Source: a bacterium
GTDB taxonomy: Bacteria; UBP7; UBA6624; JBBIMK01
Direction: 5' to 3'
Assembly: GCA_037444445.1 (NCBI GenBank)
Contig: JBBIMK010000003.1
Location: forward strand, 65,211 to 97,210
Length of the DNA stretch: 32,000 bases
Shown: piece by piece, positions 1 through 32,000 of the stretch
Layout of the letters: every line of letters starts with the position of its first letter
Numbering within the stretch: position 1 is the stretch's first letter
The notes under the pieces: model-generated
The model's database searches: none
What the model was told of the DNA's origin: nothing
What the model saw: the letters and a program-made list of their open reading frames with translations, nothing else
Position numbers and translations under genes: made by a program

Positions 1-2
1 CT

Positions 3-977
3 TTACCAGTAAAAGGCATGGAATTTTTTATAAAATTCTATCGTTTTCATTAACCCCTCTTCCAGGGAAATCTGAGGGCTCCAGCCCAGGATGGAAGTAA
101 TTCTTGAAGTATCCGCCACGAAGTCTCCCGTTTCTATTCGTTTCCTCTCCTCCGGGAAAGGGACAAATTCATAACGCCCTGAGCCGCAAATTTTCACAAT
201 TTTTTCTACCATTTCACGAAAAGGCATCGGATGTCCAGACCCGAGATTCAATACTTCTCCCGTTGCTTCCGAAGAGCGGGCGGCCAAAACAAGAGCCTTC
301 ACCACATCCTCCACATAAATGTAGTCCCGCAACTGACTCCCATCGCCATAGATGGGGATAGTTTGATTATCCAGCGCCAGACGGATAAAATAATTTAAAA
401 CTCCATATTTCGGGTGCTTCATCTGATGCCGGGGACCATAGGTGTTGCTGATTCTCAAGGAGACGCCTTGCAGCCCAAAAGCACTGGTATAAACCAGGGT
501 ATAAAGTTCACCCGCCGTTTTATGAACACCGTAGATATCCCGGGGAAAGAGGGGGTGAGTTTCATCCACGGGTGTTCGAGTTAAACGACCGTATTGCCCC
601 CGTGTGCCACCATAAATGAAATGAATAGAACCACCTCTTTTCCGACAGGCTTCCAGCAGAATGAGGGTGCCTCTTGCATTCACATCCAGGTCATAAAAGG
701 GTTGGCTCATGCTGTCCACATGGCTCACCTGTGCTGCGAGATGAAAGATTATCTCCACATCGCGCACGGCTTTCTCTACATCGGCTTCTTCCCGAACATC
801 TCCCTGAATAATCTCTACCTCTTTTTCAATACCATGAAGGTTAAATGGGTTGGCGCCATAATCCGGATGAAAATTATCTAAAACTCTTACTCGTGCACCT
901 TCTTCCACCAACCGGTGAGCCAGATTGCTCCCGATAAATCCCATCCCTCCCGTAATCAAGATTTTTTTGCCCTTCAT
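3..977 (-). CDS. NAD-dependent sugar-nucleotide epimerase/dehydratase (extended SDR family)
   Basis: Complete 324-aa ORF with TAA at 3-5. Rossmann motif ILITGGMGFIGSNL (GxxGxxG) and catalytic YxxxK (YGVHKTAGE). Lies 13 nt downstream of a sugar-1-P nucleotidyltransferase gene on the same strand. Confidence 0.85.
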   Translation of the reverse strand: MKGKKILITGGMGFIGSNLAHRLVEEGARVRVLDNFHPDYGANPFNLHGIEKEVEIIQGDVREEADVEKAVRDVEIIFHLAAQVSHVDSMSQPFYDLDVNARGTLILLEACRKRGGSIHFIYGGTRGQYGRLTRTPVDETHPLFPRDIYGVHKTAGELYTLVYTSAFGLQGVSLRISNTYGPRHQMKHPKYGVLNYFIRLALDNQTIPIYGDGSQLRDYIYVEDVVKALVLAARSSEATGEVLNLGSGHPMPFREMVEKIVKICGSGRYEFVPFPEERKRIETGDFVADTSRITSILGWSPQISLEEGLMKTIEFYKKFHAFYW

Positions 978-990
978 TTTTGAACCTGCA

Positions 991-2094
991 TCAGGTCAGA
1001 GAAACCTGGCTCTTTTCGCCGAGGACGAACTGATGTCGAAGAGGCTTGGCGGTGTTTCGGGTCAGGATGCAATCTTTTCCAATCAGGCTATCGGAAATTC
1101 TCCCCGGTATGCCTTGAATTTGACTTCCTTCCAGCACGATACTGTGTTCAATCTCGCTATCCTGGATAGTGACCCGGTGATGGACAGAGGTAAAGGGTCC
1201 GATGTAAGTATGGTGAATGGTGACCCCCTCGCCGATAATGGCCGGTCCCCGAATCAAAGAGGATGAAATGTGACTCCCCTTCTCAATCACGACTCTCCCC
1301 TCTATGGTGCTGTCTGAATCCACTTCCCCCAGGCATTTGGGCTGGATGTCCTCCAGCATGATGCGATTGGCTTCCAGTAAATCTTCCAGTTTTCCGGTAT
1401 CTTTCCACCACCCCTGAATGATGTAAGAGGAAACCTTTCGGCGATGGTCAATCAGAAACTGGATAGCATCCGTGATTTCCAACTCATCTCGCCAGGAAGG
1501 TTTTATGGCATTCACCGCCTCAAAAATAGAGGAATTAAAGATGTAAGCCCCCACCAGCGCAAGATTAGAAGGGGGCTTCTTTGGTTTTTCAATCAGGCGG
1601 ATGACTCTTCCCCCTTTGAGTTCCGCTACACCAAATCGTTGAGGGTCTTTGACGGGGCTCAACAGAATGAGGGCATCTGGCTTCTCCTCCTGAAACCGCT
1701 CCGTAAAAGCCCGGATCCCTTCCTTAATGATGTTATCCCCCAGATACATAATAAAACTGGAATCCCCGAGAAAATCCCGGGCAATTTTCACGGCGTGAGC
1801 CAGGCCGAGGGGTTCCGGTTGGTGAATGTAACTTACCCGTAGATTCCAGCGCCTTCCATCTCCCACTTCTGTTTGAATTTCATCGCCATTTTCACCGATA
1901 ATGATGCCTACATCTTGAATGCCTGCCTGCTGGAGACTCTCCAGTCCATAAAAAAGGATAGGTTTATTCGCAACGGGAATCAGTTGTTTCGCCCGTGTAA
2001 ATGTGATAGGACGGAGGCGAGTCCCTTTCCCTCCCGCCAGAATCAACCCTTTTAACTCGTCCTTCCTCGTCGTTTTCCTCTTGCTGATTTTCAT
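991..2094 (-). CDS. rmlA: glucose-1-phosphate thymidylyltransferase-like nucleotidyltransferase, long form with C-terminal left-handed beta-helix
   Basis: ORF open 991-2127. Signature GLILAGGKGTRLRPITFTRAKQLIPVANKPI, and hexapeptide-like C-terminal third. I prefer the ATG at 2094 (MKISKRK) because GGAGGA lies 8 nt upstream. The ATG at 2127 is the alternative. Exact sugar specificity cannot be read from sequence. Confidence 0.8.
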   Translation of the reverse strand: MKISKRKTTRKDELKGLILAGGKGTRLRPITFTRAKQLIPVANKPILFYGLESLQQAGIQDVGIIIGENGDEIQTEVGDGRRWNLRVSYIHQPEPLGLAHAVKIARDFLGDSSFIMYLGDNIIKEGIRAFTERFQEEKPDALILLSPVKDPQRFGVAELKGGRVIRLIEKPKKPPSNLALVGAYIFNSSIFEAVNAIKPSWRDELEITDAIQFLIDHRRKVSSYIIQGWWKDTGKLEDLLEANRIMLEDIQPKCLGEVDSDSTIEGRVVIEKGSHISSSLIRGPAIIGEGVTIHHTYIGPFTSVHHRVTIQDSEIEHSIVLEGSQIQGIPGRISDSLIGKDCILTRNTAKPLRHQFVLGEKSQVSLT

Positions 2095-2441
2095 CCTCGC
2101 TATCCTCCGGGCTACCACCCTAATCATTATATCAATAGAAAGTATTCTGAAAGCAGGATGAAACCACCTCTCTGATTGACTCGGTTTTTTTCACATCTGC
2201 TCTCTTCTCCACACGGTTAGAAGAGGAGCAGGCTCAGGTTGCGGAGAGTCGTAGGCTTGACGGGATGACAGAGGTGTAATACAATACATAGGGTTTCAGT
2301 ATGGAAGGAAACGGAAGAGAGAGTTTTGGCAAAGAAGTGTGAGTTGAGAAAGAGAAAAGGGAAGGAGGTTATTTTTTATTATTTCTTCACTCATTTTTCA
2401 TCGTTTTTTCACAATTTTCTGAGTATAATTAAAACTGGAGA

Positions 2442-3380
2442 GTGATTCGGTCAGTGAAAGATTATTACAAGATATTGAGAATACTGCCTACCGCCAGCCA
2501 GGATTTAATCCGTGAAGCCTATAAGGTGCTGATGAGGGAACTGGCCAACGGGAGGAGCGGACTTAGCGAGGAGGAAGTGAAACAGTTAACCGGGGATGTG
2601 AAGGAAGCCTTTGAAATCCTCGGAGATTCGGTAAAGCGGGCTACCTATGACCGCCGGTATCTGGAATCCCTTTTGTTCGGGAAGGACCAGGAATCTCCGG
2701 GTTCATCCGCTGGTCCATCTTCTTCCACGGCAGAAGCAGTGGCTCCTTCTCCTCAAAAAGTCTACGAAGAGTTGAAACGAGAAACGGAAGCGAAAGGGAG
2801 AACCTGGGAAGATTTTATGAAACTGCAGTCGTCTGCAGCGCCTACACGCACTCACTTAAAAAGGGGGGCTGAACTTGCCAACGGATGCTCCTCTCCTATG
2901 CCGGTTTCCCCGGAAGAGACTCCAGTCCGTTACGAATTTGCGACCCTTGAAGAAGGGCTGGCGGTTGCGGCTTCCCTGGCTATTGATGGGAAAGTCGGCG
3001 AGGCTCTCCAGGTTTTGCAGAAACTGGAAGGAAGTTTTCTGGGTGACCCGGAATACGCCAAAGTTCTTTATCGGTCGGCGGAACTTTACTTTAAAACCCT
3101 GGGAGCACCGGAGAAAGCGCTGGAATACTATCGCCGTATTCTTTCCGAATATCCCGCAACTGTGGAGGCTTTGATGGCGGAGCGAAGGGTGGATGCTCTG
3201 GAGCGTCTCACCCCGCGTCCTCCGGTTCAGCTCCCCACAGGGAAAATTCTTCAGGACCTGGGTGAGGTGTGGATGGTAGAATGCCCCCGTTGCAGCGCTC
3301 GCGTGCGCACTCCCGCCCGAACAGGCTCCTGGTTCCTATGCCCTAACTGTGGAGAAAAATTTTTACCGGAGGTGAACTGA
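2442..3380 (+). CDS. J-domain-like (no HPD) / TPR-like / C-terminal zinc-ribbon protein
   Basis: N-terminus DYYKILRILPTASQDLIREAYKVLMRE...VKEAFEILGDSVKRATYDRRY matches the J-domain helices, but the HPD tripeptide position reads ANG. The C-terminus has ECPRC...CPNC (CxxC-x17-CxxC). GTG start at 2442; an in-frame GTG at 2454 (MKDYY) is the alternative. Confidence 0.7.
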   Translation: MIRSVKDYYKILRILPTASQDLIREAYKVLMRELANGRSGLSEEEVKQLTGDVKEAFEILGDSVKRATYDRRYLESLLFGKDQESPGSSAGPSSSTAEAVAPSPQKVYEELKRETEAKGRTWEDFMKLQSSAAPTRTHLKRGAELANGCSSPMPVSPEETPVRYEFATLEEGLAVAASLAIDGKVGEALQVLQKLEGSFLGDPEYAKVLYRSAELYFKTLGAPEKALEYYRRILSEYPATVEALMAERRVDALERLTPRPPVQLPTGKILQDLGEVWMVECPRCSARVRTPARTGSWFLCPNCGEKFLPEVN

Positions 3381-3381
3381 A

Positions 3382-5244
3382 ATGAGCCTTCTTCACAAAA
3401 ATAGATGGAAAAATCTGCTGACTTTTCTGGTGCTCCTGTCAGCCGCCCTTCTTGTGTCTTCTATCTTTGACCTGGGTCCCAAAATTGAAAAGATGCTCGG
3501 GCGCACCACCTCTGCTGAGATGAAGTCTACCTACGGTTATGTTCAATTTCCTCTGTTGAACCGATATGTGAACTCCATCGGCACCCGAATGTCTGTTGTC
3601 GCAGAGAGGAAATCCATCTCTTACACATACTCTATCATTCCAACAGAAGAAGAAAATGCTTTCGCCGCCGGCGCAGGTTATACCTTTATCACCACAGGAA
3701 TGCTAAAGATGGCGGATACAGAAGACGAGGTGGCAGGTGTCATAGGGCATGAAACGGGTCACAACTCGGATAAACATGTGATTCAGGCAGTGAAAGACCA
3801 GTTTGGTGTCCTCGCTCTTTATCTGGCATTAGAGCCAAAAATGAGCGAGGACCAGCAGACTCTTTACGGTGTTCTGGCTACTCTCCGTTCCCTCCGATAC
3901 AGCCGGAAAGATGAATACCGAGCAGATGACCTGGGCGTTCGGTATTCAGCCCGTTCCGGCTACAATCCTTATTACTTGATTACCTCGTTTGAGAAGCTGG
4001 AGGCGGCACATCCGACGGGCAAACTCTCCAAACTGGAAGTGGCTCTTTCCAGCCACCCCCGAACTCCGGATAGAATCAACCGCATCCGTGGACAAATCCG
4101 GAACATTCAGGAGGACCCCCAGCAGAGCGCATCTCTCGGGAAACTGCTCCTGGCTCGAGGGTTTTATCAAGAATCTCTGGATTTTCTTGAACCCGCAGAA
4201 AACCGCTCTCCGGATAATGCGGAGATTCTCCTGGCTCTGGCAAAAGCCTATCAGTTTCTGGGAAAGGACCGGCAGGCGAATGAGAAACTTTCGCTGGCTC
4301 GGGCATCCAACCCATCGGCTGACCTGTCTCCGATTCCTGCTTCTTTTACGAATCAGGACACCCTGTCTTCTTCCTCCCCCTATTCGGATGATTCTATTCT
4401 TCTGGCATATTCTGCACGCGCAGACCTTCTGTCGGGGCTGGTAGAAGCCGACCGGTCCGCTCTCCAGACATCTTTAGATTATCTGGACAGTCTCGCTATG
4501 CAAAATACACGAATGTCCGAAGTGCAAAAATCCCTTTTCTATTCCGCTGTTGCGGCTACCGAGCAACTGGAGGAACTTTACGCTTCTGATAATGCCTTGC
4601 GTCGCCTGGTCAAAAAAACCGAAGCCCTTCTTGAAAGGACGCAGAACCTGCCGGCATTCTTCCCCTCCGAATTGAGTGAGGCTACCGCCTGCCTTCTGGA
4701 TGCTTCGGACGCCTGGAAAGACCGGAGTAAAAAAACCTCCTCAGAAGTGAAAGATGCTGTTCTGGCTTTCACGGGCGCTTCTCTGAATCTGAATGTCAAC
4801 GGGGATTTAAAAATGGCTGAACAGCATGCCCGCACCGAGCGAGAGCGCAGGAAAACCGCATTATCTCGCGCTTACGAGTGTTCTTCTATCGTCTACTCCC
4901 TCCGGCTTTCCGACATCTTCTATGCTCTGGAAGAGCGTTATCCTGGAACAGGCATGGCATACCTGACGGAGAAAACCGGGCTATCGCGAGATGAAATAGA
5001 ATCCGCTCTTCGCCACCAGCCCAGGGTGGGCTACATGCTGGCTGGCTACAACCTTTCCCTCCGCCATTCTCCCTCAAAGGAGTCGGATGTTCTGGGTTTC
5101 TATGCTCATCCTATTCAGGCAGAAACAGAGAAGGAGTATCTCTGGACTTATCTCAATCTCGTAGCCGGTGACCTCTATCGCCTTTACGCAGGCCCTATGT
5201 ATCAACCGGATATCCTCATAGAAGTAAAAACCCCCAAAAAATAA
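3382..5244 (+). CDS. M48-family zinc metalloprotease with N-terminal membrane anchor and TPR-like C-terminal extension
   Basis: HExxH at GVIGHETGHNSDKH and downstream SRKDEYRADDLG (third-ligand Glu region typical of M48). Hydrophobic N-terminal segment LLTFLVLLSAALLVSSIF. ATG is 1 nt after the stop of the upstream gene. Confidence 0.8.
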   Translation: MSLLHKNRWKNLLTFLVLLSAALLVSSIFDLGPKIEKMLGRTTSAEMKSTYGYVQFPLLNRYVNSIGTRMSVVAERKSISYTYSIIPTEEENAFAAGAGYTFITTGMLKMADTEDEVAGVIGHETGHNSDKHVIQAVKDQFGVLALYLALEPKMSEDQQTLYGVLATLRSLRYSRKDEYRADDLGVRYSARSGYNPYYLITSFEKLEAAHPTGKLSKLEVALSSHPRTPDRINRIRGQIRNIQEDPQQSASLGKLLLARGFYQESLDFLEPAENRSPDNAEILLALAKAYQFLGKDRQANEKLSLARASNPSADLSPIPASFTNQDTLSSSSPYSDDSILLAYSARADLLSGLVEADRSALQTSLDYLDSLAMQNTRMSEVQKSLFYSAVAATEQLEELYASDNALRRLVKKTEALLERTQNLPAFFPSELSEATACLLDASDAWKDRSKKTSSEVKDAVLAFTGASLNLNVNGDLKMAEQHARTERERRKTALSRAYECSSIVYSLRLSDIFYALEERYPGTGMAYLTEKTGLSRDEIESALRHQPRVGYMLAGYNLSLRHSPSKESDVLGFYAHPIQAETEKEYLWTYLNLVAGDLYRLYAGPMYQPDILIEVKTPKK

Positions 5245-5373
5245 ACCCAATTTGTTTCCTTGGCTGTGATTGTCAAAATATCAGAAAAGAGCAGGAAAGA
5301 AGGTTAAATCGCAGATTTTACGGAGAAAATTACGGGAAATCTGTGTTTTATCTTATTTGGAATAAGGAGCCTG

Positions 5374-5382
5374 TGATATAAT
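5374..5382 (+). promoter_or_regulatory. extended -10 promoter element (TGaTATAAT) for tRNA-Gln
   Basis: Exact TGnTATAAT at 5374-5382, 12 nt upstream of the mature tRNA 5' end. No good -35, which extended -10 promoters tolerate. Confidence 0.55.
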
Positions 5383-5394
5383 GAAATTCGGTTT

Positions 5395-5465
5395 TGGGGA
5401 GTCGTCTAACGGCAGGACAGTGGACTCTGGATCCATCAATGGAGGTTCGAGTCCTCCCTCCCCAG
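5395..5465 (+). tRNA. tRNA-Gln (anticodon CUG)
   Basis: Hand-folded cloverleaf. 7-bp acceptor stem TGGGGAG/CTCCCCA with the U1:A72 pair characteristic of bacterial tRNA-Gln, and U8. D-stem GTCT/GGAC with loop AACGGCA. Anticodon stem GTGGA/TCCAT with loop CT-CTG-GA. T-arm GGAGG-TTCGAGT-CCTCC. Discriminator G. CCA is not encoded. Confidence 0.9.
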
Positions 5466-5529
5466 TGGTGTTAGGTTTGCCCGGGCCGGGTCAGGAAAGG
5501 GAGAAAATGAATGAGGTGAGTCAAAGGGT

Positions 5530-7047
5530 GTGGAGAAGGAAGTTTTTTCTCAGATGAAAATTACTATCCCGAAGTCGCAAGCGAATTTTCTTCGTCACAA
5601 TTTTGCGAAAATTATTCGCCTTTCAGTTCCTTATGGCAAGGAACTCTATTCCGGCTCCGACTCCTCACGGATTGCCCAGGAGTTTTCTTCTCTTTTAATC
5701 CACCTGATTAAAAGTGTAGAAGAAGAGAATCCAGAATATTTTTTCTCGGCTCTTCACCGCGCCTTTATGGAATGGATTTCCAAGGGTGTGTATCTGGACC
5801 GAGTAGAGCAGATTTTCAGAAAAATCTTCCAGCGATTGGAGGAAGAGTTCAAGGAAGAACTCGCAGGGTTGTTAATGGCATTCCCCGAACGCCGCGAGAT
5901 TTTCTTTCAAATCGTGAGGGAATATACCAACGCTTTCCGAGAATTTTCAGAGCGTCAGTTGAAGGAACTGGAAATCTTAAACCTGTTGGGAGATTTTACG
6001 AAGGAGGACTTAAAGCGGTTATTCAGGAAGATTTTCCGTAAGACACTACGGGCGTTGAATGCTCAATACGGTGTTCTCTATTATCATGAAAATTCCCTGG
6101 AGATTCTTCAAAAGAAATTGGTGGAGGGAAGCGCTTTTCCCTTTAGCAAACTTGAACTGAGACGTTTTTTAAAGGATACCGCCTATGACCCTAAAGTTCT
6201 CCAGGCGTTTCACCGTATCCTTCAGAAAGGAGAAGTTCGCTCCTTGACCGGGAGCCTGGAGACGGATATAAGAAAGTTGCTTCACCAGGAATGCTCCGTG
6301 TGTTCTGGAGAGCCTGTGTTAGTTACGCGCTATACAGGTGTTTTTGAATGTCCGCTGATACAGACCTTGAAGGTGGGGTCTCTGATGTGTGTTCCCTTTT
6401 ATCGGAATGGAGAGAAACGAGGATTCTTCCTGCTCACTCGCCCGGGTGGTCTCGCCTTTAATCCATATGACCTGCAATTTCTGAAGGTTCTGGTGAACGA
6501 TGTGGCTCGGGGTATGGAGAATTACATCCTGTATTCGGAGCTTCGCCGCCTGGCTACTACGGATGCCCTGACAGGGATTTATAACCGCCGATACTTGATT
6601 GAAGCGATGCGTAGAGAGCACGAACGCTCTAAACGCTATCAAAAATCCTATGCCCTGGTGATGGCTGACCTGGACCATTTCAAGGAGGTCAATGACCAGT
6701 ATGGACATGCGGCCGGGGATGAAGCATTAAAGGTATTCGGTAGAATCCTTAAAAACTATTCTCGTATCACGGATGTGGTGGGACGCTACGGTGGAGAAGA
6801 ATTTCTGGTCATCATCCCGGAAGGAACGGTGACCAGCAGCGCCGCTTTTGCGGAACGCATCCGAAAAACCCTGGAGCAAACGGTGATTACTTCCCCGGTA
6901 GGTGTGCGCTTCCGAATTACTGCCAGTTTCGGTGTTTGTTCCTATCCCCATCACGGAAAAAATCCAGAGAAACTTTTGAAAAAAGTGGATGATTTCCTGT
7001 ATCAAGCGAAGAAACGAGGGCGTAACCGAGTAGAGGTGGCTTCGTGA
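5530..7047 (+). CDS. diguanylate cyclase (GAF-like sensor + GGDEF domain, with I-site)
   Basis: ATTDALTGIYNRRY, DLDHFKEVND and RYGGEEFLVIIP (GGEEF active site), with RITD (RxxD I-site) five residues upstream. GTG start at 5530 with GAGGTGA 9 nt upstream; the ATG at 5554 is the alternative. Confidence 0.85.
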   Translation: MEKEVFSQMKITIPKSQANFLRHNFAKIIRLSVPYGKELYSGSDSSRIAQEFSSLLIHLIKSVEEENPEYFFSALHRAFMEWISKGVYLDRVEQIFRKIFQRLEEEFKEELAGLLMAFPERREIFFQIVREYTNAFREFSERQLKELEILNLLGDFTKEDLKRLFRKIFRKTLRALNAQYGVLYYHENSLEILQKKLVEGSAFPFSKLELRRFLKDTAYDPKVLQAFHRILQKGEVRSLTGSLETDIRKLLHQECSVCSGEPVLVTRYTGVFECPLIQTLKVGSLMCVPFYRNGEKRGFFLLTRPGGLAFNPYDLQFLKVLVNDVARGMENYILYSELRRLATTDALTGIYNRRYLIEAMRREHERSKRYQKSYALVMADLDHFKEVNDQYGHAAGDEALKVFGRILKNYSRITDVVGRYGGEEFLVIIPEGTVTSSAAFAERIRKTLEQTVITSPVGVRFRITASFGVCSYPHHGKNPEKLLKKVDDFLYQAKKRGRNRVEVAS

Positions 7048-8246
7048 AACGCTCCCAAATCTTGAAAGAGTTCATCAGCGTTTCTTCTGCTCTTGCCTCC
7101 CTGGTGGAGCGTCGGTCCACTCAACACCCCTTTCATGTGGCATGGCTGTCGCGTCGGATGGGAGAATCCCTGAACCTCTCCAGGAAAAGTCTCAGAAACC
7201 TTCAATATGCTGCCCTTCTGCATGATATTGGTGAGATTGCTATCCCCGACCGAATCCTCGATAAGCCCGGACAACTCACTCTCGCGGAACGCCTGCAAAT
7301 GGAACGGCATGTTCTCATAGGCTACAATGTGGTTTTCAAAATTCCAACGCTGGAAGAGGCAGCCCTTTTCATTCGCTGGCACCACGAGAAAATAGACGGA
7401 ACCGGCTACCCCGATGGGTTAGAAAACGGTGCCATTCCGATAGAAGCATCGGTGCTGTCTCTGGCCGATGTGTTTGAAACACTGACGAGTGACCGCCCCT
7501 TCCGGAAAGCCTTGCCACAAGCAGTAGCCCTTGAAACCATCCAAAAAATGTCTGGCATTGCTTTTCCTCCCCGGGTCGTCTCTGCCTTTCTGAAGGTTTT
7601 CACCGAGCGAAAATCCCCCCCCACAGATGTTCTACTGAACTATGACCAGGAGAGCGAAGAGGATTTGAGTGAGGATGAATTGATTTTTCATGCCTTTGCC
7701 ATTTCCACTGTTCTATCAGAGTTGGTTTCGGAGAGGCATTCTCATCTGAAAAGCCATGCCGTTCGCACTTCTCTCCTGTGTAGCGCTCTGGGGAATGAAC
7801 TGGGTCTATCTCATAATGATTTGTTCACTCTGGAACTGGCCGCCCTCTTACATGAGGTAGGCATGGCGGCTATACCTTCAGAGATTCTGTTATCTCGCCG
7901 TAAGTTGACCCCTGATGAAAGAGAAATGATTCATCGTCATCCTATCTATTCAGAAGAAATTGCCTCACAGTTGTCTTCTTTTCCAGAGGTGGCCACTGTC
8001 ATTCGTAGTCATCATGAGCGCTATGATGGAAAAGGATATCCCGATGGTTTGAAGGGGGAAGAGATTCCCTACCTATCCCGAATTCTTGCCGTGTGCTCTT
8101 CTTTTGAGGCGATGCTTTCGCGTCGCCCTTATCGCCGAGCGATGAGCCCCTCAGCGGCTTTTGAAACGTTCTTATCCAGCCTGGGAAAGCAATTTGACCC
8201 GGGGCTACAGAAAGCCCTGGAAGCTCTCCTCGTTCATCGTGTATAG
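7044..8246 (+). CDS. tandem HD-GYP domain protein (putative c-di-GMP phosphodiesterase)
   Basis: Two modules: LLHDIGEIAIP...HHEKIDGTGYPDGL and LLHEVGMAAIP...HHERYDGKGYPDGL. The GTG start overlaps the cyclase stop as GTGA (7044-7047), with GAGGTGG 5 nt upstream. Confidence 0.85.
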   Translation: MKRSQILKEFISVSSALASLVERRSTQHPFHVAWLSRRMGESLNLSRKSLRNLQYAALLHDIGEIAIPDRILDKPGQLTLAERLQMERHVLIGYNVVFKIPTLEEAALFIRWHHEKIDGTGYPDGLENGAIPIEASVLSLADVFETLTSDRPFRKALPQAVALETIQKMSGIAFPPRVVSAFLKVFTERKSPPTDVLLNYDQESEEDLSEDELIFHAFAISTVLSELVSERHSHLKSHAVRTSLLCSALGNELGLSHNDLFTLELAALLHEVGMAAIPSEILLSRRKLTPDEREMIHRHPIYSEEIASQLSSFPEVATVIRSHHERYDGKGYPDGLKGEEIPYLSRILAVCSSFEAMLSRRPYRRAMSPSAAFETFLSSLGKQFDPGLQKALEALLVHRV

Positions 8247-9075
8247 GTCTTTTGCTCAGGTCGTCATAGATGAAATCGCTCCTCATTATGTGGAATCCAT
8301 TCTCTTTCCTGATCCTCTGGATTGGCGTCTTCCTTATTTTCTAAAGCGGGAAGGATACCAGATCCTCTCCGCCCACCAAAACCATCTTGTTTTTTTGTTC
8401 GCACGAGGATTCGTTGAGAATAATCGGACAAAACTGACCGGCAGTGATAAAAAGCTGTTCCTTACTGCAGAACCGATGAAGGATTTTCCTCCTGTATTCC
8501 GCCTTCCTTTCTTATCTACTTCTCAAATGGGACTTCTGGCCGCCTGGGCAGAACGAATAGATGGAGTGGCGGATGACCTTCAAAGGTCCCTGTTGTGGTG
8601 GGTATTTTATCGTGTGATGTTCTACTGGTATTACCAGCAGGGAAAACCCCTTCTGGCTGTGAAACAAATAGCGGACCATTACATTCGGGAAGCGAATCGG
8701 CTCGTGTTCAATAATGGCCGTGCCAACCTGGCACTCTGGTCTTCTTCCTCCGAGGTTTTCCCTTTATTCCCCGGCGAAATGGTGTGTTTCACCCTGGAGG
8801 AGGGATTTCGGCTTCATCCTGTTCGTAAGGCATTTCAGGCAATTCTCCATCGGACGATGTCAAAATATTATCCTGCTCACCAGCCCGGGGAGTTCATTCC
8901 CGAACGATGGTCTCGGTTTCAGGATGTCCCCGTATGGTGTTTCCACATCACGAGTTCCGTTAGATTTTTGAAGCAGGTAGACAAATCCCTCGGTGAATTC
9001 AAACGAAGAAAAAAAACTATCTCTCTTTACACACCTGAAGATAAGAAAGGCAGTTTTGTAGTTCTGGGGTGGTGA
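8239..9075 (+). CDS. hypothetical protein (no recognisable domain)
   Basis: Frame open from TTG 8161 to TGA 9073-9075. A start at 8161 would overlap the HD-GYP gene by 86 nt. GTG 8239 (8-nt overlap) or GTG 8290 are more likely starts, but none has a good RBS. Aromatic-rich sequence with no motif I recognise. Confidence 0.45.
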   Translation: MYRSFAQVVIDEIAPHYVESILFPDPLDWRLPYFLKREGYQILSAHQNHLVFLFARGFVENNRTKLTGSDKKLFLTAEPMKDFPPVFRLPFLSTSQMGLLAAWAERIDGVADDLQRSLLWWVFYRVMFYWYYQQGKPLLAVKQIADHYIREANRLVFNNGRANLALWSSSSEVFPLFPGEMVCFTLEEGFRLHPVRKAFQAILHRTMSKYYPAHQPGEFIPERWSRFQDVPVWCFHITSSVRFLKQVDKSLGEFKRRKKTISLYTPEDKKGSFVVLGW

Positions 9076-9540
9076 AGAAATATCCTCGGAAAAAGGATTG
9101 CTATTGGATGCGACCATAACGGCTACTGGCTGAAGGAGGAGTTGAAGCGAATGCTGGTGCAGAATGGCTATTCGGTGATGGATGAGGGCACTCACTCTGC
9201 AGAATCTGTGGACTACCCGGATTTTGGTGTGGTGGTGGCTCAGGCTGTTTCTCGGGGCGAGGCAGGTTGCGGGGTGCTCATCTGTGGAACTGGCATTGGA
9301 ATGTCTATGGTCGCCAATCGGGTGAAAGGGGTGCGCGCCGCTCGGTGTTTGGACCTGTATTCGGCTCGGATGGCGCGGCAGGACAATGATGCCAATGTGC
9401 TTTGCCTCGGTGGGCGCCTCCTGGCTCCTGCTCTTGCCTGGGAAATCCTCAAAGTTTTTCTGGAAACCCCTTTTGAGGGTGGACGCCACCTCCGAAGAAT
9501 CCAGAAAATCCATCGGTTAGACCCGCCGGAATCCCCATGA
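9072..9540 (+). CDS. rpiB: ribose-5-phosphate isomerase B (RpiB/LacAB family); the reading frame needs a 1-nt correction, or a non-canonical start, near 9082-9094
   Basis: KRIAIGCDHNGYWLKEELKRML...SVDYPDF...VLICGTGIGMSMVANRVKGVRAA...NVLCLGGR...FEGGRHLRRIQKI is a typical RpiB. The canonical-start ORF (TTG 9142) lacks the conserved N-terminal IAIGCDH segment, which is encoded at 9091-9126. See the finding for start options (GTG 9072 plus A5 run, or ATC 9082). Confidence 0.75.
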
Positions 9541-10235
9541 AATCCCTTGCTCATTCTTCCCGTGAACAGCCCCTTTCCACCTGGCTTCGTCTGCTGGATG
9601 AAGAAATTTCATCCATCGTGTCCCAGTTAAAAGCCGAGAAGGAAATAGACCGAAAGTTATTCTTGTATGAGAGATTATATGACCTGGTGGATGTGAGCCG
9701 ACGCTGCATTAAGGTTTTCCACGAGGTGGAGCGCGCCCCCTTGAAACGAACTCCATATGAGTTGTTATCCCTGATTGAGAAAGCCGTGGCTCAAGCGGAG
9801 AAAAATGAAGACAACACGAAGTTCTCTACAATTCAGAGGGTGCTCAAACAGCTCCTGCCGGATTTTGATACGAAGGATTACTTTCGTGTGAGCAAGTTCT
9901 CAGACCTGTTAAAGCTGGCGGAAAAAGAGGGTCTGGTAAAACTTCTGCCCCGGGTGGCTCCCGAGGAAGCCTATCTGGCTCCTACGCCGGTTCAAACTCA
10001 ACTGCTGGATATCCTTTCTCGGAAGATTTCGCAGGAAAAGAAAAAGGGAAATCTTGTTCTAAAAGTCAGCGAACTCCAGAGCCAATGCAATCGTATCTTC
10101 CACGGAAAGTTGACTGAACGCTTAAAGAAAAGTGGGTTCTCTTCCTTTGAGGAATTGCTCCAGCGCGCCCGGAAACTCGGTAGAATCACCCTCTTTAGTT
10201 TAGGGGATGAATTAGTGGTCTATGGCAGGGATTGA
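9537..10235 (+). CDS. protein with two OST-HTH/LOTUS-like domains
   Basis: Two segments fit the OST-HTH pattern: FSTIQRVLKQLLPDFDTKDYFRVSKFSDLLKLAEKEGLVKL and LKVSELQSQCNRIFHGKLTERLKKSGFSSFEELLQRARKLGRITL. The ATG overlaps the rpiB stop as ATGA. Domain call is by eye only. Confidence 0.5.
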   Translation: MKSLAHSSREQPLSTWLRLLDEEISSIVSQLKAEKEIDRKLFLYERLYDLVDVSRRCIKVFHEVERAPLKRTPYELLSLIEKAVAQAEKNEDNTKFSTIQRVLKQLLPDFDTKDYFRVSKFSDLLKLAEKEGLVKLLPRVAPEEAYLAPTPVQTQLLDILSRKISQEKKKGNLVLKVSELQSQCNRIFHGKLTERLKKSGFSSFEELLQRARKLGRITLFSLGDELVVYGRD

Positions 10236-10359
10236 ACTTTCGCGCTCTCCTGTTCTCCGGTGGAGCCTGGCTATCCTGACGGGTTTTGTATCTGGTGTTC
10301 TCTTCGGCCTGATTGCAGTGGCACTGACCCTGCTCTTTACCTATGTCATTGTCCATTGA
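10222..10359 (+). CDS. possible 45-aa single-pass membrane micro-protein
   Basis: Below the ORF-track cutoff. ATG 10222 to TGA 10357-10359 encodes MAGIELSRSPVLRWSLAILTGFVSGVLFGLIAVALTLLFTYVIVH, with a hydrophobic run of about 30 residues. It fills the otherwise unexplained 170-nt gap before selD. The RBS is weak. Confidence 0.35.
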   Translation: MAGIELSRSPVLRWSLAILTGFVSGVLFGLIAVALTLLFTYVIVH

Positions 10360-10404
10360 ACTTTCCATTTTTGGCGAATTCAAATCCTGTAGAGGGAGAT
10401 ACGC

Positions 10405-11442
10405 ATGAAAATTCAGTTAACGAAGTATTCCCGCTTTTGCGGGTGTGGAGCGAAGATGCCACCGGGCACCCTGGACTCCCTCCTTTCTATGGTTCCTTTC
10501 ACACGCGAAAGCAGTGTGGTGGTAGGCATTGAATCCCGTGATGATGCAGGCGTGTATAAAATCAGCAAAACCCACGGGTGGGTTTTCACAGCCGATGTCA
10601 TTACACCGGTAGATAACCGGGCAGAGTATTTCGGCGCCATCGCAGCCGCCAACGCTCTCTCCGATATTTACGCCATGGGGGGAACACCTATTATGGCGTT
10701 GAATATCCTCGGATTCCCTCTGGGTGAGTTGCCTGAATCTATTGCCAGCCGGATTCTGGATGGAGGTAGAAAGGTGCTTCAGAATGCTCATTGTGCCATC
10801 CTCGGTGGCCACACCCTGAATGATAAGGAATTAAAATATGGGCTGGCAGTGATGGGAAGAGTGAAACTTCCGGAGATGATGAGGAATTCTCTGGCTAAAC
10901 CGGGCGATGTGCTTCTTCTCACCAAGCCTATTGGAAGTGGGATTCTGGTGAAAGCCTTGAAAGATGAAAAAATTGAGGAATCCCTTTTTCATCCCTGCCG
11001 GCGATGGATGATGGAGCTAAATCAGGAAGCCTCTCGCCTGGCGGTAGAAACAGGAATCCGTGCTGCCACCGATGTGACAGGTTTTGGCTTGCTGGGGCAT
11101 CTCTACCTGATGGCCCGTGCCTCACGGGTGGATATGTATATTGAATCCTCACAGGTCCCGGTTCTGGATGGAGTCTGGGCCTTCGTTGAAAAAGGGTGGA
11201 TTCCAAGTGCCAACAACAAGAATCTGGAGTTTGTTCGTCCTCATCTGGTGGCAGGGAAAAATATTCCTCCGGAAATGCTATATCTTTTGTGCGACGCACA
11301 AACCTCCGGAGGCTTGTTGTTTTCTGTCCCATCGGTAATGCAACGGCTCGCCAGATTGAAAAAAAAGTTTGTGGAAAATCATGTTTTCTTTCGTGAAATT
11401 GGATGGGTAGGAAAAGGGTGCGGAAAAATTCATGTTCTCTAA
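10405..11442 (+). CDS. selD: selenide, water dikinase (selenophosphate synthetase), Cys-type
   Basis: N-terminal LTKYSRFCGCGAK aligns with E. coli LTQYSHGAGCGCK, so the catalytic Cys and Lys are conserved and Cys stands where some species have Sec. Also DDAGVY, AAANALSDIYAMGG, DVTGFGLLGH and DAQTSGGLL. GAGGGAGA RBS upstream of the ATG. Confidence 0.9.
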   Translation: MKIQLTKYSRFCGCGAKMPPGTLDSLLSMVPFTRESSVVVGIESRDDAGVYKISKTHGWVFTADVITPVDNRAEYFGAIAAANALSDIYAMGGTPIMALNILGFPLGELPESIASRILDGGRKVLQNAHCAILGGHTLNDKELKYGLAVMGRVKLPEMMRNSLAKPGDVLLLTKPIGSGILVKALKDEKIEESLFHPCRRWMMELNQEASRLAVETGIRAATDVTGFGLLGHLYLMARASRVDMYIESSQVPVLDGVWAFVEKGWIPSANNKNLEFVRPHLVAGKNIPPEMLYLLCDAQTSGGLLFSVPSVMQRLARLKKKFVENHVFFREIGWVGKGCGKIHVL

Positions 11443-11513
11443 TTTTCCCTGCCTCTGATTTCGGAGAGAGAAATTCGGCTGGCGGTGTGCCCTGCCATTT
11501 GCCCTACAGGGGT

Positions 11514-11522
11514 TGATATAAT
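11514..11522 (+). promoter_or_regulatory. extended -10 promoter element (TGaTATAAT) upstream of the redoxin gene
   Basis: Exact TGnTATAAT at 11514-11522, 17 nt upstream of ATG 11540, with AAGGG as RBS in between. Confidence 0.45.
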
Positions 11523-11539
11523 TTAAAGGGTAACGAATT

Positions 11540-12085
11540 ATGGTCAAACAGCGGAGAATGATTTTTCTCGTTGTGTTCGTGATACTCATCTATGCGAGTC
11601 ACCTGGAGCAACTGCCCAGGTTTTCCTCCAAAGATATGGAGGGGAAAGCCATTACGATGGAGGACTTATTGAAAACTCCACGAGTTTATGTTCTGGATTT
11701 CTGGGCTCTATGGTGTCGGGATTGCCTTCAGTTTATGCCCCATCTCCAGGACTTGAAAAAGAAATATAAAGAATCTTTATTGATTGTCTCTGTGAATAAT
11801 GACACCACCCAGAAAGCCTCCGAAGTGCGTTCTTACATAAAAGGGAAGAAATATGATTTCCTCGTCATTATGGATTCGGATTTCAAGGTGAAGAATCTGT
11901 TAAAAATCCAATTCTATCCTACCTTGCTGGTGGTGAACCATACGGGGAAGATTGTTTATCGGCATTTTGGTGCTACGAAGAAAGCAGTTCTGGAAAAGGA
12001 AATTGAAGAGTTAATCCAGAAACTCCCACCCAGAGCGAAGGAAGTCAGCCCGGAAAAGAGGCAGAAAAAAGATGATGCGGAATAA
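11540..12085 (+). CDS. TlpA-like thiol:disulfide oxidoreductase (thioredoxin fold, membrane-anchored or exported)
   Basis: N-terminal hydrophobic anchor MIFLVVFVILIY and CxxC active site in VLDFWALWCRDCLQF. Confidence 0.8.
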   Translation: MVKQRRMIFLVVFVILIYASHLEQLPRFSSKDMEGKAITMEDLLKTPRVYVLDFWALWCRDCLQFMPHLQDLKKKYKESLLIVSVNNDTTQKASEVRSYIKGKKYDFLVIMDSDFKVKNLLKIQFYPTLLVVNHTGKIVYRHFGATKKAVLEKEIEELIQKLPPRAKEVSPEKRQKKDDAE

Positions 12086-13430
12086 GTGGGTCGCTATTTT
12101 GATTTCCTGTGTAATGGTCGGAAGAAATTCCCTGAAGGCGGCGCCCCCTCAGTTCAGTGGTAGCCTTTATCTCAAGGGGTCAGGAAATCAACTTTCTTTG
12201 ACCCGGAAAGCGGAGGAAGAACTGATCCTCATTTTCACGAAAAACTCCCTTCAGGGTGGGATTCGCCTGGATAATTATCATCCATTCCCGAACCGAACTC
12301 GTGTGATGAAATGGCGAGAAGGTTATCTGGGATACTTGAAAGGAAATTGGGAAATTCGGGCGGGAGATTTCACTGAGACTTTTGGCCACGGTATCCTTCT
12401 CTCTTCCTACCGGTTTAAGGAATTGGATGTGGACACCCTGCTCCGGGGCGTGCGTGGAAAGTTTACACAGGGGCGGGGAGTGTTCACCGCATTCTCAGCG
12501 GAAGGAAGAGAAAAACGCAAGAACCATTGCCTCACCGGTGCTCACTTGTCTTATGAATTTTCCCCAAAATTGCGCGGGGGAATGAGTGCCATTTCTGCGA
12601 AAATTCCAACTCCAGTGGAGGAAGGAAAGCAGTCCCTCTGGGGGGCCGATGCTCAATATTCCTCTCCCAGTTGGGATGCCTCTTTAGAATACACTTCATT
12701 GGTGAAAAAGGGGTTAACCCCTAAAAAGGGGCACTCTCTCTATGCCGATTTCAATTGGTATGCCCTGCGCCCCTTCACCGTATCTTTCGCATGGAAAAAT
12801 TACCGAAATATCAATTACCCTTATGCTCTGGGTCCCACACTGAAATCCAATTTTGAAACCGCTAACTACGATGATGAGATGGGATTTCAGGCGACGGTGC
12901 TGTATGCCCCATCCCCCTCTCTGGAAGTGAAGATGAGCCATAATGAATCAAATAATTCTACTGATACTTTTCCCTTCCGTGAGAATGAATTTACCGTGCG
13001 GATATTTCCCGAGGGCAAAACGCGGGAGGTATATGGATGGTTTCGCGACAAGTATGACCCTGGAGATACTGAAGTGGATTTTGAACTGGATGTAACCCAT
13101 GACCTTACAGCCTCTACCAGCCTCGTTTTTCAATGGTATAGCGAGGACCATACGCCTTCTTTTCAGCGGTATAAAGTCCGAGCGGGGGCTGTCGGTTTTT
13201 TTCTGGATAACAACCGCTACTATGTAGGATACACGGCCCAGAAAACAACCCGCGCCTCGGAACCCCAGCGGGACTGGGGTTTTCTGGAGTGCCATTACAA
13301 TCCCACTAACGCTATGAAAATTCAGTTGTTCTGGGGGTCAGACCGAGGAGGCAGGCAGTGCACCTCGGGCATTTGTGTCATCCGCCCACCTATGGAAGGC
13401 TCCCGCCTGGAAATCACCTCCTTTTTCTAA
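12072..13430 (+). CDS. putative outer-membrane beta-barrel protein
   Basis: Signal-peptide-like N-terminus (MMRNKWVAILISCVMVGRNSLKAAPP). Long run of alternating, aromatic-capped strand-like segments. C-terminus RLEITSFF ends in Phe, as in BAM substrates. Overlaps the redoxin gene by 14 nt. Confidence 0.6.
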   Translation: MMRNKWVAILISCVMVGRNSLKAAPPQFSGSLYLKGSGNQLSLTRKAEEELILIFTKNSLQGGIRLDNYHPFPNRTRVMKWREGYLGYLKGNWEIRAGDFTETFGHGILLSSYRFKELDVDTLLRGVRGKFTQGRGVFTAFSAEGREKRKNHCLTGAHLSYEFSPKLRGGMSAISAKIPTPVEEGKQSLWGADAQYSSPSWDASLEYTSLVKKGLTPKKGHSLYADFNWYALRPFTVSFAWKNYRNINYPYALGPTLKSNFETANYDDEMGFQATVLYAPSPSLEVKMSHNESNNSTDTFPFRENEFTVRIFPEGKTREVYGWFRDKYDPGDTEVDFELDVTHDLTASTSLVFQWYSEDHTPSFQRYKVRAGAVGFFLDNNRYYVGYTAQKTTRASEPQRDWGFLECHYNPTNAMKIQLFWGSDRGGRQCTSGICVIRPPMEGSRLEITSFF

Positions 13431-13483
13431 CTCTTCCTCCCCTTTTCACTTGCTCTCGCACTTCCTTCCAGGATATGCGAAAC

Positions 13484-13514
13484 TTGACCGGGTATGGCCA
13501 ATTCATGGTAAAAT
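13484..13514 (+). promoter_or_regulatory. candidate sigma70-type promoter (TTGACC-19-TGgTAAAAT) for the peroxiredoxin gene
   Basis: -35 TTGACC at 13484-13489, and extended -10 TGgTAAAAT at 13506-13514. The 19-nt spacer is slightly long. Confidence 0.4.
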
Positions 13515-13537
13515 AAAAAAGCGGAGAGGTGAGTGTT

Positions 13538-14110
13538 ATGATGCATCAGAGAGAAACCTTCACAATTTTATGGGTTCTGGTAATTTCGGCAGGAATGGCT
13601 GGTGGAGTCCTCAAGGATAAGAGCACCGGTAAGGGCTTACGGGTAGGGGATACAGCCCCTGATTTTTCTCTCCCTTATGCTACGAAAGAAAAGATTGAAC
13701 TCTTTCAGCCCTGGAAACTCTCGGAACATCTGGGGCAAAAAGCCATTGTTCTGGCTTTCTATCCCGCGGATTGGAGCCCCGGATGCACGAAAGAGGTGTG
13801 CACCTTCCGGGATAATTTCTCTGCTCTGGTGGAACTGGATGCTTATGTGGTGGGGATTAGCGGGGATTATGTTTTTTCTCACCACGAGTGGGCGAAAAAT
13901 CAATCTCTCCCCTTCCCTTTATTATCAGACCACGACCACAAAGTTGCTCGCCTTTACCAGAGTTATGATGAGAAAATGGGCTATAACAAACGAACTGTGT
14001 TCATTGTGGATAAAAAGGGCAAGATCCGTTATATGAACCTCGCATACTCCGTGGCGGATGACAGGGATTTTGAAACCTTGAAAGATGCGTTAAAAAAATT
14101 AACTTCCTGA
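13538..14110 (+). CDS. peroxiredoxin (AhpC/TSA-Bcp-like) with N-terminal signal/anchor
   Basis: VLAFYPADWSPGCTKEVCTF contains the peroxidatic Cys context (PxxxS/TxxC). Hydrophobic N-terminus TFTILWVLVISAGMAGG. I prefer ATG 13538 (GGAGAGG 8 nt upstream) over the GTG at 13529 given in the ORF track. Confidence 0.8.
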   Translation: MMHQRETFTILWVLVISAGMAGGVLKDKSTGKGLRVGDTAPDFSLPYATKEKIELFQPWKLSEHLGQKAIVLAFYPADWSPGCTKEVCTFRDNFSALVELDAYVVGISGDYVFSHHEWAKNQSLPFPLLSDHDHKVARLYQSYDEKMGYNKRTVFIVDKKGKIRYMNLAYSVADDRDFETLKDALKKLTS

Positions 14111-14147
14111 AATTTTTCGGATTCCCTTCTGTTATAATCGGGGTAGA

Positions 14148-15032
14148 ATGCTGGATGTGACTGAGGATATTTATCCGGAAGGGAAAGATATTGACTTAAA
14201 AAGCCCCAGAGAAATCTTGCAAATACTTTTTGAGGCTGACCGCACTGTGGATGAAGCGATAGCCCGCGCATTACCGGAGATTGAGAAGGCAGCCACAGAA
14301 TTTGCGGATACATACCGTAGGGGAGGACGCGTGATGTATGTCGGGTCTGGAACCTCTGGCAGGCTGGCTGTAGCGGATGCCGCTGAACTGGAGCCCACCT
14401 TTTCAGTGGAACCCGGGCGGGTCTTCGCCATGATTGCAGGCGGATATGAAGCCCTGGTTCATCCACAGGAAGGAGCGGAAGACGATGCGGAAGCGGGTGC
14501 TGCGCTTTTAGACCTCCTTTCTCTTACGCCTGCAGACCTGGTTCTGGGTATCACTTCTTCTGGCAGAACTCCCTTCGTAGTCGCTTGTTTGCAGGAAGCT
14601 TTCGGGCGACATATAGGTACCGTTGGCATTTTTAATAACCCAGAGGCACCCATTCGCCAGTTCTGTCGGATTCCTGTATTTTTGGATACAGGTCCAGAAG
14701 TTATTGCTGGTTCAACTCGCATGAAAGCGGGGGTGGCACAAAAACGAGTTCTGCATATGATTTCTACCACTGCGATGATTCTATGCGGGAAGGTGTTCAG
14801 CCACTGGATGGTGGAAGTGAAAGCGGGGAGTGAAAAACTTCGCCGCCGCGCACGACTCATCCTTAAACATTTTTCCTCTCGCTCAGAAGCAGAACTCTCC
14901 TCCCTGTTAGAACAGGTTCACTATGAAGTGAAAACAGCTATCCTGATGGAGCAGAAAGGAATCTCTGCCGGGGAAGCGAGACAACGCCTTCGCCTGTGCG
15001 GTGGAAGTCTTCGGCATGCCCTCAGAATATAA
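14148..15032 (+). CDS. murQ: N-acetylmuramic acid 6-phosphate etherase (SIS domain)
   Basis: GRVMYVGSGTSGRLAVADAAELEPTF, SSGRTPFV and IAGSTRMKAGVAQKRVLHMIST match the MurQ family. Adjacent to anmK. Confidence 0.85.
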   Translation: MLDVTEDIYPEGKDIDLKSPREILQILFEADRTVDEAIARALPEIEKAATEFADTYRRGGRVMYVGSGTSGRLAVADAAELEPTFSVEPGRVFAMIAGGYEALVHPQEGAEDDAEAGAALLDLLSLTPADLVLGITSSGRTPFVVACLQEAFGRHIGTVGIFNNPEAPIRQFCRIPVFLDTGPEVIAGSTRMKAGVAQKRVLHMISTTAMILCGKVFSHWMVEVKAGSEKLRRRARLILKHFSSRSEAELSSLLEQVHYEVKTAILMEQKGISAGEARQRLRLCGGSLRHALRI

Positions 15033-16218
15033 TTCTTGTCTTTTTCTTGGAATGCAATCCGGAACCTCCATGGATGGTGTGGATGTGGCTCTGGTGCGTA
15101 TTCAGGATGGCAATACACCGGGCATTCAACTCCTTCGCTTCCAGGTCTATCCCTACCTGGATGTCCTCCGAGATGAATTGTGGAAAGCCGTTTCCAGTGT
15201 GAAAACGCCTCAGGATGTCCCGACCGGTCTTCACGATACGCTGGGGGAATTTTTCAGTCAGTGTGCCTTTCGTTTTCTGCAGGATGTAAAGGAAGAAGTG
15301 AAAGCCATAGGTTCTCACGGACAAACGGTGTTGCACCGACCCAAAAAAGGCTATTCCATTCAATTGGGGAATCCCCAAATCATTTCCACGCTCACGGGCT
15401 TACCGGTAGTAGCAAATTTCCGTGAGGCGGATATTCAGGCTGGCGGGGAGGGGGCCCCTTTAACTCCGCTATTGGATTTTTATCTCTTTTCTCACCCGGA
15501 GAAGGGCAGAGTCCTCGTCAATCTGGGGGGTATCTGTAATCTCACCTATCTACCCCCCGGAGGCACGAAGGAAGATGTGCTCGGATTTGATGCAGGACCG
15601 GCGAACACTTTGCTTGACCGGGTTATCCGAGAATCCTCAAAATCCGTTGGAGAGCCCTCCACGCGGGCAGGCACGAAAGTTTATGACTTAAATGGACGAT
15701 GGGCTCAGCAGGGCAGGGTGGATGAACAATTTGTGATGGAAAGTCTCCAGCATCCTTATTTTCTCCAGCCTCCTCCCAAAAGTGCTGACATCCGTGATTT
15801 TGATGAGGTATATGCTGAACTTCTGCAAAGAAAAAAGGCTCAAAAGTTGTCAGATTTCTATGATTTGTGTGCCACCCTTACAGAATTCGTTGCTCGGGCA
15901 TTGGAGAAGGAAATCGTTCAGTTTATCCCGGGCCCCGTTGATGAAATCTACCTGACGGGTGGAGGAGCATTCAACCCCGTCCTCGTTCATCGGATTCAAT
16001 CCACATTTCAAAAGAAAGGAATCACCGCGATGGTAGGGCTTCCAGACATTCATACGGGTTCAACCCGCTCTTTTCATCATAAAGCGAAAGAAGCGGTTCT
16101 GTTTGCCCTTCTTGCTCATCATCGCATCCATCGTATTCCGGCGAATCTACCGCGAGTAACGGGAGCATCCCACGAAGTGCTTCTCGGGAATATCTACGAG
16201 CCGGTTCCCGTGGCTTAA
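15016..16218 (+). CDS. anmK: anhydro-N-acetylmuramic acid kinase
   Basis: N-terminal FLGMQSGTSMDGVDVALV (family motif G-x-MSGTS-x-DG-x-D). About 400 aa, directly after murQ. ATG 15016 is preferred; the ORF is open from GTG 15001. Confidence 0.85.
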   Translation: MPSEYNSCLFLGMQSGTSMDGVDVALVRIQDGNTPGIQLLRFQVYPYLDVLRDELWKAVSSVKTPQDVPTGLHDTLGEFFSQCAFRFLQDVKEEVKAIGSHGQTVLHRPKKGYSIQLGNPQIISTLTGLPVVANFREADIQAGGEGAPLTPLLDFYLFSHPEKGRVLVNLGGICNLTYLPPGGTKEDVLGFDAGPANTLLDRVIRESSKSVGEPSTRAGTKVYDLNGRWAQQGRVDEQFVMESLQHPYFLQPPPKSADIRDFDEVYAELLQRKKAQKLSDFYDLCATLTEFVARALEKEIVQFIPGPVDEIYLTGGGAFNPVLVHRIQSTFQKKGITAMVGLPDIHTGSTRSFHHKAKEAVLFALLAHHRIHRIPANLPRVTGASHEVLLGNIYEPVPVA

Positions 16219-16222
16219 AAAA

Positions 16223-16999
16223 TTAGGAGCGGTAGGAGTAATTGTGTGAGGCGGGTGAGCCTGCGGAAGTCGGGTGTGTGGCAGGAGGCTGGAAGTAGTC
16301 CGATAAAGTGATGAACTCATATCCTTGACGTTTCAGATGAGTGAGGATAATGGGAAGAGCGTGGAGGGTGGCTTCTCGGTCTCCCCCTTCATACTTCATC
16401 AAATTTCCGCCATCGTGAAAAAGAAGAATGCAACCATTGGAAACCTTCCGAACGATACGCCGGGCAATGCGATGAGGCGTTACCTCTGGCATCCAGTCCT
16501 CACTGCTGAGAGTCCACAGGACTGTTTCCATGCAGAGGTGTTTGGCAACTTTTATGGCAGTGTCTGAATACATGCCCCTGGGAGGGCGGAAATAACGCGG
16601 AGCTACCCCGGTTGCCACTGTAATAATTCTTTGTGCCTTGCGGAGTTCCCGCTCTACGGTGTAATAACTCCCGGGAGTAAGATTCCGATGGCTGTAAGTG
16701 TGATTCCCGATTTCATGCCCTTCACGGACTATTCGCTGGGCAATTTCAGGATACCGAGCCACTGCCTTCCCCACGAGGAAGAAAACTGCTTTGACGCCGT
16801 GGGCTCTGAGAATATCCAGAATATAAGGAGTATACCGAGGGTCAGGCCCATCATCAAAGGTGAGCACCACCTTTTTGGGTTTTCCATTCAGACGCCGTAG
16901 AATGTTTGGCTGCCTGCCAAATCCGTGATACACATAGTAGTTCAACCCTACCAGAAGAATCACGCTCGCCAGCGTGACCTGAACCAGCATGCCATCCAT
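16223..16999 (-). CDS. polysaccharide deacetylase (NodB homology domain), membrane-anchored
   Basis: VVLTFDDGPDPRYTPYILDIL (TFDDG) and HEIGNHTYSH metal-binding motifs. N-terminal TM segment. GGAGG RBS upstream of the ATG at 16999. Confidence 0.85.
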   Translation of the reverse strand: MDGMLVQVTLASVILLVGLNYYVYHGFGRQPNILRRLNGKPKKVVLTFDDGPDPRYTPYILDILRAHGVKAVFFLVGKAVARYPEIAQRIVREGHEIGNHTYSHRNLTPGSYYTVERELRKAQRIITVATGVAPRYFRPPRGMYSDTAIKVAKHLCMETVLWTLSSEDWMPEVTPHRIARRIVRKVSNGCILLFHDGGNLMKYEGGDREATLHALPIILTHLKRQGYEFITLSDYFQPPATHPTSAGSPASHNYSYRS

Positions 17000-17048
17000 A
17001 CTGCCTCAGCCTCCAGAAGAAGACTGAATTGCCATCGCCGAGTATAGT

Positions 17049-17077
17049 ATTGTAACCCATGCCGGGTTGAAATGCAA
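17049..17077 (-). promoter_or_regulatory. candidate sigma70 promoter TTGCAT-17-TACAAT for the deacetylase gene
   Basis: On the minus strand: TTGCAT (17077-17072), a 17-nt spacer, then TACAAT (17054-17049), about 50 nt upstream of the ATG at 16999. Confidence 0.45.
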
Positions 17078-17160
17078 TACTCTTTTGAATTGCTGTCAAA
17101 TGAAACCGCTTCGGCAGTCCCAAAATGCTGGGATTCTTCGTGCTAAAGAAAAATTGAGAA

Positions 17161-17862
17161 TCAGGGTTCCTCGGTTAACATCTGGAGGTTTTTCGGTGAT
17201 TTTATCACAATCTGGCGCGGAGTGTAATCAATCCATCCTTCTTTTTTCCACTCGCTCAGAAAGGTGCTGGCTGTTTCTCGGGCAAGGCCAGTCATATTGG
17301 CTATCTCCTGATGTGAAAGGCGCATGGCGAGCCAGGTTCCTTCCGATGGAGCCTGTCCATATTCTTCTGCAAGGAAGAGTAAAAGGCGGGCAAGACGCGT
17401 CGGGGCACTCTTGAAAAGTAAATCCTTCAGGCGAATCTCAAGAATTTTTCTACGAAGGCCCACCAATTTTATAAACTTCAGGGAAAGATAGGGCTTTTCC
17501 TGAAGAAGCCTTTGAAAATCATCTCTGGGCATGATGCAAAGATAGGTCTCTTCCATTGCCATTGCCTGTTCCTCTCTTTCCTCTTCTCCCGCCACAGCCA
17601 TTTCTCCAAAGATGTCCCCTTCTTTCAGGATAGCGATGGTAAATTCTTTGCCTCCCTCTGTGATTCTGGAAATTTTTACCTTCCCCCGCTTAATCATATA
17701 GACGGCACTGGCAGGCGCCCCCGGAAGATAGATGATTTCTCCTCGCTGAAATATCTTCTCCCGTGAATGACGGTCAATGATGAGATAATCTGCATCGGGA
17801 ATCCCCTGAAACAGGTTAATTTTGTGGAGATACCAGATTTTTTGTGCCTCCGGTTTTCCCAT
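17161..17862 (-). CDS. Crp/Fnr-family transcriptional regulator
   Basis: N-terminal cNMP-binding beta-roll (RGEIIYLPGAPASAVYMIKRGKVKISRITEGGKEFTIAILKEGDIFGE) and C-terminal HTH (SHQEIANMTGLARETASTFLSEWKKEG). Confidence 0.85.
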   Translation of the reverse strand: MGKPEAQKIWYLHKINLFQGIPDADYLIIDRHSREKIFQRGEIIYLPGAPASAVYMIKRGKVKISRITEGGKEFTIAILKEGDIFGEMAVAGEEEREEQAMAMEETYLCIMPRDDFQRLLQEKPYLSLKFIKLVGLRRKILEIRLKDLLFKSAPTRLARLLLFLAEEYGQAPSEGTWLAMRLSHQEIANMTGLARETASTFLSEWKKEGWIDYTPRQIVIKSPKNLQMLTEEP

Positions 17863-17958
17863 CTTCGTATCTCATAAAAGTATTATAACTCCACCTTTTT
17901 CTCTCACGAGGGGAACGAAATCTCATAATAGTCTCACTCACTGCTTACCTCTTCCTTC

Positions 17959-17967
17959 TGTTAAAAT
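17959..17967 (+). promoter_or_regulatory. extended -10 element (TGtTAAAAT) upstream of the solenoid/HEAT operon
   Basis: TGnTAAAAT at 17959-17967, 42 nt upstream of GTG 18010. Confidence 0.35.
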
Positions 17968-18009
17968 GAAGGCGATGGTAAAAAAATTCATCAGATGGAT
18001 GTGTGAACC

Positions 18010-19917
18010 GTGAAGAAGATTTTGAAGGTGTGGATGGTTGTGATAGGTGTGCTGGTAATTTCTGCAGGAACCGAATCTCTCATCCCAGATGATGCGTGGA
18101 GGGCGCTGGACGATGCTTTGCAGTCGCTGAATATGACCCGACAGGACCTGGGCTTTGAGAAGAAGAATGCCCCCAGTATATTTCGCCTTCCCGTGGCAAA
18201 TCTGGCGCTGGATAAACCGTTGGAACTTCCCTTCCTCGCTGATGCTTATTCCCGGAAAATCCGTGAAAGCACTCCACTTGCCCTTATCGGGATAGGTCGG
18301 GAAATCCTGATAGGCGATACAAATGTAAACCTTCTGATGCCGACTTCACCCCAGTTCCCTCGTGAATGGCAAGCAGGAGAGTTGCCTCCGGTTTTGAGAG
18401 AAATCCTGGTTCCGCTGGTTCAGGCCAGGGAAGAATCTGAAAAACTCCTGATGTCTGCCTTTTCCGGTTTAACCCAGCAACAGCAGGAAGCTCTCTTCTA
18501 CACCGCCTCCCGGTTCATCTTTGATGATGAAGAAGAATTCCCACTTGATTTTTATAAAGGAAAGAAGCATCCGGCGGAAATCCAACCGAAAGAGGCGCTG
18601 ACCCTGGTGGAAAAGGTGGATTTTCCACGCATCATTGATGCGGTGCAAGTAATGATGAAGGCAGTGGGAGAGGCAATGAACTCCTTCAAAAGGCTGGACC
18701 TGGATTCCATACCGGCGAGGATTTATGATTCAGAAGTGGGAGGGGCCTCTGTTTTCGTTCAGGAGACGCCGTTTGGTAAGATGGTCATCGGAGGCAACGG
18801 AAAGAACATCTACCGCTGTGGCTGCTGGCTGGTGATAGATTTGGGGGGCGACGATGAATATGAGGGACGCTTAGCGGGTGGGCTGGGTGCCCAAATGCCC
18901 GTCAGCGTTGTGCTGGACCTGGGTGGAAATGACCTCTACCGCTCCGGGGATATTTCCCTCGGTGCGGGATATTTTGGTATCGGAATTCTCTACGATGTGA
19001 GCGGTAATGATGTCTATCGGGGGCATCGGATTACCCTGGGCTCAGGTTTCTTCGGCGCTGGGACGCTGGTAGATGAGGCAGGTGATGACCTCTATGCGGC
19101 AGATGTATTCGCTGAAGGAGCCGGAGGCTTTGGTGTTGGAATTTTGCAGGATTCCGCCGGCGAAGACTTTTATCGTGGAAGCCTCTTCGCCCAGGGGTTC
19201 GGGTTCACTTTAGGAGCAGGTATCCTGTCTGACTCCACCGGAAATGACCTGTATTACGCCGGTGGCAAAATCCTCCACCAACCCCTTTATGCTGATGTCT
19301 ACCGGAGTTTATCTCAGGGCTTCGCCATAGGGATGCGGGATTTGGAAGTGGGGGGTGGCGTGGGCATCCTCTGGGATGGCGTCGGAAATGATGCCTATAT
19401 TGCTCAAGTCTATTGCCAGGGCTCCAGTTACTGGTATTCCCTCGGAATTCTTGTGGATGAGGCAGGAAACGATTCTTACTCCTGCTACATCTACGGACAG
19501 GGGGCTGGTATTCATCTCTCCAGCGGTATCCTCCTGGATAAATCCGGTAATGATGGCTATTATCTCCAGGATGGCGTAGGGCAGGGTGGAGGCCACGACT
19601 GGGCTGTGGGTTTCCTCTACGATATGAAAGGGAACGATTATTACACCGGCGCAGGGCTCAGTCAGGGTAGCGGAAATGCCAATGGTGTAGGCATCCTTTT
19701 AGATTTATCCGGTAATGACGGTTACTCCGGTGTGAAACAGGGAATTCAAGGCGCTGGGAACCCTGCAAGGGATTCCTATAGCATCGGTATTCTTCTGGAC
19801 CTGGGTGGGAAGGATAAGTATTCCGACCAGGGGAAAGATAATTCTATGTGGAGCAGTTCTTCCTGGCCTACTTATGGCGTAGGAATTGACCGAGAAATGG
19901 GAGGGGAGAAAAAGTGA
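18010..19917 (+). CDS. exported protein with 12 copies of a ~26-residue Gly-rich GNDxY repeat (predicted beta-solenoid); function unknown
   Basis: Signal peptide MKKILKVWMVVIGVLVISAGTES. C-terminal half (about nt 18830-19830) carries 12 motifs: GGDDEY, GGNDLY, SGNDVY, AGDDLY, AGEDFY, TGNDLY, VGNDAY, AGNDSY, SGNDGY, KGNDYY, SGNDGY, GGKDKY. Repeat context is L-x-D-x-x-G-N-D-x-Y-x6-Q/L-G-x-G-x4-G-I. Confidence 0.8.
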   Translation: MKKILKVWMVVIGVLVISAGTESLIPDDAWRALDDALQSLNMTRQDLGFEKKNAPSIFRLPVANLALDKPLELPFLADAYSRKIRESTPLALIGIGREILIGDTNVNLLMPTSPQFPREWQAGELPPVLREILVPLVQAREESEKLLMSAFSGLTQQQQEALFYTASRFIFDDEEEFPLDFYKGKKHPAEIQPKEALTLVEKVDFPRIIDAVQVMMKAVGEAMNSFKRLDLDSIPARIYDSEVGGASVFVQETPFGKMVIGGNGKNIYRCGCWLVIDLGGDDEYEGRLAGGLGAQMPVSVVLDLGGNDLYRSGDISLGAGYFGIGILYDVSGNDVYRGHRITLGSGFFGAGTLVDEAGDDLYAADVFAEGAGGFGVGILQDSAGEDFYRGSLFAQGFGFTLGAGILSDSTGNDLYYAGGKILHQPLYADVYRSLSQGFAIGMRDLEVGGGVGILWDGVGNDAYIAQVYCQGSSYWYSLGILVDEAGNDSYSCYIYGQGAGIHLSSGILLDKSGNDGYYLQDGVGQGGGHDWAVGFLYDMKGNDYYTGAGLSQGSGNANGVGILLDLSGNDGYSGVKQGIQGAGNPARDSYSIGILLDLGGKDKYSDQGKDNSMWSSSSWPTYGVGIDREMGGEKK

Positions 19918-20891
19918 CGAAGTGTAATCATTGGCTCTTACTATGGTCATTTTTCATTCTTTTTAGAACTCCTCCAGCCCTTGCCCAGGTGACAACGGGT
20001 GAGCTGGAGGAACTCTTCCAAACGGCTTCTTTGTGGCAGGTGGGTGAAGAAGCCCACAGGAAGAAAATTGACGAGGCGAGAAAACGATTAGTTGAACTGG
20101 GCGAGCCGGCACTCCGATTCATCCTGAATGAAAAACTGGATACCATCAATTCTCTTGAAATAAGGGCGATTGAAGTGGTCGTCCTGGGAAACGGTGAGAA
20201 AGCCATTCCCCTTCTTGTGGAAAAACTGCAAAGTGAAAAACCCAGAGTTTTGAGGAATGCTGTCCTGCTCCTGGGTTCATTAAAAGCGAAGCAGGCAGGC
20301 CCACAGATTGCCCATTTACTACAACGCAAACCCCTTCCCCCAAAGTGGGTGCTGCGGATAATCCTCAGAGTTCTTGCTCAATTAGAGTATCGGGAAGGTG
20401 TCCCTGAAATCTTAAGTTTTCTAAATGACCCCGACGAGTTGGTGGTCATTTCAGCGACCTGGGCGCTGGGAGTTCTGAAGGATCCCACCACCATCCCACC
20501 TTTGATGGATATGTTGGATTCGGAGCAGTATATCCGCCGGGATGCGGCTGAAAATGCCCTGTCCGCCCTTGCCAATGTTGGGATGTCCTACTACTTGAGG
20601 AAGGCATTGACAGAAACGGAGGAATCAACGCCTTTGAAGCACTTCATTCGCCTCGCCGGGCGATTGAAATGCCAGGAATGCGTTCCCGTCCTTATTCCGT
20701 TCTTGAAGCATTCCGATTGGAGTGTCCGGGGTTACGCGGTAGAAGCCCTCGGCAGGATTGGTACCCGAAGAGGGCTCTCTGCCATCGCTTATCTCCAGCA
20801 CCGGGAATCCCATCCCTTCGTCCTCTTCCACATTCAAAAAGCGATGTCGCAATCTCCTCAAAAACAGAAAGCACCAGCAGGACTACCATAG
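19914..20891 (+). CDS. exported HEAT/PBS-lyase-like repeat protein
   Basis: Signal peptide MTKCNHWLLLWSFFILFRTPPALA-QV. Repeated helical units of HEAT_2 type (VLRNAVLLLGSL, VVISATWALGVL, IRRDAAENALSAL, SVRGYAVEALGRIG). The GTG overlaps the upstream stop as GTGA, with a GGGAGGGGAG RBS. Confidence 0.75.
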   Translation: MTKCNHWLLLWSFFILFRTPPALAQVTTGELEELFQTASLWQVGEEAHRKKIDEARKRLVELGEPALRFILNEKLDTINSLEIRAIEVVVLGNGEKAIPLLVEKLQSEKPRVLRNAVLLLGSLKAKQAGPQIAHLLQRKPLPPKWVLRIILRVLAQLEYREGVPEILSFLNDPDELVVISATWALGVLKDPTTIPPLMDMLDSEQYIRRDAAENALSALANVGMSYYLRKALTETEESTPLKHFIRLAGRLKCQECVPVLIPFLKHSDWSVRGYAVEALGRIGTRRGLSAIAYLQHRESHPFVLFHIQKAMSQSPQKQKAPAGLP

Positions 20892-21066
20892 CGGCATTGC
20901 ATTGCTGGGTGCGACACGGGTTCCTTCGCCCCGGGTCTTCACCCCGTCCACAAACTCAACAAATTCACTTCTGAAACACCAGGGGCATTCCGGAGGGTGT
21001 CAAAACCCTTTACTGCCTTCGCCATCCCCACATATTTCAGGTGAATCTATCATCCATAGCACCGGG

Positions 21067-23547
21067 TTAAAAGAGGCGCTGGGGGCGGATTTCTCTCGCT
21101 TTCTCCTCTTCTTTCATTTCTTCGGGTGCGGGTGGGGAAGGCTCCGGGATGGTTTGTTCCCGACTTTCCATCTGTGAAAGAATTTCACGGGCTCTGCGAA
21201 CGACCAGCGGGGGTAATCCTGCCAATCGTGCCACTTCAATTCCATAACTCCGAGTGGCTCGCCCGGGAACCACTTTATGTAATAGCACCACCTCACTGCC
21301 CCTTTCTTCCACTGCTACCTGAAGGTTGAAAGCCCCTTCTATATGATTATCCAGGGCCGTAAGTTCATGATAATGGGTGGCGAAGATGGTCCGACATTTT
21401 AAGTGAGAAGCCACATATTCACCCACCGCCCAGGCGATGGAGATGCCGTCGTAGGTGCTGGTTCCACGACCGATTTCATCCAGAACCACCAGGCTTCTCC
21501 GGGTAGCATTCCGGAGGATTTTTGCTGTTTCTGTCATTTCCATCATGAAAGTGGATTGCCCTCGGGCGATGTCATCAGAGGCGCCCACACGGGTGTAAAT
21601 CCCGTCCACCACACCGATTTCTGCTTTCTCTGCCGGCACGAAACTCCCCATTTGTGCCATGAGTGTGATGAGTGCAATCTGGCGAATGTAGGTGGATTTG
21701 CCGGACATATTAGGACCGGTGATGATGCCGAGGCGCTTGTTTGCTGTATCCAGATAGGCATCGTTGGGAACGAATTCGCCGGGCGGGAGCAGGGCTTCTA
21801 CCACCGGGTGACGCCCCCGATGAATGGAAATCCTCGCCTTCTCGTCTATCAAGGGCTTGCAGTAATCCCGTTCCTCTGCCACCTCGGCGAGGGAAAGGAG
21901 AAAATCCAGTAAGGCAAGCGCGGATGCCATTCTTACCAGGTTTCGGGCTGATTGCTGTGCCTGTTCGGATAAAATCTCTATGAGTTCCTCCTCTCTTGCC
22001 TGCAATTCTTCCTGTGCGGTCAGGACCTTTTCCTCCATTCGTTTTAACTCGGGCGTGGTGAAGCGCTCTGCGTTCACCATGGTTTGTTTACGCTCATACT
22101 CTGCTGGCACGAGGGATAGATTGGGCTTCGTCACCTCAATAAAATACCCGAATATTTTGTTATAGCGAACTTTCAAAGATTTGATGCCCGTTCTCTGGCG
22201 TTCCTTCTCCTCCAGTTGTTGAAACCACCTTTCCCCGTAGGTGGCCAGGGAGCGGAGTTCATCCAGACGATCATCAAAACTGTTGCGAAAGATTTTTTCC
22301 GGGGAATATTCTTCCTCTAAGGCTTGCTCTAAAAGCGATAACATTTGTTGGAATGAGGCGATTGCCGTTTGAATTTCCTTCAACAGAAGGCTCTGAGTGT
22401 CCTGGAGGAGGGGATGAATTAGAGCCACTTTGCGGAGAGAATTTCGGAGGCGGAACAGGTCGTAGGGGCGAATTTTTCGCGCCCCGCATTTCCCCGCCAG
22501 CCGTTCCAGGTCGCCCATCCCTTTGAAAGCCTCCGAAAGGTCATCCCGAAGATATCCGTTGTTGAGCAGTTCTTCTATCGCTGTCTGTCGCTGGAGAATC
22601 TCCGGGATTCGGCAAAGGGGTGCCAGGATTTCGCTCTTCAGAAATCGCTTGCCCATAGGAGTTTTCACCCTGTCCAGACACCACAGCAGACTCCCTTCTT
22701 CTCCCTTCCAGGTTTCCACTAATTCCAGATTCTTTGCGGTGCTGGAATCTAAAACAACCCTCTGCTCCGGATGGTAAAAGCGAATGGTGTGGAAATGGTG
22801 CAATTGAACCAGTTTGAGTGAGGATAGATAGGAGAGGGCGATGACAGAAGCACGAGTGGCAAGAGGATGAGCATCCAGGTCAAAAACTTTTAGAGAGTGG
22901 ACCCCGAAAAAGCGTTTGAGGGTTTCTTCATCGGATGAATACTGGGAATCATCTATGGGGTGAAGGTGAATTCCCGCGGATTGCAGGGTAGTCAGAGTTT
23001 CCTGCCTGCCGAGAAACAAGATTTCTTTCGGACCGCGAAGGAAAATTTCTTCCCGTAGGCGGTCTATCGTGCTACCGGTATGAATTTCTGTGGCGATGAA
23101 CTCGCCGATGGAAGTTTCTACAAAGGCTAAGCCGAATTTCCCGTTCTCTTCCACAATGACGCAGAGATAATTTTTCTTCCCTTCGTCCAGGAACTCTTCC
23201 CGGATAATGGCGCCCGGGGTGAGAACTTCCACCACTTCTCGTTTCACCAGCCCTTTGGCTTTTTTCGGATCTTCCACCTGCTCACAAATGGCTACTTTAC
23301 AGCCCGCTTTTAGCAGGCGCAGGATGTATCGTGAGGCCGAATGATACGGAACACCACACATGGGAACGGATTGGTCTTTTTTCACTCCTCTTCTTGTCAG
23401 AGTGATACCGAGAATTTCCGATGCTTTGCGAGCGTCCTCACCGAACATTTCATAAAAGTCCCCCAGGCGAAAAAGCAGAATAAAATCGGCATAGGTTCGC
23501 TTGAACCGCCGATACTGCATCATCATAGGTGTGAATTTCTCTTCCAC
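21067..23547 (-). CDS. mutS: DNA mismatch repair protein MutS
   Basis: 826 aa. N-terminal TPMMMQYRRFK...LFRLGDFYEMFGEDA (mismatch-binding Phe-x-Glu), Walker A GPNMSGKST and DEIGRGTSTYDG. Confidence 0.95.
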   Translation of the reverse strand: MEEKFTPMMMQYRRFKRTYADFILLFRLGDFYEMFGEDARKASEILGITLTRRGVKKDQSVPMCGVPYHSASRYILRLLKAGCKVAICEQVEDPKKAKGLVKREVVEVLTPGAIIREEFLDEGKKNYLCVIVEENGKFGLAFVETSIGEFIATEIHTGSTIDRLREEIFLRGPKEILFLGRQETLTTLQSAGIHLHPIDDSQYSSDEETLKRFFGVHSLKVFDLDAHPLATRASVIALSYLSSLKLVQLHHFHTIRFYHPEQRVVLDSSTAKNLELVETWKGEEGSLLWCLDRVKTPMGKRFLKSEILAPLCRIPEILQRQTAIEELLNNGYLRDDLSEAFKGMGDLERLAGKCGARKIRPYDLFRLRNSLRKVALIHPLLQDTQSLLLKEIQTAIASFQQMLSLLEQALEEEYSPEKIFRNSFDDRLDELRSLATYGERWFQQLEEKERQRTGIKSLKVRYNKIFGYFIEVTKPNLSLVPAEYERKQTMVNAERFTTPELKRMEEKVLTAQEELQAREEELIEILSEQAQQSARNLVRMASALALLDFLLSLAEVAEERDYCKPLIDEKARISIHRGRHPVVEALLPPGEFVPNDAYLDTANKRLGIITGPNMSGKSTYIRQIALITLMAQMGSFVPAEKAEIGVVDGIYTRVGASDDIARGQSTFMMEMTETAKILRNATRRSLVVLDEIGRGTSTYDGISIAWAVGEYVASHLKCRTIFATHYHELTALDNHIEGAFNLQVAVEERGSEVVLLHKVVPGRATRSYGIEVARLAGLPPLVVRRAREILSQMESREQTIPEPSPPAPEEMKEEEKAREIRPQRLF

Positions 23548-23573
23548 TTCTTTGCCCTTCTCCCATCCACAAT

Positions 23574-23582
23574 CTTATACCA
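23574..23582 (-). promoter_or_regulatory. extended -10 element (TGgTATAAG) upstream of mutS
   Basis: Minus strand reads TGGTATAAG, 26 nt upstream of the GTG start, with GGGAGAAGGG as RBS in between. Confidence 0.4.
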
Positions 23583-24011
23583 GGTTTGCGTTCAGAATCA
23601 GGCGATGATTCACAGCGCAGTATCTACCAAACTTTTGGGTTCAGGCACCAAAAGTGCTGGTGAAATGGTTCTATCTCTTGCATTTTCTAAGGGTCTATAA
23701 TCTGAATAATTTTAAATGACTATCATTTTATGATAGAGATTACCTCGCTCATTGAATCGTAATTCACATTTTTTGAGATGGAAGTAAAGGTTTTGAACTC
23801 TGACCCCATTGAACCTCAATAGCCTGCGTTTGGCAAAGGCTCAGAAAGCGCTGTTATTGCCGATTCACTGTGTTGCGATTTATCCCGTAAGACAAGCAGT
23901 TTGGGTGGCGGTTAGGTCTTCACAGAAATACCGGAAAATTTTTTTAATTTGTCATCAGTTAATTTTGCCGTATTTTGATAAGCATCTAAACGATTTTACC
24001 ACAAAAATTTC

Positions 24012-24956
24012 CTATTCTATACCTCTTTCAGCAAGAGTATCACAGAGGGATTGCGGATTAAATAATTCCTGCAAGAAGACAATATCGGGGTCCAAATCAT
24101 TTTGGACACGCTCTCTAACCTCTTCTTCGTCTGTCTTCCAGCAAAGTTTGTTTTTGTAGCCGTGTTTCAAGCACTTAACCGCCGCATTTCCTACATTGGC
24201 GGTGAGAGTGGTATAAATGGAATCACCACCTCCTACTCCGCCGGTCGCCTCCAGCCCGCTCCGCAGACCTGAAAAACCTGAACTACCAGTTCCCTGTGTA
24301 TTTTGGATGCAGAGACCTTGAGAATAGGACCAGCGCCTACCCTCTCCGCCTATGCAGCTGTAGCCATCCCAGATTCCGCCGGAGGATATGCAAGCGCTCA
24401 TTGCTTCATTCATCTTCACAGCCCCGAACTGAAAGCCTTCTTTCACTGCTAATCCTTGACTCGGGATTGCAGGGTCGTCTATCAGGTCATAGATGAACCC
24501 CTGGGCCAGTCCATCAACTGGAAAATCCCAGAAAATTGGCTCTCTGTGAAAATCCTCCTGCACTACTTTGTACCAGGTAAATAGGTCCGGTTCAGGAGCA
24601 GATTGACTTATTTTCACTCTGTCGTAGGGTGAAATCAGCCCTATACTTGCAGATTCCCTATTGAACTCCTCTGCATCTGAAGAAATGATAATGTAATCAC
24701 TCAGAGGGATGATGTAGGACGGCAGGGGATGAGGGGATTGATTGGCTGGCAGAATAGTGAGTTTGAAGTTTGTGGGATTCTCAACCAAATGAGTGGAGAT
24801 TGCGAGAGTGTGCTGCCCCAGCATAATCTTTCCACCGGAGGAATCCACCACCGCGTAGCCGGTGAGGCTAAGAATGGGCAAGTGGCAGTAGTCATCATCC
24901 GTTTCTTCAGGCGGAGGGCAATTGGTAAAAGGTAGCGATGACGGATTTATCCGCAT
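24012..24956 (-). CDS. C-terminal fragment of a surface lipoprotein gene (unknown domain, lectin-like Cys/Gly-rich region, then the first ~25 residues of an EEP-type nuclease/phosphatase domain)
   Basis: 314-aa ORF with no RBS before its ATG. It overlaps the upstream ORF by 50 nt in the +1 frame. It ends ...VQNDLDPDIVFLQELFNPQ..., which resembles the first motif of the endonuclease/exonuclease/phosphatase fold, then stops. Probably part of one disrupted gene; see findings. Confidence 0.5.
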   Translation of the reverse strand: MRINPSSLPFTNCPPPEETDDDYCHLPILSLTGYAVVDSSGGKIMLGQHTLAISTHLVENPTNFKLTILPANQSPHPLPSYIIPLSDYIIISSDAEEFNRESASIGLISPYDRVKISQSAPEPDLFTWYKVVQEDFHREPIFWDFPVDGLAQGFIYDLIDDPAIPSQGLAVKEGFQFGAVKMNEAMSACISSGGIWDGYSCIGGEGRRWSYSQGLCIQNTQGTGSSGFSGLRSGLEATGGVGGGDSIYTTLTANVGNAAVKCLKHGYKNKLCWKTDEEEVRERVQNDLDPDIVFLQELFNPQSLCDTLAERGIE

Positions 24957-25371
24957 CCATCGTTAGATTGCAGGTGCTGGTGCCTCTGCATTCTCCACCC
25001 CGGCCCGCAAAACTCCAGCCGGAATCCGGGGTCGCTGTAAGAGCCACAGATGTGTTAGAGGGGAAAGAGGCGGTGCAGGTGTCCCCACAGTGAATCCCTG
25101 CCGGGATGCTGATGACGGTGCCGTTTCCGAATCGGCTCACCGTCAGAGTGGAGTCACCACTTTGAGGAGTGAACGAACCCTGGCTGATGCGCACTGGAAT
25201 GGGGTCGGACCAGGAACCCAATTCTCCCTTTGCATCCATCGCCCGACATTGCACGGAATACATGCCCGGCGAATCAAAGGAGTGGGAAAGGGTTACGGTG
25301 GTGCCACTGGCAACCCTCTCGCCTTCTGTATCCACCGCTTCATCTCCATTCCAATCCCACTGGTAAATCAC
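24907..25371 (-). CDS. N-terminal fragment of the same lipoprotein gene: PKD-like domain + InlB B-repeat-like domain
   Basis: YQWDWNGDE...YSVQCRAMD is PKD-like. STLTVSRFGNGTVISIPAGIHCGDTCTASFPSNTSVALTATPDSGWSFAGRGGECRGTSTCNLTMDADKSVIATF fits the divergent InlB B-repeat pattern. The frame stays open upstream to 25575 and there encodes a lipobox signal peptide (LTIAIFLILQPAC), but the only canonical start in frame is GTG 25371. Confidence 0.55.
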   Translation of the reverse strand: MIYQWDWNGDEAVDTEGERVASGTTVTLSHSFDSPGMYSVQCRAMDAKGELGSWSDPIPVRISQGSFTPQSGDSTLTVSRFGNGTVISIPAGIHCGDTCTASFPSNTSVALTATPDSGWSFAGRGGECRGTSTCNLTMDADKSVIATFYQLPSA

Positions 25372-25890
25372 CCGCTTCCCTTCCGGGTCCGTAGCGGAGC
25401 AGGGAAAATCCAGGTTCCCGTGGATGACTCCCCTCGTGGGCCCACCCAGGGATGCCTTCGTCGGGGAGAGTTTCCGGAGAATTTCTTGCTCGCCTCCCCC
25501 GCTACCCCTCTTGCACGCAGGTTGAAGAATTAAGAAAATAGCGATAGTAAGCCCTCCCCACTTACTCCACCCCTTTTACCTTCAATATTCTACATTTGTG
25601 GTGAAAGTCAGCCTCCATTTTCTACTCGCTCTTTTCACTTTCTTTTATTACTATTCATTACCAGTTTTTTATGTGAATTCGTGCGAGTAACCAGGATAAT
25701 GATTAGGGCAGGTGAGGGCTATCTGCCCTCCCGAGTTATTTACCACATATTTTCAAGCATCCCGATTTCATTGGAACTATGTAATAAACCCTTTTAGGGT
25801 CAGGCCTCAAAAGTTCACATCACCGGATCAGGCTATATTGGCGCAAAAAAGCAAGCATCTTGTATCGCAGAGGTCTATAATAGTAGGAGG

Positions 25891-26589
25891 ATGAAAACAC
25901 TGGTAGTTGTTCCCACTTATAACGAGCGGGAGAATATAAAGCCCCTTGTGAAGAGGATTTTTCAAACGCTACCCGATGCGGAGGTGCTGGTGGTGGATGA
26001 CCGGTCGCCGGATGAGACACCAGAACAAGTGAAAGCCTTGCAGGCAGACTTTCCTTCTCTTCATCTTCTGGTTCGTGAAGAAGAGCGAAGTTTCGCTGGC
26101 GCCTATAAAGATGGCTTTCAGTGGGCAATCCAGAACGGATTTGAAGTCATTTTCACCATGGATGCGGATTTATCCCATAATCCAGAATACTTGAAAAATT
26201 TGAGAGAAAAGATTCAGGAATCTGATGTGGTGGTAGGGTCCCGGTATATCCCCGGAGGAGGAATTCAAAACTGGCCCCTCAGCCGGGTTCTCCTCAGTCG
26301 GTGGGCGAATGCTTTCACACGCTCTCTCACCCGTCTCCCCACCCGGGATTGCACCAGTGGATTTCAGGCTTACCGGGTTTCCGTTCTCCTCGCCCTGGAT
26401 TTTCAAAACATTCAGAGCAATGGTTATGCCTTTTTGATAGAAATGAAATACCGGGCCTGGCGAAAAGGTTACCGAATTCAAGAAGTGCCTATCGTGTTTG
26501 TGGAGCGTCGGGAGGGAGCCTCTAAACTCTCTCGCCAGCACATCGTTGAGGCGTTCTTCCTCGTCCTTCGCCTCTGGCTTCGGCGTTAA
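25891..26589 (+). CDS. polyprenol-phosphate mannosyl/glycosyltransferase (GT2, Dpm1-like)
   Basis: VVVPTYNERENI, VLVVDDRSPDET and FTMDADLSHNPEY. 232 aa soluble form. AGGAGG RBS. Confidence 0.85.
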   Translation: MKTLVVVPTYNERENIKPLVKRIFQTLPDAEVLVVDDRSPDETPEQVKALQADFPSLHLLVREEERSFAGAYKDGFQWAIQNGFEVIFTMDADLSHNPEYLKNLREKIQESDVVVGSRYIPGGGIQNWPLSRVLLSRWANAFTRSLTRLPTRDCTSGFQAYRVSVLLALDFQNIQSNGYAFLIEMKYRAWRKGYRIQEVPIVFVERREGASKLSRQHIVEAFFLVLRLWLRR

Positions 26590-26707
26590 TCTCCGGTGAG
26601 TTCCGTAGGCAGAACTAATTCTTCCAAATCTGGAGTAAATCCTGGAAAGCCTGATTTGTCCTCTACATCGGATTCATTCTCATTTCTAAAGATTTTCGTC
26701 CCGGCTA

Positions 26708-26735
26708 TTGCAATCAAAAATAACAGGTGTATAAT
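26708..26735 (+). promoter_or_regulatory. sigma70 promoter TTGCAA-16-TATAAT for the cysM operon
   Basis: TTGCAA at 26708-26713 and TATAAT at 26730-26735, with TG immediately upstream, 41 nt before ATG 26777. Confidence 0.55.
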
Positions 26736-26776
26736 ATATAATTGGTAATGATTATCAATAATGGGGTAGTTGAAGG

Positions 26777-27754
26777 ATGAACCCAAAAACCTCCTTCGCG
26801 CCTGGTTTTTCACCGGTGGAGAGAGACTTGATTTCTCTCATCGGAAATACACCCCTTCTGCCCTTTCGGGATGAGGCGCTCTTGCACAACGGGGTGAGTT
26901 TCTATTTGAAGGCGGAGTGGTATAATCCCGGCGGAAGTGTAAAGGACCGCCCCGTTCTCTTCATCCTCAGGGAGGGAGAATCTGCCGGGGAACTCAGGAA
27001 GGGGAAAACAATACTGGATGCGACCTCGGGAAATGGGGGCATCTCTTATGCGTGGATGGGGGGTCGCATGGGGTATCCGGTGAAGTTGTGCATTCCTTCC
27101 AATGCCAGCACAGAACGGATAAAACTCCTTCAGATTCTGGGTGCAGAACTGGTATTCACAGACCCTCTGGAGGGAACGGATGGGGCGAGAAAAGTGGCGG
27201 AAAGCCTGCGTCATGAATCACCCGATGATTTCTTCTATCCCGACCAGTACGGAAATCCAGCCAATCCGCTTTCTCATTACACCACCACAGGCCCAGAAAT
27301 CTGGAATCAAACGGAGAAAAACATCACCCATTTCGTTTGTGGCCTGGGCACCACAGGCACTTTTATGGGGTGCGGGAGGTTTTTGAAACAGGTGAACCCT
27401 GAAATTCGCCTCCTCACTGTGGAGCCTGACACTCCATTTCATGGGCTGGAAGGATTAAAATATCAGGATGCCACCTCGCCCGCTGGATTTTATGACCCCC
27501 TGCTGGCGGATGAACACTGCTATATTCGGACGGAGGATGCTTACGACCTTCTGCGTTATCTCGCCCGCAAACACGGGCTTCTGGTGGGACCCTCCTCCGG
27601 CGCCGCTATCCTCGCCGGTATTCAAACCGCAAAGAAATTAAAAGAAGGAACCATCGTTGTGCTTTGCCCTGATTCCGCTTCCCGATACCTGTCGGAGCGT
27701 TTCTGGCAGGCGCATTTCACGGAAGTTCAACATGCGTTGGATTCCAGTAAATAA
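26777..27754 (+). CDS. cysM: PLP-dependent cysteine synthase, CysM-like (sulfur-carrier/O-phosphoserine type suggested by context)
   Basis: NPGGSVKDRP (PLP lysine), TSGNGGISYA, GLGTTGTFMG and GPSSGAA. Followed by JAMM, CysO-like and MoeZ-like genes, as in the mycobacterial mec-cysO-cysM system. Confidence 0.85.
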   Translation: MNPKTSFAPGFSPVERDLISLIGNTPLLPFRDEALLHNGVSFYLKAEWYNPGGSVKDRPVLFILREGESAGELRKGKTILDATSGNGGISYAWMGGRMGYPVKLCIPSNASTERIKLLQILGAELVFTDPLEGTDGARKVAESLRHESPDDFFYPDQYGNPANPLSHYTTTGPEIWNQTEKNITHFVCGLGTTGTFMGCGRFLKQVNPEIRLLTVEPDTPFHGLEGLKYQDATSPAGFYDPLLADEHCYIRTEDAYDLLRYLARKHGLLVGPSSGAAILAGIQTAKKLKEGTIVVLCPDSASRYLSERFWQAHFTEVQHALDSSK

Positions 27755-27820
27755 CCTGACATTCAAGACAGGTAAGGCTCCCCCCCGCCTTCTGGTAAAA
27801 AAGGACCCGGGTGAAAGGAG

Positions 27821-28270
27821 ATGCTTCGTCTTCCCGTTGAACTTTTAGAGGAAATCTACCGACATGTAGAAGTTACCTATCCGGAAGAAGGTTGTGGATT
27901 TCTGGTGGGGCAGTGGGAAGACGAAGAAGATGTAATGGTTCTTCAGGTTTTACCTGTTTCTAATACACGGGTGGATTCCCGCCATAACCGATATCTCATT
28001 TCTCCGGAGGTATTTTTACAGGTGAACCGGGAGGTGGAGAAACAGTCGCTGGAGATTGTGGGATTTTATCATTCCCACCCGGATGCACCCGCAAAGCCGT
28101 CCGATTTTGACCGAGATTACGCCTGGTTCGGCTATGTGTATATGATTGTGCCTGCCCACAGGGGTAAGAGCGGTATGCCTCAGGTGTGGAAATTAACCGA
28201 GGACCGTTCGTCTTTTTTGCCGGAAAGTCTGATACTATTGGAACGGAGGGATATGGTGTGGCAACGGTGA
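27821..28270 (+). CDS. mec: JAMM/MPN+ zinc metallohydrolase (Mec-like)
   Basis: EEGCGFLVG (catalytic Glu) and GFYHSHPDAPAKPSDFD (H-x-H-x7-S-x2-D JAMM motif). GAAAGGAG RBS. Confidence 0.85.
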   Translation: MLRLPVELLEEIYRHVEVTYPEEGCGFLVGQWEDEEDVMVLQVLPVSNTRVDSRHNRYLISPEVFLQVNREVEKQSLEIVGFYHSHPDAPAKPSDFDRDYAWFGYVYMIVPAHRGKSGMPQVWKLTEDRSSFLPESLILLERRDMVWQR

Positions 28271-29688
28271 AAATCCCTGCTCCTTTGCGCCGTTTCACTC
28301 ATCACCAGAACGACATCCCCATTGATGGAGTCAATGTAAGGGAGGTTCTGAAAAATTTGCGCCAGCAGTTTCCTGTGTTAGAAAAACACCTTTTTACCGA
28401 GGACCAACAACTGCGGAATTTTGTTACTCTATTCTTAAATAACGAGGATATTCGCTCGTTGCAGGGGCTGGACACTCCGGTTAAGGAAGGAGACGAAATT
28501 TCCATCGTTCCAGCGATAGCGGGGGGGATGAGAAAGAATGAAGTCATTCTCACTCCGGAAGAAATCCTGCGTTACTCCCGCCATCTCATTATGCCCGAGG
28601 TGGGAATGGAGGGGCAAAAGAAGTTGAAGTCTGCCCGCATCCTCATCGTAGGGATGGGAGGGCTCGGATGCCCCGTCTCTACCTACCTTACCATGGCAGG
28701 AGTGGGAACCCTCGGCATTCTGGACTTTGATAGGGTGGAACTTTCTAATCTTCAGCGCCAACCCCTATATGTGACTGATGATGTGGGCAAACTCAAGGTG
28801 GAAGTGGCGAAAAAAAGGCTGAATGCTATGAATCCTCATGTGCGTATTCAAGTGCATCCCGTGCAACTTACCTCAGAGAACGCTATGGAGATTTTGCAGG
28901 ATTATGACCTGGTTGTGGATGGAACAGACAATTTTCCCACCCGGTATTTAGTGAACGATGCCTGCGTGCTGTTGAAGAAGCCGTATGTCTATGGGAGCCT
29001 ATTCCGCTTTGAGGGGCAGGTGACCGTCTTCGGAGGGGAAGGAGGTCCCTGCTATCGGTGCTTATATCCGGAGCCGCCACCGCCTGACCTGGTTCCGTCG
29101 TGTGCAGAAGGAGGTGTTCTGGGCGTTCTCCCCGGCTTCGTCGGCGCCTGGCAAGCACTGGAAGCTATGAAACTCATCCTGAATGAAGGGGAAAGCCTCC
29201 GCGGCCGCTTTATCCTCATAGATGCCATTCAGGGGCGAGCTCGCGAATTCAAAATTCATCCCAATCCCCAGTGCCCCGCCTGTGGCAATCACCCCACTAT
29301 CCACCGGCTGATAGATTATGACGAGTTTTGCGGTGCACATCGGGCAGAGCAGGCCATACAACTGGATAAGGATTGGGAGATTACACCGAAGGAATTAAAA
29401 GCCCTTCTGGGCTCTAAAAAAGATGTGGTGATTCTGGATGTCCGGGAGCCAGTAGAATACCAAATCTGCCATCTACCCGGCTCTCGCCTCATTCCTCTGG
29501 GTGAACTTCCTTACCGGCTGGGAGAACTGGACACTTCCGAGCATATCGTGATTCACTGTCACACAGGCTCCAGAAGTGCTCGTGCTGTGCAGTTCCTTCG
29601 CCAGATGGGATTCACCCGGGTAAAAAATCTAAAAGGAGGGATTGATGCCTGGGCAGAGCAGGTGGCACCCTCTATGCCCAGATACTAA
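28258..29688 (+). CDS. CysO/MoaD-like sulfur-carrier (ends ...AIAGG) fused in frame to a MoeZ/MoeB-type E1-like adenylyltransferase with C-terminal rhodanese domain
   Basis: Residues from VKIPAPLRRF to FLNNEDIRSLQGLDTPVKEGDEISIVPAIAGG (nt 28258-28527) resemble M. tuberculosis CysO (VSIPTILR...YVNDEDVRF...GDSVTILPAVAGG). Next comes MRKNEV...LRYSRH...IVGMGGLGCP, CYRC and CPAC zinc motifs, PSCAEGGVLG, and a rhodanese domain with CHTGSRS. GTG 28258 has GGAGGG 7 nt upstream; GTG 28267 overlaps the mec stop as GTGA. The junction is a G7 run (28521-28527). Confidence 0.8.
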   Translation: MATVKIPAPLRRFTHHQNDIPIDGVNVREVLKNLRQQFPVLEKHLFTEDQQLRNFVTLFLNNEDIRSLQGLDTPVKEGDEISIVPAIAGGMRKNEVILTPEEILRYSRHLIMPEVGMEGQKKLKSARILIVGMGGLGCPVSTYLTMAGVGTLGILDFDRVELSNLQRQPLYVTDDVGKLKVEVAKKRLNAMNPHVRIQVHPVQLTSENAMEILQDYDLVVDGTDNFPTRYLVNDACVLLKKPYVYGSLFRFEGQVTVFGGEGGPCYRCLYPEPPPPDLVPSCAEGGVLGVLPGFVGAWQALEAMKLILNEGESLRGRFILIDAIQGRAREFKIHPNPQCPACGNHPTIHRLIDYDEFCGAHRAEQAIQLDKDWEITPKELKALLGSKKDVVILDVREPVEYQICHLPGSRLIPLGELPYRLGELDTSEHIVIHCHTGSRSARAVQFLRQMGFTRVKNLKGGIDAWAEQVAPSMPRY

Positions 29689-29689
29689 A

Positions 29690-30502
29690 ATGAGCATACC
29701 TTTTCCTCATATCAGTATAGAAGAAACCTTGACCCTTTATCCTCATGAGTATCCTGACTCACTGCGTGTGGAGCGGGTGATGCATTCCATCCAGCAAGAT
29801 GGGATATTACGGAATCCGGTCATTGTAACGCCCATCAAAAATGGCTTTGTCCTGCTGGATGGAACCAATCGCCTGGAGGCTTTCCGCCGTCTTTCCATCC
29901 CGTATATTCCAGTTCAAATCGTGTCTACCGCTTCTCCCGATGTTCAGTTGAAGTCGTGGGCACATCAGGTGAGTGATGCGGTGGAAATAGACGAGGAAGT
30001 TCAATCGCTGTTTCAGCAATTTCAGGCAGAGGTTCAGGTGGCAAAGGCCCTTTCATCCTTTACTCCGTGTGAGGAGAAAGATTATCTTTTATCCTACATC
30101 ACCCCCCGCACTTCTTTAACGGTATATCTCAAGGGGCGAGCAGTGAAAAAAGCCGCCCTCCTCAACCACTTTGTCAACTCCCTGCGGAAAGTAGATACCC
30201 TCTACCGATTTAATCCGGAAGATGAGGTAACTCTCCGAAACACCCATCAGTATGCCTATTACATGGTCTTTCGGAAGGACCAGATTGTGGAAATGGCGAA
30301 GAAGCGGGAAAAACTGCCCTGTGGAATTACACGCTTCCAGGTCGCCGGACGAGCCCTTGGCCTGGATGTCCCTCTTTCTGTTCTATCCAGACGGGAAACC
30401 CTGGAATCCAAAAAATCCTACCTGAAACGGTTGCTGGAAGAACGGAAAAAAGCCAGGAAAATCCGCCTCTACTCCGAGCCTGTCTACATCTTCAACGACT
30501 GA
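29690..30502 (+). CDS. ParB/sulfiredoxin-fold protein; candidate free serine kinase (SerK-like)
   Basis: N-terminal NPVIVTPIKNGFVLLDGTNRLEAFRRLSIPYIPVQIV carries the ParB/Srx DGxxR-type motif. The ATG is 1 nt after the moeZ stop. The function is inferred from context only. Confidence 0.6.
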   Translation: MSIPFPHISIEETLTLYPHEYPDSLRVERVMHSIQQDGILRNPVIVTPIKNGFVLLDGTNRLEAFRRLSIPYIPVQIVSTASPDVQLKSWAHQVSDAVEIDEEVQSLFQQFQAEVQVAKALSSFTPCEEKDYLLSYITPRTSLTVYLKGRAVKKAALLNHFVNSLRKVDTLYRFNPEDEVTLRNTHQYAYYMVFRKDQIVEMAKKREKLPCGITRFQVAGRALGLDVPLSVLSRRETLESKKSYLKRLLEERKKARKIRLYSEPVYIFND

Positions 30503-30538
30503 ACCTGTGGAATGAAGCAGTAGACCGGTCATACTGAT

Positions 30539-31372
30539 TCATTTCGTCTCTCCTCCGTTCACTGGCTTCAGGCGGTAGAAGAAGTTTTTCAATTGTTGGA
30601 GGAGCGGCTCGCCAGTCACAAGGAAGGCATCGTTATGCCCGCCTTTGAGCTCAAAGAATGTTTTAGGCTCCGCAGAAGCCTGATACAGCCTGAACCCGAG
30701 CTCAAAGGGGACCACCTCATCTTTCCGAGCATGGAGAAAAAGTTTGGGCATAGTCAGGTGAGGAACTTTTTTGAGGGAATCGTAGCGGGAGCGTGCAAGG
30801 AGAGAAACGGGCAGGAAAGGGTATGCAATTTTCCCTATCTCAATGATGGAAGGAAAACAGCCTTCACAAATCAGGGCGGCCACCGGAACACGAGTCGCTA
30901 AATCTATAGCAACTCCTCCGCCTAACGAACCACCATAAAGAATCATCCGCCCCGGGGGAATCCCTTTCTGCTGAACCAAATACTCATACATCGTGAGAGC
31001 GTCCACATATAATCCCTTCTCGGAAGGAAACCCCTCGCTTTGTCCATACCCCCGGTAATCAAAGATAAGAGTTTGAAGGTTCAGTTGCTGAAAGACCTGC
31101 AGACGCTTCAGACTATGGCTGATATTTCCCCCGTTACCGTGGAAGAACAGAATCGTCCAGGTCGCAGAAGGATTGGGTAGGAACCAGCCGTGAATCCTGA
31201 CGCCATCTTCCGTCGTGAGGAAAACATCTTCATAAGCCAATCCAATATCAGCAGGCGTGGCTTCCAGCGTCCGTGTGGGAAAATATATCAGATAAGGCTC
31301 AAGAATTTGGAAAAATAACCAGACGCCGAGTAGAACAACCGCAACAATCAGGAATATAAGCAATTTTTTCAT
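30539..31372 (-). CDS. alpha/beta hydrolase, N-terminally membrane-anchored
   Basis: FFHGNGGN (oxyanion HG), nucleophile elbow YGGSLGGGVA (GxSxG), then later Asp (RKDEVVP) and His (GGHND). TM segment LLIFLIVAVVLLGVWLFF. Confidence 0.8.
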   Translation of the reverse strand: MKKLLIFLIVAVVLLGVWLFFQILEPYLIYFPTRTLEATPADIGLAYEDVFLTTEDGVRIHGWFLPNPSATWTILFFHGNGGNISHSLKRLQVFQQLNLQTLIFDYRGYGQSEGFPSEKGLYVDALTMYEYLVQQKGIPPGRMILYGGSLGGGVAIDLATRVPVAALICEGCFPSIIEIGKIAYPFLPVSLLARSRYDSLKKVPHLTMPKLFLHARKDEVVPFELGFRLYQASAEPKTFFELKGGHNDAFLVTGEPLLQQLKNFFYRLKPVNGGETK

Positions 31373-31380
31373 CCCACTCC

Positions 31381-31902
31381 TTACATTCCCATTACAAATT
31401 TTACCCTGAGTTTCACACTTCTGCTATTGTTCCCCCTTTCCCTCCTTCCATCCCGGGAATAGTCAACTACAGGGCATTTCAGCGATAGTGGCTGTGAACA
31501 CACCATCACAACCGCAACCCAAAAGTTCACCCCCAGCAGTTCCACGCTATGGGGCGGAGTAAATCTGTCCGTCAGCGGGTCGTGAAAGGTTGTCTCGCAG
31601 TCCGCATACTGCACGATCAAGTAATGGCTACTCTCGGGCGGGTTTGAGTTCGCCTGAGTCCTGAAATTCTGACAGGTGGATTCATCGTAAGTGAAGGACC
31701 CCTGCCGATCGAAGATGTTACGAACATAGAAGGTGTTTGTCTGAGGGTCGGGGGATTTATACGCTATTTCTATGAAGGCATCATCGTAGGCGCCCTTGAG
31801 GGTATGTCCAATGTACCGAGGGTCGCCGCCCAGATACCGTTTCCAGGGATAAAAGTGGTCATTGTAGACATCCTCGTCTTCCCAGGCAGGTTTGGAAGCC
31901 AT
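31381..31902 (-). CDS. hypothetical protein (start uncertain; frame stays open to the window edge)
   Basis: The frame is open from 32000 down to the stop at 31381. The ATG at 31902 (MASKPAWEDEDVY...) has AAGGA 5 nt upstream, and the sequence above it is Arg/Cys/Gly-rich and looks non-coding. No recognisable domain. Confidence 0.35.
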   Translation of the reverse strand: MASKPAWEDEDVYNDHFYPWKRYLGGDPRYIGHTLKGAYDDAFIEIAYKSPDPQTNTFYVRNIFDRQGSFTYDESTCQNFRTQANSNPPESSHYLIVQYADCETTFHDPLTDRFTPPHSVELLGVNFWVAVVMVCSQPLSLKCPVVDYSRDGRRERGNNSRSVKLRVKFVMGM

Positions 31903-32000
31903 AGAAGTCCTTTGCACATAGATTTTCCGCCAGACGGTGAGGGAGTGGGGACTACCACAGCCCCTCCCACGCAGGCATTCCACCCGGAGGGCAGGGCGCC

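Follow-up and report, generated by a model that had tools for sequence, protein, structure and literature searches.

A cysM-JAMM-cysO~moeZ operon that ends in a gene for a putative SbnI/SerK-family serine kinase: a candidate route from L-serine to L-cysteine

The window, i.e., the whole stretch of 32,000 nucleotides of bacterial DNA that was analysed, contains a compact operon on its plus strand. A cysM-like gene for a PLP-dependent cysteine synthase (26777-27754; 325 aa, Pfam PALP) is followed by a gene for a Mec-like JAMM/MPN+ zinc peptidase (27821-28270; 149 aa, Prok-JAB), a single reading frame encoding a CysO-like ThiS/MoaD carrier domain (28258-28527; 90 codons, Pfam ThiS, ending in AIAGG) and a MoeZ-type E1 (28528-29688), and a fifth gene for a putative free L-serine kinase of the SbnI/SerK family (29690-30502; ATG start, 270 aa). 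Within the E1, Pfam places a ThiF adenylation domain at about 28573-29280 and a C-terminal rhodanese domain, with the motif CHTGSRS, at about 29383-29658. The intergenic gaps are 66, -13 and 1 nt, the negative value reflecting a 13-nt overlap of the JAMM gene with the carrier~E1 frame, and purifying selection acts on each of the five coding parts (dN/dS 0.13-0.28; 0.13-0.14 for the fifth gene). A putative sigma-70-type promoter, read directly from the sequence, consists of TTGCAA (26708-26713), a 16-nt spacer and TATAAT (26730-26735), 41 nt ahead of the start codon of cysM; in a promoter scan it is the best plus-strand site of the region (10/12 match). It should be noted that six promoter-like sites are seen at 25.5-31.5 kb, with 5.7 +/- 2.0 expected from shuffled sequence; since this count is what chance would give, the match alone is not significant, and the site is assigned as a promoter only by its position. 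The promoter, genes, domains, motifs and gaps listed in the first-pass annotation are all present and correctly placed.

The first gene product belongs to the PALP family (Pfam, 1.8e-62) and matches the NCBIfam cysM model (2.3e-88; 296.5 bits, under the 394 cutoff), with K56 in GGSVKDR as the PLP lysine. Its best PDB matches are Salmonella and E. coli CysM (5e-60), followed by M. tuberculosis CysM (3.6e-47), with which it aligns over the entire length, the C-terminal tails being similarly long. Enteric CysM is an O-acetylserine enzyme, and Arg220 of M. tuberculosis CysM binds O-phospho-L-serine (OPS). In the alignment, Lys228 of the window enzyme occupies the Arg220 position, as does Lys in five relatives, and enteric CysM has Arg there too. 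Because the enteric enzyme thus resembles that of M. tuberculosis, this position does not discriminate between substrates. The window CysM is slightly nearer in sequence to enteric CysM, which counts against the use of OPS.

The JAMM protein (Prok-JAB, 9.8e-22; PDB 2kcq, 1.8e-24) has a complete motif, in which the glutamate of PEEGCG is followed by HSHPDAPAKPSDFD, i.e., HxHx7Sx2D; its best NCBIfam match is archaeal desampylase (3.9e-23). The carrier and the E1 share one frame running from a GTG at 28258 to 29688 (476 aa; ThiS 4-90, ThiF 106-341, Rhodanese 376-467). The carrier domain matches Pfam ThiS (1.8e-14, residues 4-90), the ThiS/MoaD family protein 4n6e_B in the PDB (5e-12 over residues 2-90) and the SAMP1 and MoaD models of NCBIfam as well. 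The E1 part matches Pfam ThiF (4.4e-85) and Rhodanese (4.2e-24) and, in NCBIfam, MoeB (1.1e-145) and MoeZ (4.9e-139), both under the equivalog cutoffs (463.6 bits vs. 647 for MoeZ). The GG/M junction of carrier and E1 falls within seven consecutive G (gcgggggggatgag); with only six, the frame would close as AIAGG-stop, in an ATGA overlap. Two independent relatives, L003 (GCGGGGGGAATGGGT) and L002 (GCAGGGGGGATGAGG), preserve the in-frame fusion with differing junction nucleotides, so the seven-G junction is not a homopolymer error, and the same architecture is common to all of the 120 best homologues. Judged by these sequence comparisons, the fusion is genuine. As the carrier is joined to the E1, its GG is internal, and a free C-terminus would need proteolysis.

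An E1, a JAB domain and a ubiquitin-like protein are also the ingredients of ubiquitin-like anti-phage defence of the CBASS Cap2/Cap3 or Bil type, and the E1 and JAB domains weakly match the E1-E2 and JAB models of PADLOC; the NCBIfam search likewise gave a weak match to 6A-MBL cap2_3. However, the PADLOC matches do not exceed 65 bits and extend over nothing but the common adenylation or JAB core, whereas Pfam ThiF scores 285 bits and NCBIfam MoeB 486 bits. The locus has neither an E2 region nor an effector, it does encode a cysteine synthase and an E1 with a rhodanese domain, and its setting is that of a housekeeping chromosome. A defence function is thus extremely improbable and effectively already refuted.

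The start of the fifth gene requires comment. An alternative ATG lies upstream at 29645, preceded by AAGGAGG, and gene callers gave this start to a close relative (P0001, 285 aa). The upstream-start frame holds a stop codon in L002, which identifies the ATG at 29690 as the conserved start. The protein matches SbnI structures in the PDB over its full length (7.5e-16 to 9.7e-15) and T. kodakarensis SerK more weakly (0.01). Its NCBIfam scores, 93.5 bits for SbnI (1.3e-26; cutoff 350) and 35.6 bits for SerK (5.2e-9; cutoff 380), are so far under the equivalog cutoffs that it constitutes a distinct, divergent subfamily, equivalog of neither, whose substrate could differ. In an AF2 model (pLDDT 91.7), the predicted fold is that of SbnI and SerK, with an N-terminal ParB/Srx-like domain and a family-specific C-terminal domain. 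The best nine Foldseek matches in the PDB are all of SbnI or SerK type and cover both domains (target-length-normalised TM 0.77-0.82 for SbnI and 0.69-0.75 for SerK, over 241-267 columns), whereas the ParB/Srx matches that come next have E-values nine orders of magnitude worse and span the N-domain only (TMq about 0.25). E20 and D57 (in LLDGTNR) align to the catalytic Glu/Asp of SbnI (E20/D58) and are invariant among 81 diverse homologues. A passage in PMC9641203, citing Verstraete 2018, states that Glu20 and Asp58 of SbnI are needed for kinase activity. SerK structures in the PDB include E30A and E30Q mutants.

A canonical ParB was considered and rejected: Pfam ParB_N scores 17.2 bits, under its 26.3 cutoff, no HTH domain was found, and the structural alignments with ParB and Noc extend over no more than about 80-130 columns. 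Sulfiredoxin comprises one domain of about 100 aa, whose GCHR motif bears the catalytic Cys; the fifth protein has 270 aa and two domains, its motif LDGTNR is without cysteine, and its Srx match has an E-value of 0.46. What had been annotated as an unexplained ParB/sulfiredoxin-fold protein is instead, by sequence and predicted structure, a full-length, two-domain, divergent member of the SbnI/SerK free L-serine kinase family with conserved catalytic residues. Most likely, it phosphorylates free L-serine, as suggested only by homology and by neighbours that use or make OPS.

Such neighbours emerged from a survey of 80 metagenomic relatives of the kinase gene. A SerA-like dehydrogenase gene lies directly upstream in 19/80, and TrpB2, described as an OPS-dependent tryptophan synthase in a passage of PMC11917138 that cites Busch 2014, is encoded within 2.5 kb in 16/80. 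In 4/80, the kinase gene lies inside CysO/CysM(/JAMM/E1) clusters of other gene orders; this pairing recurs in L009, L015, L076 and L077, and in L001 the gene is paired with an unfused MoeZ. Some proteins have the kinase fused to SerA-like domains, and one (P0150) to a Prok-JAB domain. Wherever a CysO-like carrier is encoded beside the kinase in another lineage, it either has a cap behind its GG or is part of a fusion. In 41 of the 80 relatives, 18 of which have upstream sequence shorter than 1 kb, no tested neighbour was seen, and at five Chloroflexota loci the neighbours are unrelated. Contig L002 keeps cysO~E1 and the kinase gene, but cysM is largely and the JAMM gene almost wholly missing; if this deletion is real, the two can persist without the remainder. 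The expectation that the fifth gene is conserved with the other four has a mixed outcome: it holds in the immediate lineage (L002 and L003) and, as linkage in different orders or as fusion, in other lineages, but it fails for most related operons, from which the gene is absent. As the kinase is missing from most related cysM-JAB-cysO~E1 operons, it should be regarded as an accessory and not an obligate part.

This distribution bears on two other readings of the fifth protein, both of which we consider unlikely. It might be mainly a regulator or sensor of the operon, as SbnI, which also acts by binding DNA, is for the sbn operon, instead of or in addition to supplying OPS. SbnI is indeed called a [quoted passage not shown] in NCBIfam and the PDB, and the fifth gene is last in its operon and dispensable in most related ones. 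However, the residues for kinase catalysis do not vary within the family, Pfam detects no HTH or other DNA-binding domain in the protein, and the recurrent partners are OPS-using or OPS-making metabolic enzymes, some of them fused to the kinase. The second, equally improbable reading is a kinase of the same fold that does not feed CysM, either because it acts on homoserine, threonine or a carrier-protein residue, as the distance from both equivalogs might allow, or because it serves serine catabolism or synthesis. The many relatives adjoining SerA-like dehydrogenases would fit the assimilation of serine to 3-phosphoglycerate proposed for SerK (PMC5120207), and for one SerK-like protein from archaea the nucleotide bound was reported to be CTP, not ATP (PMC12704722). 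Against this, the operon partner is a CysK/CysM-family enzyme and not a threonine-synthase-type enzyme using O-phosphohomoserine, and the recurrence of this pairing in L009, L015, L076 and L077 and the existence of a JAB fusion speak against it as well.

The contiguity of the other four functions, which had been thought special, is not. Operons with ThiS/MoaD, E1-rhodanese, JAB and cysteine synthase genes were catalogued in 2006 by Iyer, Burroughs and Aravind (PMC1779556, Table 1 row 4c), and a PALP-JAB-ThiS~ThiF~Rhodanese unit without the fifth gene is present in 4/4 distant relatives (L089, L091, L092 and L093). The proposal of an undescribed pathway variant holds in a narrower form: the four-function cluster is known, but the searchable literature yielded no serine kinase tied to the CysO route. 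The operon is a tidy novel combination of known parts and not a new kind of system.

The reading of these four functions as a cysteine operon working via a protein thiocarboxylate is supported by their Pfam, NCBIfam and PDB matches and by their motifs. There is only a small likelihood that CysM is instead an ordinary O-acetylserine/sulfide or thiosulfate enzyme, with the carrier, E1 and JAMM protein serving other sulfur transfer (Moco, tRNA thiolation) or ubiquitin-like conjugation (SAMP-like modification). The enteric best match of CysM, the desampylase match of the JAMM protein and the SAMP1 and MoaD matches of the carrier agree with such roles. However, the tight gene order is kept in all four distant relatives, an adjoining serine kinase makes sense only if OPS is consumed, and neither ORF reading nor Pfam found Moco or tRNA-thiolation genes within the operon.

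We consider it rather probable that the operon encodes a putative self-contained route from L-serine to L-cysteine that combines phosphate activation with a protein-bound thiocarboxylate. What the sequences and the model show are the genes with their order and coupling, the domain architectures and motifs, the fold of the fifth protein, its conserved catalytic residues and its recurrent genomic associations. Every enzymatic step is predicted, and so are which substrate CysM prefers, which phosphate donor the kinase uses and that the fusion is cut. The fifth gene product would phosphorylate free L-serine to OPS. The JAMM peptidase would cut the CysO~MoeZ polypeptide after Gly90, baring the C-terminal Gly-Gly of the carrier, whose glycine the E1 would adenylate; its rhodanese domain would bring sulfur, yielding CysO-thiocarboxylate. 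CysM might then join OPS and CysO-thiocarboxylate into a CysO-cysteine adduct, and the same JAMM peptidase could hydrolyse the adduct to cysteine and recycled CysO. SbnI feeds the OPS-dependent CysK-family enzyme SbnA. In T. kodakarensis, SerK feeds cysteine synthesis (PMC5120207). The GG of a capped carrier has to be exposed by a JAMM protease, of which QbsD is an example (PMC6006322), and Mec has been described as maturing MetO (GapMind 2026 preprint).

Among named systems, the four functions are shared with CysO-CysM-Mec(-MoeZ) of M. tuberculosis (Rv1334-1336 and Rv3206c). In contrast to that system, the window carrier is fused to the E1 and must be cut free, the E1 gene lies inside the operon, Lys228 stands in place of Arg220, and the operon ends in an additional gene, that of the putative serine kinase; M. 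tuberculosis obtains its OPS through the SerA/SerC pathway. The neighbourhood described in 2006 is that of the window, and the four distant relatives have the same fused ThiS~ThiF~Rhodanese protein and gene order; unlike the window, neither these relatives nor the 2006 descriptions include a gene for a ParB-fold protein or a serine kinase (PMC1779556 has 0 occurrences of "ParB"). The capped carriers of the QbsE/QbsD and MetO/Mec systems resemble the window carrier in that further residues follow GG and a JAMM gene lies alongside (PMC6006322). However, their cap is one to few residues, whereas the "cap" in the window is a whole 386-residue E1. We know of no demonstrated cleavage of a carrier~E1-type fusion. 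SbnI of Staphylococcus, from staphyloferrin B synthesis, shares full-length homology, fold and the Glu20/Asp58 equivalents with the fifth protein, and its gene adjoins that of an OPS-consuming CysK-family PLP enzyme, just as the fifth gene shares an operon with cysM; identity in the structural alignment is, however, only about 20-22%, and the partner of SbnI is SbnA, whereas that of the fifth protein would be CysM with a sulfur-carrier system. The ADP-dependent SerK of Thermococcus kodakarensis has the same fold, and its catalytic E30 aligns to E20 of the fifth protein, although it is archaeal and 16-18% identical in the structural alignment. Its physiological logic, from serine through OPS to cysteine, is the same (PMC5120207), but its pathway does not draw sulfur from a protein thiocarboxylate, as the route proposed for the window would.

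The last gene of the operon (ORF 4, the fifth gene; + strand, ATG 29690-30502, 270 aa) had been taken for an uncharacterised gene with a ParB/sulfiredoxin fold, and Pfam indeed returns for it ParB_N alone, below threshold. Sequence and model comparisons indicate that its product is a divergent SbnI/SerK-type putative serine kinase. Among PDB sequences, it matches three SbnI entries (E 7.5e-16 to 9.7e-15; its residues 19-268 align with each of the two full-length entries) and, at E 0.01, SerK, which is a free serine kinase from Thermococcus kodakarensis. The NCBIfam models for SbnI (1.3e-26) and archaeal SerK (5.2e-9) both score far under their equivalog cutoffs, and the protein is thus a divergent relative and the orthologue of neither. 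A confident AlphaFold2 model based on 81 homologues (pLDDT 91.7, pTM 0.89) has as its nine top PDB fold matches SbnI (5uje, 5ujd, and 6nr6), SerK (5x0b, e, g, j, and k), and a Pyrococcus protein (1vk1), all of which cover both domains with TM scores of 0.69-0.82 on target length; matches to sulfiredoxin, ParB, and Noc are weaker by at least nine orders of magnitude and are confined to the N-terminal domain. According to a passage in PMC9641203 citing Verstraete et al. (2018), the kinase activity of SbnI requires Glu20 and Asp58, and the matched SerK structures include the mutants E30A and E30Q. The counterparts of SbnI Glu20 and Asp58 and of SerK E30 in pairwise alignments are E20 and D57, and neither residue varies among 81 aligned, diverse members of the family. 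No cysteine occupies the sulfiredoxin catalytic position, where LDGTNR is found instead. On the Pfam, PDB sequence, and fold results, ParB, nuclease, and sulfiredoxin identities were all rejected for the product, and the gene is no orphan, being homologous to SbnI/SerK by sequence, fold, and catalytic residues. SbnI doubles as a regulator, a role that the fifth protein may share; Pfam reveals no HTH domain in it, and we consider a purely regulatory function improbable.

The conserved start of the gene is ATG 29690. Another ATG (29645), preceded by a strong Shine-Dalgarno-like AAGGAGG (29633-29647 for the two together), lies out of frame where the E1 gene approaches its 3' end, and its equivalent is the start chosen by gene callers for a close relative (P0001, 285 aa). 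It was dismissed as a conserved start because a stop codon interrupts the extension in L002, a locus of the immediate lineage.

The putative kinase gene closes a group of four closely spaced + strand ORFs (26708-30502) that provide five functions between them. ORF 1 (26777-27754, +) encodes a PLP enzyme of the CysK/CysM family (PALP, 1.8e-62; NCBIfam cysM, 2.3e-88), ORF 2 (27821-28270, +) a prokaryotic JAB/JAMM peptidase with a complete E…HxHx7Sx2D motif, and ORF 3 (GTG 28258-29688, +; 476 aa) the Pfam domains ThiS, ThiF, and Rhodanese in a single frame, in which AIAGG closes the ThiS part and the E1 starts immediately after with MRKNEV…. The intergenic gaps of 66, -13, and 1 nt agree with the first-pass annotation. 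Across the five coding parts, dN/dS between the window and the lineage loci L002 and L003 is 0.13-0.28, which indicates purifying selection, with the strongest constraint on the kinase-like gene. A promoter-like site, TTGCAA-16-TATAAT (26708-26735, +), lies 41 nt upstream of the first ATG and is the top + strand match of a site scan of the region; since the region holds six such matches vs. 5.7 expected from shuffled sequence, position is the sole argument for a promoter. An Rfam search for riboswitches or RNA leaders gave a single match at gathering score, to a tRNA-Gln in another part of the window.

The window is ordinary chromosomal DNA, with MutS, AnmK, RmlA, and c-di-GMP signalling genes; it includes tRNA-Gln(CTG) (5394-5466), a GGDEF diguanylate cyclase followed by a response-regulator c-di-GMP phosphodiesterase with a NosR-family match (5530-8246), and a Crp/Fnr-type regulator (17161-17862). 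Its MutS points to an unclassified bacterial lineage that is represented by metagenomes alone: the best named relatives are 'bacterium' MAGs at 63% and 52% identity, and no match from a named phylum surpasses approx. 50%. Between mutS (21067-23547) and a GT2 glycosyltransferase gene, approx. 2.2 kb (23580-25870) are missing in L002 and L003; this segment, which contains a minus-strand ORF without family match (24012-24956) and another with PKD/InlB B-repeat domains (24907-25371), resembles a strain-specific insertion that brought in part of a surface protein.

The fusion of carrier and E1 required particular scrutiny, as the junction falls on a run of seven G residues and the loss of a single G would separate the two proteins, giving AIAGG-stop and an ATGA start/stop overlap. 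Two independent assemblies were available for comparison: L003 (Logan SRR11582170; approx. 94% nucleotide identity), which holds the entire operon, and L002 (JGI metagenome 3300003892; approx. 85%). The fusion is in frame in both, with the differing junctions GCGGGGGGAATGGGT and GCAGGGGGGATGAGG, respectively. Moreover, each of the 120 best homologues of the 476-aa ORF 3 product contains the ThiS, ThiF, and Rhodanese domains. Leaving aside the L002 relative and the protein from the window itself, these homologues are 56-61% identical to that product and derive from sources including MAGs named Acidobacteria, Ignavibacteria, Thermoplasmata, and Nitrososphaerales. Accordingly, the fusion is real as well as common, and a sequencing artefact at the G run is ruled out. 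To our knowledge, an E1 adenylates a glycine only at a free C-terminus, and the carrier would therefore have to be released from the fusion beforehand; the JAMM peptidase, whose gene shares 13 nt with the fusion gene, is the obvious candidate for this cut. Such cutting fits a wider pattern, as every CysO-like carrier encoded beside a kinase homologue is either fused to E1 or capped after GG (V, SPRRCLCR, SLSG, or RR after …AMAGG). Capped carriers are known to depend on JAMM proteases, QbsD being an example (PMC6006322), and Mec has been described as maturing MetO (GapMind 2026 preprint). Among the loci of relatives, the E1 of L076 (2789-4903) has 704 aa with additional rhodanese repeats at its N-terminus, and L077 (1254-4598) encodes a pair of CysM paralogues and a pair of CysO-like carriers; of the carriers, one is joined to an E1 without rhodanese and the other is free with an RR cap. 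A ubiquitin-like anti-phage system is effectively excluded for the operon in the window, because PADLOC matches are weak and limited to the shared E1 and JAB cores, neither an E2 nor an effector is present, and the operon includes a cysteine synthase and a rhodanese domain.

The contiguity of the four functions other than the kinase had been regarded as a special feature, which it is not. Operons with ThiS/MoaD, an E1-rhodanese fusion, JAB, and cysteine synthase, as well as a Ub-like-domain-ThiF fusion beside cysteine synthase, were catalogued by Iyer, Burroughs and Aravind in 2006 (PMC1779556), and the order PALP-JAB-ThiS~ThiF~Rhodanese occurs in all four distant fusion relatives inspected (L089/L090, L091, L092, and L093). 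Neither the component parts nor the four-function core, catalogued long ago, is new. None of these four distant operons contains the fifth gene. Kinase-like genes accompany CysO/CysM clusters, in other orders, at 4 of 80 loci of kinase relatives. The kinase gene is an accessory that most related operons lack.

Within the lineage itself, L002 lacks window positions 26993-28161, i.e., most of cysM and nearly the whole JAMM gene, which leaves a cysM stub of 71 aa and the last approx. 34 JAMM codons (L002:1808-2190 corresponds to 26708-26992 joined to 28162 onward, at approx. 85% identity). The cysO~E1 and kinase-like genes are intact there and under purifying selection. This gap is either a metagenome misassembly or a natural deletion, which would suggest that cysO~E1 and the kinase can function without the others. 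With respect to substrate, CysM might be of the O-acetylserine type, with the carrier system serving a different process: the window CysM is marginally nearer to enteric CysM than to that of M. tuberculosis. The position of M. tuberculosis Arg220 does not decide the matter, because it is Arg in both reference enzymes and Lys in the window protein and five relatives. We regard an O-acetylserine-type enzyme as unlikely.

The kinase family appears large. When 1.84 billion representatives clustered at 50% identity were searched exhaustively with HMMER, 1,428 clusters passed E ≤ 1e-3 and 116 passed E ≤ 1e-30, vs. only three matches in a word-indexed search with the fifth protein; the approx. 1,400 clusters are mostly labelled hypothetical. 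A genome-collection search from a 5-sequence alignment added five Chloroflexota MAG loci with unrelated neighbours. Among members checked, six have a SerA-like D-2-hydroxyacid dehydrogenase N-terminal to the kinase-like domain (P0022, P0117, P0131, P0145, P0008, and P0041, of which two or three have a truncated N-terminus), and a single one (P0150) has a Prok-JAB domain fused to it. Neighbours were surveyed at 80 metagenomic loci with relatives at 27-34% identity, screened with the window proteins and neighbour families. A SerA-like gene lies immediately upstream at 19 loci, TrpB2 (NCBIfam 'TrpB-like PLP-dependent enzyme', approx. 700 bits) within 2.5 kb at 16 (L011-L014, L019, L020, L024, L026, L033, L037, L038, L046, L055, L057, L059, and L068), and a CysO/CysM cluster around the gene at four, in differing orders (ThiS-kinase-CysM-JAMM in L009 and L015, ThiS…E1…CysM-kinase in L076, and CysM-ThiS~E1-CysM-ThiS…kinase in L077); none of these neighbours is present at 41, of which 18 have less than 1 kb of upstream sequence. 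In L001, the closest homologue beyond the window's own lineage (37% identity), the kinase-like gene directly follows an unfused ThiF-Rhodanese gene; an 89-aa ORF without family match (L001:2650-2919), which is not ThiS-like and does not end in GG, follows with a 1-nt overlap. The ORF directly downstream of the kinase-like gene contains a PilZ domain at 13 of the 66 loci scanned (L001, L004-L088; alignment A7).

O-phosphoserine (OPS) is the common thread of the recognisable partners. It is a substrate of M. tuberculosis CysM and of SbnA, which partners SbnI, and the phosphoserine pathway includes the SerA-type enzymes. TrpB2 is an OPS-dependent tryptophan synthase (Busch et al. 2014, in the passage citing it in PMC11917138), and in Desulfurococcales serK adjoins SerA-type genes (PMC5120207). 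The proximity of TrpB2 at 16 loci suggests a dedicated OPS supply, for which the kinase family would be the likely source. That the protein is a kinase acting on another substrate or has a role in serine catabolism seems to us a slight possibility.

In the pathway proposed here, the fifth protein would phosphorylate serine to OPS, the carrier would be cut from the E1 fusion before adenylation, presumably by the JAMM peptidase, and the E1/rhodanese would then make the CysO-thiocarboxylate; CysM would join this with OPS, and the JAMM peptidase would free cysteine, as it does in the M. tuberculosis pathway. The complete reading has four parts: that the SbnI/SerK fold represents a large, barely annotated family of bacterial free serine kinases; that these have repeatedly been recruited as dedicated OPS suppliers to CysM/CysO-thiocarboxylate, TrpB2, and SbnA; that, in this uncultured lineage, the kinase completes a portable serine-to-cysteine module requiring neither serine acetyltransferase nor the SerA/SerC pathway; and that a single JAMM peptidase frees both the carrier, from a carrier-E1 polyprotein, and the product cysteine. 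Taken jointly, these stand at about even odds. If they are confirmed, annotation tools keyed to cysE or serA/serC would overlook cysteine prototrophy in such genomes. In addition, a large family of "ParB-like hypothetical proteins" gains a concrete functional prediction, and the carrier-E1 fusion with its neighbouring JAMM gene offers a simple prokaryotic system in which the processing of ubiquitin-like precursors can be tested.

A full-text search, in which subscription journals are incompletely covered, found no paper in which a free serine kinase appears together with either CysO or sulfur-carrier proteins. The suggestion of an undescribed pathway variant thus holds for the kinase-CysO pairing and not for the four-function core, which was already known. 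Makino et al. (2016; PMC5120207) reported finding no clear bacterial homologue of SerK, and a 2025 survey of ParB folds treated SerK and SbnI as isolated examples; a kinase family that is large in bacteria and clustered with OPS-dependent enzymes is apparently a new observation. The new element of the operon is the SbnI/SerK-type kinase appended to the core, which, judging by homology, would make it a serine-to-cysteine module. If this is confirmed, serine phosphorylation specifically for cysteine synthesis would occur in bacteria too, beyond the Thermococcales, and one operon would unite the CysO thiocarboxylate route with a kinase for free serine.

Follow-up and report, generated by a model that had tools for sequence, protein, structure and literature searches.

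A CysO-type sulfur carrier fused in frame to its E1 within a candidate cysteine operon, a precursor probably matured by the adjacent JAB peptidase

In Mycobacterium tuberculosis the sulfur carrier CysO ends at its Gly-Gly motif and moeZ is unlinked, while in the HcyS/HcyD system the carrier has a short C-terminal tail that is trimmed by a JAMM peptidase. Two further carriers, QbsE (GG-CF) and CxnE (GG-decapeptide), have also been described as JAMM-trimmed (PMC5925218). An operon comprising ThiS/MoaD, E1-rhodanese, JAB and cysteine synthase genes was listed by Iyer et al. (2006; PMC1779556), who also predicted JAB cleavage of fused ThiS/MoaD proteins and proposed that the Ub-like-ThiF fusions of thiamine operons serve a regulatory or docking role rather than that of a carrier. 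According to the account of Yang et al. (2018) cited in PMC8832034, the JAMM protein DR0402 cuts a linear MoaD-MoaE fusion and exposes a C-terminal Gly. The present analysis adds confirmation and scope and nothing conceptually new, since the literature already covers the operon type, fusions of a Ubl to an E1, and the cutting of linear carrier fusions by JAMM proteins. In our literature search the operon type and Ubl-E1 fusions were treated in general terms, and no paper explicitly named a CysO::MoeZ fusion.

The window, by which we mean the whole 32-kb stretch of bacterial DNA analyzed here, holds the same four activities as the M. tuberculosis CysM/CysO/Mec/MoeZ pathway (PMC3227635; 3DWG, 3DKI): a CysM-type PLP enzyme, a beta-grasp carrier ending in AGG, a JAMM peptidase, and an E1 with a rhodanese domain (Table 1). 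The adjacency of the JAB and carrier genes is also shared. Unlike in M. tuberculosis, the carrier of the window is fused to the E1, the E1 lies inside the operon, and a gene for an SbnI-like putative serine kinase is appended.

Table 1. Coordinates of the candidate cysteine operon and of the parts of the fusion gene in the window.
Feature	Position	Strand	Remarks
cysM-like gene (PLP-dependent cysteine synthase)	26777-27754	+	Pfam PALP 1.8e-62
JAB/JAMM (Mec-like) metallopeptidase gene	27821-28270	+	Pfam Prok-JAB 9.8e-22; candidate maturase cutting after Gly-Gly
Shine-Dalgarno-like GGAGGG	28245-28250	+	7 nt before GTG 28258
cysO::moeZ fusion gene	28258-29688	+	476 aa, ~53.3 kDa precursor; 1431-nt ORF; ThiS + ThiF + Rhodanese
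Sulfur-carrier (CysO/ThiS/MoaD) domain	28258-28527	+	residues 1-90, end ...VPAIAGG
G7 tract	28521-28527	+	last base of Ala codon GCG plus Gly codons GGG GGG
Linker MRKNEVI	28528-28548	+	putative scissile bond Gly90-Met91 (predicted)
ThiF/MoeB adenylation (E1) domain	28573-29280	+	Pfam ThiF PF00899 4.3e-85
Rhodanese domain	29383-29658	+	Pfam PF00581 4.2e-24; active-site loop CHTGSRS
SbnI/SerK-like (ParB-N fold) putative free-serine kinase gene	29690-30502	+	NCBIfam SbnI 1.3e-26, SerK 5.2e-9, both under cut-off

A first-pass annotation of this DNA had read the junction as GCG GGG GGG ATG AGA (A-G-G-M-R), with the carrier passing in frame into the E1. This reading is confirmed: positions 28519-28533 have this sequence, and a single ORF spans the junction and ends at the TAA at 29686-29688. 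The wider junction is CCA GCG ATA GCG GGG GGG ATG AGA AAG (P-A-I-A-G-G-M-R-K), in which the Gly-Gly codons occupy 28522-28527 and the ATG 28528-28530; the peptide across it is ...ISIVPAIAGGMR, with the carrier part ending ...AIAGG. The start codon is most likely GTG 28258, which is favored because of the Shine-Dalgarno-like motif ahead of it and because the related contig L001, introduced below, has an ATG at the homologous position. From this start the Gly-Gly pair would be residues 89-90, and the 3' end of the JAB gene overlaps the start of the fusion gene.

The carrier domain scores above the cut-off for Pfam ThiS (PF02597, 3.7e-14) and aligns end to end with PDB chains 3DWG_C of M. tuberculosis CysO (3.6e-10) and 4N6E_B (3.8e-12), both of which stop at the GG that aligns with the GG of the carrier domain. 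As encoded, a further 386 residues follow this GG in frame, and there is no free C-terminal carboxylate without proteolysis. The E1 domain has the GMGGLG nucleotide loop and the CYRC and CPAC zinc motifs, all invariant in the family alignment, as is the rhodanese active-site cysteine (C431); it superimposes on MoeB (1JW9) with a TM-score of 0.96 and an rmsd of 1.5. The scores of 464 bits for NCBIfam MoeZ (NF005902; cut-off 647) and 486 bits for NCBIfam MoeB (NF005646; cut-off 633) both miss the equivalog level, and the E1 is a family-level member rather than a MoeZ or MoeB equivalog. In an AlphaFold (AF2) model of the fusion (pLDDT 86; 81-94 in the carrier domain), low confidence extends over a long stretch at the junction only, with a pLDDT below 50 for residues 83-91 (numbered from 28267); the linker is thus predicted to be flexible.

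The neighboring genes are consistent with cysteine synthesis. The cysM-like gene matches NCBIfam cysM (TIGR01138) at 2.3e-88, under the equivalog cut-off, and its product matches the CysM structures of E. coli and Salmonella at ~5e-60 to ~6e-60 and that of M. tuberculosis (3DKI/3DWG) at ~4e-47; of the two, the M. tuberculosis enzyme, which is specific for O-phosphoserine, is thus the more distant match. A cysM-like gene lies upstream of the JAB gene in nearly all related loci. The JAB protein matches NCBIfam desampylase (3.9e-23, under cut-off) and, among PDB entries, 2KCQ (1.8e-24) and PfJAMM1 (5LDA, 1.2e-6), and its JAMM metal-binding motif, E-x(n)-H-S/T-H-x7-S-x2-D, is intact (EEGCG...HSHPDAPAKPSDFD). 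The SbnI/SerK-like product aligns over its full length with SbnI (5UJD/6NR6, ~5e-15); as a putative free-serine kinase it would be a likely source of O-phosphoserine for CysM. A gene of this kind occupies this position only in the lineage of the window, where L001, L162 and L163 also have it. None of the matches to MoeZ, CysM, desampylase and SbnI reaches the NCBIfam equivalog level, so the products may differ in exact function from the characterized enzymes. The best reading of the gene order is a CysM-JAB-CysO::MoeZ-SbnI-like cysteine operon. We found no second carrier gene in the window, nor in most related loci. In a few Heliomicrobium loci a further CysO-like gene lies ~4 kb away.

The G7 tract is what had drawn attention to the junction. 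Removal of one G does give GCG GGG GGA TGA, as had been claimed, and 4-nt overlaps of the ATGA type do occur elsewhere in the window (for example, at 7044/7047 and 19914/19917). A homopolymer assembly or sequencing error would accordingly convert a true G6, encoding a carrier that ends AGG-stop and an E1 gene overlapping it neatly as ATGA, into an apparent fusion. No other G run in the window is as long, a Met directly follows the GG, and the E1 part resembles a complete standalone N-terminus, all of which would fit such an error. The tract is statistically unremarkable: it is one of eight G-runs of at least six in the window, GGG accounts for 28% of the Gly codons in local genes, and GGG-GGG occurs once among 17 Gly-Gly pairs, where ~1.4 would be expected.

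Three contigs of this lineage, obtained independently from other samples with other assemblers, bear directly on this question: L162 (Logan SRR11582170), L001 (JGI 3300003892) and L163 (JGI 3300010938), of which the latter two are identical in sequence. Each has an ORF of 1431 nt in the frame of the window and aligns to it without gaps, and their junctions differ from that of the window by substitutions only. L162, the closest relative at no less than 90% protein identity, reads GCG GGG GGA ATG GGT, which has neither G7 nor ATGA; L001 and L163 read GCA GGG GGG ATG AGG. The G-run is reduced to six in all three by synonymous changes. The first-pass annotation had proposed that relatives with G6 would have separate genes. 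The G6 was found and the separate genes were not, because the missing G is a synonymous third-position change that leaves the three relatives fused. With the frame and length kept and other nucleotides at the junction, the claimed assembly error is effectively refuted, and we give it almost no credence; the fused architecture is also the rule among the closest homologues, and a carrier that ends GG-stop, as G6 would create, is absent from the split relatives described below.

The same comparison indicates that the fusion is maintained. The dN/dS of the fusion gene is 0.15-0.17 (window versus L162 and L001), with values of ~0.22 for the carrier part and ~0.14 for the E1 part, and both parts are under purifying selection. 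It is in the linker that the window, L162 and L001 diverge most. In L001 and L163 a 1170-bp deletion has removed most of cysM and the JAB gene and left the fusion ORF intact. Since the JAB gene is lost, cleavage by an adjacent JAB is not essential in these two contigs, unless a second JAB is encoded elsewhere or the gene is heading to decay.

Beyond this lineage the fusion is real, conserved and widespread. All 120 of the best database matches have the ThiS, ThiF and rhodanese domains at 100% coverage and come from many phyla, and the junction is spanned in ~120 of the best 150 representatives of 50%-identity clusters; 50 of 80 genome loci are fused. The best 120 homologues share the pattern ...P(S/A)(I/V)AGG, followed by a linker of variable length and sequence and then LSxEEIxRYSRHL; in the window the stretch of E1 between the Met and the RYSRH motif counts 14 residues, which is near the lower limit for the family. 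In an alignment of 58 fusions A85-G86-G87 is invariant, and the Gly-Gly pair is kept in every one of 147 classified loci. On the E1 tree the fused state is clade-structured, requiring 7 changes as against ~46 with shuffled states. In the split relatives the same carrier domain is a separate protein at the same operon position. Not one of 88 such carriers ends GG-stop; every one has a tail of 1-28 residues after the GG, often rich in cysteine (for example, CCC or ACACCCPCRMLA), so trimming after the GG appears to be needed family-wide. In 113 of 119 assessable loci (50/52 fused and 63/67 split; ~95%) the gene immediately upstream encodes a JAB peptidase. In 12 metagenome loci no carrier motif was present within 600 nt upstream of the E1.

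Stop readthrough or a very recent fission by point mutation was suggested by a first genome scan with the full-length query, in which 31 of 31 split loci had the carrier in the same frame as the E1. With an E1-only query, 25 loci fell in frame 0, 13 in frame 1 and 17 in frame 2, and the suggestion was dropped; the first result was mostly a ranking bias, as tblastn extends through in-frame stops.

The +1 reading after the second GGG meets TGA directly in the window, and the same shift after GGG GGG does so in L001 and L163. Programmed recoding, in which +1 frameshifting or transcriptional slippage sets the carrier-to-E1 ratio, or a phase-variable switch of architecture, might be imagined on this basis, all the more so as tracts of six, seven and eight would each give a plausible product: GG-stop with ATGA, the fusion, and GG-DEKE-stop with the E1 ATG intact. 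The wider family argues against it. The tract is not conserved, with a G-run of only 2-3 in 43 of 51 fused junctions and mixed GGN GGN codons. Off-frame stops after the GG are at chance: a +1-frame stop directly follows it in 3 of 51 fused junctions, near the chance rate of 3/64, and a -1-frame stop in none of the 51. A +1 shift in L162, the closest relative, would meet TGG and no stop. An Rfam scan of the whole window detected a tRNA-Gln only; neither a riboswitch nor a recoding element was seen around the operon. The conserved adjacent JAB would already offer a route to free carrier. Efficient slippage is usually linked to tracts longer than G7. The slippage-controlled ratio put forward in the first-pass annotation is thus unsupported, as neither the G-run nor the ATGA persists even at 90% or greater protein identity, and we consider recoding in either form very improbable. 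Internal initiation at Met91 with the G-run as Shine-Dalgarno sequence is unsupported as well: the spacing to the ATG would be 0-2 nt, and Met directly after the GG is found in 2 of 59 fused linkers, in this lineage only. The locus had further been described as lying exactly on the boundary between two architectures. This holds for the DNA itself, but only as an accident of the codons used: fused and split forms of close relatives differ by spacers of 60-140 nt and not by homopolymer indels. The fusion is an ordinary representative of a type already known.

The reading that we consider likely is that the gene encodes a carrier-E1 precursor, which is matured by the JAB after Gly-Gly and works within the CysM-JAB-CysO::MoeZ-SbnI-like operon. 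The G7 tract is ordinary coding DNA for the Ala-Gly-Gly C-terminus of the carrier, and the 476-residue product would be a precursor whose Gly-Gly carboxylate must be freed before adenylation and thiocarboxylation. We propose that the JAB/JAMM peptidase encoded upstream cuts between Gly90 and Met91, which would yield a ~10.2-kDa carrier with GG at its end and a ~43.1-kDa E1. The two freed proteins would then act as their counterparts do in the M. tuberculosis pathway: the E1 would adenylate the carrier, and the rhodanese persulfide would convert it to the thiocarboxylate. CysM would condense the thiocarboxylated carrier with an activated serine, probably O-phosphoserine from the adjacent SbnI-like kinase, and the same JAB would hydrolyze carrier-GG-Cys to release free cysteine. 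As the peptidase would already cut after the GG in every catalytic cycle, an encoded extension at this point may cost nothing, and this would account for the short tail or whole E1 present there in relatives. Of the options raised in the first-pass annotation, the evidence favors a genuine fusion that is processed by the JAMM enzyme: the fusion is widespread, its GG is invariant, its linker varies and is predicted to be flexible, and a JAB gene is almost always adjacent. Cleavage after Gly-Gly, the peptidase responsible for it and the substrate of CysM are those that we infer to be most likely.

The fusion may instead be real and uncleaved, with the N-terminal beta-grasp domain permanently attached to the E1 for regulation or docking and the true carrier encoded elsewhere. 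Ub-like-ThiF fusions that co-occur with a solo ThiS do point to such another role (Iyer et al., 2006; PMC1779556). The retention of the fusion in L001 and L163 after loss of JAB and cysM, and the additional CysO-like gene of the few Heliomicrobium loci, are consistent with it. We nevertheless regard this as unlikely, given that an invariant Gly-Gly followed by a freely varying linker fits a cleavage or activation site better than a structural joint. In addition, the domain matches the bona fide carrier CysO along its entire length and is made as a separate protein in the split relatives, the window and most loci offer no other carrier, and the JAB gene is an almost constant neighbor.

A more elaborate version of the maturation model would make carrier activation gated by the JAB, with the cap, whether an E1 or an often Cys-rich tail, as a regulatory device. 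The Cys-rich tails might then sense redox state or metals, or serve as sulfur-relay arms, and in the lineage of the window single-base indels in the G tract would switch the type of cap (G6, no cap with the ATGA overlap; G7, an E1 cap; G8, a DEKE tail). We think it quite unlikely that the system works in this way.

Taken together, these data describe an operon family in which the Gly-Gly end of the encoded carrier is always capped, by either an E1 or a short tail. The fusion is a clear and abundant case in which a bacterial ubiquitin-like carrier is joined to the E1 of its own pathway, with more than 100 diverse sequence clusters in several phyla. The abundance of carrier-E1 fusions and the constant presence of tails after the GG in the split relatives suggest that JAB-dependent maturation is obligatory in the CysM-linked pathway. 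For annotation, the single fusion ORF should be kept and not 'corrected' into two genes, and its product is better named a carrier-E1 precursor than plain 'MoeB'.

Among described precursors, the layout of the window fusion fits that of the MoaD-MoaE type, with an N-terminal Ubl, a GG at the junction, a non-conserved flexible linker and a JAMM gene in the operon. In the cited account of Deinococcus radiodurans MoaD-MoaE (DR2607), the carrier is likewise N-terminal to a pathway partner and is freed by the JAMM/MPN+ protein DR0402; as given there, the partner is the sulfur-accepting synthase subunit MoaE, whereas that of the window is the activating E1, and cleavage has been demonstrated for DR2607 and is predicted here. 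The MoaX proteins of mycobacteria can be grouped with the MoaD-MoaE linear fusion in their likeness to the window fusion. QbsE/QbsD and CxnE (GG plus 10 residues)/CxnF combine residues after the GG with a clustered JAMM gene (PMC5925218), a form shared by the 88 split relatives; unlike these short tails, the 'tail' in the window is an enzyme of 386 residues.

Beta-grasp domains N-terminal to an E1-like enzyme are also found in the 'Ubl-E1-TBP in Thaumarchaeota' fusions, which are shared with bacteria (PMC2948915), and in the Ub-like-ThiF proteins of Campylobacter-type thiamine operons (PMC1779556). In the latter a solo ThiS co-occurs, whereas the fused domain of the window is the only carrier of its operon and keeps its GG; unlike in the Ubl-E1 fusions noted previously, the C-terminal domain here is a rhodanese. 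The best structural matches to the window E1 are Uba4-Urm1 (6YUB/6YUC) and E. coli MoeB-MoaD (1JW9). Uba4 shares both the E1-plus-rhodanese architecture and the thiocarboxylation chemistry expected here, but in both complexes the carrier is a separate polypeptide. Ubiquitin precursors, namely polyubiquitin and the fusions of ubiquitin to ribosomal proteins, likewise have a C-terminal extension that is removed after the GG by a dedicated peptidase, and the Caldiarchaeum ubiquitin precursor processed by Rpn11 (PMC6043591) provides a further parallel. Ubiquitin serves protein conjugation and the system in the window would serve sulfur transfer, without E2 or E3; an obligatory maturation of the carrier would nonetheless mirror the way in which eukaryotic ubiquitin is made.

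The junction in the window reads as the first-pass annotation had it, and a single ORF that begins before it runs through to a TAA stop at 29686-29688, with ThiS (3.7e-14), ThiF (4.3e-85) and Rhodanese (4.2e-24) domains. Translation most likely begins at GTG 28258, which lies 7 nt after GGAGGG (28245-28250) and corresponds to an ATG at the homologous position in L001, a contig of the same lineage. The resulting cysO::moeZ fusion protein has 476 aa, with Gly-Gly at residues 89-90. The annotation was also right that removing one G gives GCG GGG GGA TGA, and it proposed a JAMM-processed fusion, a slippage-controlled ratio or an assembly error.

We compared four same-lineage contigs from different samples: the window, L162 (Logan SRR11582170; at least 90% protein identity), L001 (JGI 3300003892) and L163 (JGI 3300010938; both 86% identity). 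All four carry a 1431-nt ORF in the identical frame, encoded by three nucleotide versions of the junction. The window and L001 align without gaps here, and the sole change within the tract is a synonymous GCG/GCA. An assembly indel does not explain a gapless junction, equal ORF lengths and differences confined to substitutions, and we regard a homopolymer error at the G tract as extremely unlikely. Both parts of the gene evolve under purifying selection, with dN/dS near 0.22 in the carrier and near 0.14 in the E1. The fusion in the window is real, as these contigs and the wider family confirm.

Positions of features in the window and in related loci
Feature	Sequence	Position	Strand	Remark
Junction	window	28519-28533	+	GCG GGG GGG ATG AGA
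Junction	L162			GCG GGG GGA ATG GGT
Junction	L001, L163			GCA GGG GGG ATG AGG
G run	window	28521-28527	+	7 G
SbnI/SerK-like gene (ParB-N fold)	window	29690-30502	+	NCBIfam SbnI 1.3e-26; PDB SbnI 5UJD/6NR6 ~5e-15, full length
1170-bp deletion	window	26993-28161		interval absent from L001 and L163
1170-bp deletion	L001	1808-2189
1170-bp deletion	L163	3824-4057
BshC-like gene and GT4 glycosyltransferase	L163	7380-10165		Pfam Rossmann-like_BshC
ORF beyond the operon	L001	5378-7012		544 aa
Second CysO-like gene	L065	343-597	-
Second CysO-like gene	L073	402-656	-
Second CysO-like gene	L080	628-882	-
tRNA-Gln(CTG)	window	5394-5466	+
GAF-GGDEF diguanylate cyclase and tandem HD-GYP-type protein	window	5530-8246	+	overlap GTGA
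MutS	window	21067-23547	-

The best 120 database matches all share the three-domain architecture of the window protein, at 100% coverage and 55-61% identity; they are spread over Acidobacteriota, Omnitrophota, Elusimicrobia, Firmicutes and Ignavibacteria, with some archaeal MAGs among them. Fused genes were found at 50 of 80 species-representative genome loci. A query of 160 residues covering the junction alone was searched exhaustively, and of the 150 best representatives at 50% identity about 120 align unbroken from carrier into E1. The fused proteins all carry ...(V/I)P(S/A)(I/V)AGG, in which A, G and G are invariant across 58 aligned sequences, followed by a linker that varies in both length and sequence and usually begins with S, A or V, and then the conserved E1 N-terminus LSxEEIxRYSRHL.

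These junctions bear directly on whether the G tract serves programmed slippage or phase variation, which we consider very unlikely because neither the tract nor an off-frame stop is conserved. The Gly-Gly codons are mixed GGN GGN, and in 43 of 51 fused junctions the G-run at this point is only 2-3 long. A stop directly after GG occurs in the +1 frame in 3/51, roughly as often as expected by chance; the -1 frame has one in 0/51. The closest relative, L162, lacks both G7 and ATGA yet is fused. The G7 tract is itself not unusual statistically: GGG makes up 28% of Gly codons in local genes, one GGG-GGG was observed among 17 Gly-Gly pairs against about 1.4 expected, and the window holds eight G-runs of at least six.

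Examined by hand, the stretch 28519-28545 tolerates single-base indels, with G6 giving AGG-stop and an ATGA overlap, G7 the fusion, and G8 AGG-DEKE-stop with the E1 ATG still usable. If the JAB peptidase trims tails, all three forms would be plausible as functioning arrangements.

We classified 147 loci from a genome scan (L003-L081) and a metagenome scan (L082-L161) as 59 fused and 88 split. Among the split carriers, not one ends in GG-stop; every one has a tail of 1-28 residues (median 6) after GG. In this family the carrier is thus always made with residues past GG, and a peptidase cutting after GG is needed in either architecture. Where upstream sequence suffices, JAB is the gene immediately upstream of the carrier in 50/52 fused and 63/67 split loci, almost always preceded by a CysM-like gene. 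On the E1-domain tree the two states are strongly clade-structured (at least 7 changes versus about 46 with shuffled states), so the fusion is stably inherited and has been gained or lost several times; the window belongs to a separate fused lineage whose closest E1 relatives (64-66% identity) are split. The annotation had placed the locus on the boundary between two architectures. One G fewer would indeed split the genes, but only by coincidence, through the codons that this strain happens to use. What separates the fused from the split member in close pairs (92% E1 identity) is a 60-140-nt spacer holding tail, stop and start rather than an indel in a homopolymer.

Cys accounts for 12.1% of residues in split tails versus 0.1% in fused linkers. 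At least two Cys occur in 19 of 77 unique split tails, and 12 start with Cys, which directly after GG mimics the carrier-GG-Cys pathway intermediate. Motifs such as CCC, CCPCGCCCCPR and xCACCCPCRMxA recur in separate loci (Cys-rich examples: L051, L059, L071, L102, L105, L115, L119, L127, L154). An apparent same-frame relation of E1 to carrier, seen in 31/31 split loci of the genome scan with a full-length fused query, was for the most part an effect of ranking, since tblastn alignments run on past in-frame stops; in the metagenome scan, an E1-only query placed the E1 in frames 0/1/2 in 25/13/17 split loci, a slight frame 0 excess (25/55) persisting.

Over its full length the window carrier can be aligned with M. 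tuberculosis CysO (3DWG_C) and 4N6E_B, and its GG coincides exactly with the chain ends of these free carriers. In the AlphaFold model (mean pLDDT 86.3) the sole long low-confidence stretch is residues 83-91 (AIAGG/MRK), consistent with an exposed, flexible junction. The E1 superposes on MoeB (TM 0.96) and on Uba4, and the nucleotide loop GMGGLG, two CxxC motifs, the rhodanese loop CHTGSRS and the JAMM motif of JAB are intact. A further solved carrier domain extended C-terminally past GG is 1V8C, a 168-aa Thermus thermophilus 'MoaD related protein' whose GG aligns at residues 86-87, inside the chain.

What E1 enzymes adenylate is the carrier's free C-terminal carboxylate; hence a carrier with a peptide bond after GG cannot be activated. 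We propose that JAB would cut between Gly90 and Met91 and so release a carrier of 10.2 kDa from an E1 of 43.1 kDa. The freed E1 would adenylate the carrier, as in M. tuberculosis, the rhodanese persulfide would convert it to the thiocarboxylate, CysM would condense this with activated serine, and JAB would hydrolyse carrier-GG-Cys to free cysteine. This hydrolysis is the same chemistry as cutting an encoded extension, which would explain simply how tails and whole-enzyme fusions come to be tolerated and to interconvert. Of the three original readings, a real fusion processed by JAB is the supported one: the fusion and the adjacent, motif-intact JAB are there, and the cleavage is predicted.

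Alternatively, the fusion may stay uncleaved, with the carrier as a permanent N-terminal domain. The main support comes from L001 and L163, where a clean deletion truncates cysM at about residue 73, so that a 71-aa PALP stub is left, and removes JAB as far as about residue 114. The fusion ORF and the SbnI-like gene are intact there; since two different JGI samples share the deletion, it is genuine rather than a misassembly. Against this, GG is invariant, split relatives exist and the window operon has no second carrier gene, and we consider a permanent domain unlikely. The deletion lineage is a natural test of the need for an adjacent JAB; its retention of the fusion, the lack of free-GG carriers and the Cys-rich tails are family-level by-products of more interest. 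At Heliomicrobium-type loci, a further CysO-like gene sits about 4.4 kb upstream of the fused one and is encoded on the other strand; within 5 kb, no other loci have one.

The SbnI/SerK-like gene immediately after the fusion gene likely encodes a free-serine kinase that would supply O-phosphoserine to CysM, judging by its homology. It occupies this position solely in the window's lineage (L001, L162, L163) and in 0/80 genome loci. Past the hydrolase gene trailing the operon, in a region outside the window, L163 has a BshC-like gene and one for a GT4 glycosyltransferase, and L001 has a 544-aa ORF. BshC is the cysteine-adding enzyme of bacillithiol, which hints at a link between the cysteine operon and low-molecular-weight thiol synthesis in the 86% lineage. 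The window is ordinary chromosome, and close to the operon it showed no signs of mobile elements or phage.

An operon of ThiS/MoaD, E1-rhodanese, JAB and cysteine synthase has been listed, Acidobacteria included, with the prediction that JAB frees the fused ThiS/MoaD (Iyer et al., 2006, PMC1779556), and Ubl-E1 fusions are common to Thaumarchaeota and bacteria (Makarova and Koonin, 2010, PMC2948915). JAMM removal of QbsE and CxnE tails has been described (PMC5925218), and the JAMM protein DR0402 cuts a linear MoaD-MoaE fusion, exposing the C-terminal Gly (PMC8832034).

Follow-up and report, generated by a model that had tools for sequence, protein, structure and literature searches.

Introduction

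Known CysO/CysM systems are thought to take their O-phosphoserine from the phosphorylated serine pathway, and in Mycobacterium tuberculosis this compound derives from the SerA/SerC pathway. In the latter organism, CysM condenses O-phosphoserine with the CysO-thiocarboxylate, and the protease Mec subsequently frees cysteine (PMC3227635).

SbnI, from Staphylococcus aureus and S. pseudintermedius (PDB 5UJE, 5UJD, 6NR6), is an ATP-dependent free L-serine kinase which supplies O-phospho-L-serine to SbnA, a PLP enzyme of the CysK family, in staphyloferrin B synthesis. To our knowledge, two free serine kinases have been characterised so far, the staphylococcal SbnI and the archaeal SerK. SerK of Thermococcus kodakarensis (TK0378; PDB 5X0B and others) is ADP-dependent and provides a route from serine via O-phosphoserine to cysteine, besides contributing to serine assimilation (PMC5120207). 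In Desulfurococcales, serK adjoins a gene for a phosphoglycerate dehydrogenase homologue, and no clear-cut bacterial homologues of SerK were reported by Makino et al. (PMC5120207).

The present study characterised the last gene of a CysO-type operon located in a stretch of bacterial DNA of 32,000 nucleotides, hereafter the window, which denotes the whole stretch analysed. The gene product is proposed, with a probability of about 0.68, to be an SbnI/SerK-type kinase acting on free L-serine and feeding O-phosphoserine to a CysO-thiocarboxylate-dependent CysM. The original prediction for this gene held that a link between a serine kinase and the CysO pathway had not been described, and no paper joining the two was found in the literature that could be searched. 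Serine kinases that supply a PLP enzyme catalysing beta-replacement are, however, already known from the SbnI-SbnA and SerK-CysK pairs, and only the pairing of a serine kinase with a CysO system seems undescribed.

Results

Organisation of the operon

The features of the locus, in window coordinates, are the following:

26708..26735, + strand: promoter-like site TTGCAA-16-TATAAT upstream of cysM, a possible operon promoter (10/12 positions match; weak)
26777..27754, + strand: CysM-type PLP-dependent cysteine synthase, 325 aa (Pfam PALP 1.8e-62)
27821..28270, + strand: Mec-type JAMM metalloprotease, 149 aa (Pfam Prok-JAB 9.8e-22, JAB 6.5e-9; NCBIfam desampylase 3.9e-23)
28258..28527, + strand: CysO-like ThiS-fold sulfur-carrier domain, 90 aa (Pfam ThiS 2e-14, match ending at Gly-Gly)
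28528..29688, + strand: MoeZ part of the fusion, ThiF adenylyltransferase and C-terminal rhodanese (Pfam ThiF 4.9e-85, Rhodanese 4.6e-24)
29690..30502, + strand: SbnI/SerK-like putative free L-serine kinase, 270 aa (profile, structure-model and conservation evidence)
30539-31372, - strand: hydrolase gene, convergent, downstream of the putative kinase gene

The window CysM reached 296 bits against the NCBIfam cysM model (TIGR01138), under the cutoff of 394, and its best NCBIfam models were cysM and cysKM, not those of ThrC/MetM type. With M. tuberculosis CysM it shares 35% identity, and its Lys228 is aligned to the position of Arg220 in the mycobacterial enzyme and of Arg210 in that of Escherichia coli. 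The gene following mec had originally been read as moeZ, an assignment that holds for the ThiF and rhodanese portion (NCBIfam MoeZ/MoeB, 1e-139 to 1e-145); the gene as a whole is an in-frame CysO(ThiS)-ThiF-Rhodanese fusion, in which the CysO-like domain ends in ...SIVPAIAGG and continues directly into MoeZ. This fusion spans 28258-29688 (476 aa), a gene call from 28258 is on record as the exact sequence, and fusions of the same kind are widespread.

The evidence for a promoter at 26708..26735 is weak, because a promoter scan of the region returned no more such sites than shuffled controls. The terminator scan did not exceed shuffled background either, and an Rfam search of the operon found neither a riboswitch nor a leader.

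The open reading frame at 29690-30502 (+) encodes 270 aa, and its ATG lies one base after the upstream TAA stop (29686-29688), as initially described. The operon ends with this gene, since the next one, for the hydrolase, is convergent. In a relative with 98% identity, gene callers took an upstream ATG (equivalent to 29645), giving a product of 285 aa; this codon is preceded 5 nt upstream by AGGAGG, which also codes for KGG within the rhodanese domain. In a second relative (L002, 86% identical), the frame opened at 29645 is stopped by TAG after six codons and the protein begins with MSIPFP, so that 29690 is the conserved start; the ATG at 29645 was dropped despite its well-spaced AGGAGG. Across 270 codons, dN/dS was 0.14 in comparison with L002 and 0.13 with L123: the gene is real and kept by purifying selection (dN/dS ~0.13).

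Homology of the 270-aa protein

The NCBIfam SbnI model matched residues 19-268 with an E-value of 1.3e-26, the SerK model with 5e-9. The scores lay far under both equivalog cutoffs (93.5 against 350 bits for SbnI, NF033589; 35.6 against 380 for SerK, NF053625), and by the curated rule the protein therefore counts as a remote homologue and not as an orthologue. A phmmer search of the PDB retrieved SbnI (7.5e-16 to 1e-14), and the family profile matched SbnI over its full length (3e-41) and SerK with 4e-15 (profile positions 12-238 of 277 to chain positions 20-240). Identity was 24% to SbnI and 21% to SerK, the latter match being confined to the N-domain by BLAST.

The AF2 model (pLDDT 90.3, pTM 0.88) was compared with known structures using Foldseek, which aligned it with SbnI over 251-260 columns (E 2e-19, TM 0.71-0.80) and with SerK over ~245 columns encompassing both domains (E ~1e-13, TM 0.60-0.74). 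The top nine matches were all SbnI, SerK or PF0380 (TM 0.6-0.8, ~240-260 columns), and were separated by an E-value gap of ~9 orders of magnitude from the subsequent matches, limited to the ParB/Srx N-domain; the C-domain matched SbnI and SerK only. Judged by these profiles and by the predicted structure, the protein is remotely related to both known free serine kinases, and is closer to the ATP-dependent bacterial SbnI than to the ADP-dependent archaeal SerK. The original description as SerK-like is thus retained as regards kinase-type homology over both domains, but SerK is not the closest relative.

The ParB/Srx-type N-terminal motif initially recognised, NPVIVTPIKNGFVLLDGTNRLEAF, corresponds to residues 42-65. 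Weak matches to Pfam ParB_N (E 0.0055, residues 24-78, sub-threshold and the sole Pfam match) and to NCBIfam Noc (0.0019) would suit a nuclease, a CTPase switch or an orphan DNA-binding protein of ParB type which happens to lie beside the operon. Such an identity is extremely improbable, as ParB, Noc and Srx structures covered only ~80 N-terminal columns (E-values of at least 2e-4; TMq 0.25 for ParB/Noc), and neither an HTH, a dimerisation domain nor a parA or parS context was found, in agreement with the early observation that HTH and partition context are lacking (no HTH in Pfam, no parA adjacent). Moreover, the position after cysO-moeZ or beside cysM is kept in relatives down to 30-37% identity. 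The profile and structure comparisons suggested at the outset accordingly returned SbnI and SerK as the best full-length matches, with ParB, Noc and Srx restricted to ~80 residues.

Motifs and conserved residues

The N-terminal ParB/Srx-fold domain (~residues 1-97) carries H19-E20 and D57-G58-T-N-R61, and G212-I-T-R215-F and R259-x-Y261-x-E263 lie in the C-terminal domain. A helix near the C-terminus (residues ~238-258) is rich in lysine and arginine. H19-E20 aligns with H19-E20 of SbnI and H29-E30 of SerK, D57 aligns with SbnI D58, and G212-I-T214-R215-F216 represents the T-R-[H/F] motif of the C-domain (TTRH in SerK, GVTRF in SbnI). According to a passage of PMC9641203 citing Verstraete 2018, SbnI activity needs Glu20 and Asp58; SerK mutants E30A and E30Q exist as PDB entries, in line with a catalytic E30. 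The check on catalytic residues proposed with the original prediction therefore places SerK E30/SbnI E20 at E20 and SbnI D58 at D57 of the 270-aa protein. Among 183 family members, D57, G58, R61, R221, R259 and Y261 were present in every sequence, and H19, E20, R26, R215 and E263 in at least 177 (E20 in 181). The His of DGxHR (DGVHR in SbnI, DGHHR in SerK) is replaced by Asn60 (DGTNR); the family has N in 114, T in 45, H in 18 and S in 6 of the 183 sequences at this position.

SbnI has a second function besides catalysis, binding to DNA of the sbn operon (PMC7139808), and the lysine/arginine-rich C-terminal helix would likewise be compatible with a protein acting chiefly as the operon's transcriptional regulator, like the heme-responsive, DNA-binding SbnI, with no significant catalysis. 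Against this role, which we regard as very unlikely, stand the failure of both Pfam and Foldseek to detect an HTH or any other DNA-binding domain, the kinase residues invariant or nearly so in 183 members, and the fusion of many members to metabolic enzymes, which is unusual for regulators. An SbnI-like second, regulatory function may exist beside catalysis.

Family size, distribution and gene contexts

The family comprises 1,428 clusters at 50% identity (E<=1e-3), concentrated in Chloroflexota, Ignavibacteriota, Acidimicrobiia and Acidobacteriota. It is almost unannotated, most members being labelled 'hypothetical' or 'ParB N-terminal domain-containing'. An iterative HMM built on whole sequences drifted via fusion proteins and was discarded, and jackhmmer was run per domain instead. 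To locate family loci, a degenerate pattern at the DNA level was written for P-x-G-[IVL]-[TS]-R-[HF]...R-x-Y-x-E, and 120/120 of the loci it gave were true members.

SerA, PLP, Mec, ThiS or ThiF partners occurred at 54 of 122 family loci, whereas no such partner was seen within 3.5 kb at the other 68. A SerA-like dehydrogenase was fused to the SbnI-like protein at 22 of the 122 loci, and six loci encode a triple fusion of Ser/Thr-dehydratase, SerA and SbnI-like protein. Nearly all PLP fold-II partner genes (24/25) were fused to the SbnI-like gene or lay <=300 bp away on the same strand; by type, they were CBS (9), dehydratase (7), CysM (5) and TrpB2 (4). TrpB2 enzymes are given as O-phosphoserine dependent in a work listed in the references of PMC12790993 (Busch 2014). 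These neighbourhoods and fusions indicate that the family is linked to the metabolism of serine and O-phosphoserine.

These contexts bear on the identity of the substrate. The low identity to the characterised kinases (21-24%), the replaced His of DGxHR and the existence in Streptomyces of a thiocarboxylate pathway using O-phosphohomoserine would all be in keeping with a small-molecule kinase of the same fold acting on a different substrate, e.g. L-homoserine, L-threonine or D-serine. We consider this quite unlikely, since the PLP partner in the window is CysM-type, with cysM/cysKM and not ThrC/MetM-type as best NCBIfam models, and the recurrent partners in the family are all serine/O-phosphoserine enzymes (SerA-like, CBS, TrpB2, serine dehydratase-like, CysM).

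The direction of the reaction can be questioned on similar grounds. With many family members fused to SerA, a flow from 3-phosphoglycerate through O-phosphoserine to serine fits as well as serine catabolism, and the protein could run mainly in reverse, or reversibly, transferring the phosphate of O-phosphoserine to a nucleotide and yielding serine in place of SerB. For the unrelated DUF1015 'SerBK' family, a reverse role of this kind has already been put forward. GapMind 2026 (bioRxiv 10.1101/2024.10.14.618325) argues that SerB is replaceable by kinase-fold proteins, and gives serB as missing in 8% of prototrophs. For the window protein this is nonetheless unlikely: it is probably co-transcribed with an O-phosphoserine consumer, with which a phosphoserine-destroying activity would compete, the reverse kinase reaction is thermodynamically unfavourable (K estimated at ~4e-4; bioRxiv 10.1101/2024.10.14.618325), and SbnI and SerK, both characterised homologues, are serine kinases in vivo (PMC5120207; PMC7139808).

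Association with CysO systems in relatives

The same operon with an SbnI-like gene is present in L123 and L002, and in L001 a homologue with 37% identity directly follows MoeZ. A separate order, cysO-sbnI-like-cysM-mec, was found in L029, L096, L110 and L116 (Bacillota and other MAGs), the SbnI-like proteins of which are only ~30% identical to that of the window. The co-occurrence with cysM and cysO that the original prediction had proposed to examine was therefore observed in two separate gene orders, and none of the three computational checks by which the prediction might have fallen spoke against it. The cysM-mec-cysO-moeZ core also occurs in L123, L124, L125 and L127; because three other lineages hold this core with no SbnI-like gene, the putative kinase is an accessory and not a necessary part.

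A fusion of a Mec-type JAB domain to an SbnI-like protein was also identified (P0150), with neither cysM nor cysO nearby at its locus. Most of the 'Mec' co-occurrences in Chloroflexota were not counted in support of the CysO link, as no CysO or CysM is found there; the order in these genomes is SbnI-like gene, ACT domain, 120-aa protein, membrane-anchored JAMM and prepilin-peptidase-like gene.

Arg220 of M. tuberculosis CysM reportedly goes with O-phosphoserine specificity (Agren et al. 2008). All the environmental CysO-operon CysMs compared, with or without an SbnI-like neighbour, carry Lys at this position, which was consequently rejected as an uninformative marker of O-phosphoserine use; Lys228 of the window enzyme does not discriminate, being shared with CysMs of CysO operons that lack an SbnI-like neighbour.

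Discussion

The analysis shows homology, fold, conserved kinase residues, membership in the operon and a recurring gene pairing, a body of evidence most consistent with a free L-serine kinase, for which we infer the substrate, the direction of the reaction and the phosphate donor, together with the use of O-phosphoserine by the window CysM. The protein would consist of a nucleotide-binding N-domain of ParB/sulfiredoxin fold and an alpha/beta C-domain, the two flanking the active site. Its gene would be transcribed together with cysM, mec and cysO-moeZ, and is probably coupled to them in translation as well. In the first step of the proposed route, the protein would phosphorylate L-serine from a nucleotide donor, probably ATP as in SbnI, with E20 as the likely catalytic base and D57/R61 in the predicted phosphoryl-transfer site. 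CysM would then turn O-phospho-L-serine into an aminoacrylate intermediate, to be attacked by the C-terminal thiocarboxylate of CysO, presumably generated by MoeZ; CysO would have to be released from MoeZ beforehand or act while still fused. Finally, Mec would hydrolyse the CysO-Cys adduct to free cysteine.

If this holds, the operon-borne kinase makes the route self-contained, leading from serine, NTP and protein-bound sulfur to cysteine, and uncouples cysteine synthesis both from the SerA/SerC flux and from the CysE/O-acetylserine route. Free serine kinases would also gain a family whose members are distributed over many phyla of uncultured bacteria, and the reconstruction of cysteine, serine and possibly tryptophan (TrpB2) pathways, for instance by GapMind, would be improved. 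The prediction is directly testable with four recombinant proteins.

A broader proposal can be put forward only tentatively, and we hold it to be rather doubtful: the large bacterial family to which the protein belongs, with its 1,400 or more clusters at 50% identity, could consist of kinases for free serine or of phosphotransferases for O-phosphoserine, acting as a general serine-activation module for the O-phosphoserine-using PLP enzyme of each lineage, be it CysO-dependent CysM or an enzyme of CBS or TrpB2 type. The SerA-fused forms might then replace the often-missing SerB, and the window would hold the first bacterial cysteine route from free serine via a kinase to a protein thiocarboxylate.

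Comparison with known systems

With ParB, Noc and sulfiredoxin, the first ~80 residues of the protein share the fold and a GxxRxxA-like motif (G58-x-x-R61-x-x-A64). Unlike ParB, it has neither an HTH, a dimerisation domain nor a partition context, and unlike sulfiredoxin, which is a single domain of ~100 aa, it has two domains and 270 aa, with Thr59 where the catalytic Cys of the Srx GGCHR motif would stand.

SbnI resembles the protein in its two-domain fold over the full length, in the HE, DGxxR, W-x-H, G-[IV]-T-R-F and C-terminal R-x-Y-x-E motifs, and in having the kinase gene next to that of a CysK/CysM/SbnA-family PLP enzyme catalysing beta-replacement. The two differ in that SbnI serves a siderophore pathway whereas the partner in the window is a CysO-thiocarboxylate-dependent cysteine synthase system, and in sequence, with 24% identity and DGTNR in place of DGVHR; the heme and DNA binding of SbnI left no sign in the window protein.

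The likeness to SerK extends to the alignment of both domains, the correspondence of E30 with E20, the common DGxxR and T-R-H/F motifs, and the proposed physiological role in leading serine via O-phosphoserine to cysteine, but SerK lacks the SbnI-type C-terminal R-x-Y-x-E segment as well as Q76, H92 and R173. The location of serK beside the gene for a phosphoglycerate dehydrogenase homologue in Desulfurococcales parallels the SerA fusions of the bacterial family.

As in M. tuberculosis, a CysM-type PLP enzyme, a JAMM protease, a Gly-Gly-ending ThiS-fold carrier and a ThiF-rhodanese activator are all encoded. Unlike in M. tuberculosis, the CysM shares only 35% identity with the mycobacterial enzyme and has Lys in place of Arg220, CysO is fused to MoeZ, and the operon carries an additional gene at its end, for a candidate serine kinase.

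Gene organisation and translation start

The 270-aa protein is encoded at the end of a plus-strand cluster, whose members were identified with Pfam/NCBIfam models; the convergent neighbour is listed last:

26777-27754, plus strand: CysM-type PLP enzyme
27821-28270, plus strand: JAMM/Mec protease
28258-29688, plus strand: CysO-like carrier fused in frame to MoeZ (ThiS-ThiF-Rhodanese), 476 aa, also a deposited gene call
29690-30502, plus strand: 270-aa protein, ORF starting at ATG 29690
30539-31372, minus strand: alpha/beta-hydrolase gene, convergent

The ORF is as originally described, its ATG lying one base past the upstream TAA stop (29686-29688), and the motif quoted in the original prediction corresponds to residues 42-65. 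Since the hydrolase gene is convergent, the ORF is the last gene of the cluster. A longer gene call (285 aa) in a 98%-identical relative uses an ATG equivalent to position 29645, with AGGAGG 5 nt before it (29634-29647), inside the 3' end of moeZ. This alternative was rejected, as AGGAGG represents KGG codons of the rhodanese domain and the upstream frame is closed in locus L002 (86% identical) by a TAG six codons in, the protein there beginning MSIPFP; the start at 29690 is thus the conserved one. The gene is under purifying selection, with dN/dS of 0.14 against L002 and 0.13 against the homologous locus L123 (270 codons).

Elsewhere the window carries housekeeping genes (among them MutS, AnmK, a GGDEF protein, an HD-domain protein, a Crp-type regulator and AhpC) and a single tRNA gene (5395-5465, plus strand), the sole Rfam match; cysE, serA, serB and serC were not found in it. 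Four candidate ORFs gave no Pfam match at E<=1e-5:

18010-19917, plus strand
24012-24956, minus strand
8161-9075, plus strand
9537-10235, plus strand

Homology and predicted fold

Pfam returned ParB_N alone, below threshold (E 0.0055). The best NCBIfam model was SbnI, the staphylococcal O-phospho-L-serine synthase (E 1.3e-26, residues 19-268), followed by archaeal SerK over the N-domain (E 5e-9), both scoring far under their equivalog cutoffs. Searched against PDB sequences with phmmer, the protein matched SbnI at 7.5e-16 to 1e-14 and SerK at 0.01, and a profile of 43 family clusters matched SbnI over its full length (3e-41) and SerK and PF0380 over both domains (about 1e-15).

An AlphaFold2 model built from 37 sequences (pLDDT 90.3, pTM 0.88) was compared with the PDB by Foldseek, and the top nine hits were all SbnI (E 2e-19 to 1e-17, TM 0.71-0.80), SerK or PF0380 (E about 1e-13, TM 0.60-0.74). 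Sulfiredoxin, ParB and Noc followed at E>=2e-4, over about 80 N-terminal residues only. The structural comparison thus favours a kinase, and a ParB-like DNA function, to which the sub-threshold ParB_N match might point, is disfavoured. The serine-kinase relationship originally proposed therefore stands, but not SerK as the closest type: by sequence, the protein is closer to the bacterial ATP-dependent SbnI than to the ADP-dependent SerK, and identities of 24% and 21%, respectively, mark it as a distant homologue of both and an orthologue of neither.

Conservation of active-site residues

The SerK catalytic glutamate is retained: within the H-E motif, E20 aligns to SbnI E20 and SerK E30, and D57, within DGTNR, aligns to SbnI D58. 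PDB titles list SerK E30A and E30Q as crystallised inactive mutants, and SbnI kinase activity is cited as requiring Glu20 and Asp58 (PMC9641203, citing Verstraete 2018). Across 183 family members aligned with hmmalign, D57, G58, R61, R221, R259 and Y261 were present in all, while H19, E20, D23, R26, N42, W90, H92, R173, P210, G212, T/S214, R215 and E263 were near-invariant. The C-domain motif G-I-T-R-F matches SbnI GVTRF and SerK TTRH, whereas the C-terminal R-x-Y-x-E is common to the protein and SbnI but absent from SerK. The histidine of the DGxHR motif of SbnI and SerK is replaced by Asn60, a position where family members have N, T, H or S.

Family distribution and gene neighbourhoods

An exhaustive HMMER search placed 1,428 clusters (50% identity) in the SbnI-like family at E<=1e-3, of which 116 reached <=1e-30; their lengths almost all fall within 255-295 aa. 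In databases most members go under 'hypothetical' or 'ParB N-terminal domain-containing', and one IMG entry bears the SbnI orthology name. A degenerate DNA pattern covering two family motifs, specific within the window, retrieved at least 120 genome loci, and all 120 listed encode a family member. These derive mostly from Chloroflexota (Anaerolineae, Chloroflexia), Ignavibacteria and Kapaibacteria, Acidimicrobiia and Acidobacteriota, with a few from Bacillota, Methylomirabilis, Sysuimicrobium and Patescibacteria.

Partners were sought within 3.5 kb in 122 loci, comprising the 120 listed and two metagenomic relatives; the counts that follow are among the matches listed. A recognisable partner occurred in 54 of the 122. 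Fusion to an N-terminal SerA-like 2-hydroxyacid/phosphoglycerate dehydrogenase was found in 22, six of them triple fusions with a Ser/Thr-dehydratase-like PLP domain in front (about 910-930 aa); besides the triple fusions, about 16 loci encode two-domain SerA~SbnI-like fusions of about 580 aa. PLP fold-type-II genes accompany the SbnI-like gene in 25 loci (CBS-type 9, dehydratase-type 7, CysM-type 5, TrpB2-type 4), and in 24 of the 25 are fused to it or lie within 300 bp on the same strand. Examples are:

L044 2294-5014, minus strand: triple fusion (also L025, L045, L082, L095, L115)
L011 2209-3615, minus strand: CBS-type gene (also 8 other loci, including L122 from Methylomirabilis)
L068 5413-6804, plus strand: TrpB2-type gene (also L036, L083, L089; truncated in L050, L047)
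L012 2103-2471, minus strand, and L031 3394-3756, plus strand: about 120-aa protein downstream of the SbnI-like gene

All recurrent partners act on serine or activated serine, as would be expected of a free serine kinase. Action on a different hydroxy-amino-acid is possible, but no partner points to one. The catalytic residues are invariant and members are fused to enzymes, which makes a purely regulatory role, like SbnI's second function, unlikely; regulation in addition to catalysis is conceivable.

The CBS-type genes encode proteins of about 470 aa, made up of a PLP domain and a CBS pair, and lie immediately upstream of the SbnI-like genes, and the L011 product passes the cystathionine beta-synthase equivalog; this arrangement hints that O-phosphoserine may replace serine as their substrate. 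The TrpB2-type genes, encoding 'TrpB-like PLP enzymes', adjoin SbnI-like genes on the same strand. As TrpB2 proteins are listed as O-phosphoserine-dependent tryptophan synthases (Busch 2014, as listed in PMC12790993), these neighbours may be putative kinase-synthase pairs for tryptophan.

Directly downstream of the SbnI-like gene, and always on the same strand, 24 of the 122 loci encode a conserved protein (about 120 aa) that matched nothing in Pfam and may be a kinase partner. In several Chloroflexota it has an ACT-domain protein on one side and a membrane-anchored JAMM protease on the other. Most Chloroflexota 'Mec' neighbours belong to this other cluster, which also contains a prepilin-peptidase-like gene, and were rejected as evidence for CysO.

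Linkage to the CysO system

The co-occurrence with cysM/cysO anticipated by the original prediction was recovered in two arrangements. The window operon recurs in L123 (98% identical) and L002 (86% identical, with a fragmentary cysM call). An independent order, cysO-sbnI-like-cysM-mec, occurs in four MAGs (L029, Firmicutes; L110, Bacillota; L096; and L116, Sysuimicrobium, partial), whose SbnI-like proteins are about 30% identical to the 270-aa protein and whose CysO aligns to the window CysO domain (hPxPLRRhT...DEhSIhPAhAGG). The nearest distinct homologue, P0003 (37% identity), is encoded directly 3' of a ThiF-Rhodanese gene in L001. In the 438-aa protein P0150 (L129 6001-7317, plus strand), the SbnI-like domain is fused to a Mec-type JAB/JAMM domain; its gene lies beside a molybdopterin oxidoreductase cluster, with neither cysM nor cysO nearby. 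The pairing of a putative kinase and CysO in one operon is computationally well supported. Three of three operons examined with the cysM-mec-cysO~moeZ core (L124, L125, L127) lacked the kinase gene, indicating a lineage-specific addition rather than a fixed part of the system.

The deposited CysO~MoeZ call, found by exact-sequence look-up, starts at 28258 and joins a 90-aa carrier of ThiS fold, ending ...SIVPAIAGG, in frame to the MoeZ adenylyltransferase-rhodanese. Such fusions are common: over 100 clusters at about 58% identity carry one, Acidobacteria and Ignavibacteria among them. As the carrier Gly-Gly is internal, cleavage is presumably needed before thiocarboxylate formation, and is perhaps performed by the adjacent JAMM protease.

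Proposed route and comparison with known systems

Beyond the homology, fold, motifs and gene linkage observed, we infer the substrate, direction and phosphate donor of the 270-aa protein and the substrate of CysM. On the most economical reading of the gene content, a closed route from serine to cysteine would be encoded in one operon: the kinase would convert L-serine and NTP to O-phosphoserine, CysM with thiocarboxylated CysO (CysO-COSH) would form the CysO-Cys adduct, and Mec would release cysteine, possibly also freeing CysO from the MoeZ fusion. Operation in reverse, in a SerB-like role, is suggested by the SerA fusions of the family and the precedent of SerBK, but is a poor match for a gene co-transcribed with one whose product consumes O-phosphoserine. 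The window CysM, 35% identical to its M. tuberculosis counterpart, carries Lys228 at the Arg220/Arg210 position; CysO-operon CysMs share this lysine both with and without a kinase neighbour, so it is no pointer to substrate.

Clear SerK homologues were not recognised in bacteria by Makino et al. (PMC5120207), and the only enzymatic outliers named in a 2025 survey of the ParB-CTPase fold were SerK, SbnI and Srx. The full-text literature searched yielded no paper describing this bacterial SbnI-like family, nor one linking a serine kinase to the CysO pathway, in agreement with the earlier statement that such a link was undescribed. Serine kinases feeding a PLP beta-replacement enzyme are known twice, as SerK-CysK in Thermococcus and SbnI-SbnA in Staphylococcus, and the SerA-like partners parallel Desulfurococcales, where serK adjoins a phosphoglycerate dehydrogenase homologue (PMC5120207). 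In M. tuberculosis, CysM turns O-phosphoserine into aminoacrylate, which is attacked by the MoeZ-made CysO thiocarboxylate before Mec frees cysteine (PMC3227635); the window encodes all four of these functions, with the putative kinase as an extra.
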